A DNA stretch of 64,000 nucleotides from assembly GCA_038087875.1 (NCBI GenBank), contig JAXLNO010005869.1, positions 248,001 through 312,000 on the forward strand. The letters run 5' to 3'. Shown here in pieces: positions 1 through 64,000 of this stretch. The stretch is from Malacoraja senta (taxonomy: Eukaryota). Made by a program: the position numbers and the translations under genes. Each line of letters begins with the position of its first letter. Position 1 is the first letter of the stretch. The notes beneath the pieces are model-generated. The model made no database searches. It saw only the letters and a list, made by a program, of their open reading frames with translations, and was not told where the DNA came from.

Positions 1-493
1 CTTTAATTGAACTTCTTGTTAGATACATACTCTCTGATGGAAAACAACTCTCGCAATGAAATGACCATTAATGCTGTGTGCTTTTAATGTATAAATTGTA
101 AAAAGCTTGGATCAAATATTTTAAATTATTAATAAAGTTACTTGCACCAGTATTCTGGATAAGCAAATGCATCCTACTTTGGCAAATCTATAATGTAGAA
201 CATTGAATATGAGATTAAACAGAACTAAAATCAATTTCATTGGCATTCTGCTGTGCTTCTAGGGTGTCTGGAATTGTGTGAAGTGTCCCCTAGAGTCTTA
301 TAATGGACCAGTGCAAGCATTTGGTGATAGAAATGTAAACACATTTTACTATGGATTACTGCCGTGGAGTTATTTGATCCCCAGATTGTATTCTGTTAAC
401 TGGAAATTGTACTACATTGACTTTTAACTGGATTTTCTGGAGTTAGGTAAGTCAGAACCCATTTTAAACATTACATTGCTTTTCAAATGAAGA

Positions 494-1092
494 CACTTGA
501 GTTTAGAAGTTGGGAGGTCATGGTGCAGTTGTATAAGATGTTGGTGAGGCCACATTTACAGTATTGTATTCAATTCTGGGCACCGTGTTATTGGAAAGAT
601 GTTGTCAAGTTGGAAAAGGTACAGAGAAAATTTACAAGGATGTTGGCAGGACTAGAGGGTCTGAGCTATAGGCAGAGGTTGAGTAGGTTGGGGCTCTATT
701 CATTGGAGCGCAGGAGGATGAGGGATAATCTTATAGAGGTGTAAAAGATCATGAGAGGAATAGATTGGGTAGATGCTCTTGCAAAGTGTAGGTGAATCGA
801 GGACCAGAGGACATCGGTTTAAGGTGAAGAGGAAAAGATTTAATAGGAGTCTGAAGGGTAGCTTTTTCACGCAAGGGGTGGTGGATGAACAAGCTGCCAG
901 AGGAGGTAGTTGAGGCAGGAACTATCCCAACATTTAAGAAGCAGTTAGACAGGTACATGGTTAGGACAGGTTTGGAGGGATGTGGACCAAATGCTGGCAG
1001 ATGGGACGAGTGTAGGTGGGACATGTTGGCCGGTGTGGGCAAGTTGGGCCGAAGAACCAGTTTCCACATTGTATCACTGTATGACTCTATGA
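494..1092 (+). mobile_element. CR1 LINE 3' fragment (ORF2 C-terminus and 3'UTR), decayed
   Basis: ORF 487..744 LYKMLVRPHLQYCIQFWAP...LYSLERRRMRDNLIEV and ORF 885..1127 NKLPEEVVEAGTIPTFKKQLD are CR1 ORF2 C-terminal motifs; ends in a (tatgactc)n tail. Confidence 0.9.
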
Positions 1093-1456
1093 CGTTAGGG
1101 CATGGACCATATCAGACCTCCTCATGAGTAGATTTAGTAGTAAGATGCAGTAGTAATAAGAGGATGGAGTGAAAGCCCTTCCCTCCCCTGTACTGTTGCC
1201 AATGGCAACATCGCTCCACAATAATTACGTGAGTTGAGGAAACTGCTTCTGAGTGCTGAAAAGTGCAAGGATAAAGTCTGTGGCAATTGTATACTATTGT
1301 ATGCATGTGAAAGCAATGGATTAAAAGCAGGTCAATGGGACTGGTAAAGATAAGTACAATGGTCAACATCAACATGGTAGGTTGAAGAGCCTGTTTCTCT
1401 GTTATTCGATTCTATAACATTGAGTCTTATGTGTAAAATAACTTTGTGTTAGTGGG

Positions 1457-2086
1457 AACATGTAGAAACAAAGGACTGCAGATGGTGGATAATGCACAAA
1501 GGGACACAAAGTGCCGGAGTGCTCGGTCCACCAAGGCCTACTGGATCTCCCGGTTGCTAGCCATTTTAACTCCCTTTCCCATTCCAGCACTGACCTTTCT
1601 GTCCTGAGCCTCTAAGCTTGGGAAGCTTACAACCCAATGGTATGAATGTTGAATTCACCGTTTTTAGGGAACCTCTAATTAACTCCACCGCCACTCTTCT
1701 CTATCCGCCCCCTCCCCCCACCACTACCAGCACCAGGGACCCACCTGGACCTCTACCGATTTTTCCACTTCACCAAAACTCTCCCCCCCACCCCCTCCAT
1801 CTGCTACTTTCCTCTCCCTGGCTTCACAAACAGCAACTCCTCAAACCTCACAACTATTGTTCTTATCTCTGGCCTTTTTCCCCAACTGTCGGCCTGTCAA
1901 AAAATCCCCCTCGTTTTTGTCAATCTATTACCTGCCACACTTTGTTCTGCCTCTCCCCTTTTCCAGCTTTCTCCTCCCCCCTACTGTCAGTCTGAAGAAG
2001 GCTCTCGACCTGAAACATCACCAATCCATGTTCTCCAGGGATGCTGCCTGACCTACTGAGTTACTCCAGCAGTTTGTGTTCTTTTG
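1457..2086 (+). mobile_element. Penelope-like element 3' remnant with inverted pLTR piece at its 5' side
   Basis: 1550-1670 resembles the GIY-YIG C-terminus of the 6099-7312 copy; pLTR with cagtctgaagaagg...gaaac at about 1988-2020; 1457-1520 is a reverse-complement pLTR end. Confidence 0.7.
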
Positions 2087-2734
2087 TAATAGTGGACCTT
2101 TAGTAAAAGCATGGATGGGCCACTATGCACTACTGCTAAAACTGCTTTCTAGTCACCTGCGAATTTCTGGGCCAAAATTAATTCTCTGAACATTAGGATG
2201 TGACAAATAGTGTCCTTGGATTTTGGTACTGTAAACTCAGCTTTTAACAGATATTTTCATAACCTTGGTTGGAAGAATCAATAATTATCCAAGCTAACAT
2301 TTAACATTAAATTGGGTAACATTGTAAATTGTGTGGATGGGAGTAGGATATTGCAATAGGACATGGTAAATTTGTTGAGTGGACAAAGTTATGCCAGGTG
2401 TTGTTCAGAAAGCATGTGAAGTTATTCATTTGGATCAAAGAAAGGGAAATTAGAATAGTGGTGCAAGAGGAGGAGAGGGTATAACTGGTTGTGGAATCTT
2501 TTTGAAGTTGGCAGAAATTGCGAAGGTTGATCCGTTGAATGCAGAGGCAGGTAGATGGAATGTGAGGATCCGTGAATCCTGTTCCTCCTCTGTCAAAGAG
2601 TAGAAGAAAGAACAGAGGTGCTGAAAATTGATGTGATGTGCTCAAGAGTACTGGCCCACTATGGTAGAAAGGATGTCACTATTCATAAATAACAAAGAAT
2701 ATTTCAATTGCGGGCAACAATATTTTCAAGAATT

Positions 2735-3125
2735 ATCCCAGGAATGAGTGGGTTAACATATGATGAGTGTTTGATGGCTTGTACTCGCTGGAGTTTAGAA
2801 GCATGAGGGGAGCGACCTCATTGAAACTTATTGAATTGTGAAAAGCTTGGATAGAGTGGATGTGGAGAGGATGTTTCTGTTAGTGGGAGAATCTAAGACT
2901 AGAGGTCCTTTAAGAAGGAGATGAGGAGGAATTTCTTTAGCCAGAGGTGGTGAATCTGTGGAATTCTTTGCCAATAGATAGATTCTTGATTAGTATGGGG
3001 TGTCAGGGGTTATGGGGAGAAGACAGGATAATGGGGTTAGGAGGGAGAGATGGATCAGCCATGTTTGAACAGCGGAGTAGACTTGATGGGCTGAATGGCC
3101 TAATTCTGCTCCTATCATTTATGAC
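2735..3125 (+). mobile_element. CR1 LINE 3' fragment
   Basis: VVNLWNSLP motif and CR1 3'UTR similar to other copies in the window. Confidence 0.8.
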
Positions 3126-3777
3126 CTTATTACCCATAACGTTACAGACACCAACATGGGGATATTCCATTACCACTAGTCCTGCAGGATTTAGTCGGTG
3201 TGCTAGGTCAATCAGACAATTTGAGAAGTCAAATATGTTGTTGAGGAAACTATCAGAGATTGAACAGATAGTGGAGGAACAAGTTTCCAATAAAAAAGAA
3301 TGGAGAGCGGAATTTAGGAGCAATAAACATCAGGAAATAGTATTTAAGATACAATTGCACAAGGGAATGTAAACAAATATAAGGAATGCAACAATAAAAA
3401 TATATTAATAAGATAATCAGTGAGGAAAAATATAAAAAGTGAAGAAAGCAAGAAGAAAAAAGTATAAAAGATTGCCATTGTGAATTCCAAAGCTGACAAA
3501 GGCACAAAGGAAGGAAGTAATAATAATGGGATAACATTTTACAGAATATCAAATAATATATAGTTGGGAGAGGAAAATATGAGACCTTGGCTGGGATGTT
3601 ATTTTGGATAAAGTCTCACGATGGAGTGGAAATAGAAGATAGCTGTGGTTAATTCAAGTGGAGTGTCAGCGTAGGGCAGCAGAATAAGCAGCTAACAGCT
3701 GGGCAGCTGGAGGAGTCCTGATGTAGGGAGAAGGAGGCGGCAGAGCCAGAGGCTTTTCATATCAAATATATAATATA

Positions 3778-4700
3778 TATATATATATTTTTATTTTTTG
3801 TATTTATTAGAAGTACATTACATTACAACCACATACATTAGTACTCGTCACTTATATCTTCTTACAATTAATGTACTCCGTTTGTTTTTTACACTAGTAA
3901 AAGGAAAGGATAAGATTGAAAGAAAGAAGAAAGTGAAGGAAAAAGTGAAAGTGTAGAAAGTGTGACAACAAGACAGAACGAAGACCCTATAAGAACAAAA
4001 TTAAAAACAAAAGAAAAAGAGTTAAGAAATAGACCCTAGAAAAGGAGAAAGAGAAAGAGGAGAAAGAGAAAAACAAATAGTTTTTATGAGCATTACGCAA
4101 ATGGGACATACCAACTTTCCAACTATCATCACCCTTTACCTGACCTCAGTTTTTTTTTTTAAGGTACCTTTGCACCCTATATTTGTAATAATTCTATAAA
4201 TGCAGACCACGTCAGATGGAAGTGATCTGGTTTACATGCCAGGAGGAGTCTTATTTCTTCTAGGTGTAATGTTTCAAACATATTTGAAATCCACATGTTT
4301 ATAGTTGGTATTGGAGCCTTCTTCCAAAATGTTAGGATTAGCTTTTTTCCAGTTATTAACCCATAGTCTATTAGTTTCTTTTGAAACACATTTAGTTCTG
4401 GACCATCTTCCGTTGTTCCGAAGATAATCCATTCTGCTTTGGGTATCAGTTTTATTTTAAATAATTTTGTAAAGATTTCAAAAATTTCATTCCAAAATTT
4501 TTGAATTTTTGTACAGAAAACAAATGAATGCGCTATAGTAGCTTCTTGGGATTGACATTTATCACAAATGGATGATACATTTGGGAAAATTTTATGGATT
4601 TTAGTTTTGGAATAATATAATCTATGTAAAATTTTAAATTGTATTAAAGTGTGTCTTACATTAATCGAACATTTATGCACGTTTAATAAGCGTTCATTCC
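3778..4700 (-). mobile_element. 5'-truncated L1-clade LINE (ORF2 zinc-knuckle C-terminus, 3'UTR, A-rich tail) with 15-bp TSD
   Basis: ORF 4177..4680 QFKILHRLYY...CDKCQSQEATIAHSFVFC is the L1/Tx1 CCHC region; CAAATATATAATATA occurs at 3763-3777 and 4701-4715. Confidence 0.88.
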
Positions 4701-6098
4701 CAAATATATAATATAAGAGCAGTCAGCGATAACACTCTATCTTTAAAAAATATGTAGAGACCAGCTGCACGATATTTCACACAAAAAATGTACAGTCAAC
4801 AAATAATTAATTTTTAAAGGCTCATAAGAGGAGAATTTGTGGTGGGGGTTGGGAAATAGTAAAGAGTATCAGAGAAGCCGAGGCAACTGAAGGCAAAGCC
4901 AGAAAGCACGTAGAAGAGACATTGCACAATAGACTAGTGTCAAGGAAAGGACAGTTTAATAGATGTATGTGTTGGATATCAGCATTGGGGCAGGTGAATT
5001 ATAATTATAATAAGCTCTAGTAACATCACGAGCTTCAGAACGAAAGTACCTTCTTACGAATTAACAACTTTCACCTGTGCTTTTATCATGTCTGACAATG
5101 CCGTTATGTTAAATAATCATGACATTTACTTATACCAATATACCACACTATTTTGCTTCTGAAAAAAAGGTGTGAAATGTTTTTCACACATAAATACATG
5201 TTTTATCTGTCAGTTGGCTTTCTCAGATATTTTTCCATCTTTACTGTGTGTCTCGTGCGGCATTTACTTCTTAATCTGATGGATATGCAAAATGTTGATT
5301 CAACATTATTGATTTGTGACTTCCCTTCAAAAGTTGATTCCATATCCACTTCAGGAATAAATTAGTCACCACAGGTTTCTACAACATGTTAAAATTAACC
5401 TCCCTCTGAAAATATTGGCACTTCTGGCATGTCTTCCAATTTGTACAAAATATTATTTGAGAACGGCAGCTGTCTACATCTTCTGAAGGAAGTCCTGAAG
5501 TCTTGTACTATTACACTACTAGCTCACTTACGAGTGTCACACTTGTCTGCATTGCTCCTCTTTGCCTTTTTAGAACTAGTGAGATGTGAACCATGATTTT
5601 GCTACTATTTCAACTGATAGCTGTCCATTCTTTTTCCAAGCTGGGCCTTACCAAACTCAAACACATTTATGGCACATGATATATTTTTCTGGAGTAGAAT
5701 ATTGTTTTGAATGTTCTCTCTATGAGCATAAACAACCTTGGAATTTTTTTCTCTGAAAGGCTTCCTCTTGAATCCATAGAGACAGCGACACTGTTCTGAA
5801 ATGATAGGAAGTGTAGGGGAATTAATGACGATTCCTCCTAATTCAGTGAATTTCATGACGTCACACTTTCCTACATCAAATTCCATTTGTCAAATTCCTG
5901 ACCGCTCACCCAACCTGTTCAATCGCTGAGTGCAAACATACTCTTCGCAACAACACTCCCTTATGACATATTTTCCTGTCATTGGCAAATTTTCCCCTGA
6001 TAATCAAAACAAGAAGCCAGCAAACTGACAACTACCAGCCCCCTTCTCCAGATCAGTAATTTAAATCATAATTAATTGAGGACCAAGAAGAAATACTT

Positions 6099-7312
6099 CA
6101 TCCATTTCACCACTAACTTCCATCTGACACTCAAATTCACCTGGACCATTGCCGACATCTCCCTACCGTTTCATAACCTTACTATCTCCATCGCAGGTAA
6201 CAGACTACTGACCGACATCTACTACAAACCCACTGACTCCCATGGCTATCTGGACTACACTTCTTCCCACCCTGCTTCCTGTAAGGACTCTATCCCCTAC
6301 TCCCAATTCCTCAGTCTACGCCGGATCTGCACCCAGGATGAGGTGTTCCAAACCAGGGCATTGGAGATGTCCTCATTCTTTAGGGAACGGGGGTTCCCCT
6401 CTTAGACTATAGATGAGACTCTCACCAGGGTCTCCTCTATACCCCGTAGCTCCGCTCTCACTCCCCATCCCCCCACTCGTAACAAGGACAGAGTTCCCCT
6501 TGTCCTCAACTTCCACCCTACCAGCCGTCACATACAACATATAATCCTCTGACATTTTCACCACCTCCAACGGGATCCCACCACTCACCACATCTTCCCA
6601 TTTCCTTCCCTTTCGGCTTTCCGCAGAGACCACTCCCTCCGTAACTCCCTGGTCAATTTGTCCCTTCCCACCCAAACCACACCCTCCCCTGGTACTTTCC
6701 CTTGCAACCGCAGGAAATGCTACACTTGTCGATTTACCTCACCGGTCGACTCCATCCAAGGACCCAAGCAGTCTTTCCAGGTGAGGCAGAAGTTCACCTG
6801 CACCTCCTCCAACCTCATCTATTGCATCTGCTGCTCAACTGCTCTACATCGGTGAGACCAAGCGCAGGCTTGGCGATCGCTTCGCCAACACCTCCGCACA
6901 GTTTGCAATAACCAACCTAATTTCGCGGTGGCTCAGCACTTCAACTCCCCCTCCCATTCCGAATCCGGCCTTTCTGTCCTGGGCCTCCTCCATGGCCAGA
7001 GTGAGTCCCACCGCAAATTGGAGGAGGAGCACCTCATATTTCACTTGGGTAGTTTACACCCCAGCGGTATGAACATTGACTTCTCCAATTTCAGGTAGTC
7101 CTTGCTTTCTCCCTCCTTCCCCTCCCCTTCCCAGCTCTCCCACTGTCTCCGCCTCTTCCTTTCTTCTTCCCACCCCCACATCAGTCTGAAGAAGGGTCTC
7201 GACCCGAAAGGTCACCTATTCCTTCGCTCCATAGATGCTGCCTCACCCGCTGAGTTTCTCCAACATTTTTGTCTACCTTCGATTTTTCCAGCATCTGCAG
7301 TTCTTTCTTAAA
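6099..7312 (+). mobile_element. Penelope-like retroelement, 5'-truncated (RT thumb, GIY-YIG endonuclease remnant, pLTR) with 15-bp TSD
   Basis: TDIYYKPTDSHGYLDYTSSHP (PLE RT C-terminus), FTCTSSNLIYCI (GIY-YIG N-terminus); CAAGAAGAAATACTT at 6084-6098 and 7313-7327. Confidence 0.92.
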
Positions 7313-7813
7313 CAAGAAGAAATACTTGGGCACTTTAGGTTATACTCTTCCAGTCTGATAAAGACCAACTCTCACTCTTTTATGCATAAACCAATCTTCA
7401 GTCCAAGCTAGCAATCTTCCCCATATACCATGAATACTTATCTTCTGCACCAGCATTTTCTGGGGCACCTTGTCAAATACCTTTCTGAAGATACACTGAA
7501 ATGGTGGGAGAGCAGACTGAATTTGTGAGGTTGATTACATCATTTCATACAGTGAACTCAACAAGCTGGCCAGAAGTCTTTCCCATTGCCCCCAGTAACT
7601 GCATATACACAGTCATGGGACTATCTCTCCTGCTCACTGTTTCTGTTTGAACCTCATTCTTGGGGTGGCTCCCTCACCTGCAAGGTTAGTGATTAGCTCT
7701 TGCCTGGAGATGTTTTTCAACACCACTATTCATTCTCTGATTCTTTATGCCAATTTGTATCCTCCACTATCTTAAATTGAGGTGGAGTAAACTGGTCTTC
7801 CATCTTCCATATC

Positions 7814-8115
7814 AGAGTAGAGGAATCGAGATCCAGAGGACATAGGTTTAAGGTGTGGGGGAAAATATTTAATAGGAACCTGAGTGTTAACTTTTTACAC
7901 AATGCGTGGTGGGTATATGGAATGAGCTGCCAGAGGAGGTAGTTGAGGTAAGGTATTATCATAATATTTAAGAGACATTTGGACAGGTACATAGATAGGA
8001 TAGGCCTCGATGGTTATGGACCAGGCGCGGGCAAGTGGGAATAGTGCAGATGAGGCATGTTGGTTGGCGTGGGCAAGTATGCCGAACGGTCTATTTCCAC
8101 TCTTTATGACTCTAT
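7814..8115 (+). mobile_element. CR1 LINE 3' fragment
   Basis: Collinear with 790-1092 (aggggtggtgg...ctgccagaggaggtagttgagg) and has the same tail. Confidence 0.8.
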
Positions 8116-8459
8116 GCTGATGGTTATCGAGTAGGAAAGGTTGCTGCCAATTTGTACAGATTGTGGTCTGTTAATGAGGAAGTAGAGGATCGAGCAATGC
8201 TCTGCGGCTGCAGGGGGGGAAGTTTCTTCAAACTGACATTTACTCAGAGCAAATGCCTGTCTATTGCTGTTACTATCCTCATTGCAAGTTGTATATATGG
8301 TGGCAATTAGTGGTATTTGGCACTGGATAGGATAGCAAAATGGAACATATGATGAGTGGAGGATTAGAAATTATAGGTAGGAAAATGGTTTATGTGGTAG
8401 ATGGGCTAAAGATAGTCAAAGTAGGTTCTGTTTCAAAATCTGGAACTAGATATTTGTGG

Positions 8460-8840
8460 ATGAAAAAAAGAGACTGCAAATGTTGAATTTTGGAAATGTT
8501 GAACTCAGCGAGTTGAGCAGCATCGGGAGGGAAAGGATTTATTGAGTTCAAGAAACTCCTGCAATCCCTCCCATACCCGAGTCGTCCTACTAGTTCCAAT
8601 GTTTACATCCTTGTATCCCATTTGGTAGCACATCTTCCCCAGCCAACAGTAGGCCATCATGGACTCCACCCTTCCTGAGGTCATCTGTTACTGGCCCTGA
8701 TTTGTCCTGGCCTTTTCTCGCCTCTCCTCCCCCCCTCTTTCTTTCAAGCTGAAGGAGGGTTACGACCCGAATCATCACCTATTCCTTTTCCACAGAGATG
8801 CTGCCTGACCCGCTGAGTTTCACCACCATTTTGGGTCTAT
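8460..8840 (+). mobile_element. Penelope pLTR remnant with inverted 5' piece
   Basis: Degenerate hammerhead core at about 8749-8780 followed by gatgctgcctgacccgctgagtt; 8460-8530 is a reverse-complement pLTR piece. Confidence 0.6.
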
Positions 8841-8868
8841 CCCTGCATCCGTTGAGCAGGAGGAGTTG

Positions 8869-9068
8869 NNNNNNNNNNNNNNNNNNNNNNNNNNNNNNNN
8901 NNNNNNNNNNNNNNNNNNNNNNNNNNNNNNNNNNNNNNNNNNNNNNNNNNNNNNNNNNNNNNNNNNNNNNNNNNNNNNNNNNNNNNNNNNNNNNNNNNNN
9001 NNNNNNNNNNNNNNNNNNNNNNNNNNNNNNNNNNNNNNNNNNNNNNNNNNNNNNNNNNNNNNNNNNNN
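8869..9068. other. Assembly gap (200 N)
   Basis: Run of N bases. Confidence 1.
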
Positions 9069-9089
9069 GCTGTGAAGGTCTGAAGAGTT

Positions 9090-9485
9090 TTAGTTTGTTT
9101 TGTTTATTATCACGTGTACCGAGGTACAGTTAAAAGCTTTTGTTGAGTGCTAACCAGTCAGCGGAAAGAGAATACATGATTACAGTCGAGCCATCCTCAG
9201 TGTACAAGTACATAATAAAGGGAATAAGATAAAGTCCAGTAAAGTCTGATAGTCCGAGGGTCACCAAAGAGGTAGATAGTAGTTCAGGACTGCTCTGTTG
9301 GTAGGATGGTTCAGTTGCCTGATAACCTTTGGGAAGAAACTGTCCCTGAATCTGGACGTGTGCGTTTTCACACTTCTATACCTTTTGCCCGATGGGAGAG
9401 GGGAGAAGAGGGAGCGGCCAGGGGGAGACTCGTCCTTGATTATGCTGGTAGCCTTGCTGAGGCAGCGTGAGGTGTACATGGAGTC
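9090..9485 (-). mobile_element. Rex1/Babar-type LINE 3' fragment
   Basis: ORF 9261..9479 SIIKDESPPGRSLFSPLPSGKRYRS...RFRDSFFP matches the C-terminus of the 35010-37790 element. Confidence 0.85.
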
Positions 9486-9510
9486 TTTTTAAATATATTT
9501 TCTTTAAATG

Positions 9511-10551
9511 TAGCAATGTTACAAAATTTTGTGATTTTAAAAATAAAGTCTGCAATTTATCCCATCAGATAAAGCATAAAAAGAAGTTTAATTTGACACT
9601 TAATTCACTTTCATATCTTCAGTATTAAAAAGGTTATGGCCATTATCATACTCAGAAATTAGCATCTAGTTCCCTATTGCTTTTCCATTGACTTAACACA
9701 AAAGCTGTGATCGAGGACAGTTAAAAGCCCATAACTTTCTTAAAAATTATGATAACTGAAAGAAATTTTCAGTTATTATAGATTGAAGCATTCTGAAACA
9801 AATATGAAACAATCTTACTTCGAAGACATGAAAGTAAAGCATATAATTAGTTAGTTACCTAATTGTAGCTAATTAGAAAATTCAATTACTAGATCTAAAC
9901 ATCTATCAATTTCTTAAGAATAGATTAACATTTTTAAATAGCCTAAGTGTCCAAATAACATTCACACAAGAATTCACAATATAACATAATTTTTAAATCT
10001 CATTGTCATGGATTTACAGGCCAAATGGAAGGAATTTAATGTTTAATACCTGTAAATTAATGGACATTTAAATCATTTTGCGAGTTAGGATTTCTGGAAC
10101 GCGATCATTTGGAACATTGATTTGCGGTGAATTTAACCCCGTATCGGCATGAAAAATGCTGCCGTTAGTTCGGGGAATAAAATCACCGTTTCGCATGAAA
10201 AATTGTGAATTAAAGGCTTCTTGAGAAGCACTTTTATACATTAAAATAAACCACTTTCGTTTACCTGTCCCGTACGTGAAATCCGTCCCCGTTGTTGGCG
10301 TTGACGGCTTCAGAAGCTGATTTTAAAATGACTGCAGCGCTGAAATTGTCGGGAGATTTAAAAAAAAAAAAACTCAAAACGCCCCTCGGAACGATTCTTC
10401 CGCAAAAGCTTGTTCTCCAACGAAATATAATACAGGACAAGGTAGGAGAAACCCGCGTTTTAACCCCGCCCCCCCTCAAAGCGCCAAAATCGCGCACACG
10501 GCCAGTGGCAGAATTACAGCGCCACTGAAGGTAAGTATTGTAACATACCTA
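9511..10551. mobile_element. Non-autonomous TIR DNA transposon with 7-bp TSD
   Basis: Left end TAGCAATGTTACAA vs reverse complement of right end TAGGTATGTTACAA (12/14); TTAAATG at 9504-9510 and 10552-10558; no transposase recognised. Confidence 0.75.
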
Positions 10552-10929
10552 TTAAATGTATTTTTCAAACAAGAGAGAACATCCCCAACTAATAAGATGT
10601 AACTCTATTTCTTAAAGTCTGAGAAATCATTTCTTTAAAAAGCAGAATGGTTACAAGTTTTAAATCTAAAGGAGTCATTTTAAATTACTTTTTCTATGGA
10701 TAAAATCATGGGGTGGATCTTTTCTTGCTCTGAAAACCTCGTCAGCGCGAGGATCTCACATATAATAATAGACTGGCTGCACCCCCAGAATTGCCATGAT
10801 AACTAATGAAGCTCCACCCCACCCTAACGAACTGCCATTGACATGTGCAATCTCTCAAAAAACATTAAATAAGATTACTACTGAAATGTTTAGATGAGTC
10901 AAATAGCACTATGGCATTCAAATGATCCC

Positions 10930-11400
10930 AAGCAGTTCAGCAAATCCATGTACATCTTCACAAGGATGCCAAGTGGGAATTCCAGGCGAAGCTAGAGTCC
11001 CAGGATAACTACACAGACAGCTGTTGATTGTGGCTTTTTATAATGGGCTATAAGGTAAAGTCGAGCAGTGTCACTGGTAAGAACACATTCCTCCCATACA
11101 AACTCAATGCATTCTATGCTCGCTTTGAACAGAAGCTCAATGGAATGACGTTACCTGTCCCGACTACCTCTGGTGTGCCCATACCCATGGTCACTGCAGC
11201 AGGTCAGATCAAAGAGCCCAGGGAACGCAACTGGTCTGGATGGAGTCCACGTCCTCCGAACCTGCGCGGACCAGCTGCAGTCAGCATCCATTCGATAACT
11301 AGATTCTCGACTTCCTGACCCGTAGACCATAATCTGTGAGGACAGGTAATAAAACGTCTCGCATGATAATTCTCAACACCAGTGCCCTACTGGGGCTGGT
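10930..11400 (+). mobile_element. Rex1/Babar-type LINE internal fragments, decayed
   Basis: ORF 11028..11318 LPYKLNAFYARFE matches LPDELNAFYARFD of the 35953 ORF. Confidence 0.7.
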
Positions 11401-11740
11401 AAGCATCCAGCCTGCAAACCATTGATGTGTCAGTGCAGATCCATTAACCACTGGCTCATTTGAAAGTCCTGCATGATGTGCCTGTACTTTTTTCTGCAAA
11501 TAAATGGCCAAGCATAAAAGTTGCACACGGAAGCTTGGATATCTGCTGATGGTTCAGTGTGAGTAGGCTGGCAAATTTTGCAGATGGAGCTTAAAATGGG
11601 CAAATATGAGGATATCTACTTTGGAAAGAAGAATGAAAAAGCAAATTTATCTAAATAGAGCAACTGCAAAATGTTGTAATACAGTGGGATCTGAAGGTCC
11701 CACAGATTGGTTTTCAGGTAAGAAAGTCAAGAGCATTTAA

Positions 11741-11952
11741 TTGTCATAGGCTCCAACAAAGGAATAGTGAAATTAGAACTGCAGCCGCATAACAGGCCTG
11801 TAAGCACAATTGTCATAGGCTCCAACAAAGGAATAGTGAAATTAGAACTGCAGCCGCATAACAGGCCTGTAAGCACAATTGTCATAGGCTCCAACAAAGG
11901 AATAGTGAAATTAGAACTGCAGCCGCATAACGATAACAGGCCTGTAAGCACA
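11741..11952. repeat. 69-bp tandem triplication within a minus-strand Rex1-type 3' end (about 11720-12150)
   Basis: Unit starting ttgtcataggctccaacaaagg begins at 11741, 11810 and 11879; the third copy has a 6-bp insertion. Confidence 0.95.
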
Positions 11953-13548
11953 ATACTCACAGATAACGTAATAAAACAAAACAAAAAAATAATTAATATC
12001 CCTAATAGGGCAAAAGAAAACCCACAGTCCTAGTGCAACCAAGGCAGTCCATAGTTCATAGTTTAGTTAGTGTTTTGTAGTGTTCAGGAGTCTGATAGTG
12101 TTGGGAAGACGCTATTCCTGAACCTGGTGGTGCAATGAGTAAGTCGGAAGGCTCCTAGACTGTTGACCGTTTTTTGAACAGAGTATAGTGGATAAAGAAT
12201 AGGAGGTTTTGATACAAAATGGTATAACTGCACCGGGATTACTGTGTGCTGTTTTGGTCTCCATATTTAAGGAGGGCTGTGCTTGTTTCAGCTTATGCAG
12301 AGACAGTTCAGTAAGTGGATTCCTAACAGTTGACAGAAGAAGAAATGTTGAGCAGGAGGAGGCCATTGTGAATTAAGATTAAGAGAAGGATTGATGGAGT
12401 GGATGCTCAGGACATCTCCCTGAGTGGAGTTATATAGATATAAGAAACATAGTTTCAAAATAAAGAATAATAGCCTATTTGAAATGGAAAAGAGGAATGT
12501 TTCCTCTAGGCTGGTTGTGACTGGAGTTCTCTACCCCAGTGTGCATAGGAAGGCAGAGTCATTGAATATATGCACAACAGAATTTGACAAAGATTTAAAC
12601 TACAAGGGAATCGAGAGCTATGGGAAGAGAATGATGTTGAGATCATGATCAAATCTGCTGTGATCTAATTGAGGCTCAAGGAGCTGATCAGTCTTCTTAT
12701 TTCCTTATTAAACCAGCATGCTCCAGATAAGTCTGCTTTTATGAACTGTGCACATTTTAGTCATATTTCATTTGGGAGTAATGAACTGATTGAAATCTTT
12801 AGCAAGCATTTTAAAATAAATAATGCAAGCAATCTGGCCTATTAGTAAAATTCTCTCCCATATGTCAAACCATTTGGTTTTGATCATTGGTTTATAGATA
12901 CATGCTTCCCCATCAGTCTCTCACACTTTATTTTGTTTTTTATTAACCCCAGAGGAGTTCAGTACTGATGCTGAATAACCACCTAGAGCAGACTTGTCCA
13001 TCTTGCATCATGCTATGACCATATTTTTACTTTAAAAAAATGATCTATTATTTATTTGTGGACATCATATCTTGTTTATTTGTGCTTCTGCTTCATAATA
13101 GGCGAGCGGATGTTCAGTGCTGCCGAAAGCACTGATTCAGTTATGTGGTCCATTTCACTAAGCATATTTGCTGGAGCCAAAATCCAAGCACAGAAACCTC
13201 TCCATCCCTCACACCTTTTCCATGTCAAACAATCATTTTGCAGCAGTAACCCATGTGACTTTTGAAAATACTCATTATATGAAATTAAACATTAATCATT
13301 CGGGGATAAGGAATCTCATATTTCTATAAAAATAATATCAACTCTTGAAGACAAAACTTTGAGGAATTACTTGGTATGATCAGATCGTAGAGTAAAATTC
13401 ACCACCTTATCCCTTTGTTTTGCTCAGGACTATCTATCTATCTATCTATACATAACTAAAACTCTGATCTTGTGCTCTTCCGGTTTGCGTGGATTTTCTA
13501 TATGCATAAAAACGGTATACGATAGTGCTACGATTTTTCACCACCTTA

Positions 13549-14214
13549 AGGGCCTGTCCCACTTACGTGTCCTTGGCACGCAAATTACGCTACCTCCTCA
13601 TCGCATTGAGGCGCACGGGCATCGTATGGCCACACGGGGCCGGTCCCACTGAGAAGCGCGGAGGGGTATGGAGTTGTTCGCGACATTGTGCGGGGCTCCG
13701 AAATTTTTGTAGCGAACAAAATCTTTGCGCGCCAACGGCCTGTCGGGGAACTGACGGCCAAAGTGGGACAGGCCCAAGACCCTGGCGCGACGCAACGTCT
13801 CACCTTCAACAGCAGCAGAAGCAGGCAAATGATCGCCGAACTCGGCCTGGGGCTCACGGCCGTTGCGGTCCGGATCCGCTCCCACTTCTACTCCCAGAGC
13901 GGGGCCAAGAAAATTGAAGATAGACGCAAAATGCTGGAGTAACTCAGCGGGACCGGCAGCATCTCTGGAGAGAAGCAATGGGTGACGTTTCGGGTCAAGA
14001 CCCGAAATATCACCCATTGCTTCTCTCCAGAGATGCTGCCAGTCCCGCTGAGTTACTCCTGCATTTTGTGTCCATCTTAAAATGACGTCACGCGCTACAG
14101 ACGGTTGTGCGGTCAAATGAAGTCGCGCGCGACCATCGCGGGACCGTCGTGCATCAACGCGACCACGAGGTCGCGTAATTAGCGTGCCAAGGACACATAA
14201 GTGGGACAGGCCCT
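13549..14214. mobile_element. PIF/Harbinger-type MITE inserted in Helitron A
   Basis: TIR AGGGCCTGTCCCACTTA...TAAGTGGGACAGGCCCT extending inward for more than 30 bp; TTA TSD at 13546-13548 and 14215-14217. Confidence 0.9.
13915..14075. mobile_element. Palindromic Penelope pLTR insertion inside the MITE
   Basis: Two inverted pLTR arms (atgctggagtaactcagcggg / cccgctgagttactcc) meet at the hammerhead stem II, tttcgggtcaagacccgaaa, at about 13988-14007. Confidence 0.8.
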
Positions 14215-14894
14215 TTACTCGCCATTCTCCTGTGCTCAAGTGCAACAAGTTTTATTCTGATCGATGGTACATTTTAAAAGTTATTAAGGTTTAAAAACCG
14301 CGCATGCGCAGATTGGTCTCCTCTCCTGTCTGTCAGTGCCACGCAGATTGGTCTCCTCTCCTGTCAGTCGCCTGGATGGCGACACCCCTTTGTGCACCAT
14401 CGCCGCACTGATTGGCCGGGTCCGCTGTCAGTCACAGGCGGCGCCTGTCATTGCCCGGCGAGGAGAATATAACGCTGAAGGAGCGGAGTGAGCATCACTA
14501 ACGCTCCGCCGGCTGGAGAGTGGGTGGGGTCTACGTCTGCATCTACGTGCGCCTCCGTGGTGCCGAGTGGGCGAGCAGCCGAGCCCACTTCACGGCATCC
14601 ATGGTGCCCACCCGCGGGCGCCGTCGGCCGCTTCGCCTGACCCGAGCTTCTACCCGCAAGGGTTTCTATGCGGGGATCCAGGAGGCATCAAGACTGCGGC
14701 GGTGAGGCCTCGCGACGATGGGACCCGGCGGTGAGGCTTCACGGCGATGGAGCTATGGCGCCTGTGTGGCCTCGCGCCGGCGGTGGGTCCTCGCGGCGCC
14801 GGTGGGGCCGAATATTGCCGAAATATTGCCGAATTTCAAAATACCCAGAGAAATCTATCTCTTCTTTTTTCAGTTTTTTCCTGTCTCATGTCTG

Positions 14895-15327
14895 GTGGGG
14901 GAGGAGGGGGAATAGCGGGGGAGGAGTGGGGAATGTAGGGAGTGGGGAATAGAGGAGGACAGTGGGGGAGGTGATTAGGGAAGGGATAGAGGGATAGGAG
15001 GGGGGGATGGAGTGGAGAGGGAGGGAGGGAGTGTGAGGGTAGGGGAAAGGAGAGGGAGAGAGAGGTGAAGGAGGAATTGGGGAGGGGAGGAGGAGCGGAA
15101 AGAAGGGTGGGGGAGGAGGGGAATAGAGGGAGAGGAGTGGGGGAGGTAGGGAGTGGGGAATAGAGGGAGAGGAGGGCAGTGGGGGAGGTCAGGAGTAGGG
15201 TAGAGGGATAGGAGGGGGTAGGAAGGGGTGAGGAGTATGGAGGGAGGTAGGGAGTGACAGGGAGGAGGAGAAGGGAAAGAAGAGGGAGGGTGAAGAGGGG
15301 GAGGGAGTGCTGGGGGATGAGGGGAAA
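14895..15327 (+). repeat. G-rich polypurine low-complexity tract within Helitron A
   Basis: Almost pure G/A with recurring ggggaatagaggga...gtggggga units. Confidence 0.9.
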
Positions 15328-16252
15328 TGAGCTGCACCTGCGCAGTTGGGGGCTATGCGTGAGTGGTGGAATATTGCGTTGGGGGAGCAGACCCAACAGG
15401 TCTGCACTTGGTCTATGAAACAATAAAACTTTAATCTAGGTAGCATAAATACCGGTTTCTAATACATAATAAATTTGAAGTGGAAGTTAGGTGTGTATTT
15501 TCAATACACTAACCATGATTGATCTTGAACAACGTAATGCTATTTACAAGGTAATTTTACATCAGAACAAACTTATTTCATTCCATCCAAGGAAACATTT
15601 AAAGGCCATTTAACCACCTAATTTACTGATTATATTCTTCATTGATTCCTAATGACGTGTCGAGAAATTGGTCACTGGGTTCTTCCTGAGATTCCTCAGC
15701 ACCATATCTGGAAATTGTCTTTCAGATCTTTGCCAAGTTGAACCAGCAATGGATCTGACATTCTCATTAATTTCAGTGAGAATTGTTCAGCAAATGACCA
15801 TGAAGTAAAGTTACTCGTTTAAAATTGTTTTGTTTTACTTGACTTGTTAATTATTTGGGTATTTTTTGTGTTTAAATTAACTTTTCTTTGTTTCTTATTC
15901 CTTATTTATATTAATTGTAAGTTTTTTGTTGTTTCTGATTGCCAGTGGTATTTAAAATCCATTACAAATCAAATTTAGCTTTTATAGTTGCAAGAATTCT
16001 GCTTTCGACTTTGCTTGCTGTCACAGTATGTGAGACTTCAACAACAAAGCCTCCTCACTACCAGAGGAGGATCTGTCACCATTCGGGCAATGCTCTGGAA
16101 TCCATGATGAACAGGATCAGTAAGATTAGCCCTCCACGTACAAAGTTACTCACTATCTCAGAGTTTTCCCCCTGCATCTTTGCTTTGTGCACTTGGTACA
16201 TACATAAGCAATTTGTTTAACTTGTGCTTTGTGAACTATTTACTGTCTACAG

Positions 16253-16495
16253 GGGCAAGCTGATCTGCTGAAGCATGCTAAAATTGAAGCACTGGACAAC
16301 CTGAAGCAAATCCATTATGCTGCAGTGTCTTGTGGTCTGAACAAGCCAGGCACTGGGAATGCAGAATCGTCCAAGACAAGGCGAAGCCTCGAGGCCATAC
16401 CTGAGAAGGAAGGTGTGGATATCGGATCTGGGGACCAAGCTGCAGAATGTCACAACAATACAACCACTGAAAAATCCATCAAAGCTGCCAAATGA
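16253..16495 (+). CDS. PLCL2: Inactive phospholipase C-like protein 2 (PRIP-2), final coding exon
   Basis: Acceptor tttactgtctacAG ends at 16252. Phase-0 frame reads [54 protein letters not shown]...KAAK*. This matches the recalled PLCL2 C-terminus ([33 protein letters not shown]...RRSLEVIPEK) better than PLCL1. Not in the supplied ORF track. Confidence 0.9.
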
Positions 16496-17920
16496 AAGCA
16501 ATTATGTGTAACATTTGGTTTGCACTTGAAAGCCTTCTCGGGTTGGTTGGTTTTAATACTTTGGGAATTCTAAAGCACAATTCTGAGTCTTGGTATAATG
16601 TGACAAATGGAGCATCTCCAAGTGAAAACATACTACTAGTGATGGAAAATTACTACTGCTCTCAACAAGCTGCGGACTTGCCATTGAATGTTCATCTGCC
16701 AAACTAATATGTATATATGATGTCACAAATAATCAGTTAAAGTGTAACTTTTTTTCTAGTAACTTATGCTGCCTTTTTACATTCTTTTTGTAAATGTAAC
16801 ATTTCTCTAGATACCTAAAATACATGTCTGCATTTAAGTACAAAATAGTTGTTATACAGAAGAATATGTGAAGTATATATAAATACAAGTGTCTGTGTGA
16901 AACCACCTAAACATTGCAAAGCTTGTTGAGCCATAAGTGGAATCACAAATCATTGATTGTGGTCACTGAGCGTCAGTGCACTTTACAATGACCATTAATC
17001 AAGGAAAAGCTGGATAAATTCTACTGTAAATCCTGCCCTATAGAGATAATTGTTAATGTTAAACAAAAACATTTGAAGTGCTTGTACCCAGCGTCTGGTG
17101 ACCAAATAGGCAGCAGCTTTTTTGCAAGTTGTTGTAATATATATATATATATACGTTTTATTTCACAAAGTGGAAAAGTTAGGCTTATTAATTTCCACAA
17201 GAAAGGATTCCAAGTTATTCATGCAGTGCACTACCAGCAGCCATGATCTTCCATATTGCTGAATGTAACTGATTCGCTGGGAAAGAAAGGCAATTCTTTC
17301 ATCTCTTTCGTACGAACACAAGAAAATATGAACAGGAATAGGCAACCAAGCCACAAGCTTGCCCAGCCATTCATGATATGATTATGGCTGATCTATGTTG
17401 GCCTCGTCCTCTTCTGTGCCAGTTCCTCATAACTCAATTCCCTGAACTTTCAAACATTTGCCTTTCTCCATATTAAACGTATCAAATATCTGCCCTCCAC
17501 CACCTTTGGGTCAGAGAATTCCAGAGATTCATTCCTCTCTAAGAGAAGAACCTCAGTGTTAAGTGACCAGCCCTAAATTTTGTAGTTCTGTCCCTTGTTC
17601 ACGACTCTTCCACTATTGGAAACATCTCCACATTTACCCTGTCAAGCCTTTAAAATAATAAAATATAATTATTTTATATATTTGAATAAATGTATTATTT
17701 TTCTAAATTTCAAGACATACAGACCCAACCTGTTCAGGCCCTCGATAGGACAACCCTCTCATTGTGGGAATTCACTCTGAATTATTTGAAAACAACAGTA
17801 TAAAATAAAATGTTAATATCATCATTGTTGGCAGTCTTGAACCAATCAAACAGTTGTTGGGTTATAGATCGGAGCAGCAACAAAAGTTTGCATTTTTTAA
17901 AAATAAAGTCCATTTGAAAT
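16496..17920 (+). other. PLCL2: Putative PLCL2 3'UTR with candidate poly(A) signals; minus-strand CR1 remnant at about 17320-17780
   Basis: AT-rich sequence after the stop codon; AATAAA at 17657, 17685, 17804 and 17902. The true 3' end cannot be fixed from DNA alone. Confidence 0.5.
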
Positions 17921-20506
17921 CCTCCCAAATTAGTGGTCTAGTGTGCAAAATAGTTGTTGCTGCAGACTTTTGTAAAGGGATTGTATGTTGTGATGTGAAC
18001 AAATTCGCTGCTCTGTTTTTTAAGTTATATACTTTCAATGATAGGTGAGAAAAGTCCGAAGAATTTTTTTACCAAACCATACTCCTTGTGGTCAAAAAGA
18101 AACCGGGAAGAGTAAATGAAAATTGTATAAGCTTAGAAATCCCTGTAGAGTGCTTCCAGCTAGCCTCGGAGACTGATTGCCAATCCCTCAAATATCCAAT
18201 TTTGTCCCCACTTTGATTCTGCCAGTTTATTAAGCATTCTGGAAGTTTGCTAATGCACAAGATATTATAATCTGCCCCCTCTCCCCGTGCTGTATTTCTG
18301 GCTCTTAATATTTGTGAAAATCAGAAACATTTGGGTTCAATTGATCAATCCTCTTGTTATTATTTAGTGACTCCTTTGTTTACAGTTCTTGAAGCTTCTT
18401 AAAAAGTCTGTGCAGTGCATGGACAGATTCCCTTTAGCATTCACATCACAGAAAGAATCGTGTGCGTGTTGTTCATAGAGGAAATTTAGGTGGACTCACT
18501 GCAGCATGTGATTCCTTCAGCTCAAACTTCTGTGGCATTGTGACTATATCACAGTCAGTGGAAGGAAATGTCTACCCTGCAGTGCCTTAGGTCAGTCATT
18601 AGTTTTCTTGTCTTTCCTTTTACTTACCCGGAAATCTTTGGTGCGGAATGGCTGACTGAACTGTAAACACAGAAACCCAGGCCTGGCCATTCATCACTTG
18701 CTAGAATTTATGATATTGTGGCTACCCTTCATTATTTAATCATCAGAGAAAAACTACTTTTCCTTAGGTACAAGAAATCTATAAAGATAGATGTTTTTAC
18801 TCTCTATGCACTGATATGATACAGTAGATAGTTCACGTTCTATAAAAGCCATGCAGTGAAATTCTTGGAATGAAATTTGAAAAGGTTATCTAGTGATGGC
18901 AAAATCTTAACTTATTTATGCCTATATTTAATTTATAACTTTAAAATATATTTTCGTCTTATATCTGAGATCTAATTTGGAGTATAAATTTGTTATTTTA
19001 TAATATATACAGATGGGGGAAAAATAATCATTTTGAAGACCCATGAAATAGCAGATGCTTAAATCTCGAGCATAAAACAAACTGCTAGAGGATCTCGGCA
19101 GGTCAGGCAGGATCTGTGGAGGGAAAGGGATTGGGACCTTTCTTGGGGTTGGGATCTTTCTTCAGACTGAGGAAAGGTCACGACCTGGCACGTTATCTGT
19201 CCATTTTCCTTCACTGAAGAACAACATGTGACCGGCTGAGTTCCTCCAGAAGTTCTGTGTTTTCTCTGCCCAGGATTCAAACCCAGTTTATTCCCTTCTC
19301 TAATGTATTCACAGAGCAACCCCACCAATGGTCCATGCCAGAATCCTCCAATGGAAACAAATGGGTGAATTCTCTAGTTGGCAGCTGTTTGGGCCAGTTT
19401 TGTCACTTAGGAAAATCATGGGTGATCCTAATGTTTATGTTCTTGCTGATCTATATATTCCTTGATTTCCTTATTGTTCAAACTCTTATCAATCTGAATC
19501 CTGAATACACTCAAAATCGGAGCATTCTCGAGTAAAGAATCGCAGGGGCTCATGACCTTCTGAGTAAAGGAATTTCTTCAAGCCTCGTTTCCAAGACTGT
19601 GAACCCATTTCTTGAGACTACGTTATATTTCTAAACTCTCCAGTTAGAGAAAACTGCCTCAGGATGCCAGCCTTGTCAATGTTTCAGAATCTTACGTGCT
19701 TCAATCAGATTACTTGCATTTTCCCAAACACCAATAAGAAGTGGCCCATGCTATTAAATCTCCTTTCATAGAAAACTTTCTTATCCCTGAAACTCTGCAA
19801 ATGAACCTAGGCTGTGCTGCCTCGAAGGCATGTAGATCTTTTCTTAGTTATGAAGATCCAAACTACACACAAATTTCCAGGTGTGATTTAACCAAAGCTC
19901 TGCACAGATACATAAAGACATCCTTACTCTGCACTCTAAACCTATTGAAAGAAAGACCAAGATTCCACTTATATTCTGAAGTTCTTCCTTTACCTGCATC
20001 TTGACTTTCCGTACTTGCATTTCTGCTTATCACCTACCATGTGTTCCTTATCTGTTCCATCTCCCTCTTCCCCACCTGGTTCCACCTGTCTCTCACCCCC
20101 TCCCCATCTCGTTTCACCTTCCACAAAGCAGCGTTTATGGCATCCCTCTCCCCCAAACTATGACTATTTACCGCTCCTCTGACTACTTTCCAGTTCCCTT
20201 TCAATCTTGATCCAGGATCCTCAGCTGAAATATTTACATACACCTTTTGTCTCCATAGATGCTAGTTGATTCAAAGCATCTTGTGCTATACTATTCTATA
20301 TTCTATCTGTTTCTGTTTGAGACTCCAGCATCTGCAGTCTTGATTATAAATCTTTAGATTAATATCAGTACAATTCTGTAGAATGCCAAAAAAAATCCTT
20401 GATTTGGTGCATTGTCCTTAGGATTTTTAGATGGTTTAAAATATTTAGAAAACCTTCTGAACTCCATTTTCCTTTCATTATACATAAATATGTAATTTTC
20501 TACTAA

Positions 20507-20724
20507 GGTAGACACAAAATGCTGGAGTAACTCAGCGGGTGAGGCTGCATCTCTGGAGAGAAGGAATGGGTGACGATTCGGGTCGAGACCTTTCTTGAAG
20601 AAGGGTCTCGACTTGAAATGTCGCCCATTCCTTCTCTCCAGAGATGCAGCCTCACCCGCTGAGTTACTCCAGCATTTTGTGTCTACCTTCGATTTAAACC
20701 AACGTCTGCAGTTCTTTCTCACTC
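20507..20724. mobile_element. Palindromic non-autonomous Penelope pLTR insertion with 12-bp TSD
   Basis: About 90-bp inverted arms joined at two back-to-back partial hammerhead cores (about 20570-20625); ATTTTCTACTAA at 20495-20506 and 20725-20736. Confidence 0.88.
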
Positions 20725-20759
20725 ATTTTCTACTAACATCCAAATAGAGTTAACTTGCC

Positions 20760-21700
20760 ATTGCAAATCTGTTATCTTCGTAGAACGTTCTTGACTAGTT
20801 TCCACATTTATTAGTGGATTCCTATTCTCCATTGGTTGGTCCAGAAATCTGTGCACATCTGTAAAATGTTTTCCATCTACGGAGATTAAATAATAGCATA
20901 TTTTATTTGAGAGCAGGAGGATGTGAATTAGCGTCCATTAAATTGAAACATTATTCTCTTAAAACGAGTATGAGCAATTTACAAGTAGTCCGTGATAATT
21001 TACAGCTTGTTTTCTTATAATTGGATGATCTTTTGAATAAATCAAGCCTTGTTTTATCAATGTCCTATGCTGCCGATTATCCAGCTGATCCTTCATCTGT
21101 ATGGAGAACAGATACTAATTGTAAGTAACACATGAAGCATCATTTGCAAAACCCAACTCAGAAGTTCCATAATGGGATCCATTCCAGCGAATCTATTGAC
21201 AATTGTTCATGACCTGGGGCGTTCATCCTTCTAGACTGTCCATCAAACTTACTTCTATCAACTGGGTACATTTTGCCAATTAGACCATGAACAACATCTA
21301 TCTGATAAAGGAGAAAAAGGTTACCATCACCACTTACGTACTCGAACTGAACCACATTTCGCCCATTCGCACTTGACTCAACCATGCAGAAGTATTATGG
21401 CTCAATGCGTGTTTCTGGCCTTATGCGATGATGATTAGATCATCAAAGAAAGTACTCAGTGTAAGCTTTGCATGCTTATTGATCCATGACTTAGTTGCTC
21501 AAAAACAATGCGCAGAAAATTATACAGGAAGCTGATTTTATTAACTTGGTACACAACGAAAATCATAGTCATTATTGGCAATGTTATATTTTTTACATGA
21601 CTGGCTAAAATTCAACTAAAATCTTCCAAATCAAGAAAATAAATTACTATATATCACAATTTTTAAATCCTATGTGACTTATCAAAGTGCAACTGCAACA
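20760..21700 (-). pseudogene. Highly decayed hAT (Tip100/ZMYM1-like) transposase fossil
   Basis: Minus-strand peptides YFCMVESSA...QFEYVSGDGN, DRSKFDGQS and FMCYLQLV echo, in order, the YFSIxxDExxD...RYV, GQxYDGA and HCxAHxLxLV motifs. Confidence 0.4.
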
Positions 21701-22120
21701 TCAATTCTAAATTTAACAATACAATGTCAACCATTCGATCCCAGCACAGTGACCTTTGAGTAATGATCTGTTTTGATATAAAACTTAGTGAATTTCAGAA
21801 TGTAGTGGAGAAATCTATAACTTAAATCAAATACTGATTTCCAAACATTAAAGAGAAATATTTGAAAATTATGTAAGGGAACTGCTCTATAACTATATCA
21901 GAATATAAGAAAATGGTTTAAATCAATCGTCCTCAGGGTCTCGGACAGGACAAATAATTTAAGGCATCTGCTCAAGTTTGGAACTGATAAATTAGTTTAA
22001 AAAAATTATGAAACTATTGATAAGTTGTAAGTTGCAAAAATTTAATATATATTTTCATCATTATATGTATATAAGATATGTAAAACAATAGTTCTCATCA
22101 TTGCAAAGCAACTATTAGAC

Positions 22121-24202
22121 CAGCGGTTCTTAACCTGGGGGTCGTTTGGGTTTTTTCCAGGGGTCATGAAGGGGTTATAAATAACATATCAATTTGTTGA
22201 GCCCATTTTTAGAAACCTAACAAAGGTACATACCACACAGTATTTTGTTCGCGTATGCGTGTACGTATACGCACACGAACTGTGTGCGTTGCGAACCATG
22301 TCTGCCAAGAAGCGCACGTATAGTGAAGTATTTCTCAAGTTCGGCTTCACAAGCATTGTTCAAAAATCCGTGGTCAAGCCGCAATGTGTTATCTGTGCCA
22401 AGGTTTTGAGCCACGAGTGCATGAAGCCCAGCAAACTGAAAATCCATTTGGAGTCCACAGCGACCTGGCGGGGAAGGGCGTGGAAAAATGAAAAGAAGCC
22501 GCACTCAAGGGTTCCCGCATCGATTTGACGGGTCACTGCGCTCATCAAAATGAAGCAGCACTGGAGGCTTCATACCGGATTGCTAATTGAATCGCACAGA
22601 CTAAGAAACCTCACACCATCGGTGAAGAGCTTATCAAGTCAAGCCTTCTCGAAGCAGCGAAGTTGGTGCTGGGGGTACAGCAGTCAAACAAGTTCAGGCA
22701 GATTTCCCTTTCGAATGACACAGTCAAAAGTCGAATCTCGGATATGAGTAATGATATTCTGCTGCAAGTAATGAGCGCTGTGAAGAGCAGTCCAGTGTAT
22801 TCACTGCAACTGGACGAGTCAACAGATGTTGCCTCATGTTCCCAACTGCTAGTCTACGTTCGTTACCTCGACGGAGAAGCCATGAAGGAGGAGTACCAGT
22901 TCTCGGAGCCATTGGCCACTACCACTCGGGGAGAAGATGTGTTCAGAATGCTGGTAGCCCTCATCAAATATGAGCTTGGCTGGGAACGACTTGTCGGGGT
23001 GTGTACAGATAGGGCACCTTCCATGGTCGGAAGCAGATCCGGCCTCAAAGCCTTCGTGAAGGATGTCACTCCCCATGTCTCCTTTACCCACTGCATGATA
23101 CATCGCCATGCTTTAGCGATGAAGACTCTCCCTCCTGGTCTTCCAGAAGTGCTTTCAGATGTGGTGAAGATTGTGAACCACATCCGAGGGAGCACAACAA
23201 ACTCAAGAATCTTCAGAGCGATGTGTGAAGAAATGGGCGCCGATTTCACTGTTCTGATATTCCACACAGACGTGCGCTGGCTTTCGCGTGGTAAAGTTCT
23301 CAATTGCGTGATTCAACTTCGAGAGGAAATAGCGCTGTTCTTGCAGAGAGGGTGTACCAGAAGGAGAATCAGCTTCATGAAAAGATGCAGGATGAACTGT
23401 TCGTGATGAAGGTTGCTTACTTGGCTGAATTTTTCGCCGAGGTGAATTCCTTGAACTTGTCACTTCAAGGAAACCTCCCAATGCTACACACGGCTCATGA
23501 CAAAGTGGCAGCGTTCAGGAGGAAGATTCTTTTCTTTACCAGAGAAGAGTCCAGGACGGTGACATGACTATCTTCCCTGAGATGACGACACTCCTGGATG
23601 CTACACCAGATGCTGAATGCCACTTCCACGAGGAGATCTCAACCCACCTTCTGGCAATTAGCAAAGTCATCGAATGTTACTTCCCCGGACTGGACGACCG
23701 CTCTCGTGATGAGTGGATCGTCCGACCCTTTTCCGTTGAAGACGGTGCTATCAGCAATACTGACGTGGCTGCGAAGGTTGAATTTTACCGAATTCGTGAA
23801 AAGGCGCAACTCAAGAGTGACTTCATGGAACAAGAGCTCGCCACATTTTGGCTGAAAGTGAAGGACTGTCCTGTTGTTTCGCAGAGGACTCTGACCCTAT
23901 TGGCCCAGTCTCCCTCAACCTATCACTGTGAGGCTGGATTTTCAACCATGGTAGCTCTGAAAACGAAGGCACGCAATAGGCTTGTGATCAACGCTGACAT
24001 GAGGTGCTGCCTGTCGAGCAATCGTCCTCGTTTTGATCGCCTGATAGCTGCAAAGCAATTTCAGACATCCCATTGACTGAGTATTGGCAGACATGTTTTA
24101 ATAAATCGGGCTGTTTTTTTTTTCAATTTTTGTTTCGGGGTTCACGGCATTGACCAAGAATGTCTGATGGGGTCGTGGGGCCAAAAAGGTTAAGAACCAC
24201 TT
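22121..24202 (+). mobile_element. hAT DNA transposon, Buster/Charlie type, full length
   Basis: TIR CAGCGGTTCTTAACCT / AGGTTAAGAACCACTT; perfect 8-bp TSD TATTAGAC (22113-22120 and 24203-24210) with the central TA typical of Buster. Confidence 0.95.
22298..24076 (+). pseudogene. Frameshifted hAT transposase (ZBED5/ZBED8/SCAND3-like family)
   Basis: N-terminal zinc finger KPQCVICAKVLSHECMKPSKLKIH; YSLQLDESTD, VCTDRAPSM, HCMIHR, HTDVRWLSRG and STYHCEAGFS spread across several frames. Confidence 0.93.
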
Positions 24203-25014
24203 TATTAGACCATTATAATTAATATTATTGTGTCTGATAAGGTTAAGTTAGGAAAGTGAAACATTGTAATTAGTCGTGTTTTGCCAAAATACAGAAATAT
24301 TACTGGAGTATTTAAAAGATTCATGTCATGAAAAAATACTGGAAATAATCAACAGATCAGACAACATTTGAAGGGAGAGAAACTGAGTTGATGTTTTAGG
24401 TTGATGACCTTCTATCAGACAGAAGGGACTGATGTTGTTGGGGATGCCTGATTTAGTTCTTTGTTTTGTCCTGTTTGAACTGTGATATAAAACCATGGTA
24501 CTTTCATCTGTTCACCTCTGCCAGTAACACTGAACTCTTAATTAACATAATTAAGACCCCCAAAAAATTTCACTGATTCTTTGCTATGATGGGAGCCACC
24601 ACATTGAAAAGAAATGCCACTAGTTTACTTATAAATGCAACGATACTGTGAAGAAATGTTTTTTTATTAAAGGTAATTTGAAATCAATTGTTCTGCTTTA
24701 ATACAACATGCATATTATGTATTTTACCTGAAAGATTATATTTTCAGATTAAAATGCTGTTTCGCTAAAACAGTTAGTGTCATGGAGTCAAACAGCACGG
24801 AAACAGGCTCTTTGGCCCAACTCGCCCCTGCTGCCAATATAACCATCTAAGCAAGACACACATTTGCCCAAGTTTGATCCATGACCCTCAAAACTTTTCC
24901 CATCCCTAATTCTATTCTTATTTACTGATCTTAAAAGGTAAAAATAATATATATTGACTCCATTTTTAAATTATAGATCAATTATTAAATTGATTCAGTT
25001 CCATGGTCCACTGA

Positions 25015-26045
25015 CATGGTTGAGAGCTTCAATTTCTTTGTTGTGAATATTACCAATGATCTGTCATGGACCAACCATATTGAAGAAGTGACAGCCAAAA
25101 AAACACATAAATGCCTTTACTTCCTGAGGAGACTCAGGAAATTTGGCATGTCTCCAATGACTCACAAACATCCACAGGTGCACCATAGAAAGCATACTGT
25201 TGGGTTGCATCACAGCTTAGTTTCAGAACAGCTCATCCCAAGACCACAAGAAATTGCAAAGTTGTAGATGTACACCAGTCAATCACACAAACTTGACTCC
25301 ATCTACACTTCATGACTTCAGACGTTTATCACCCCCGTCAGTTCTTTTACCCACTCTCGTCGGGCAGAATATACAGAACCTTGAAAGAACACACCACCAG
25401 ACTTATGCCCCTGTCCCACTTAGGAAACCTGAACGGAAACCTCTGGAGACTTTGCGCCCCACCCAAGGTTTCCGTGCGGTTCCCGGAGGTTTTTGTCAGT
25501 CTCCCTAATGGTCGAAAGTGGTTTCCGCTTCTAGGTTCCGGAGATTATTTCAAAAAATTCAAAACCGGCCGCGACTATAAATAGGTTGCCATTTAAAAAA
25601 TCGGTAATTTTTTAGTCGAAGCCGGTTGCGATGCTAGTTGAAGGTGGTTGCCGGAGGTTGCAGGTAGACCTTCCATTACCTGCAACCTCCGACAACCACC
25701 TTCAACTAGCATGGCAACCAGCTGCAACTAAAAAATTACCGATTTTTAAAACGGCAACCTATTTTTAGTCGCGGCCGGTTTTGAATTTTTTGAAATAATC
25801 GCCGGAACATAGAAGAAGCGGAAACCACTTTCGACTTATCAGGCTTCCAAATGGTCCTTCCATAGCTGGGGTGCAGTCTGATTCTCGTCCACCTCGCTAT
25901 GGACATTGGACTTTGTCTCTCGAACTGTCGTGCTATAATGCTGAGAACTATATTCTGCACCATGTATCTTCCCCTATTATTGTTGAGTTTGGCTTGATTG
26001 TATTTATATGTGGTATTTATCTAATTTGATTGGATAGCATGCAAA
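25015..26045 (+). mobile_element. Rex1/Babar-type LINE 3' fragment interrupted by a MITE
   Basis: ORF 25016..25267 DLSWTNHI...LYFLRRLRKFGMS; the 3'UTR resumes after 25836. Confidence 0.8.
25406..25835. mobile_element. Harbinger-type MITE with long internal palindrome, right end lost
   Basis: TTA|TGCCCCTGTCCCACTTA left end; inverted arms of about 155 bp at 25511-25666 and 25677-25835. Confidence 0.75.
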
Positions 26046-26059
26046 ACTTTTAGACTTTT

Positions 26060-26335
26060 AAAATTTAGAGATACAGTGTGGAAGCAGGCCTTCGGCCCAC
26101 TGAGTCTGCGCCGACCAGCGTTCACCCCGTACACTAACACCATCCTACACACTAGGGACAATTTAACCAAAGCCAATTAACCTACAAACCTGTATGTCTC
26201 TGTAGTGTGGAAGAAAATCGGAGCACCCGAAGAAAATCCACCCCGGTCACAGGGAGAACGTACAATCTCAGTATAGACAGCACCTGTAGTCACGATCTGG
26301 CACTGAAAGGCAGCAACTCTACTGCTGCGCCACTC
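26060..26335 (-). mobile_element. tRNA-derived V-SINE (HE1-type)
   Basis: Reverse complement reads gtggcgcagcagtagagttgctgcc...gtacgttctccctgtgacc followed by a CR1-like tail. Confidence 0.8.
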
Positions 26336-26779
26336 TACTGCCTTTTCATTGTACTTCAGTGTATGTGACAATAATAAACCTAAACCTATTGCCTGGCGGA
26401 AGTATGCAAGAAGACAGAGTATCCTGAAATTGGAGAAAATTAGAGAACACTGGAGAAAACACCTAGATGAACTGGCCTGTTTCTGTCTCTTCAAGAACAA
26501 TTGCTTACGAGCACACATTTTTAGGCAGTTCTCCGTGATCATCATAACAAAAGATTGGCAGTGGCTTGGTTGCACATCTGTTCCCTAGATTCTGAGGAAA
26601 CTGATAAGGGTGATGTGGGAACTGCCGACTCTGCCACGGGAGAACAAGGTTGGGTGAGTAGGTGGACAGCTTGTGAAATCCTCTACTCAACACATATCCT
26701 CCAGCCCCAATCTTGGGCAGGACAGCAACCTCCAGAAGATCAGAAGAAGCACAACCAAAAAATGTCACATCACTGAGAG

Positions 26780-27725
26780 GTCATAAAGTCATGTGATAGG
26801 AGCAGAAATAGGCCATTCGGCCCAGCAAGTCTACTCCGCCATTCAATCATGGCTGATCTATCCCTCCTAACCCCATTCTCCTGTCTTCTCCCCATAACCT
26901 CTGACACCTGTACTAATCAAAAATCTATCTGCCTTAAAAATATCTGCTGACTTGGCCTCTACAGCCTTTTGTGGCAAAGAATTCCACAAATTCACCACCC
27001 TCTGTCTTATGAAATTTCTCCTCATCTCCTTCCTAAAAGAACGTCCTTTAATTCTAAGGCTATGACCTCTTGTCCTAGACTCTCCCGTTGGTGGAAACAT
27101 CCTCTCCACATCCAATTTATCTAAGCCTTTCACTATTCTGTATGAATGTCATGTTGAAGACCTCCTTCGAATATGTAGAAGACCTCCTTCGACTATGTTG
27201 AAGACTAGCTACGACTAACTTGGGGAAAATTGGACACCGAATAGTGGAGAGTGAAGACGATCTCCTTCGACCTCCCTTCGACTATGATGAAAACTATCTA
27301 CGACTACGATTAACATGCCGACCTACTATGGCTAAACCTACGAGTAAAAAAAGTATAGAATTTTTCCATGGCGACCTTTTTTTACTCGCGGGCATTTTTC
27401 AACATGTTGGAAAATACACCGCGACCTAGCTGAGGCCTCGAGTACACGGGGACTACTCTCGAGCATGAAGGAGAGTTACAAAGACCTCCTACGACCTCGT
27501 GTCGACCATGCTGCGAGTCTGAGTCGAGGGCAAACTTGCCAGAGCTCGCGGATTAGGTCGCCTAAGTGCGACAGCCCCTTAACTCCTGGGATCATTCTTG
27601 TAACCCTCCTCTGGATCCTCTCCAGAGCCAGCACATCCTTCCTCAGATATGGCGCCCAAAATTGCTCACAATATTCCAAATGCGGCCTTACCAGTGCCTT
27701 ATAGAGCCTCAGTATTACATCCTTG
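26780..27725 (-). mobile_element. CR1 LINE 3' fragment split by a partial Harbinger MITE (about 27145-27579)
   Basis: ORFs 26867..27133 and 27476..27769 carry CR1 motifs; MITE right TIR taagtgcgacagcccct ends at 27579 followed by TAA. Confidence 0.8.
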
Positions 27726-28679
27726 ACCTTGGCACAGGACAGAGCAACACAGAGAATCACTCTTCGCAAGGGAGCTGCACTTCGTGAAGAAGACCTCCAA
27801 CAGGCTGCAAAACACTAGTGCCAGCAACGAAAGGAAAGACTCACCACCACACTTATTGGTACTCATCCAGCAGGCAACTTGGTTAACATAGAAAATAGGT
27901 GCAGGAGTAGGCCATTCGGCCCTTCGAGCCTGCACCACCATTCAATATGATCATGGCTGATCATCCAACTCAGTATCCTGTACCTGCCTTCTCTCCATAC
28001 CCCCTGATCCCTTTAGCCACATCTAACTCCCTCTTAAATATAGCTTTATGGTTTGAACCTTTCCCATCCAAACTAGAGATCCTTTCTGTAGGCCCAGCTT
28101 TGACAAGTACCTCCTGCCTCACATGGACCCTGCAGCTTGCTCTCCTACACTATTCTCCAAACTGTCTTCTTCCTCATCCTCCTGTTCCCACTCTCGCTGG
28201 CAGGTACACAAATAATCTATGTTATTACCTCTGAGGTCCCATTTTGAACCCGAGTTTCCTCCCTCATCCTATTGGAGAATCTCAAGTTTCTGTCCTCTCT
28301 GTGTGCTGTGATCCCCATGTGTACTTCTGCCTCACTCTCTCCCACCACAAAACTATTCCACAACCTTTTATGCAGCTCTATCGTGGCAACAGGGATGCAC
28401 CCAATGTGCGGGACTCCCATGGACAGTGGCAGCCTGCTCCCCGCCATGAAATTGCTCTGTAGACACTGCACTTTGACACTGCTGTGCTGCTTTGCTCCAC
28501 TGCAGTTCTACAAGATGCCATCACCCCCACCCACCTCGCGGACAGACGGCTGGTTTGAAACAGCCTCCGAACAGTCTCACGGTTCCTATTGGGTGGCCAT
28601 GAACTTGCTCTTTTGAATTTTTCCTGGCTGCCTGGAGAGTGTTCCTGAAAACCCCCAGAAACCCAGGACGACAAGTAGC

Positions 28680-29115
28680 GCAGTTCAATCCCAGCCTCGG
28701 GTGCTGTCAGTGTGGAGTTTGCACGTTCTCCCTGTGATCACGTGGCTTTCCTCCGGGTGCTCCGGTTTCCTCCCACTTCAATGTTGCGTGAGTTCGTAGG
28801 TTCATTGGCCTCCATAAATTGTCCCTAGTCTGTTGGAAGTGGATGTGAAAGTGGAATAACATAGAACTAGTACGAAAGGGTGATTTCTCTTGTTTCCCTT
28901 TCCCCTGACTCTCAGTCTGAAGAAGGGTCTCGATCCGAAATGTCGCCCATTCCTTTTCTCTAGTGATGCTGCCTGACTCGCTGAGTAACTCCAGCTTTTT
29001 GTGTCTATCTTCGTTTTAAACCAGCATCCGCAGTTCCTTCTGACACATCAATGGTCAGCATGGGCTCGATGGGCCGAACGGCCAGTTTCCATGCTGTATC
29101 TCTAAACTTAACTAA
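28680..29115 (+). mobile_element. V-SINE interrupted by a Penelope pLTR fragment (about 28885-29045)
   Basis: gttcaatcccagcctcgggtgctgtc...gcacgttctccctgtgatc V-domain; pLTR with cagtctgaagaagggtctcgatccgaaa; (ctaaa)n tail. Confidence 0.75.
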
Positions 29116-30348
29116 ACCAAACCCTTTGGCCTCCCTTATGCTCACCATCAGCTCCAAGTACCCCTCAAGCCCGGGGCTGGAGGTTCTCCCTCCGCTGGAA
29201 CTGTAGCAACAGGTCACATTTACCCAGTCCCATATCTGCAAAGCCCACTTTTTTTTCATTCCCTTTTCAGATATGTTTGTTTTGTTAATTAGTTGCTCCA
29301 TGTGAAATAGCCTACCTTTACATTACTTTACATCTTCCCAGTTTTATAGATTGAACATCCCCTATTTTTAAACAAAATATATACATTTATATAACTTTAA
29401 ACTGATATTGTGACGTCCCTTTAAATGTGAATCTTTGCATTTAAACTCCTGTATAATTTGGGAATGCTTGAAATCAGCTGATGCTGAGCAGCCAATGAGC
29501 TAATTGCTGTTGCAGTCCATGTTGTGAGGTGTTTCCACAGCAGGGAGGTAAGCTCACAAAGGAAAAGCAGGCGGTATATGTTTATGTTGGGGCCGTGAAT
29601 GACCTGGAGGGGGGCTGGTTTTCTGTGGGATTCGTGACTCCTTTTCCTTTCCAGCTGGTGGAGTTTGGGAAGTGTTATTGAAGATGAACTTGGTACCTGC
29701 TGCAGTGCATCAGCCTACAGTGCATGGAGCATGGAGCATGGTGCATGGTGCATGGAGCATGTTTAGGTTTATGTGACTAGATATGGAATGGATAAACTAG
29801 ACTGCTTTGACCTGAACGATACTGAGTTGCATTGGCTTGATCACACAGTCATGCAAACAGAGGAAGGAGTCTTCTACTAAAGACTTGTACTAAAGAGGTG
29901 GTGCTAAAGATGTGGCTTGTCTCAAATTTTCCTACACCCACTACTTTTAAAAAGCACAAAACCTTTGCGTACCTTAGCATTTTGTGTGACACCACACTGC
30001 GCTTGACCCCCAAACAATTCCATATTGCAAAGCACTTTATTTTGTTTACAGCTATTTGAGAGATTGGAAAATACATCACAAAATGTAAGTTCTCTCCCCC
30101 TCCCCCCCAACTGTTGCTAGAGCAGAGGGTTCAGAAGGGTAGGAGGTGAGCAGCACACCTGATTCCAACCTCATTTAGTTTTAATGTACATTTATGTGGT
30201 TCATTTGGCGATTGTGGAGATGCCATTGAATGTCAGTGCTTCTCCTCTGATAAGATTATTGTCTGGTGTTTGGGGAATTTACAAACCTAATGTGAGAGAC
30301 TGCAGGACTGACCATTCACTGTTTGGTACAGGACTGACCATTCACCGT

Positions 30349-30376
30349 CTGAAGAAGGGTTTCGGCCCGAAACGTT
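30349..30376 (+). ncRNA. Minimal hammerhead ribozyme core in a Penelope pLTR fragment (best-preserved copy)
   Basis: CTGAAGA-A-GGGT-TTCG-GCCC-GAAA-CGTT: CUGANGA and GAAA cores, 4-bp stem II with UUCG loop, palindromic loopless stem III. Confidence 0.65.
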
Positions 30377-30575
30377 GCCTATTTCCTTCACTCCATAGAT
30401 GCTGCTGCACCCGCTGAGTTTCTCCAGCATTTTTGTGTACATTCACTGTATGTTGTTGGGTGTTAAATTCTTGTTGAGTCGTAGAACATAGAATACTACA
30501 GCACAGGAACAGGCCCTTTGGCCCACAATGCTTGTGCCAAACATGATGTCTAGTTATCTTCTCTAGCACAGGCTC

Positions 30576-30975
30576 TGCGATTGTTTCGCTGATCACCTCC
30601 GCTCAGTCTGCCGTAACCTACCGGTTGCTCAGCACTCCAACTCTCCCTCCCATTCCCAATCTGACCTTTCTGTCCTGGGCCTCTTCCATTGTCAGAGTGA
30701 GACCCAGTACAAATTAGAGGAACAGCACCTCATATTTCGCTTGGGTAGTTTACACCCCAGCGGTATGAACATTGACTTCTCTTATTTCAGGTAGCCCTTG
30801 CTTTCTCTCTCCACCCCCTCCCCCAGTTCTCCCATCAGTCTTACTGTCTCCACCTACATTCTATTTCTGTCCCACCCACTCCCCTGACATCAGTCTGAGG
30901 AAGGGTCTTGACACAAAACGTCACCCATTCCTTCTCTCCAGAGCTGCTGCCTCACTGGCTGAGTTACTCTAGCAT
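30576..30975 (+). mobile_element. Penelope-like element 3' fragment inserted in a minus-strand CR1 3' end (about 30480-31290)
   Basis: Collinear with 6875-7260 and 48820-49230. Confidence 0.85.
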
Positions 30976-31294
30976 GATGTCTAGTTAAACTGATCTTGTC
31001 TGTCTGTACATGATCCATAGTCCTCTATTCCCTGCATTTCCATGTGCCTATCTGAAAGCCTCTTAAATGCCACTATCGCATCTGCCCTGCACCACTACCC
31101 CAGGCAATGTGTTCTAGGCCCCCACCACTCTGTGTACAAAAAAATCTTGTGCTGCACATTTCCATTAAACTTTCTCCACCTCACCTTATTGTTATGCCCT
31201 CTAGTGTTGAACATCTCCACCCTGGGGAGAAAGGTTCTGACTGTCTACCCTATTTATGTCTCTCAATATTTTATATACAAACTTTTGTGACACT

Positions 31295-32330
31295 AAAGTA
31301 GGTGTTGCAGATGGTTACCAAAAATTATTGCAGGATTTTGATCAGCTGAGCAAATGGGTGGAGGAACAGCAAATGGAATTTAATCTCGTTAAAAGTGAGG
31401 TGGTGCATTTTGGAAAGTCAAGCTTGGGCAAGACCTTTGCGGTGAATGGAAGGCCCCTGTGGATGTTGAAGAGCAGAGGAATCTGGAAGTACAGGTACAT
31501 AGTTCCCTAAAAATGGTGTCACAGATAGATGGAATGGTAAAGAAGGCGTTTGGTACATTGGACTTCATCAGTATTGAGTTTAGAAGTTGGGACATTATGT
31601 GGAAGCAAAGAACTACAGATGCTGGTTCAGTCTGAAGAAGGGTCCCAACTCGAAATGTCACCCATCCTTTTTCTCCGGAGATGCTGCCTGACCTGATGAG
31701 TTACTCCAGCACTTTGTGTCTATCTTTGGAACATTATGTTACAGTTTTACAAGATGTTGGTGAGGCTGCATTTGATGTATTGTGTTCAGTCATGTCACCC
31801 TGCTCTAGGAAGGATGTCATTAAGCTGGGGAGAGTGCAACGGCTTGTAAGGTGTTGCCAGGACTTATGGGCCTGAGCTATTAGGGAAAGGTTGGGCAGGT
31901 GAGGACTTTATTCCTTGGAGCCAGGAGACTGAAGGGTGATCTTATTGAGGTGTATAAAATCATGAGGGGAATTGATAGGGTGAATGCAGAGATTCTTTTA
32001 CCCAGGGTACGGGAATCAAGAACCAGTGGGCATAGTTTTAAAGTGAAAGGGGCAAGATTTATTAGGAAACTGAGAGGCAACTTTTTCAGAGAGGGTGGTG
32101 GCTAAATGTAACGAGCTGTCAAAGGCAGGTACTATAGGGGGCAGGTTAGAGGCAGCTATATTTGAGGCAGGTACTATAACAGTATAACAGCATGTAAAAG
32201 ACAATTGGATAGGTACATGTTTCAGAAAGGATTGGATGGATGTGGGCAAATGGGGCATGTTAGATGGGGGATGTTGGTTAGAATGGACAAGTTTGGTTGA
32301 ACGGTTTCCGTGGTGTATGACTGACTCGTA
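31295..32330 (+). mobile_element. CR1 LINE ORF2 3' part, decayed, with pLTR insertion at about 31605-31725
   Basis: KWVEEQQMEFNLVKSEVVHFGK and RRLKGDLIEVYKIMRG motifs. Confidence 0.85.
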
Positions 32331-32354
32331 TTTGCTCATCTGACTTTGTGCCTT

Positions 32355-32965
32355 ACATAGATACATAGATACATAGAAATTAGGTGCAGGAGTAGGCCAT
32401 TCGGCCCTTCGAGCCTGCACCGCCATTCAATACGATCATGGCTGATCATCCAACTCAGTATCCCGTACCTGCCTTCTCTCCATACCCCCTGATCCCTTTA
32501 GCCACAAGGGCCACATCTAATTCCCTCTTAAATATAGCCAATGAACTGGCCTCAACTACCCTCTGTGGCAGAGTGTTCCAGAGATTCACCATTCTCTGTG
32601 TGAAAAAGTTTTTCCTCATCTCGGTCTTAAAGGATTTTCCCCTTATCCTTAAGCTGTGACCCCTTGTCCTGGACTTCCCCAACATCGGGAACAATCTTCC
32701 TGCATCTAGCCTGTCCAACCCCATAAGAATCTTGTACGTTTCTATAAGATCCCCTCTCAATCTCCTAAATTCTAGCGAGTATAAGCCAAGTCTATCCAGT
32801 CTTTCTTCATATGAAAGTCCTGACATCCCAGGAATCAGTCTGGTGAACCTTCTCTGCACTCCCTCTATGGCTATAATGTCCTTCCTCAGATTTGGAGACC
32901 AAAACTGTACGCAATACTCCAGGTGTGGTCTCACCAAGACCCTGTACAACTGCAGTAGAACCTCA
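32355..32965 (-). mobile_element. Young CR1 LINE 3' fragment
   Basis: ORF 32455..33015 is open through [15 protein letters not shown]...GYGEKAGTGY*; (tctatgta)n tail. Confidence 0.92.
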
Positions 32966-34614
32966 CTTGCCTCTTTAATCTTTCTCCTCCCACGCTCTTT
33001 CACGCCAGAGGCCAAGTGACCCTGTTAATCATTTCGCTATGTTCTCAGAATATATATTTCTACCTTTCTGGCCAAAGGCTGCCTGATTTGGCAAATGTAA
33101 TCCAAAAGGATGTCGCCTACATAAAGCTCAATGCCTGCTCATACAAAGCTGATATATCTTTACAGAGAAACAGGAGACCCAGTGCTCCCTCCACCAACAT
33201 GCCCTTTGTCCCTCACCATTTTAAATGAATGCTGTTGGAAGAACTGACAAAATGGCCATGCTGAGTAATTTAGCTACTCATTCAATGATGGTACTGTGGT
33301 GAAACGTCTCTGTAAAGGTAATCCGGTCCAGATGAAAAGTCCCGATCCGAAACATTCGACTGTGTGTTTCCCTCCACAGATGCTGTGTTCCTCCAGCAGT
33401 ACTTTTTTTTGCTCTAGATTTCAGTATCTGCAGTCTCCTGTGTCTCTAAAGATATATAGCAACAGATGGGCTGTAGTTCTCTAAATAAAATATCAAATCA
33501 TAAATAATTATGACACAAATTTCTCCACCATAACATAGTGAACTGTGAACATTGCTTCATATTATTCATAATGTTACGGTAGAACAATTTCTATCATAAT
33601 AAAGTCAAATGTTTTTCCATTTGTCATCCACTGGTATTTTTTTCCAAGCAGATTTTTATTCTGATTAATGCAAATTGAATGGAAAACAAATCTTTCTAAA
33701 GATTAGTTGGTGGAACTTGTTTTTTAATTTGAACATTTGAGTCATTGTATTTCCATATGTAATAAGGTTCAGTTATTTCATATATTGTATTGTTTTTAAA
33801 CAGTCCTATTCTGTAATTCTTTGAATTTAAGGCAGGGAATTGAAGCACATTTTTACTTATGGTTGCACAGCAAATTTAATTTTGTTTAGAACTCAAATAA
33901 ATAAAACAATTAAATATATTCCATCAAGATCTCTAATGAGATTTTACTACAATTACAGGCTACTATTTCATTCTGAATTGGTCTTGAATGAAGTATTCAT
34001 AATTCCACTGGCATTGCACCATAATCTGTGGTGCTTTATCAAACTATACTATATGAACTTGACACGTTCAGAGTTGCTGTTGGTGAATAGATTCCACACT
34101 GCTTGCTCATTCATGCAGTGAGTTGATGAGGTTGTTTTCCTTTGTATGTTTATATTCAAAGGTATATTTGAATAAACATAGAATTAAGTCTAGCAGAGTC
34201 AAACATAGATTTCATCTGTTCCAGTTATTAACCTGTCCTTTTGTACAATTATCCAACAATCTCAGTAGCTTTTCTTGGTTTTTTTTGTTGATATTTTGTG
34301 CAAAGAACACTCGTTAGAAGTTATATCATTCGGCATCGAATTAGATCGTGATCATGTCCTGCCTACCTTTCTCATGGAATATACTCCCAGGTGGTGAATG
34401 AAGCTGAGTTTGATTCCTCAGCAGTTGGCCAGCAGTGATTTGGGAGGGAGAGAGTGCTGGATGCACACAGTTGGTGAAAGACACTGCCAGTCATGGAGGG
34501 TCAGTAGAGAGAGGTTGAACTGTCCCTCGACACGGATATGCTGGGATGTTCTGCATGACATGTCTGATACCTGCAGACTCCTGCATAACCTGGTAGATCT
34601 GAAAATCAGATTCA

Positions 34615-34785
34615 GGGTGGCACAGTGATGTAGCGACAGAGTTGCTGCCTTGCAGCGCCAGACAGCCAGTGTCTAATCCTGACGACGGGTTTGTACGGAG
34701 TTTGTACTTTCTCCCTGTGACTGAGTTTTCTCCGGGTGCCGGTTTCCTCCCACATTCCAAAGACAAGCAGGTTTGTAGTTGGCTT
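34615..34785 (+). mobile_element. V-SINE (HE1-type) 5' part
   Basis: gggtggcacagtg...agagttgctgccttgcagcgccagac tRNA-like head and V-domain. Confidence 0.75.
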
Positions 34786-35009
34786 CTTGATGTAGTTGTC
34801 GGAGCCATGTATGTTTAGGCCAGCTACTATTGTCTAGATATATCTTGCAGTATTATTTTGGACACTTGGAAGCGGTCATTAGATGCATAGAGGGGCGTAT
34901 ATATGAGCATAGGGGACAGGAAGTGGCAGATCAGGCACGGGTGGAGAGCATACCGTTCTCACCAGACCGGGGAGAACAGCCAGCTACAACTTGTATGGAG
35001 AATAAGGAA

Positions 35010-37790
35010 AACCTGGTACCTTCATCTCTTTGTTTGGCCAATGTACAGTCACTAGAAAACAAAGTGGAGAACTTAAGGGCAAGGCTGCTTTACCAAAGGG
35101 AGCTGAGGGAATGCTCTGTGTTCTGTTTCACAGAGACAAGGCTCACCCCCAGCTCCCCAGACTCAGCAGTCTAGCCTGAAGGGTTCTCCATCCACCGTAT
35201 GGACCGTACACTGGCATCTGGGAAAGGAAGAGGAGGGGGCATCTGCCTCATGGTCAACTCTGCGTGGTGCTCAGACGTGGCAGTCCTGTCCAACTCCTGC
35301 TCTCCACACCTCGAACATCTGGCGGTGACGTGCCGCCCCTTCTACCTCCCAAGGGAATTCACCTCCATCATCCTGACCGCGGTCTACATCCCACCCCAGG
35401 CAGACGTCCGTCTGGCACTGGAGGAGCTGCACGCCGTGGTCAACAAGCACCAGACGTCTTACCCCAAGGCATTCACAACCATAGCTGGGGACTTCAATAA
35501 AGCCAACCTGAAGAAATCGCTCCCAAACTTCCACCAACATGTCTCCTGCACCAGAGGACCAAACACCCTCGACCACTGCTACACCACCATTAAGAATGCC
35601 TATCGTTCTATCCCTCGCCCTCACTTTGGTAAATCTGATCATACCGCGGTGCTGCTTCTTCCTGCCTAGGTGAGGACTGCACAGAGCTGGTGGGGGGCAG
35701 AGGAACAACTCCAGGACTGTTTGGAGTCTGAAGACTGGGCAATGTTCAGGGAGTCGGCAACGGACCTGAATGAATACGCCACAGTCGTTACAGACTTCAT
35801 AAAGAAATGTGTGGAGGACTGAATCCCAACAAAAACCTTCCAAGTGTTTCCCAATCAGAAGCCTTGGATGAACTATGAGATCCGCACTCTTCTGAAGACC
35901 AGACACCGGGCATTCATGTCTGATGATACAATAGTCTACAAGAAGTCCAGATATGACCTTGGTATGGCCATCAAAAAGGCCAAAAGGGACTTCTGCTCCA
36001 AACTGGAGGATGAGACATGTTCGGCAGCTGTGGCGGGGTTTGAATGCAATCGCCTCCTACAAGGCGAGATCAGGGGGCAGCTCGAATGTAGGCGCAACAT
36101 CACTCCCTGACGAGCTCAATGCGTTTTACGCACGCTTTGATAGCGAGAACACTGATGTGCCTTCTCGAGCCCCCATTCGCTGTGATGGTATTTCAGTCAC
36201 AGTCACAGAGGCCGAAGTCAGAAAATCCTTCAGAGGGGTGAACCCTCGAAAAGCGCCTGGACCTGATGGTATACCTGGTCGTGTTCTAAAAACCTGTACG
36301 GACCAACTGGCTGGAGTTTTTACGGACATTTTCAACCTCTCACTTCTGAGGTCTGAGGTTCCCACCTGCTTCAAAAGGGCATCAATTATACCGGTGCCCA
36401 AGAGCAAGGTAACGTGCCTCAACGACTATGGACCAGTGGCACTAATGTCGGTTGTGATGAAGTGCTTTGAGAGGTTGATCATGATGCAAATCAACTCCTA
36501 CCTCGACAAAAACCTGGTCCCACTGCAGTTGCCTAACCGCCACAACAGATCAACGGTGGATGTGATCTTGCTGGCTCGCCACTCTGCTCTGGACCACTTG
36601 GACAACAAAAACTCATATGTCAGGCTGTTATTCATTGATTACAGCTCAGCATTTAATACAATCATCCCCTCCAAGCTGGTTACCAAATTCGCAGAACTGG
36701 GTCTCTGCGCATCCCTCTGCAATTGGATCCTCGACTTCCTCACTCTCAGACCACAGTCTGTTCGTATTGGTGGAAATGTGTCAGCCTCAATAACAATCAG
36801 CACGGGAGCACCTCAAGGCTGTGTGCTCAGCCCCCTGCTGTACTCTATACTCATGACTGCGTAGCGGGTCATAGTGCGAACTCCATCATCAAGTTCACTG
36901 ACGATACCACTGTTGTTGGATGTATCACTGATGGGGACGAGACAGAGTACAGAAGTGAGATCGACCGACTGACCAAATGGTGCCAGCACAATAACCTGGC
37001 CCTCAAAACCAGCAAAACCAAGGAACTGATTGTGGACTTTGGAAGGAGTAGGATGGGGACCCACAGTCCCGTTTATATCAACGGGTCGATGGTGGAAAGG
37101 GTCAAGAGCTTCAAATTCCTGGGTGTGCACATCTCTGAAGATCTTTCCTGGTCCGAGAACACTGATGCAATCATAAAGAAAGCACATCAGTGCTTCTACT
37201 TCCTGAGAAGATTACGGAGAGTCGGTATGTCAAGGAGGACTCTCTCTAACTTCTACAGGTGCACAGTAGAGAGCATGCTGACTGGTTGCATCGCGGCTTG
37301 GTTCGGAAACTTGAGCGCCCTGGAGAGGAAAGGGCTACAAAGAGTAGTAAACACTGCCCAGTCCATCATCGGCTCTGACCTCCCTTCCATCGAGGGGATC
37401 TATCACAGTCGCTGCCTCAAAAAGGCTGGCAGCATCATCAAGGACCCACACCATCCAGGCCACACACTCATCTCCCCACTACCTTCAGGTAGAAGGTACA
37501 GGAGCCTGAAGACTGCAACGGCCAGGTTCAGGAACAGCTACTTCCCCACAGCCATCAGGCTATTAAACTCGGCTTGGACAAAACTCTGAACCTTAATAGC
37601 CAATAATCTGTTTATTTGCACTTTATCAGTTTAATTATTCATGTGTGTATATATTTATGCAATGGTATATGGACACACTGATCTGTTCAGTATTCGTGCT
37701 TACTATGTTCTGGTGTGCTAAAGCAAAGCAAGAATTTCATTGTCCTATCAGGGACACATGACAATAAAACTCTCTTGATCTCTTGACAAC
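35010..37790 (+). mobile_element. Rex1/Babar-clade LINE with near-complete APE endonuclease plus RT ORF, disrupted
   Basis: LANVQSLENK, CFTET, AGDFN, LDHCY and KSDH (APE); KAPGPDGI, FIDYSSAFNTI, GAPQGCVLSP and KFTDDT (RT); stops and frameshifts present; aataaaa and (ctcttga)n tail. Confidence 0.95.
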
Positions 37791-37914
37791 TACTTCAATA
37801 AACAACCAAGATTTGTTCTATTAGGTCTGCGTAAGATCACTCCTACTTACCCGTGTAGTAATGGCAATGGAAAAGAGGACACTGGAAGAGTTGGAAATTT
37901 GCCATTACAGTAGT

Positions 37915-38525
37915 TTGGTTTAGAGATACAGCGTGGAAATCGACCCTTTGGCCTATCATGTCTACACTAACCAGCGATTCCCATACACTAGTTCTGTTCT
38001 ACACACTAGGGACAATTTAGAGAAGCTGATTAATCTACAAATCCGTACGTCTTTGGGATGTGGGAGGAAACCAAAGCACCCGGAGGAGATAGACAATAGG
38101 TGCAGGAGTAGGCCATTCGACCCTTCGAGCCATTCAATGTGATCATGGCTGATCATTCCCAATCAGTACCCAGTTCCTGCCTTCTCCCCATATCCCCTGA
38201 CTCAGCTATCTTTAAGAGCCCTATCTAGCTCTCTCTTGAAAGTATCCAGAGAACCGGCCTCCACCGCCCTCTGAGGCAGAGAATTCCACAGACTCACAAC
38301 TCTCTGTGTGAAAAAGTCTTTACTCTTCTTTGTTCTAAATGGCTTCCCCTTATTCTTAAACTGTGGCCCCTGGTTCTGGACTCCCCCAACATCGGGAATG
38401 TGTTTCCTGCCTCTGTAGTCCATGTGGTCACAGGGAGAGCGTGCAAACTTCACACGGATAGCACCGAAGATCGGCTTCAAACCCAGGTCTCTGCTCTGTG
38501 AGGCAGCAGCTCTGCCACTGCTGCC
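37915..38525 (-). mobile_element. V-SINE split by a CR1 3' fragment (about 38090-38412)
   Basis: SINE tail at 37915-38088 and head at 38415-38525; CR1 motif FFTQRVVSLWNSLP lies between. Confidence 0.75.
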
Positions 38526-38943
38526 ATTTGAATGGGCAATAAGTGCTGGCCTGACCAGCAATGTTCAGATCTTGAATCTATATTACTAAAAGTCAAATCT
38601 TGACCACTTCCTGTTTTTCGGTTTCATTATTTCAGAAAAAACGCTGCCACTTACGGCTGTGATTTTTGGCCATCTTACTCAGAGTCCCCCTCCACTGTGC
38701 AGGACAAGAGGATTTTTCCCATCGATGAAAAATAAAAGTTATTAATGTTTTTAAAATGTTTACATTTTTTCTGCTACCCCGTGCTGGTGGGAGGGACTAT
38801 AAAACCCAGAAGTGTTGTGCCTCACTCAGTCTCTGCAAGATGGAGGAAGCCAGAGGGTCACGTTTCTCTGAGCTGTGAATAACACTGAACACATGTCTAC
38901 TCAACTGTGAATGCCCTTAAAGTGGTTTGAAAATGTGGTGGTG

Positions 38944-39267
38944 GTTGTTTTGAAATGCTGCAGTGCAAATGGTTGTTGGTGGGGGTTGCTTTGAAATGCT
39001 GCACTGCAAATGGTTGTTGGTGGGGGTTGTTTTGAAATGCTGCAGTGCAAATGGTTGTTGGTGGGGATTGTTTTGAAATGCTGCACTGCAAATGGTTGTT
39101 GGTGGGGGTTGTTTTGAAATGCTGCACTGCAAACGGTTGTTGGTGGGGGTTGCTTTGAAATGCTGCACTGCAAGCGGTTGTTGGTGGGGGTTGCTTTGAA
39201 ATGCTGCACTGCAAACGGTTGTTGGTGGGGATTGCTTTGAAATGCTGCATTGCAAATGGTTGTTGGT
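38944..39267. repeat. 41-bp minisatellite, about 8 copies
   Basis: tgaaatgc recurs at 38951, 38992, 39033, 39074, 39115, 39156, 39197 and 39238. Confidence 0.95.
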
Positions 39268-39640
39268 CTAAACTTGACAACTTCCTGTTTGCACTGTATA
39301 TTGATTTTAGATAAAACACTCACTTACGGCTGTAATTTTTGGCCATCTTACTCAGTCCCCCTCCGCTCATCAGGTGCAGAGAATTCTTCCCATCAATGAA
39401 AAATAAAAGTGTTATTAGTGTTTAAAAAAATGTTGAGAATCTCTCTCGTCAATCATGCCATGAAGGCCACGCCCCTTCCAGTGGGAGGGGGAGGGATTGT
39501 AAAACCCGGAAGTGTGGGTGTGGCTCTGTCTCTGCAAGATGGGGAGGGAGAGGTCATGACTCTGAGCTGTGAATCAACTGAACACACTGAATGTCTACTG
39601 AACTGTGAGTGTGGTGTTTTGTGTGGTTTTATGGTGGTTT

Positions 39641-40280
39641 CACCCTGCTTGAAATGCTATGAAACTGCATTTGAATGTGGTGGCCTTGCACCCTGCATGA
39701 AGGTATGAAATTGCATTTGAATTTGGTGGCCTTGCACCCGGCATGAAATGGTATGAAACTGTATTTGAATTTGGTGGCCTTGCACCCTGCATGAAATGGT
39801 ATGAAACTGCACTTGAATTTGGTGGCCTTGCACCCTGCTTGAAATGGTATAAAACTGCATTTGAATTTGGTGGCCTTGCACGCTGCATGAAATGGTATGA
39901 AACTGCACTTGAATTTGGTGGCCTTGCACCCTGCTTGAAGTGGTATGAAACAGCACTAGCATTTGGTGGCGCTACACCCTGCTTCAAGTGGTAGGAAACT
40001 GCACTTGAGTTTGGTGGCCCTGCACCCTGCTTGAAGTGGTATGAAACTGCACTTGAATTCGGTGGCCTTGCATCTTGCTTGAAATGGTCGGAAACGGCAC
40101 TTGAATTCGGTGGCCTTGCAACCTGCTTGAAGTGGTCAGAAACTGCACTTGAATTCGGTGGCCTTGCACCCTGCTTGAAGTGGTAGGAAACTGCACCTGA
40201 ATTTGATGGCCTTGCACCCTGCTTGAAGTGGTATGAAACTGCAATTGAATTTGGTGGCCTTGCACCCTGCTTGAAATGGA
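39641..40280. repeat. 48-bp minisatellite, about 13 copies
   Basis: Unit gaaactgcatttgaatttggtggccttgcaccctgcttgaaatggtat; the same unit occurs at about 60394-60830 and, inverted, 63660-63748. Confidence 0.95.
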
Positions 40281-41639
40281 ATTTCAAGGAATAGCTGTGT
40301 CAACTGCTAGCCCACCAGCCGTGAGTGAGCTGCCAGCACATCAGGCTTGAGTGACTGAGCTGTCACCCCAAGAATCCATTTGGCCCACAATGTCCATACT
40401 AGCCCTCTGGAAACCAGTCCCTTCAGCCCACAATACCACTCCAGAAAGCCCCCCCCCCTCCCCCCCCCCCACACTGGCCACCAATATTGGAATTGGTAGA
40501 GAGGTGGAATATTGCGTTGGGGGACCAGCCCTCCCGTGTGAACATGGGACCCAATGGATCCCACTTGGTCTAGTATGAATATAAAAACAGCTAAATGTTT
40601 TACCATGGAATAGAATTTCTAGGTTTGGAATTATTTGCCTCCATTTTGTTTGATTTAAGCCTAAGTAACGTAATTTATATCAAGAAGAAGTTAAACAAAA
40701 TCATTTTGGAAATCTTTCCAAATGGAAACTGCCATAAATAATAAGCGACGGTGATGTTAATATCACTGTCTGCAAAATCTGGAACTGCATCGAGATTGTA
40801 ACTAGTGGTCTGAAGCAACTGTTACTTAAGCAAAATATAACAAACTGTAAACAACAACAGTCTTTCTCTGCATTTATAAGGAAGTGATCTAATTGAGAAG
40901 ATCATGTTGCAAATGGAACAAAACATTTGTCTGGAACTGTTGACTGAAAGCAGAGACGGATGATTTTCTTGAAGTCACTCCAGCGCACTCATTAGTAAAA
41001 ATGTTTTCATGCTGGCTCGTGTCCACTTTTATCCCAGTTGTAGAGTTATGATGGTTTTAACATTGCATTAATTCACATTATCAAAAAAATCTCCAGCAAA
41101 TGAATGAATTATGTTTTGACAGTGCCTAAGCAACCAGTTAGGGTCTACAAATTCACTAAAAGGTATTCTGCAATCAAATTCTTCAAGCATTAATTGTATT
41201 TTCTATACAGAAATAGGCAGTGTGCAATATAATAAAATCCAGACAACGTATTAGAAACTCTTGCGTTTTAACACTGGGGATCCTGAGCTGTACTCCACTG
41301 CTGAAATGATATTGAATGAAAGATGCATCAGTTTTCTCTGGAGCCGTGTCTGTAGTTAGTAAATGTCATTTCTCTTCCTCCTCATCCTCCTGTCAGTTGC
41401 AAACAGAATCTGGTGTAACACTCTGTTGAGAGTTGGATCGTATTGTGTGCATCAGACCCCAAATACTTTACCAACCCTTTCTCGGGCACTTTGCTAGGAT
41501 CTTTCTCTTAGTGGTCAAAATTGCAAACATGTTTTTTGTTTCTTGCTCCTCAGTAACTACAAGAATCTAATAGAGTTGCTTGAGAGGTTCTGAAGAAAAC
41601 AGGATGCAGCACAGCTGGGTCTGTTAACTCCTCTGCCAC

Positions 41640-42090
41640 TACACAAAGCAGCCTTCCCCACCACCCCTTCAGCCTAGTCAACTATCTACACATCACGCTG
41701 CCTCGGGAAAGCAGCCAATATTGTCAAGGACCACTCACGCCCCATCTTCTCTCCCCCGTCAAGCAGAAGATGTCAAAGCTTAAAAGCGCATACCACTAGA
41801 TTCAAGAACAGTTTTCTTCCTCGTTTTATTGAGACAGTTGAATGGCCTCCCCATTAGTTGAGGATGTATTCACAAACTTTAAATCTACCTCATTTTGGTC
41901 CTTGCCCTTGTACTTTTTAGAAGTCTACACTTTCTCCGTAGCTGTAAAAGTATTCTGCACTCTGTTTCCTTTCTCTTTTGTGCTACCTGTTGTACTTCTC
42001 TATGGTGTGATCTACGTGGATAGTATGAAAAACACTCACGATCTCAGTGGAAAATAATGTGACAACATGTGACAATAATAAACTAATACC
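41640..42090 (+). mobile_element. Rex1-type LINE 3' end, old
   Basis: cacgctgcctcgggaaagcagccaat...aacagttttcttcc...gtgacaataataaac matches other Rex1 3' ends. Confidence 0.7.
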
Positions 42091-42144
42091 AATTCCAGAC
42101 CTGGTGTGTGTTGGGCTAATAACAGATGCTGGCAATTACACCTC

Positions 42145-43050
42145 TGGACCAGCAGGTTGTGAGTTCAAGTCCCACTCCAGAGATGCGAGTACAGAAAGTT
42201 AGGATGACATGCCAGTGAGGGTGTGTTTAATCGTCAGATGTTATTTGTGGAATTCCCTGCCACAGAGGGCAGTGGAGGCCAAATCACTGGATGCATTTAA
42301 GAGAGAGTTGGATAGAGCTCTAGGAGCTAGTGGAGTCAAGGGATATGGGGAGAAGGCAGGCACGGGTTATTGATTGGGGATGATTAGCCATGATCACTAT
42401 AAATGGCAGTGCTGGCTCGAAGGGCCGAATGGCCTCCTGCACCTATTTTCTATGTTTCTATGTTATTTCTATTATTAATAAAGATAGCGTGGAAACAGAC
42501 CCTTCGACCCACCGAGTCTACACCGACCATTGATCACACTAGTTCTATGTTACCCCCCTTTCTCATGCACTCCCAATACATTAGGAGCAATTTAGAGGGG
42601 CCAATTAATTTATAAACCTGTAAAAAAAAGAACGGCAGATGCTGGTGCATAGCGAAGATACAGTGCTGTAGTAATTCATCAGGTCATCAGCATCTATGGA
42701 GAAAATGGATGTGTGATGTTTCGGGTCGGGACCCCCCCCCTACAAACCTGTACGTCTTTGGGATGTGGGAGGTAATGCACGTGGTCAATGGGAGAACGTG
42801 CAAACTCCTTACAGACGGCATCCGAGATATAGATCAAACCTGGGTCTCTGGTGCTGTGAGGCAGCAGGTATATCAGCTGCATCACTCTGCCACCCAGATG
42901 TCTCAATGATACGTTAAATTGCAACCCATTAGTTCTCCAAGGGTGCAAGTGTTTCCATGGCATTTTAATGGAGACCATGGGAGATGGGTCTTGCATCCTT
43001 GTCAGTACTTGTCCCTTAGTCAATATCACTAAAAGATTAGCTGGTCTGTC
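42145..43050 (+). mobile_element. Deu-domain SINE (SacSINE1-like) broken by CR1, V-SINE and pLTR insertions (about 42240-42893)
   Basis: Head gagttcaagtcccactccagaga...; after the inserts, gatacgttaaa...ccatggcattt...caatatcactaaaagattagctggtc resembles the recalled Deu core. Confidence 0.55.
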
Positions 43051-44089
43051 TAACAATGCACTAGGTAGTTAAAAAACAAAAATGTTGGGAATTCTCAGCA
43101 AGTCGGGCAGCATCTAAAGAAAGAGAAACTGAGTTAACATTTCAGACCGTTCATTAGATTTGCCATTATCCAGTCAGCTATTCAGGAATATTGATTGCTG
43201 CCTGTTCCAAATAAATTAAAGGGAATCTTAGCTACTGACGAAGAAGAATCACCAAAGGGCACCCTGTGTTGAGTGTGTGAACCTTGCTTTGTGGAACATT
43301 TAAACATTTGTAGTTATTAGAGGGGTTTTGTACCTGAGCTGACAGTTATCCTGTTACGTGATTATTCTGAGTCCTCGTCCTGAACATTACCTCTGCATCT
43401 CTCGCCACAGATGCTGCTTGACGCTGTGAGTTTCCAGTGTTTTCTGCTTTTATTTTAAATTCTGGTCTCTGGATCAATAATCCAGATCCTCAGCTGCTGA
43501 CCCAGTAATGTTAACACTCTGCTGTTGCCTGCCACCTGGCCCAGTTCCTTTGCGCAATAGTCACTGTCCTCAGTAATACTCGAGTAGCTGAGACGTGGAA
43601 TATCCTCAGATTGCGAAAAAAAACAGAAATGCCATTTATCTTGAACTTTAAAAAAACACAATTGTCCCGATGTAACCAAAATGCTGAACAGGACAAAACA
43701 TAATCTAAATGTATACTGGATTTTCCAATCAAGCATAAACATTTGCTGTGATTTGCATAAATTCATTTGGGATAGTGGTATAGAACACTGCCGTATAGGA
43801 GAGTATACACTTCTGCCCACAATGTATGTGCCGAACAAGTGATCTATATCCCTTGATTCCCTGCATTTCCACGTGCCTGTCTAAAAGCATCTTAAATGCC
43901 AAGATCGTATGCGCTTACACCACCACCTCTGGCAGCACCACTCTGTATTTAAAAAAAAAACTTGCACCACATATCTCCTTTCAATTTTGGCCTTTCCACC
44001 TTAAAGCCTTAAATCTTAACCCTTAAATCTTTGACATTTCCACCCTGGGGGAAAAAGGCTTTCACTGTCCACCCTTTGCCCCATATGAC

Positions 44090-44645
44090 ACATCTTTGAC
44101 CAACTTCTACCAATGCACCATAGAAGCAGACTGTCAGCTTGCATCACAGCTTGATTTGGAAACATCCCTGCCCAAGACTGCAAGAAATTGCAGAGAATAG
44201 TAGAAGTAGCCCAGTCCATCATACAGACCAGATTCATTACCATTGTCCTTCTACAATTATGCTGCCTCACAAAAACACCCAACGTAATGGCAGACTTTCC
44301 CACCCTGGTTATTCCTCCTCCTCCCGTCTCGCAGAAGATGCAGCAGCTGAAAAGCGAGCACCACTAGACACGGGACAGCTTCTTCCCCTAGGTCATCAGA
44401 TTTCTGAATGTTCCCTCCATAAGCTAGAGTATCTTACCTCTACCTCATCGTGGGTACTGGTCTTTGTGTATGGAACTGATGTGCTACAATGCTGATAGTC
44501 ATATTCTATACTCTATCTTCCCCTTTGCTTTACTAGAGTTTGACTTGATTATATTTATATATAGTATATCTGATAAATATTATACTTAGCATCCAAACAA
44601 AGCTTTCCACTGTACCGCAGTACACGTGACAATAATAAACCTGAA
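44090..44645 (+). mobile_element. Rex1-type LINE 3' fragment
   Basis: caacttctaccaatgcaccatagaa...gtgacaataataaacc. Confidence 0.75.
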
Positions 44646-46284
44646 GTAAAACCAACAACGGAGGATCATCAGCAGGGAAACTGGGTTTTAGTGCCCAGTA
44701 ATGACGTGTAATTTAACATGGGTTCTTCCCGACAATTTATTTTACAGCTGCTTTAAAGAGCAATTAAGTTACATAAGGCATAGTCGCGCTGTAAAAATAG
44801 AAAATAATTCAAACAGCATAAAATAAATGTTTGTAGTTAATGAACTTGCAGGGAATATCAAATTCTGCCTGGTTCACACCAGCTTCAAGTCCAAGCCTCA
44901 TCTGTTTAACAAAACCCTGTGCTGCCTTTGAAGGAGTAACTTAAATCAGTGGTCGGGCTAGGCTGATGCTGTCATTTTAATGCTTTAATAACGTGTTGGA
45001 TCTGCAGCAGATAGTGTGCATCAGGAAAGACGGCAAAGCTGGCTAAAACAGACAACTGAAACCAGCTCCGAGGGGAGTTTGCACGTTAACCAGTGAACTA
45101 TCCTGGGAATCTCGTGGAGTAGGGAACGTTGGCAGCTCCAAGTAATTTAACATTCCTGGTCTAAACCCAGTAAAGCATCGGGGTGGACGAGGGATTAATT
45201 CTACTGCTGAAGAAAGCTGAGCATAATTAAGGATGCTGTGGAATGGTTTCATACTGAGGGAGGTTATTGCGTGCACCTGAGCTGACAGTTGGTTAACTGT
45301 GACATTTTGTAGCAATGTTTCTGCACAGACTGTACTGAGTGTTGCAACTTCCAATCTGTCTGATGGGGGTCAGCTGGATGAGTAACCGAGGTGTCCTTGG
45401 TTTAAGACTAAGATAGGATCCTTTTGAACACTTTTGTGATTTGTCTGAGAAAGTTGTTGTGGCGTTTAGGTTGTGTTTCGATACATCCCATTACTTGTAT
45501 CTTCATTTAGTTTTGGCTCTTCTGCCCCTCTGCCTTCCTCTGTCGCACCTGCTCTGTTCCCCTTTTCATGAACCCAATCCTTGGCCCCTATTTCCTGACG
45601 ACATTGTAGGATGCCATTTTATCCCATCAATGCCAGCTCACTGAACAATTCCATTCCGCCCCCCCCCCCCCCGCTCATTTCTTCAGTACTCTATGCTCCC
45701 CACATTGCTATTCACTGAACACCCCCCCCCCCCCCCACTCTACCAATCCACTCTCCCAGTCTCCATTCTACCACTCACCCACACACTGGGGACAACAGAG
45801 AATAAGCCCACCACCCTCCATGTCTTTGGGGATGTGGGAAGCAACCAGAGCAGCTGGAGGAATACAGCAAGGTCACGCAGAATGTGCAAACTCCAGACAG
45901 ACAGCATCAGGGTGGTATTATTGCCCTAGTTAAGGTCATAAGTGATAGGAGTAGAATTAGGCCATTCGGCCCATCAAGTCTACTTCGCCATTCAATCATG
46001 ACTGATCTATCTCTCCCTCCTAACCCCATTCTCCTGCCCTCTCCCCATAACCTCTGACACCCGTACTAATCAAAAATCTATATCTCTTCCTCAAAAATAT
46101 CCACTGATTTGGCCTCCACAGCCTTCTGCGGCAAATAATTCCACAGATTCACCACCCTCTGACTAAATAAATTTCTCCTCCTCTCCTTCCTAAAAGAATG
46201 TCCTTTAATTCTGCCATTCCTTGGCCTGCTTGCCCAGTTGATCCAGATCCTGCTGAACTTCTTGATAACCATCCTCACTGACTG

Positions 46285-47100
46285 ATCAAGAGTCAAGATA
46301 GTTTTATTGTCATGTGTCTCAGATGGGACAATGAAATTCTTAATTGCTGCAGCACAACAGAATATGTAAACATAATACAGAACAGGAGATAAAAGTTCAG
46401 TGTGTCTATATACCATAGACCATATGTACACAATAAATAAACAGATAAAGTGCAATGGACTGTTATTGTTCAGAGCTTGTTTGATGTTGTATTTAGTAGC
46501 CCAATGGCTGTGGGGAAGAAGCTGTTCTTGAACCTGAATGTTCTAGATTTCAAGCTCCTGTACCTTCTTCCCGATGGCAATGGTGAGATGAGAGTGTGGC
46601 CAGGATGGTGTGGGTCCTTGATGATGCTGGCTGCCCCTTTGAGGCAGCGACTGCGATAGATCCCTTCGATGGAGGGGAGGTCAGAGCCGATGATGGACTG
46701 GGCAGTGGTCACAACTTTCTGCATTCTTTTCCGCTCCTGGACATTCAAGTTGCTGAACCAAGCCGTGATGCAGCCAGTTAGAATGCCCTCTACTGTGCAC
46801 CGGTAGAAGTTCGAGAGAGTCCTCCTTGACAAACCGACTCGCTGTAATCTTCTCAGGAAGTAGAGGCGCTGATGTGCCTTCTTTATAACTGCATCAGTGT
46901 GCTGGGACCAGGAAAGATATTTGGAAATATGCACGCCCTGGAATTTGAAGTTCTTGACCCTTTCCACCATCGTCCCGTTGATATAAACGGGATTGTAGGT
47001 CCCCATCCTACCCCTTCCGAAGTCCACAATCAGTTCCTTGGTTTTGCTGGTGTTGAGAGCCAGGTTGTTGTGCTGCCACCATTTGCTCAATCGGTCGATG
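46285..47100 (-). mobile_element. Young Rex1/Babar LINE 3' fragment inserted in CR1 remnants
   Basis: ORF 46470..47090 is very similar to ORF 36723..37589. Confidence 0.92.
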
Positions 47101-47998
47101 ATGCCACCTATTTAAGTGTCATCTGCAAACTTACTAATCATGCCCTGTCCATTCTCATCCGAATCGGATGACAGCAATGCCACCACTAGGCACAGGCCTC
47201 AGTCTGAAATACAACCTTCCATCGCCATCAAAGGCCTTACTGAAGTCCATATAGACAATGTCTACAGCTCTGCCCTCATCATCCATCTTGATTTATTCTA
47301 CAAAGAACTCAATCAAATTTGTGAGACACTATCTCCAATGCACAAAACCACACTAACTATCTGTAATCAATCCCTGTCTATCCAAATGCATGTTTATCTT
47401 ATCCTTCAGAATCCTACCAGCTGTTTTTTTTAATCTCCCGCGATGCTCTTCTCAGCTGTTCATGTGACAGTAAAACAGACCTGGCCTCGGGCTAATGGCT
47501 ACTTTTAAATCTCTTCTCCAATTCCCCTTTAAATTTCACTTTCTCCATCACCCACCCAAAGTTCCTGCGTACTTTCTGTGCTTTTGCACTAACGGACTTC
47601 ACATCTCGGCTGATCTTAACTCATGAGACCTTCTCCTGATCTCGTTATTCTGCTCCATACTTGCATCATAGCTCAGCCTTGGTGCAGATGGTCAAAGAGA
47701 CTGGCATGGATGTGGTGGGCTGATTTGTTATAAAATATTGCTTGAATTCCCATTTTTTCTTACAGTCAAGATGACAGTGAACTTGAATCTTTATCCATGC
47801 AGACTATTTGCAGCATCTCACAAATTGCCACTTGTCTAATGGATCAGTGTTCTATATTCCTGAGTACATTTTGTTCTCCATTGACAGAGAGTCATGGGTG
47901 AAACAGAAACAAGCCCTCGCAAGGATTTCAGGTCCTCCCTGGTGTAGGATGCAGGTGACAGTGCGCTTTTATCTTCTGGTGTCCCTTTGATTGTCTAT

Positions 47999-49240
47999 GT
48001 TTAAGAAGGAACTGCCGATACTGGAAAATCGAAGGTAGACAAAAATGCTGGAGAAACTCATCCGGCACTCAAATACACCTGGACCATTTCCGACATCTCC
48101 CTACCATTTCTAGACATCACTATCTCCATCGCAGGTGACAGACTACTGACCGACATCTACTATATCTACTATACTGACTCCCATGGCTATCTGGACTACA
48201 CTTCTTCCCACCCTGCTTCCTGTAAGGACTCCATCCCCTACTCCCAATTCCTCCGCCTACACCGCATCTGCTCCCAGGATGAGGTGTTTCAAACCAGGGC
48301 ATCGGAGATGTCATTCTTTAGGGAACGGGGGTTCCCTTCTTCTACTATAGATGAGGCTCTCACCAGGGTCTCTTCTATATCCCGTAACTCTGCTCTCACT
48401 CCCCATCCCCCCCACTCGTAACAAGGGCAGAGTCCCCCTTGTCCTCACCTTCCACTTTACCAGCCGTCACATACAACAAATTATGCTCCAACATTTTCAC
48501 CACCTCCAACGGGATCCCACCACTGGCCACATCTTCCCATCTCCTCCACTGTCTGCTTTCCGCAGAGACTGCTCCCTCCATAAAGCCCTGGTCAATTCGT
48601 CGCTTCCCACCCAAACCACCTCCTCTCCTGGCTCTTTCCCTTGCAACTGCAGGAAATGCTACACTTGTCACTTTACCTCCCCCCTTGACTCAATTCAAGG
48701 ACCCAAGCAGTCTTTCCAGGTGTGGCAGAGGTTCACCTGCACCTCCTCCAACCTCATCTATTGCATCCGCTGCTCTAGGTGTCAGCTGCTCTACATCGGT
48801 GAGACCAAGCGCAGGCTTGACGATCGCTTCGCCGAACACCTCCGCTCGGTTCGCAATAACCAACCTGATCTCCCTGTGGCTCAGCACTTCAACTCCCCCT
48901 CCCATTCCAAATCCGACCTTTCTGTCCTGGGCCTCCTCCATGGCCAGAGTGAAGGCCCACTGTAAATTGGAGGAGAAGCACCTCATATTTCGCTTGGGTA
49001 GTTTACACCCCAGGGGTATGAACATTGACTTCTCCAATTTTAGGTAGTCCCTGCTTTCTCCTTCTTTCCCCTCCCCTTCCCAGCTCTCCCGCAGCCCACC
49101 GTCTTCACCTCTTCCTTTCTTCTTTCCGTCCCCCCACCCCCACATCAGTCTGAAGGAGGGTCTCAACCCGAAACATCGCCTATTTCCTTCGCTCCATAGA
49201 TGCTGCCTCACCCGCTGAGTTTTTCCTGCATTTTTGTCTA
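47999..49240 (+). mobile_element. Penelope-like retroelement, 5'-truncated, with GIY-YIG endonuclease and inverted 5' pLTR piece
   Basis: ORF 48351..48965 NLIYCIRCSRCQLLYIGETKRRLDDRFAEH; 47999-48060 is a reverse-complement pLTR end; flanked by cctttgattgYctat. Confidence 0.93.
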
Positions 49241-49289
49241 CCTTTGATTGCCTATCATCCCTCCTCGCTTGTTCTCTTTTTAAAAAAGA

Positions 49290-49720
49290 ATAACCTTTTT
49301 AGTTTAGTTTGGAGATACAGTGCAGAAACAGGCCCTGCGGTCCACTGAGTCCGTGCCGACCAGCGATCCCCGCACATTAACACTACCCTACATACACTAG
49401 GGACAAGTTTATCGAAGCCAATTAACCTACAAACCTGTATGTCTTTGGAGTGTGGGAGGAAACCCACGCAGGTCACGGGGAGAACGTACAAACGCTGTAC
49501 AGACGGCACCCGAAGTCAGGATTGAACCCAGGTCTCTGGCCCTGTAAGCAACCTTGTTCCCTTTGTTTAAGAAGGGACGCTGGTGCAGTGGTAGAGTTGC
49601 TGCCTTACAGCACCGAAGACCCATGTTTGATCTTGACTACGGGTGCTATCTATACGGAGTTTGTACGTTCTCCCCGAGACAGTTTGGGTTTTCTCCGAGA
49701 TCTTTGGTTTCCTCCCATTA
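49290..49720. mobile_element. Two divergent V-SINEs (about 49290-49550 minus; 49575-49720 plus)
   Basis: gggacgctggtgcagtggtagagttgctgccttacagc head on the plus strand; a reverse-complement body and tail lie to the left. Confidence 0.8.
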
Positions 49721-49721
49721 T

Positions 49722-52310
49722 AATCCAGGAAATTATAGGATAGTGAGCATCGTGTCAGTGGTCTGGAAGCTATTACAGAAAATTCTTTGTGATAGGAATT
49801 TCTCCCATTTTGAAAAGAGAGTGCTAATTCGGGGCAGTCAGCATGGGACTGTATGCGGCAGGTTGTCTTACAAATGGAATCCGTTTTTTGAGGAGGTGAC
49901 GAAGGTGATTGATGAGAATAGGGCTGTGGATGTTGTCTACATGGATTTTAGTAAGGCTCATGGTGGACTGCTCCAGAAGATTTAAAATGCATGGGATTGA
50001 AAGTGTCGCAGTCGTGTGGATACAGAACATTGCTTACCCATAGAACACAGAGCATTGTGATGGAAGGTTGTTATCTGGCTACAGGTTTATGACCAGTGTG
50101 CAGGGCAAAAAACTCGCAGATCTGCATGGGTCTGTGCAGGTTCCTCTGTTGTTTATGACTTATATAAATGACTTGGACTTAAATGTAGATGGGTTGGTTC
50201 GCAAGTTTACAGAAGGCACCAGATTTGGTGGAGTGGCAGAGGGTAAGTAAGGCTGCCAAGGGATACAGCACGATGCAGATCTGTTACAGAAATGGGCCAA
50301 GAAACAGCAAATGGAGTTTAATCAGAGCAAGTGTGAGATGTTGAAGTTTAGGATGTCAAATGTAAGGGGAAATATATATAATTAATGCCAAAATACCCTT
50401 AACAGGATTGATGTACGGAGGAATCTTGGGGTCAAATCCTATAGATCCATGTAAGTGGCATCACAATTGGATAGAGTGGTAAAACAGGCATATGGTATGC
50501 TTGCGAACATTGAGTCTAAAACTCAAGAAGTTATGTTGCAACTTTATAACATTTGTTTATGTCGCGTTTGAAGTATTGTGTTCAGTTCTGGTAGCCATAT
50601 TATAGGAAGGATGTTGAGGTTTAGGAAGGGTGCAGAGGAGGTTTACACGAATGTTCATGTTCATAAGTTCATGGGCCTGACTCTGGGGAGAACTGGGTTG
50701 GTGACTGGACATTGTGCCTTCCCCCACAGTGGTAACCATTGTGGGGGATGATTTTGTGTGTTGTGTGTCTGTGTTAGTCTATGTCCAACATGGCGGGCGG
50801 AAGGGAGAGTGTACGCTGGCGCGGTTTGGCTGCCGCTGCTCTCCCTTCATGTTGTGTTTTCTGAATTTTGTTGTCTTTTTTTGGATCAAATTTCTGTTTT
50901 TAATTTATGTATTGGTGATGTCTTTATAACCTATTTTACTCTGATTATATGTTTATATGTTTCTTAAATTGTAAGGTGTCCTAGAGACCTCGGTATTAGG
51001 CGCCCTTAAAATAAAATCTATTATTATTATTATTATAAATGATAGGAGCGGAATTAGTCTACTCCGCCATTCAATCATGGCTGATCTATCAAGAGAGAGC
51101 TAGATAAGGCTCTTAAAGATAGCGGAGTCAGGGGATATGAGGAGAAGGCAGGAACGGGGTACTGATTGGGGATGATCAGCCATGATCACATTGAATGGCG
51201 GTGCTGGCTCAAAGGGCCGAATGGCCTACTCCTGCACCTATTGTCTATCACTCCCTCCTACCCCCATTCTCCTGCCTTTTCACCATAACCCCTGATACAT
51301 GTACTAATCAAGAATCTATCTATCTCTGCCGTGTAAATATCGACTTGGCCTCCACAGCCTTCTGTGGCAATGAATTCCACAGAATCACCACCTTCTGACT
51401 AAAGAAATTCCTCCTCATCTCCTTCTGAAAGGAACGTCCTTTAATTCTGAGGCTATGACCTCTAGTCCTACACTCTCCCACTCGTGGAAACATCGTCTCC
51501 ACATCCACTCTATCCAGTCCTTTCACTATTTCACTATTGGGTAAGTTTCTATGAGCTCTCCCCTCATTCTTCTAAACTCCATCGACTAAAGGTCCAGTGC
51601 CGTCAAACGCTCATCATAAGTTTACAAGTGGTCCCACTCATTCCTGGGATCACTCTTGTAAACCTCCTCTGGACCCTCTCGAGAGCCAGCACATCCTTCC
51701 TCGGTTATCGGGCCCAAAATTGCTCACAATACTACACATGTGGCCTGACCAGTGCCTTATAGAGTCTCAGCATTACATCCCTGTTTTTATATTCTAGTCC
51801 TCTTGATATAAATGCTAACATTGCATTTGCCTTATCGATTTGATTTGCAAATGAACTTCTTGGGAATCCTGCACCAGCACTCCCAAGTCTGAATGTTGCC
51901 CGAGTTAGAGGGCATTAACTGTAAGGTTGGAGAATTTTGGAGTGTTTTCTCTGAAGAATTGGGAATTGAGGGAAGTTTATAAAATTATAAGAGGCTCTGA
52001 AAGGGTAAACAGTCAAAACCCTTTTCCCAGGATGGGAATGTTAAAGATTAGAGGGCATAGCTTTAAAGTTAATGGGGGAAAGTTTAAAGGAGACGTGCAG
52101 GGCGAGCTTTTCACGCAGAGTGTGGTGGGTGAATGGAACGTGGTGCCAGGGATGCTGGTGGAAACGGACACGATAGTAGCATTAAATAGGCACATGGATC
52201 TGCAGGGAATGGAGCTGTATGGTTCACATGCAGGCAACGTTTCACCACATCAGATTCGGCACAGACATTAACGGCCAAAGGGTCTATTCCTGTGCTGTAC
52301 TTTATGTTAC
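49722..52310. mobile_element. Cluster of nested CR1 fragments in both orientations, plus a (tta)n-tailed retroposon 3' end at about 50690-51035
   Basis: VDVVYMDFSKA, LFMTYINDLD and FFSQKVVILWNSLP motifs in the ORF track. Confidence 0.8.
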
Positions 52311-53405
52311 TTTCCTTATTCCCTTAGCTCTGCACTTAACCAGCAAAGTTTCAGACTCTTTTGCTGAAATGATTATTTTGGCCCATTATACATCAGTGTG
52401 CTGGACTTTTCCATTTACAACTGCAGATGCAATTCTATTTTCCTGTACGGATGGTGCTGCACGTTGTAAATAAAAGCTTGAGGTTAATAACTAGACTGTG
52501 GTTTCTAAAGTATAGGATGGAGAAACTCCAAACTAAACTGTGTTAATATTGCCTAAGCCCATTAACTTTCAACATTCAATGGTGATTATGAAGTGTCAAA
52601 ATAACATCATTTGCAGTGTGGCATGATGATAATGAGCTTCATACATGTTTAATTTTTTTAAATTATGCAAGTATAATTTTGCAATATGTTATTGAATGTG
52701 ATTAAGACCAAGATTCATTTTTCTAGCAATATATTGCACATATTCCCTTGTTTTATAGTTATGCCTATGAGCTGCTGTTTTTGTGAGTCTGATGATGGAA
52801 GATCATTCAGATACTGTAGATGTTACGGATTATATGCAGCAGTTGTCCAACCATAAAGGATTAACTTTTTTTCCGATCATAGCTGTTACTAGCCCCATTT
52901 ATTATTTGAAACATTTTGTGTTTTATTTATTTAACTCTGGGGGTGGGGGGGAGGGGAGGCATGAGCATATGTTTGGGGCTGAAATTGTGTAAGGGTGATA
53001 TGCCAGGGAATAAAAGATGTGAATCTCCATCAATAAGAATAGGCAGAATTATTTAATGTACTTCTGAGGCAGAAGAACCTGCAGATGCTGGAATCTTGAA
53101 CAAAACACAAATTGAGAAATTAATTTAAAAAACACCAGTGCTGTTTTACTCTAATCATTGTAAATGATGGTCTCCAGTCTGAAAAACAACCCTCCAATAT
53201 AACTCTGACCTTCCAATTTTGTATCCAATTGGCTCGCTTTGGACTGGCTTTGGCAAAACAATCGACGAAGTCCTTCATGGTAGGCTGATCCAGTGAATTA
53301 CTTCACATAGGATCCACAGAGACTTGGTAGATTGGATTTAAGGAGGCATGAATTACAAATCACAAATTGAGCCAGTCTATGCTCTGTAAAATCCTGGCAA
53401 TCTTA

Positions 53406-53681
53406 AGGGCCTGTCCCACTTTCACAACTTAATTCAAAACCTCTGCCGAGTAAAAAGTTGCAATTTCTTTCATCCCGACCATTTTTTTTACTCGTGGACA
53501 TTTTTTAAAATCGGGCTGGAAAAAACATCACGAGTACCTACGGCTAGCATAACGAGCCGCTACGATATATCGACGAACTCCTACGACCTCCTACGGACTT
53601 GTTACGAACATTCTGCGAGTTTGAATCAGGGGAAAACCCGGGAGAATTTGTGAATTACCTCATGAAAGTGGGACAGGCCCT
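53406..53681. mobile_element. PIF/Harbinger-type MITE
   Basis: TIR AGGGCCTGTCCCACTTTCA / TGAAAGTGGGACAGGCCCT; TTA TSD at 53403-53405 and 53682-53684. Confidence 0.92.
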
Positions 53682-55109
53682 TTACATTTCATTGAGCAAA
53701 AAACAAAGTGCTGTCTGTTCCAGCCAGTCAGGCAGCATCTTTAAAGGGAACGGACACTCGATGTTTTGGGTCGGAACTCTTCCTCAGATTTTCATTAGAT
53801 CACAGATACATTAAATTAATACAATATGGCCAACTGGTCATTTTGAACATGCCTCAGGCTGACTTCAGTTTTGCAATATAGACACCACAGGACATATGTT
53901 TAGGTTTATTATTGTCATGCGTACCAAGGTACAGTGAAAAGTATTGTTGGCATGCTAACCAAGCAGATCAGATAGCCAGCATAAATATAAAATCAAATTT
54001 GGGTACAATAAATAAAGCAAAGGAGAACATACAGAGTGAGGAATATAGTTCTCAGCATTGTAGCATATTAGGTCCATACACAAAGTCCAATGTCCGCCAT
54101 GGGGTAGAAGTGAATCGCAGCGTTCCCTAGCTTATGGAAGGATCATTCAAAAAAAACTGTTAACAGAGGGGAAGAAGCTGTTCCTGAGTCTGGTGGTGAT
54201 GCATTCAAGCTTCTGTACCTCCTGCTGGACGGGAGCAGGGAGAAGAAGGAATGACTTGGGTGAGACAAGTCTTTGATTCTGTTGGCTACTTTTCCAAGGC
54301 TGCGTGTAGTGTATTGTGAGTCAACGGTGGGAAGTCTGGTCTGTGTTATGGACTGGGCAACATCTATAACTCTGTAATTTCTTGCGGTTTTGGGCTGAGC
54401 TATTCCCAAACCAAGCTGTGATGCAACACACAGTATGGTTTCTATAGTGCATCTGTAGAAGTTTGTAAGAGTCACTGGAGACATGTAAAATTTCAGTCAT
54501 CGCAAGAAGTAGAAGATATGGCGTGCTGCCTTGGCTGTCGTTTCAACGTGTTTGGTCCATGACATTGTTGGTAATATTAACACCAAGGAATGTGAAGCTC
54601 TCAACCATTTCACAACAGCACAATCGATGCTGATTGGAGCATGTACTCCACCATGCTTCCTGAAGTTGATAACTAGCTCCTTCAGCTTGCTGACATTGAA
54701 TGAGCGATTATTGTCCTGACACCATGTTCTCTATCTCCTTCCTGTACTCTGTCTACTCATTGTTTGCGATCTGACCCACCACAGTGGTGACATCTGCAAC
54801 CTTGTAGATGGTGTTGGAGCCAAATGTGTCTGTACAGTTGTGCGTGGATGGGGACTAGAGTAGGGGACTGAGAATGCCTCCATGAGGGGTTCCAGTGTTG
54901 AGAATTATTGTGAAGGAGGTGTTGTCCCCTGCCCTCACTGATTCGTGTTTGTGGGTCAGAAAGTCAAGGTTCCAGGAGAAGGGTGGTGCTGATTTGCTGA
55001 TTCCTAGGTCCAGGAGTTTGGGGATGTGTTTGGATGGGATAATGCATACCTGCCAATTAATCCGATTTTATCGTATTTGTTCAGATTTTTAAGTTTAAAA
55101 AAAAGAAGT

Positions 55110-57700
55110 GAAAAAAGGAACCTGGGGTAGGGGTGACCTGTACAAAAGGGACGGGTTACACCTTAACTGGAGGGGAACCGACATTCTGGCAAGCAGATTT
55201 GCTAGGGCTACACGTGTGGGTTTAAACTAAATAGTGGTGGGGGGGGGGGATTGACAAATTGGGAGTATAAAGATAGAGTTGAAGGGGAAGTGGCTACAGG
55301 AAAAATTACAAAAGATTCTCGAATTAATGGGAAGGAAAGCTTGAGAATGGACAACAGAGTAAGGTCAGGGCCAATTGCGAGGGGGAAGTGAATACGGAGG
55401 TCAAAGTACTGTATATGAATGCGCGAAGTATAAGGAATAAAGTGGACGAGCTTGAAGCTCAGTTAGAAACTGGCAAGTATGATGTTGTGGGAATTACTGA
55501 GACTTGGCTGCAAGAGGGGCAGAGCTGGGAACTGAATATTCAAGGGTATACCTCCTATCGAAAAGACAGACAGGTGGGCAGAGGGGGTGGGGTTGCCCTG
55601 TTGGCGAGGAATTAAATTCAGTCCCTTGCAAGGGGTGACATTGAAAAAGGAGATGTGGAGTCAGTATGGATCGAACTAAGGAATTGTAAGGGTAAAAAGA
55701 CCCTAATGGGACTAATCTACAGGCCCCCAAACAGTAGCCTGGACATAGGGCGCAAGTTGAATCGGGAGTTAAAATTGGCATGTAGCAAAAGTAATGCTGT
55801 GGTTGTTATGGGAGATTTCAACATGCAGGTAGACTGGGAAAATCAGGTAGGTACTGGACCCCAAGAAAGGGACTTTGTAGAGTGCCCTCATGATGGATTC
55901 TTTGAACAGCTTGTAATGGAGCCTACCAGGGAGAAGGCAATTCTGGATTTAGTATTATGTAATGAACCGGATTTGATAAAGGATCTCGAGGTTAATGAGC
56001 CACTGGGAGGCGGTGACCATAACATGGTCAGGTTTAATCTATAATTGGAGATGGAGAAGATTAGATCGGAGGTGTCAGTGTTGCAGTTGAATAAAGGGGA
56101 CTATGGGGCCATGAGGGAGAAGCTGGCCAAAGTTGACTGGAAAGATACACTAGCAGGGATGACAGTGGAACAAAAGTGGCAGGTGTTTCTATGAATAATA
56201 CAGAAGGTGCAGGATCAGTTCATTCCTGGGAGGAAGAAAGATTCCAAGGGGAGAAAGGGACGACCATGGCTGACAAGGGACGTCAGGGACAGTATAAAAA
56301 TTAAAGCGAAGAAGTACAACGTAGCAAAGATGAGCGGGTAGCAAGAGGATGGGGTAATGTTTAAAGAACAACAGAAGATAACCAAAAAGACAATACGGGG
56401 AGAAAAGATGAGGTACGAAGGTAAGCTAGCCAAGAGTCAGCATGGATTTACGAAGGGGAACTCAAGCTTGACTAATCTTCTGGAATTTTTTGAAGATGTA
56501 ACTAGGAAAATGGACAAGGGAGAGCCAGTGGACTTTCAGAAAGCATTTGATAAGGTCCCACATAGCAGATTAGTGGGCAAAATTAGGGCACATGGTATTG
56601 AGGGTAGAGTGCTGACATGGATAGAGAAGTGTTTGGCAGACAGGAAACATAGAGTAGGGATTAACGGGTCCCTTTCAGAATGGCAGGCAGTGACTAGTGG
56701 GGTACCGCAAGGCTCGGTGCTAGGACCGCAGCTATTTACAATATACATCAATGATTTGGATGAAGGGATTCAAAGGGATTCAAATTTGCAGATGGGTGGC
56801 AGTGTGAACTGAGGAGGATGCTATGAGAATGCAGGGTGACTTGGACAGGTTGGGGGAGTGGGCAGATGCATGGCAGATGAAGTTTAATGCGGATAAATGT
56901 GAGGTTATCCACTTTGGTAGCAAAAACAGGAAGGCAGATTACTATCTAAATGGCGTCAAGTTGGGAAAAGGGGAAGTACAACGGGATCTGGGGGTCCTTG
57001 TACATCAGTCTATGAAAGTAAGCATGCAGGTACAGCAGGCAGTGAAGAAAGCGAATTGCATGTTGGCCTTTATAACAAGAGGAATTGAATATAGGAGCAA
57101 AGAGGTCCTTCTGCAGTTGTACAGAGCCCTAGTGAGACCACACCTGGAGTATTGTATGCAGTTTTGGTCCCCTAATTTGAGGAAGGACATTCTTGCTATT
57201 GAGGGAGTGCAGCGTAGGTTTACTGGGTTAATTCCCGGGATGGCGGGACTGTCATATGCTGAGAGAATGGAACAGCTGGGCTTGTACACTCTGGAGTTTA
57301 GAAGGATGAGAGGGCTTCTCATTGAAACATATAAGATTGTTAAGGGCTTGGATACACTAGAGGCAGGAAACATGTTCCCGATATTGGGGGAGTACAGAAC
57401 CAGGGGCCACAGTTTAAGAATAAGGAGTAAGCCATTTAGAACGGAGACGAGGAAACACTTTTTCTCACAGAGAGTGGTGAGTCTGTGGAATTCTCTGCCT
57501 CGGAGGGCGGTGGAGGCAGGTTCTCTGGATGCTTTCAAGAGAGAGCTAGATAGGGCTCTTAAAAATAGCGGAGTAAGGGGATATGGGGAGAAGGCAGGAA
57601 CGGGGTACTGATTGGGAATGATCAGCCATGATCACATTGAATGGCAGTGCTGGCTCGAAGGGCCAAATGGCCTATTCCTGCACCTATTGTCTATTGTGTA
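55110..57700 (+). mobile_element. CR1 LINE (ORF1 esterase C-terminus plus ORF2 APE and RT, internally deleted) nested in the hAT-like element
   Basis: WGRGDLYKRDGLHLN (SGNH DxxH); MNARSIRNK, GITETWL, MGDFN and GDHN; [11 protein letters not shown] and [10 protein letters not shown]; open C-terminal ORF 56823..57611; (ctattgt)n tail. Confidence 0.95.
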
Positions 57701-57720
57701 TTGAAATGAGGGGAAAAAAC

Positions 57721-57925
57721 GGCCAATCAACCGCTGTCTCTAAGGGGGTTACGTCCAATCACCGACCAGCTTCCCTTAAAATTCACGTCCAATCAGCCGC
57801 TGTCTCCAAGGGCATTGTGTCCAATCACATAATGCGCTGGTCACTCGGCAGCCAAACAGACGCTGTCTCCGAGGGGTGTTGTGGCCAATCACTAACCAGC
57901 TTCCCTTACTGAAGCAGAAGATGGC
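57721..57925 (+). promoter_or_regulatory. Phased CCAAT-box array plus YY1-like AAGATGGC; putative transposase promoter
   Basis: CCAAT at 57723, 57755, 57789, 57821 and 57885, with CCAAA at 57852; AAGATGGC at 57918-57925 contains an ATG at 57921. Confidence 0.5.
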
Positions 57926-58883
57926 TGCAGATGGGGAGTGGGAGAGAGAGAGAGCAGGAGAGAGAGAGAGAGAGCCAAAGAAAGAGAAAGAACAAGAAAG
58001 AACAAGATATAGAGAGATTCCAGCCCCTTAACGTTTCCTCAGGCCATGGGGAAACGTTGCTACCAAATGACTTTCAATGATAAACTTCTGGACAAATGCA
58101 AGAAAGCAGCTATGACATATAATACACAATCAACTGTATTACAAATACACAATAAGCAAGTTATGAATTATTGTACATTTACATGGGTATGACCGCACAT
58201 AAAAAATAAAAAGAATTTCAGAAAAATGGCACCGTGTAAAAATACCGATTTCCCCAGCAAAATACTGATTTTCAGGTACTACAATACTGAAATGCTCTGA
58301 CAAAACTTGGCAGATCTGAATATATCGCAATATTGGCAAACTACAAAAAAACCCACTTAAAATCCAGGAGCTAAGGCGGGCCCCTGGACCCCACCCGTAA
58401 TGGCGCTCGCACTCCGTCAACCCGCGCACTCAGAGTAAGATTTAACATTTTCAAATGTTGGCAGGTATGGATAATGGTGTTGGAGGCAGAATATAATCAA
58501 TAGATAGGAGTCTAAATTTGGAGTCCTTGTCGTCTAGGTTTTCCAGAGATCGGTTTAGGGACGTGGTGTCTGCTGTGGACCTGTTCTGATGGTAAGCAAA
58601 CTGCAGTGGATCTAGTCTGGCTGGAAGGCTGGAGTTGATGTGCTCCAACACCAGCCTCTCAAAGCACTTTATGATGGTGGATGTGAGAGCCAGGGAATGG
58701 AAGTCATTAAGGCACACTACCTTACTTTTCTTTAATCCCAGGATGATGGTGGTTGTCTTGAAGCAGGCGGGAACCTCAGAATGCAGTGGTGAGAGCTTAA
58801 TGATGTCTGAATACCTCCGCCGCTTTGTGACCCATTATAGTGCGCAAACCTCGCCACAATCTACATGTATCCATGTCATTGCC

Positions 58884-60073
58884 TTTGGTTTGAAAATGCA
58901 AAAGTGTTTTTTGGTTTGAAAATGCAAAAGTGTTTTTTGGTTTGAGAATGCAAAAGTTGCCTTGCCTAATTGAAAAGTTGGTTTGAGAATGTTAAAGTTG
59001 CCTTGCCTAATTGAAATGTTGGTTTGAGAATGCTAAAGTTTCCTTGCCTAATTGAAAAGTTGGTTTGAGAATGCTAAAGTTGCCTTGCCTAATTGAAAAG
59101 TTAGTCTGAGAATGCTAAAGTTGCCTTGCCTAATTGAAAAGTTGGTTTGAGAATGCTAAAGTTGCCTTGCCTAATTGAAAAGTTGGTTTGAGAATGATGG
59201 CAAGATGGCGGCGCCTGTTGGCAGCGGCCTCTGCAGTTCGTCTGTCTTTTTTTTCTCTTTGTCTGTTAAGTGGATGTCTTGGTTTTAGTTTTTATATTAT
59301 TTATAGCTGTGTATATGTGGGGGGCGGGGATGGGGGAAACTTTTTTTATCTCTTCCCTGTACGGGGACCCGACTTTTTCCTTTGTCGAGTCTCTGTTGTC
59401 GTTGGGCCTAACATTGGCGGCCTCCAACCGGAATCGACCTGGGGCTCTAGTCGCAGAGCCTGCGGACTCACCATCGCGGAGCTGGCTGACTTCGGAGTGC
59501 AGAGCGCTGTGGTGGCGCACGGCTGCGACCCGACTTCGGAGCTTCGAAGGCTCCGGCTGCAGGCCCTGTGGACGGTAACATCGGGAGCTCGCGGGTCCCT
59601 GGTGGGAGACCGCTTTTCGGAGCTCCTGCAATGGCAAACTTTGCCCACCCGAATCGAGGGGTTTAAATCGACCCGGAGCGGGGCCATACATCGCCCGGCG
59701 CGGCTTAAACGGCCGCGGGACTTACCATCGCCCACCGGGGGGCTCTAACATCTAACATCAGGAGCCTCAATTGGCTCGATGCAGCAGTTTGGCTGCTTGA
59801 CTGCGGGAGAGGAATGGGCACAGAGAACGGGGAAGAGATAAGACTTTTGCCTTCCATCACTGTGAGGAGGTGTTTGGGGATTCACTGTGATGGATGTTTG
59901 TGTGTAATTGTATGTTTTGGTTTTTCTGTTTGTATTATGACTGCAGAAAGGTAATTTTGTTTGAACTTATGTTCAAATGACAACGATTCTGATTCTATAA
60001 AGTTGGTTTGAGAATGCAAAAGTTGCCTTGCCTAATTGAAAAGTTGGTTTGAGAATGTCAAAGTTGCCTTGCC
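58884..60073. repeat. 26-bp then 41-bp minisatellite, interrupted by a retroposon
   Basis: ggtttga at 58887, 58913 and 58939 (26-bp period); tgaaa at 58971, 59012, 59053, 59094, 59135 and 59176 (41-bp period); the array resumes at about 59998. Confidence 0.92.
59196..59996 (+). mobile_element. GC-rich non-coding retroposon, probably a non-autonomous LINE derivative
   Basis: Starts gatggcaagatggcggcg and ends aaatgacaac(gattct)2; interrupts the 41-bp array. Confidence 0.6.
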
Positions 60074-60074
60074 G

Positions 60075-61075
60075 TCTATATAATTAAAAGTCTAATCTTG
60101 ACCACTTCCTGTTTGCGCTGTATATTGATTTTAGGAAAAATGCTATCACGTACGGCTGTGACTTTTGGCCATCTTACTCGGAGTCCCCTCCGCTCATCAG
60201 GTGCCGAGGATTTTTCCCATCGATGAAAAATAAAAGAGTTATTAGTGTTTAAAAAATGTTGAGATTCTCTCTCCTGTCAATCACGCCATGAAGGCCACGC
60301 CCCTTCAGGTGGGAAGGACTATAAAACCTGGAAGTTTGGGCGTGGCAGTCTATGCAAGAAGGGGGAGGGAGAGGTCATGACTCTCTGTCTTTAGTGGCCT
60401 TGCACCCTGCTTGAAATGGTATGAAACTGCATTTGAATTTGGTGGCCTTGCACCCTGCTTGAAATGGTAGGAAACTGCACTCGAATTTAGTGGCCTTGCA
60501 GGCTGCTTGAAATGGTAGGAAACTGCATTCGAATTTGGTGGCCTTGCACCCTGCTTGAAGTGGTAGGAAACTACACTTGAATTTGGTGGCCTTGCAGGCG
60601 GCTTCTTCTTCTTGCCTATGGCGTACACAGCCTAACGTTGTAGGACAACTTGTTCTATTTGATCTTATTTGATTGTGCACGCCGGGTTGATTGCATTCGT
60701 CGAAACGGGGCGGACCACGTGAAGGTTGCAATCTTCCACCCTGCAGGCTGCTTGAAATGGTAGGAAACTGCACTCGAATTTGGTGGCCTTGCAGCCTGCT
60801 TGAAGTGGTATGACACTGCACTTGAATTTGCCTTGAGTTAGTGAGCTGCCAGCACACCAGGCTTGAGTGACTGAGCTGCCAGCCCAAGAATCCATTCGAC
60901 CCACAGTGTCCATACAAGCCCTCTGGAAACCAGTCCCTTCAGAATACAACACCCATACTAGCGCTCCAGAAAGCCCCCCCCCCACACTGGCCACCAATAT
61001 TGGAATTGGTGAAGAGGTGGAATATTACGTTGGGGGACCATCCCTCCCGTGTGAAGCTGGGACCCAACGGTCTAG
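60075..61075 (+). mobile_element. Non-autonomous Helitron (copy C) with 48-bp array and a small (AAG)n-tailed retroposon 3' end at about 60605-60740
   Basis: TCTATATAATTAAAAGTCTAATCTTGACCACTTCC start; CTAG|T at 61072-61075; right arm of the hairpin deleted; collinear with 39268-40573. Confidence 0.85.
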
Positions 61076-61509
61076 TTATTCTATTAAATGTGATCTTGAG
61101 AGGACATAATATTTTCTGTGGATTTCATAACACAACAATGATAAAAAGATCTTTGTTTTGATTGCACCTACCAACATGCATACATTATTATATTACAGTT
61201 AATATGTACCGAGGGCAAATTTTTGTTCCAATTCCCAAATACTTTTACATTGAAGTTCCCCGCTCACATCTGGCAGTGATCTCTGTCTGAACTGGGGTCC
61301 ACAGAGCATTTTTGAAAGTTGGGAGGCTGAGCGATCACTGGCCTTGGGGGTACCTGGTGAGGTAGTGGAGCAACCAAGTGGTGGGAGGGGGGTGTTTCCC
61401 CTCACACAGTAGGGACATTTTGAAAGTTGATATTTTAAAATCATGTTTTAGTGCATTGTAGAAGTATGATTTCAATGTTTTTTGTTTGATGTATTTTTAA
61501 GAGGTAACT

Positions 61510-62150
61510 TTTTAAGGGATAACTTTTTCCACACAAAGGGTGGTGGGTGTATGGAACAAGCTGCCAGAGGAGGTAGTTGAGGCAGGGACTATCCCAACAT
61601 TTAAGAAACAGTTCAACTGATACATGGATAGGACAGGTTTGGAGGGATATGGACCAAAAACAGGTAGTGTAGCTGGGACATGTTGGCGGGTGTGGGCAAG
61701 TTCGGCCGAAGGGCCTGTTTTCACACTGTATCACTCTCTGACTACATTATACCTCCACCATGCATGAATGCTTCAAAATCAAGTGGTTGAGTTTTATTGC
61801 CATATACTCAAGCATAGAAAATAGGTGCAGGAATAGGCCATTCAGCCCTTCGAGCCAGCACTGCCATTCAATACGATCATGGCTGTTCATCTAAAATCAG
61901 TACCTCTTTCCTGATTCTTCCCCATATCCCTTGATTTCGCTTGCCCCAAGAGCTAGATGTAACTCTCTCTTGAACACATCCAGTGAATTGGCCTCCACTG
62001 CCTTCTGTGGCAGAGAATTCCACAGATTCACAACTTTCTGCGTGAAGAAAGTTTGTCCTCATCTCAGTCCTAACTGGACAACCCTTAATTTTTAAACTGT
62101 GACCCCTGGTTCTGAACACCCCCAACATCGGGAACATTTTTCCTGCAGTT
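61510..62150. mobile_element. Two CR1 3' fragments (about 61510-61742 plus; 61813-62150 minus)
   Basis: Similar to 860-1090 and 32370-32700 respectively. Confidence 0.85.
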
Positions 62151-62240
62151 ACATTAAGTGAAAATCTAGCAGGCAAGCAGGATGCTTTCTCCAACCAATT
62201 TGAAGGCTACTATCGTCCACCGTTTCTACTTGGTACTTAC

Positions 62241-62564
62241 TTCCAGCAGCCACTGGTTGTCCTCCAGGATGCACCGAGCCGCAGCCTGATCCATGCCGGT
62301 TACCTGGGCGAATTCGGCACAGAGACTCTCACGGCAGCGGCGCAACGCTTTCGAGGCCACCGACGGCCCGGGGCTCTTGAACTGAGGCTGCTCCATGGCT
62401 GGAGTGCAAGCCTCTGACGGCCCTGAGGCTTGCACTGAGGCTGCTCCATGGCCGGAGCTGCAGCGAGTGACTCGCCAGTCCGGCAAACGCTCGCCACCCC
62501 GGCAAACACTCGCCAGCTCCGGCTCCCTGTCCGCATCTGTCCCCACCACTGCTTCTGCTTCCAT
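62241..62564 (-). pseudogene. TDP2: Orphan TDP2-like exon 1 (N-terminal UBA-like domain)
   Basis: RRCRESLCAEFAQVTGMDQAAARCILEDNQWLLE aligns with recalled TDP2 KKRRLLCVEFASVASCDAAVAQCFLAENDWEME; phase-0 donor GTAAGT at 62240-62235; no catalytic-domain exons recognised in the window. Confidence 0.75.
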
Positions 62565-62594
62565 CCCTCCCTCAGCCCTGGCTCATGCAGTTTT

Positions 62595-62719
62595 GAATTT
62601 TTCATTGATCACATAATTTCTCACGACAGAGCGTGAGAAATTTGTGATCAGCGTGAGAGCGTGAGTATTTGGCCAAATGCGTGATTCTCACGCTCGATGC
62701 GTGAGAGTTAGCAGCCCTG
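62595..62719 (-). mobile_element. hAT-type transposon terminus with subterminal repeats, abutting the TDP2-like exon
   Basis: Minus strand begins CAGGGCTGCTAACTCTCACGC at 62719; GCGTGAG/CTCACG motifs repeated in both orientations; directly adjoins a cut CR1 fragment (about 62720-63020). Confidence 0.7.
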
Positions 62720-63369
62720 CTATGCCTCTCATAATTTTATAAATTTCTTCCTGATCCCCCCCACCCCCCCAGCCTCTGATGCTCCAGAGGAAACAATCCA
62801 TGTTTCTCCAACCTCTCTTTTTAGTTAATACTCTCCAATTTAGGTAATATCCTGATGAACCTCTTCTGCACGCTCTCCAAAGTTTTATACAACTGTACCA
62901 ATGATGGCAAGTATGTTACAAACCTTCTGTACCATCCCATTTACTTGTGTTGCCACTTTCAGTGAGCATTGGACTTTCACTGCAAGATCCCTCTACTTCA
63001 ATGTTCCCAAGAGTTCTGCCTCAGTAAATTGACTTGGAGACTACTATCGAATTTCTCTAAGTGTCAAACTCTTGTCTAGTAGGTCAAAATGACTCATCAT
63101 TCTAATTAGGAAAATGAAATAGTTGAGGCATGTCCTTCACCTACAACAGTACTGATATCTTTAAAAAAAAAAAATTCTTGCTACTGAGTATTTCCATTAA
63201 CTTTAATGGACATTAATACATCAAAGTGATATGTGAGACATTTAAAAGGTGCCCAACCCTGGAAGGGAACTATTTCCAGTGATGAGTATTTCCATGTGCT
63301 TACTGGGTTCAGAACTTGGCAAGCAAAATTAAGCTAGCCATCCTTGTGTCGTGAGCTTTATATTGTACA

Positions 63370-64000
63370 CTAGACTAAGTGGGACCCATTGGGTCCCAGC
63401 TTCACACAGGAGGGCTGGTCCCCTAACACAATATTCCACCTCTCCACCAATTTCAAGATTACTGGCCAGTGTGGAGGGGGGGGGGGCTTTCTGGAGCACT
63501 AGTATGAGTGTTGTGGGCTGAAGGGATTGGTTTCCAGAGGGCTAGTATGGACATTGTGGGCCGAATGGATTCTTGGGCTAACAGCTCAGTCACTCAAGCC
63601 TGGTGTGCTGGCAGCTCACTCACGGCTGGTGGGCTGGCAGTTGACTCACGGCTATTCCTTGAAATGCCACTTCAAGCAGGGTGCAAGGCCACCAAACTCG
63701 AGTGCAGTTCCCTGCCACTTCAAGCAGGGTTCAAGGCCACCAAACTCCTGCAAACCAACCACATTTGCCTTTGCAAACCAACCACATTTGCCTTTGCAAA
63801 CCAACCACATTTGCCTTTGCAAATTTCATTTTCAAACCACATTAAGGGCACTCACAGGTCAGTAAAACCACACTTACAGTTTAGTAGACATGTGTTCAGT
63901 TGATTCATAGCTCAGACAGAGAGCTGTGACCTCTCGCTCCCCCATCTTGCAGCGACTGAGGCACGTCCACACTTCCGGGTTTAATAGCCACTCCCCCCTC
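63370..64000 (-). mobile_element. Non-autonomous Helitron (copy D), 3' part; runs off the window
   Basis: CTAG at 63370-63373 with flanking T on the minus strand; palindrome TGGGACCCA-T-TGGGTCCCA at 63380-63398; about two 48-bp units and a 23-bp repeat at 63751, 63774 and 63797. Confidence 0.88.

Follow-up and report, generated by a model that had tools for sequence, protein, structure and literature searches.

The interval 61076-62719 on the minus strand of the window (the whole 64-kb stretch of Malacoraja senta DNA that was analysed) is, with high confidence, a dead, 3'-truncated copy of a high-copy, non-autonomous DNA transposon with terminal inverted repeats (TIRs), a 'Pack-TIR', which carries a block of the host gene TDP2. 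Alignments with the little skate TDP2 locus (L057) demonstrate, at the level of sequence, that the 5' end of TDP2, exon 1 and the start of intron 1 were captured as DNA by a TIR transposon. The copy and its flank consist of the following parts:

62707..62719, minus strand: 5' terminal inverted repeat CAGGGCTGCTAAC, with one mismatch to the family's CAGGGCTGCCAAC; this boundary is common to about 25 copies
62573..62706, minus strand: transposon-derived subterminal region, with GCGTGAG/CTCACGC repeats clustered at 62631-62705
62397..62572, minus strand: captured TDP2 5' flank or 5'UTR-like DNA; copy positions 148-291 align to L057 9898-10021
62241..62396, minus strand: captured TDP2 exon 1, 52 codons, encoding the N-terminal half of the UBA-like domain; intact here
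62235..62240, minus strand: GTAAGT donor of TDP2 intron 1, phase 0, at the same position as the little skate exon 1/exon 2 boundary
61515..62234, minus strand: captured 5' part of TDP2 intron 1, aligned contiguously to L057 up to 10905
61076..61514, minus strand: internal transposon sequence without TDP2 homology; the copy is truncated at 61076
62720..62913, minus strand: flanking old LINE ORF2-tail fragment, outside the element (tblastn E=2e-9), with its ...YKIMRGI motif cut at 62720

The terminus CAGGGCTG... is located exactly at 62719, and about 25 other copies end alike, with unrelated flanks. Immediately outside it the translated LINE ORF2 tail breaks off, which agrees with the first-pass annotation that the terminus cuts a LINE fragment, and this match places the insertion of the element in the old ORF2-tail fragment at 62720. 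The LINE tail is visible at the protein level only; at the DNA level, the flank 62720-63330 showed no similarity to other LINE copies. The terminus had also been described as rich in GCGTGAG subterminal repeats, and five of the nine GCGTGAG matches in the 64-kb window are indeed found within 62631-62705, while none of 100 shuffles reached nine matches. Compared with the little skate TDP2 locus, the subterminal region (62573..62706) has 45% mismatch, which is the random level, and hence no homology.

The captured 5' flank (62397..62572) is GC-rich and contains a 19-bp tandem repeat (62470-62523) and an upstream ATG (62564); a 53-bp duplication of the ATG region has its upstream half here. The G+C content and CpG observed/expected ratio are 65% and 0.69 in the captured 5' part, versus 43.5% and 0.43 in the window. 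A start codon about 155 bp inside the terminus had been annotated, which is correct for the upstream ATG at 62564, whereas the TDP2-homologous ATG at 62396 lies 324 bp inside. Within the captured intron, an old LINE 3' fragment (about 61810-62147) occupies the same place as in little skate TDP2 intron 1.

The window copy corresponds to positions 1-1693 of a 2701-bp element copy, and other copies extend past window positions 61254 and 61076. Relative to a 3.4-kb type, it has a roughly 600-bp deletion at 61254-61256. The remaining 1 kb of the element, including the second TIR, is absent anywhere in the window, and a search of the window for a second TIR found none; the copy has neither a second TIR nor a TSD because it is truncated. 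An inverted repeat of about 235 bp (60837-61070 and 63386-63623, 88-92% complementary) brackets the truncated element together with its LINE flank, and the inner end of its left arm abuts the truncation point at 61076. Tandem repeats of 48 bp are located outside each arm (60500-60830 and 63664-63747) and occur also at 39640-40287. The arms may belong to two copies of a different, satellite-bearing repeat or may delimit a larger element.

On the minus strand, the open exon begins with the ATG (62396), ends at 62241 and adjoins GTAAGT. It was assigned above the cut-off to Pfam UBA_4 (E=3.6e-6, a domain fragment); among solved structures it matches the human TDP2 UBA domain best (6q00, E=1.3e-4), with p47 coming next (E=1.6). 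These matches support the earlier description of a GC-rich exon with a TDP2-type UBA-like domain and a GTAAGT donor; a best match to a different UBA protein, which would have spoken against that description, was not obtained. The window exon shares 83% identity with residues 1-54 of little skate TDP2. An open frame of 221 aa from one copy matched, through its UBA part only, Leucoraja erinacea TDP2 (P0005; 360 aa, UBA_4 plus Exo_endo_phos) with 81% identity, and the N-terminus of little skate TDP2 retrieved Rhinoraja longicauda TDP2. A protein search with the 53-aa exon, too short a query for this purpose, returned one short ORF from another copy (P0001), low-complexity noise and no TDP2.

At the DNA level, window 61515-62572 is colinear with L057 9898-10905 over about 1 kb, with 80-83% identity. 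The captured block takes in roughly 100 bp of sequence preceding the ATG, exon 1 with its donor, and about 740-750 bp of intron 1 with the shared LINE fragment. TDP2 homology begins about 170-173 bp inside the TIR, the first ~170 bp of the element having none, and no TIR is found at the little skate TDP2 locus. With an intron and a LINE inside the colinear homology and a TDP2 locus free of the TIR, the suggestion of DNA-level, Pack-TIR-style capture made in the first-pass annotation was borne out. The 40 best-scoring copies aligned to L057 9898-10260 with 88-90% identity, and 36 of them begin at query base 1, which fits a single capture breakpoint. (A 4.2-kb little skate query against the genome was swamped by an unrelated high-copy repeat; narrower queries worked.)

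In little skate TDP2, intron 1 follows codon 54 in phase 0, and exon 2 (RALNSYFE...) completes the UBA fold; the phase-0 intron that had been stated for this position therefore has the same boundary in little skate. A 4HBT-domain gene is located upstream of little skate TDP2, head to head, as would be expected of ACOT13, near which TDP2 had been said to lie. Residues 1-54 are all of TDP2 that the 64-kb window holds: no other TDP2 exon was found, as had been noted from the open reading frames, and exons 2-7 (the rest of the UBA domain and Exo_endo_phos), which a genuine TDP2 gene would have downstream of exon 1, are missing below 62240.

Complete copies elsewhere are 1.2-3.5 kb long (full-size ones 2.7-3.5 kb) and have a perfect 13-bp TIR, CAGGGCTGCCAAC ... 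GTTGGCAGCCCTG. Among six complete copies, the TSD is 6 bp in four (one of them imperfect) and 7 bp in two; the five perfect TSDs (GTACAG, TATTCA, AAGTAT, TTGTATA, and CATTTTG) are all different. The element has every defining feature of a Pack-TIR: TIRs at both ends in complete copies (the window copy retains the 5' TIR only), copy-specific TSDs as proof of transposition, a host-gene fragment whose parental locus is transposon-free (the little skate TDP2 locus), capture at the DNA level with an intron and not as a retrocopy (donor, ~740 bp of intron 1 and the LINE fragment), and no transposase of its own. In the remaining 3' 2 kb of the element, no long ORF was found, and the ten longest open segments yielded no Pfam family above the cut-off.

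The superfamily is less clear than the structure. Typical hAT elements have an 8-bp TSD and a TIR that begins YARNG. In the skate element the TSDs are 6-7 bp, in a small sample of six complete copies, and the short TIR begins CAGGG, with the GCGTGAG cluster as subterminal repeats. Of the hAT-type label proposed earlier, the CAGGG... TIR and the subterminal repeats thus stand, while the TSD length and the lack of a transposase partner do not bear it out, and hAT membership is plausible from those two features only. The search example of the Repbase paper contains hAT families annotated with a 7-bp TSD (PMC4455052). No autonomous copy was found among roughly 400 kb of retrieved genome sequence, and no transposase ORF adjoins any of seven long copies, so we infer both the superfamily and the mobilisation in trans. 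Elsewhere in the window, two ORFs (247 and 170 aa) at 22663-24076 on the plus strand resemble remnants of hAT/Buster-type transposase by eye; they have no Pfam hit at E<=0.01 and no CAGGGCTGCCAAC-type TIR nearby. Two other classes were considered and rejected. Dada elements have 6-7-bp TSDs, no TIRs, and insert at specific small-RNA genes (PMC3706591); despite the similar TSD length, this superfamily was ruled out by the perfect 13-bp TIR and the unrelated flanks, since Dada elements lack TIRs and are target-specific. Capture by a Helitron, which has neither TIR nor TSD, was ruled out because both are present.

The family is large. Whole-genome counts of 35-mers with up to three mismatches located the exon-end/donor junction at 1,100 sites and the 5' terminus at 2,341, and reversed-pattern controls gave zero, which confirms the genome-wide amplification that had been considered possible. 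A search of the assembly with 62160-62719, as proposed at first pass, found many dispersed copies that share the 62719 boundary, the complete ones with TIR and TSDs. The 560-bp query around the exon yielded 44 scored matches (71-90% identity) of about 3,000 first-look candidates. In a sample of 30 copies, 25 matched the exon pattern and 20 the terminus pattern; genome-wide, 5' termini exceed exon junctions by about 2:1, which is opposite to the ratio predicted from the sample, indicating that many elements with the 5' terminus probably lack the exon. The parent family, or an autonomous element, could be among such relatives without the TDP2 block.

The 53-bp duplication of the ATG region had been taken as a sign of decay. 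It is real, and because of it the MEQPQ peptide is read in two frames, but it is present in 18 of 30 copies and so does not represent decay of the window copy; since it is absent from little skate TDP2, it serves as a subfamily marker. Several other variants were observed. Some copies show an expansion of the 19-20-bp repeat of the captured TDP2 5'UTR, with many units, for example at 3534-4199 of L044 (C1:254550000-254557000) and at about 4750-5550 of L043 (C1:306145000-306153000). Long open frames with the UBA exon (221-365 aa, including one of 254) were considered as intronless genes and rejected as artefacts of these expansions. Exon-1 matches fall into length classes of 147, 156, 162, 165, 174, and 180 bp (examples are C1:295531551-295531730, C1:222618325-222618504, and C77:67295-67474); the 180-bp class is as long as exon 1 of TDP2 itself in this genome and could represent either a subfamily that arose early or duplicates derived from the gene. 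A further exon-1 match lies 17 kb beyond the window end. Another element copy was found in ENA assembly ERZ25070917 (L058 3835-4646 of a 4646-bp contig; 5' TIR CAGAGCTGCCAAC...), 90% identical to one copy of the Malacoraja senta genome, and the element was also matched at >=90% by contigs from runs that bear at least three different organism labels.

In the captured part, the 30 sampled copies diverge by 3-5% from their consensus. Nonsynonymous and synonymous changes stand in a ratio of 1.83, versus 2.23 expected under neutrality with the family's own mutation spectrum, and frameshifts or stops interrupt 16 of the 30 exons, leaving 14 intact. Such roughly neutral evolution makes the exon most likely a passenger. 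With neither the second half of the UBA domain nor any of the catalytic domain, the captured exon cannot give rise to TDP2. On these grounds the copies of the family look like decaying passengers and not working genes.

According to another interpretation, the >1,000-copy mobile TDP2 5' cassette, whether from an old capture or after horizontal spread, includes some copies that may drive chimeric transcripts or UBA fusions, or small RNAs that regulate TDP2; we regard this as improbable. A cassette that is more than a passenger, its CpG-rich 5' region, ATG and donor serving as mobile promoter plus first exon and producing chimeric transcripts, UBA-fusions with host genes or small RNAs that feed back on TDP2, is quite improbable. 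It would account for the donor GT being kept in all 30 copies (27 GTAAGT, and three GTAGGT as in little skate), for the open exon that 142 of the 150 best protein matches have, and for the G+C and CpG values that the captured 5' part still retains. Precedents exist as well, namely transcribed chimeric Pack-TIRs and a Helitron carrying the NUBPL promoter and first exon (PMC8277862, PMC4224331). The near-neutral exon and the broken state of more than half of the sampled copies argue against it, and the expression data do so weakly. In polyA RNA-seq under a closely related organism label, depth over the exon was about 3-8x at >=90% likeness with all copies summed, and no joint or loose end at 62241 was seen among the RNA-seq matches listed; reads on 57600-63500 derive mostly from LINE and SINE repeats. 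Likewise weakly, annotated proteins of 122-630 aa that contain the exon comprise only two TDP2 proteins and no chimera.

The genome's own TDP2, which had been suggested as a target for alignment, was located away from the window, as two tandem paralogs on contig C19:4603402-4713263 (minus strand). Compared with little skate, exons 2-7 are 81-97% identical in copy A and 57-93% in the more diverged downstream copy B. Candidate first exons (C19:4712337-4712516 and C19:4646439-4646618) lie 10 kb and 5 kb upstream of their exon 2s on the same strand; both matches have 60 codons, compared with 52 codons for the element and 54 for little skate. Upstream little skate sequence from beyond the captured block matches uniquely, just upstream of both C19 first exons and with 83-84% identity. 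Transfer therefore went from host to transposon, because the gene loci carry orthologous sequence beyond the border of the block and because the UBA N-terminus is ancestral to TDP2, as its match to the human structure indicates.

The same evidence bears on whether the UBA exon might be the first exon of the transposon's own transposase, retained after internal deletion, as internal-deletion derivatives usually retain that exon. The TDP2 homology runs ~100 bp upstream of the exon and ~740 bp into intron 1 with the same LINE, the real gene splices exon 1 to an exon 2 that completes the UBA domain, and the TDP2 upstream region continues past the block only at the real loci, so that this origin is hardly credible. 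That the window holds a genuine gene or a segmentally duplicated fragment of a TDP2 paralog, for which the intact exon and consensus donor could be cited, has a negligible probability in view of more than 1,000 dispersed copies with TIRs and copy-specific TSDs, the absence of any other TDP2 exon from the window and the complete TDP2 genes on C19.

For the Pack-TIR, a single acquisition of the TDP2 block by one transposon copy would have come first, probably through template switching during repair of a double-strand break or gap, or at a stalled replication fork. Gap-filling and fork-switching models of gene capture have been discussed for animal Pack-TIRs (PMC8277862), and capture by template switching is the mechanism proposed for both Pack-MULEs and animal multicopy Pack-TIRs. 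Mobilisation of the chimera would then have depended on a transposase supplied in trans by an autonomous, probably hAT-like relative; this enzyme would recognise the TIR and the GCGTGAG subterminal repeats and yield the 6-7-bp TSDs. As for its age, the captured block, at 88-90%, resembles little skate TDP2 at least as closely as the host's own exon 1 seems to, so that the capture might be old and date from near the skate-lineage split, or the chimera might have spread horizontally from one skate to another.

Plants offer well-documented examples of gene-fragment capture by cut-and-paste transposons. The process has looked rare in animals and nearly always single-copy; here, the 5' end of TDP2, a housekeeping DNA-repair gene, has been copied more than 1,000 times in a cartilaginous fish, and TIR elements are evidently able to disperse start-codon and splice-donor cassettes extensively through a vertebrate genome. 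For skate gene annotation, the family is a warning of more than 1,000 false 'TDP2-like' first exons, and it also offers a natural system for asking if chimeric genes arise from cassettes of this kind or if the parental gene is silenced in response to them. A literature search for TDP2, transposon and skate together found no paper.

A survey of 100 animal genomes reported 370 Pack-TIRs, only four of which were multicopy (Tan et al. 2021, PMC8277862). The skate element resembles the animal multicopy Pack-TIRs in being a non-autonomous TIR element with a host gene fragment between its ends, in its unlinked and transposon-free parental gene, and in TSDs that differ between copies. It differs in having at least 1,100 copies with the block, far above the reported 3-5; the skate family is a further Pack-TIR, with a copy number that is unusually high for an animal TIR element. 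Pack-hAT-N8_XT of Xenopus tropicalis carries 291 bp of the CAPSL 5'UTR and has been amplified to three chromosomes (PMC8277862). Both captured regions are GC-rich and come from the 5' end of a gene; unlike that of Pack-hAT-N8_XT, the skate block is larger (~1 kb) and includes a coding exon, a donor and an intron, and the skate element has 6-7-bp TSDs and only a putative hAT affiliation.

With plant Pack-MULEs and Pack-TYPE elements, the skate family shares the DNA-level transduplication of gene fragments and introns in non-autonomous TIR elements (PMC8903248). It differs in host kingdom and in superfamily, with a CAGGG TIR, a TSD of 6-7 bp instead of 9-10 bp, and a single cargo fragment. Most individual Pack-MULE families have far fewer copies than the skate family. 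The Helitron HelibatN3 of Myotis lucifugus has as its cargo the promoter and 5'UTR of NUBPL together with the first exon and a portion of intron 1 (Pritham and Feschotte 2007, as cited in PMC4224331). HelibatN3 and the skate element both carry the upstream region, first exon and intron 1 start of a housekeeping gene in about a thousand copies, whereas HelibatN3 is a rolling-circle element without TIR or TSD, and the skate element is of the cut-and-paste type, with a 13-bp TIR and 6-7-bp TSDs. The HelibatN3 NUBPL Helitron is the nearest analogue of the skate family in both cargo and scale, and the only vertebrate parallel that could be documented.
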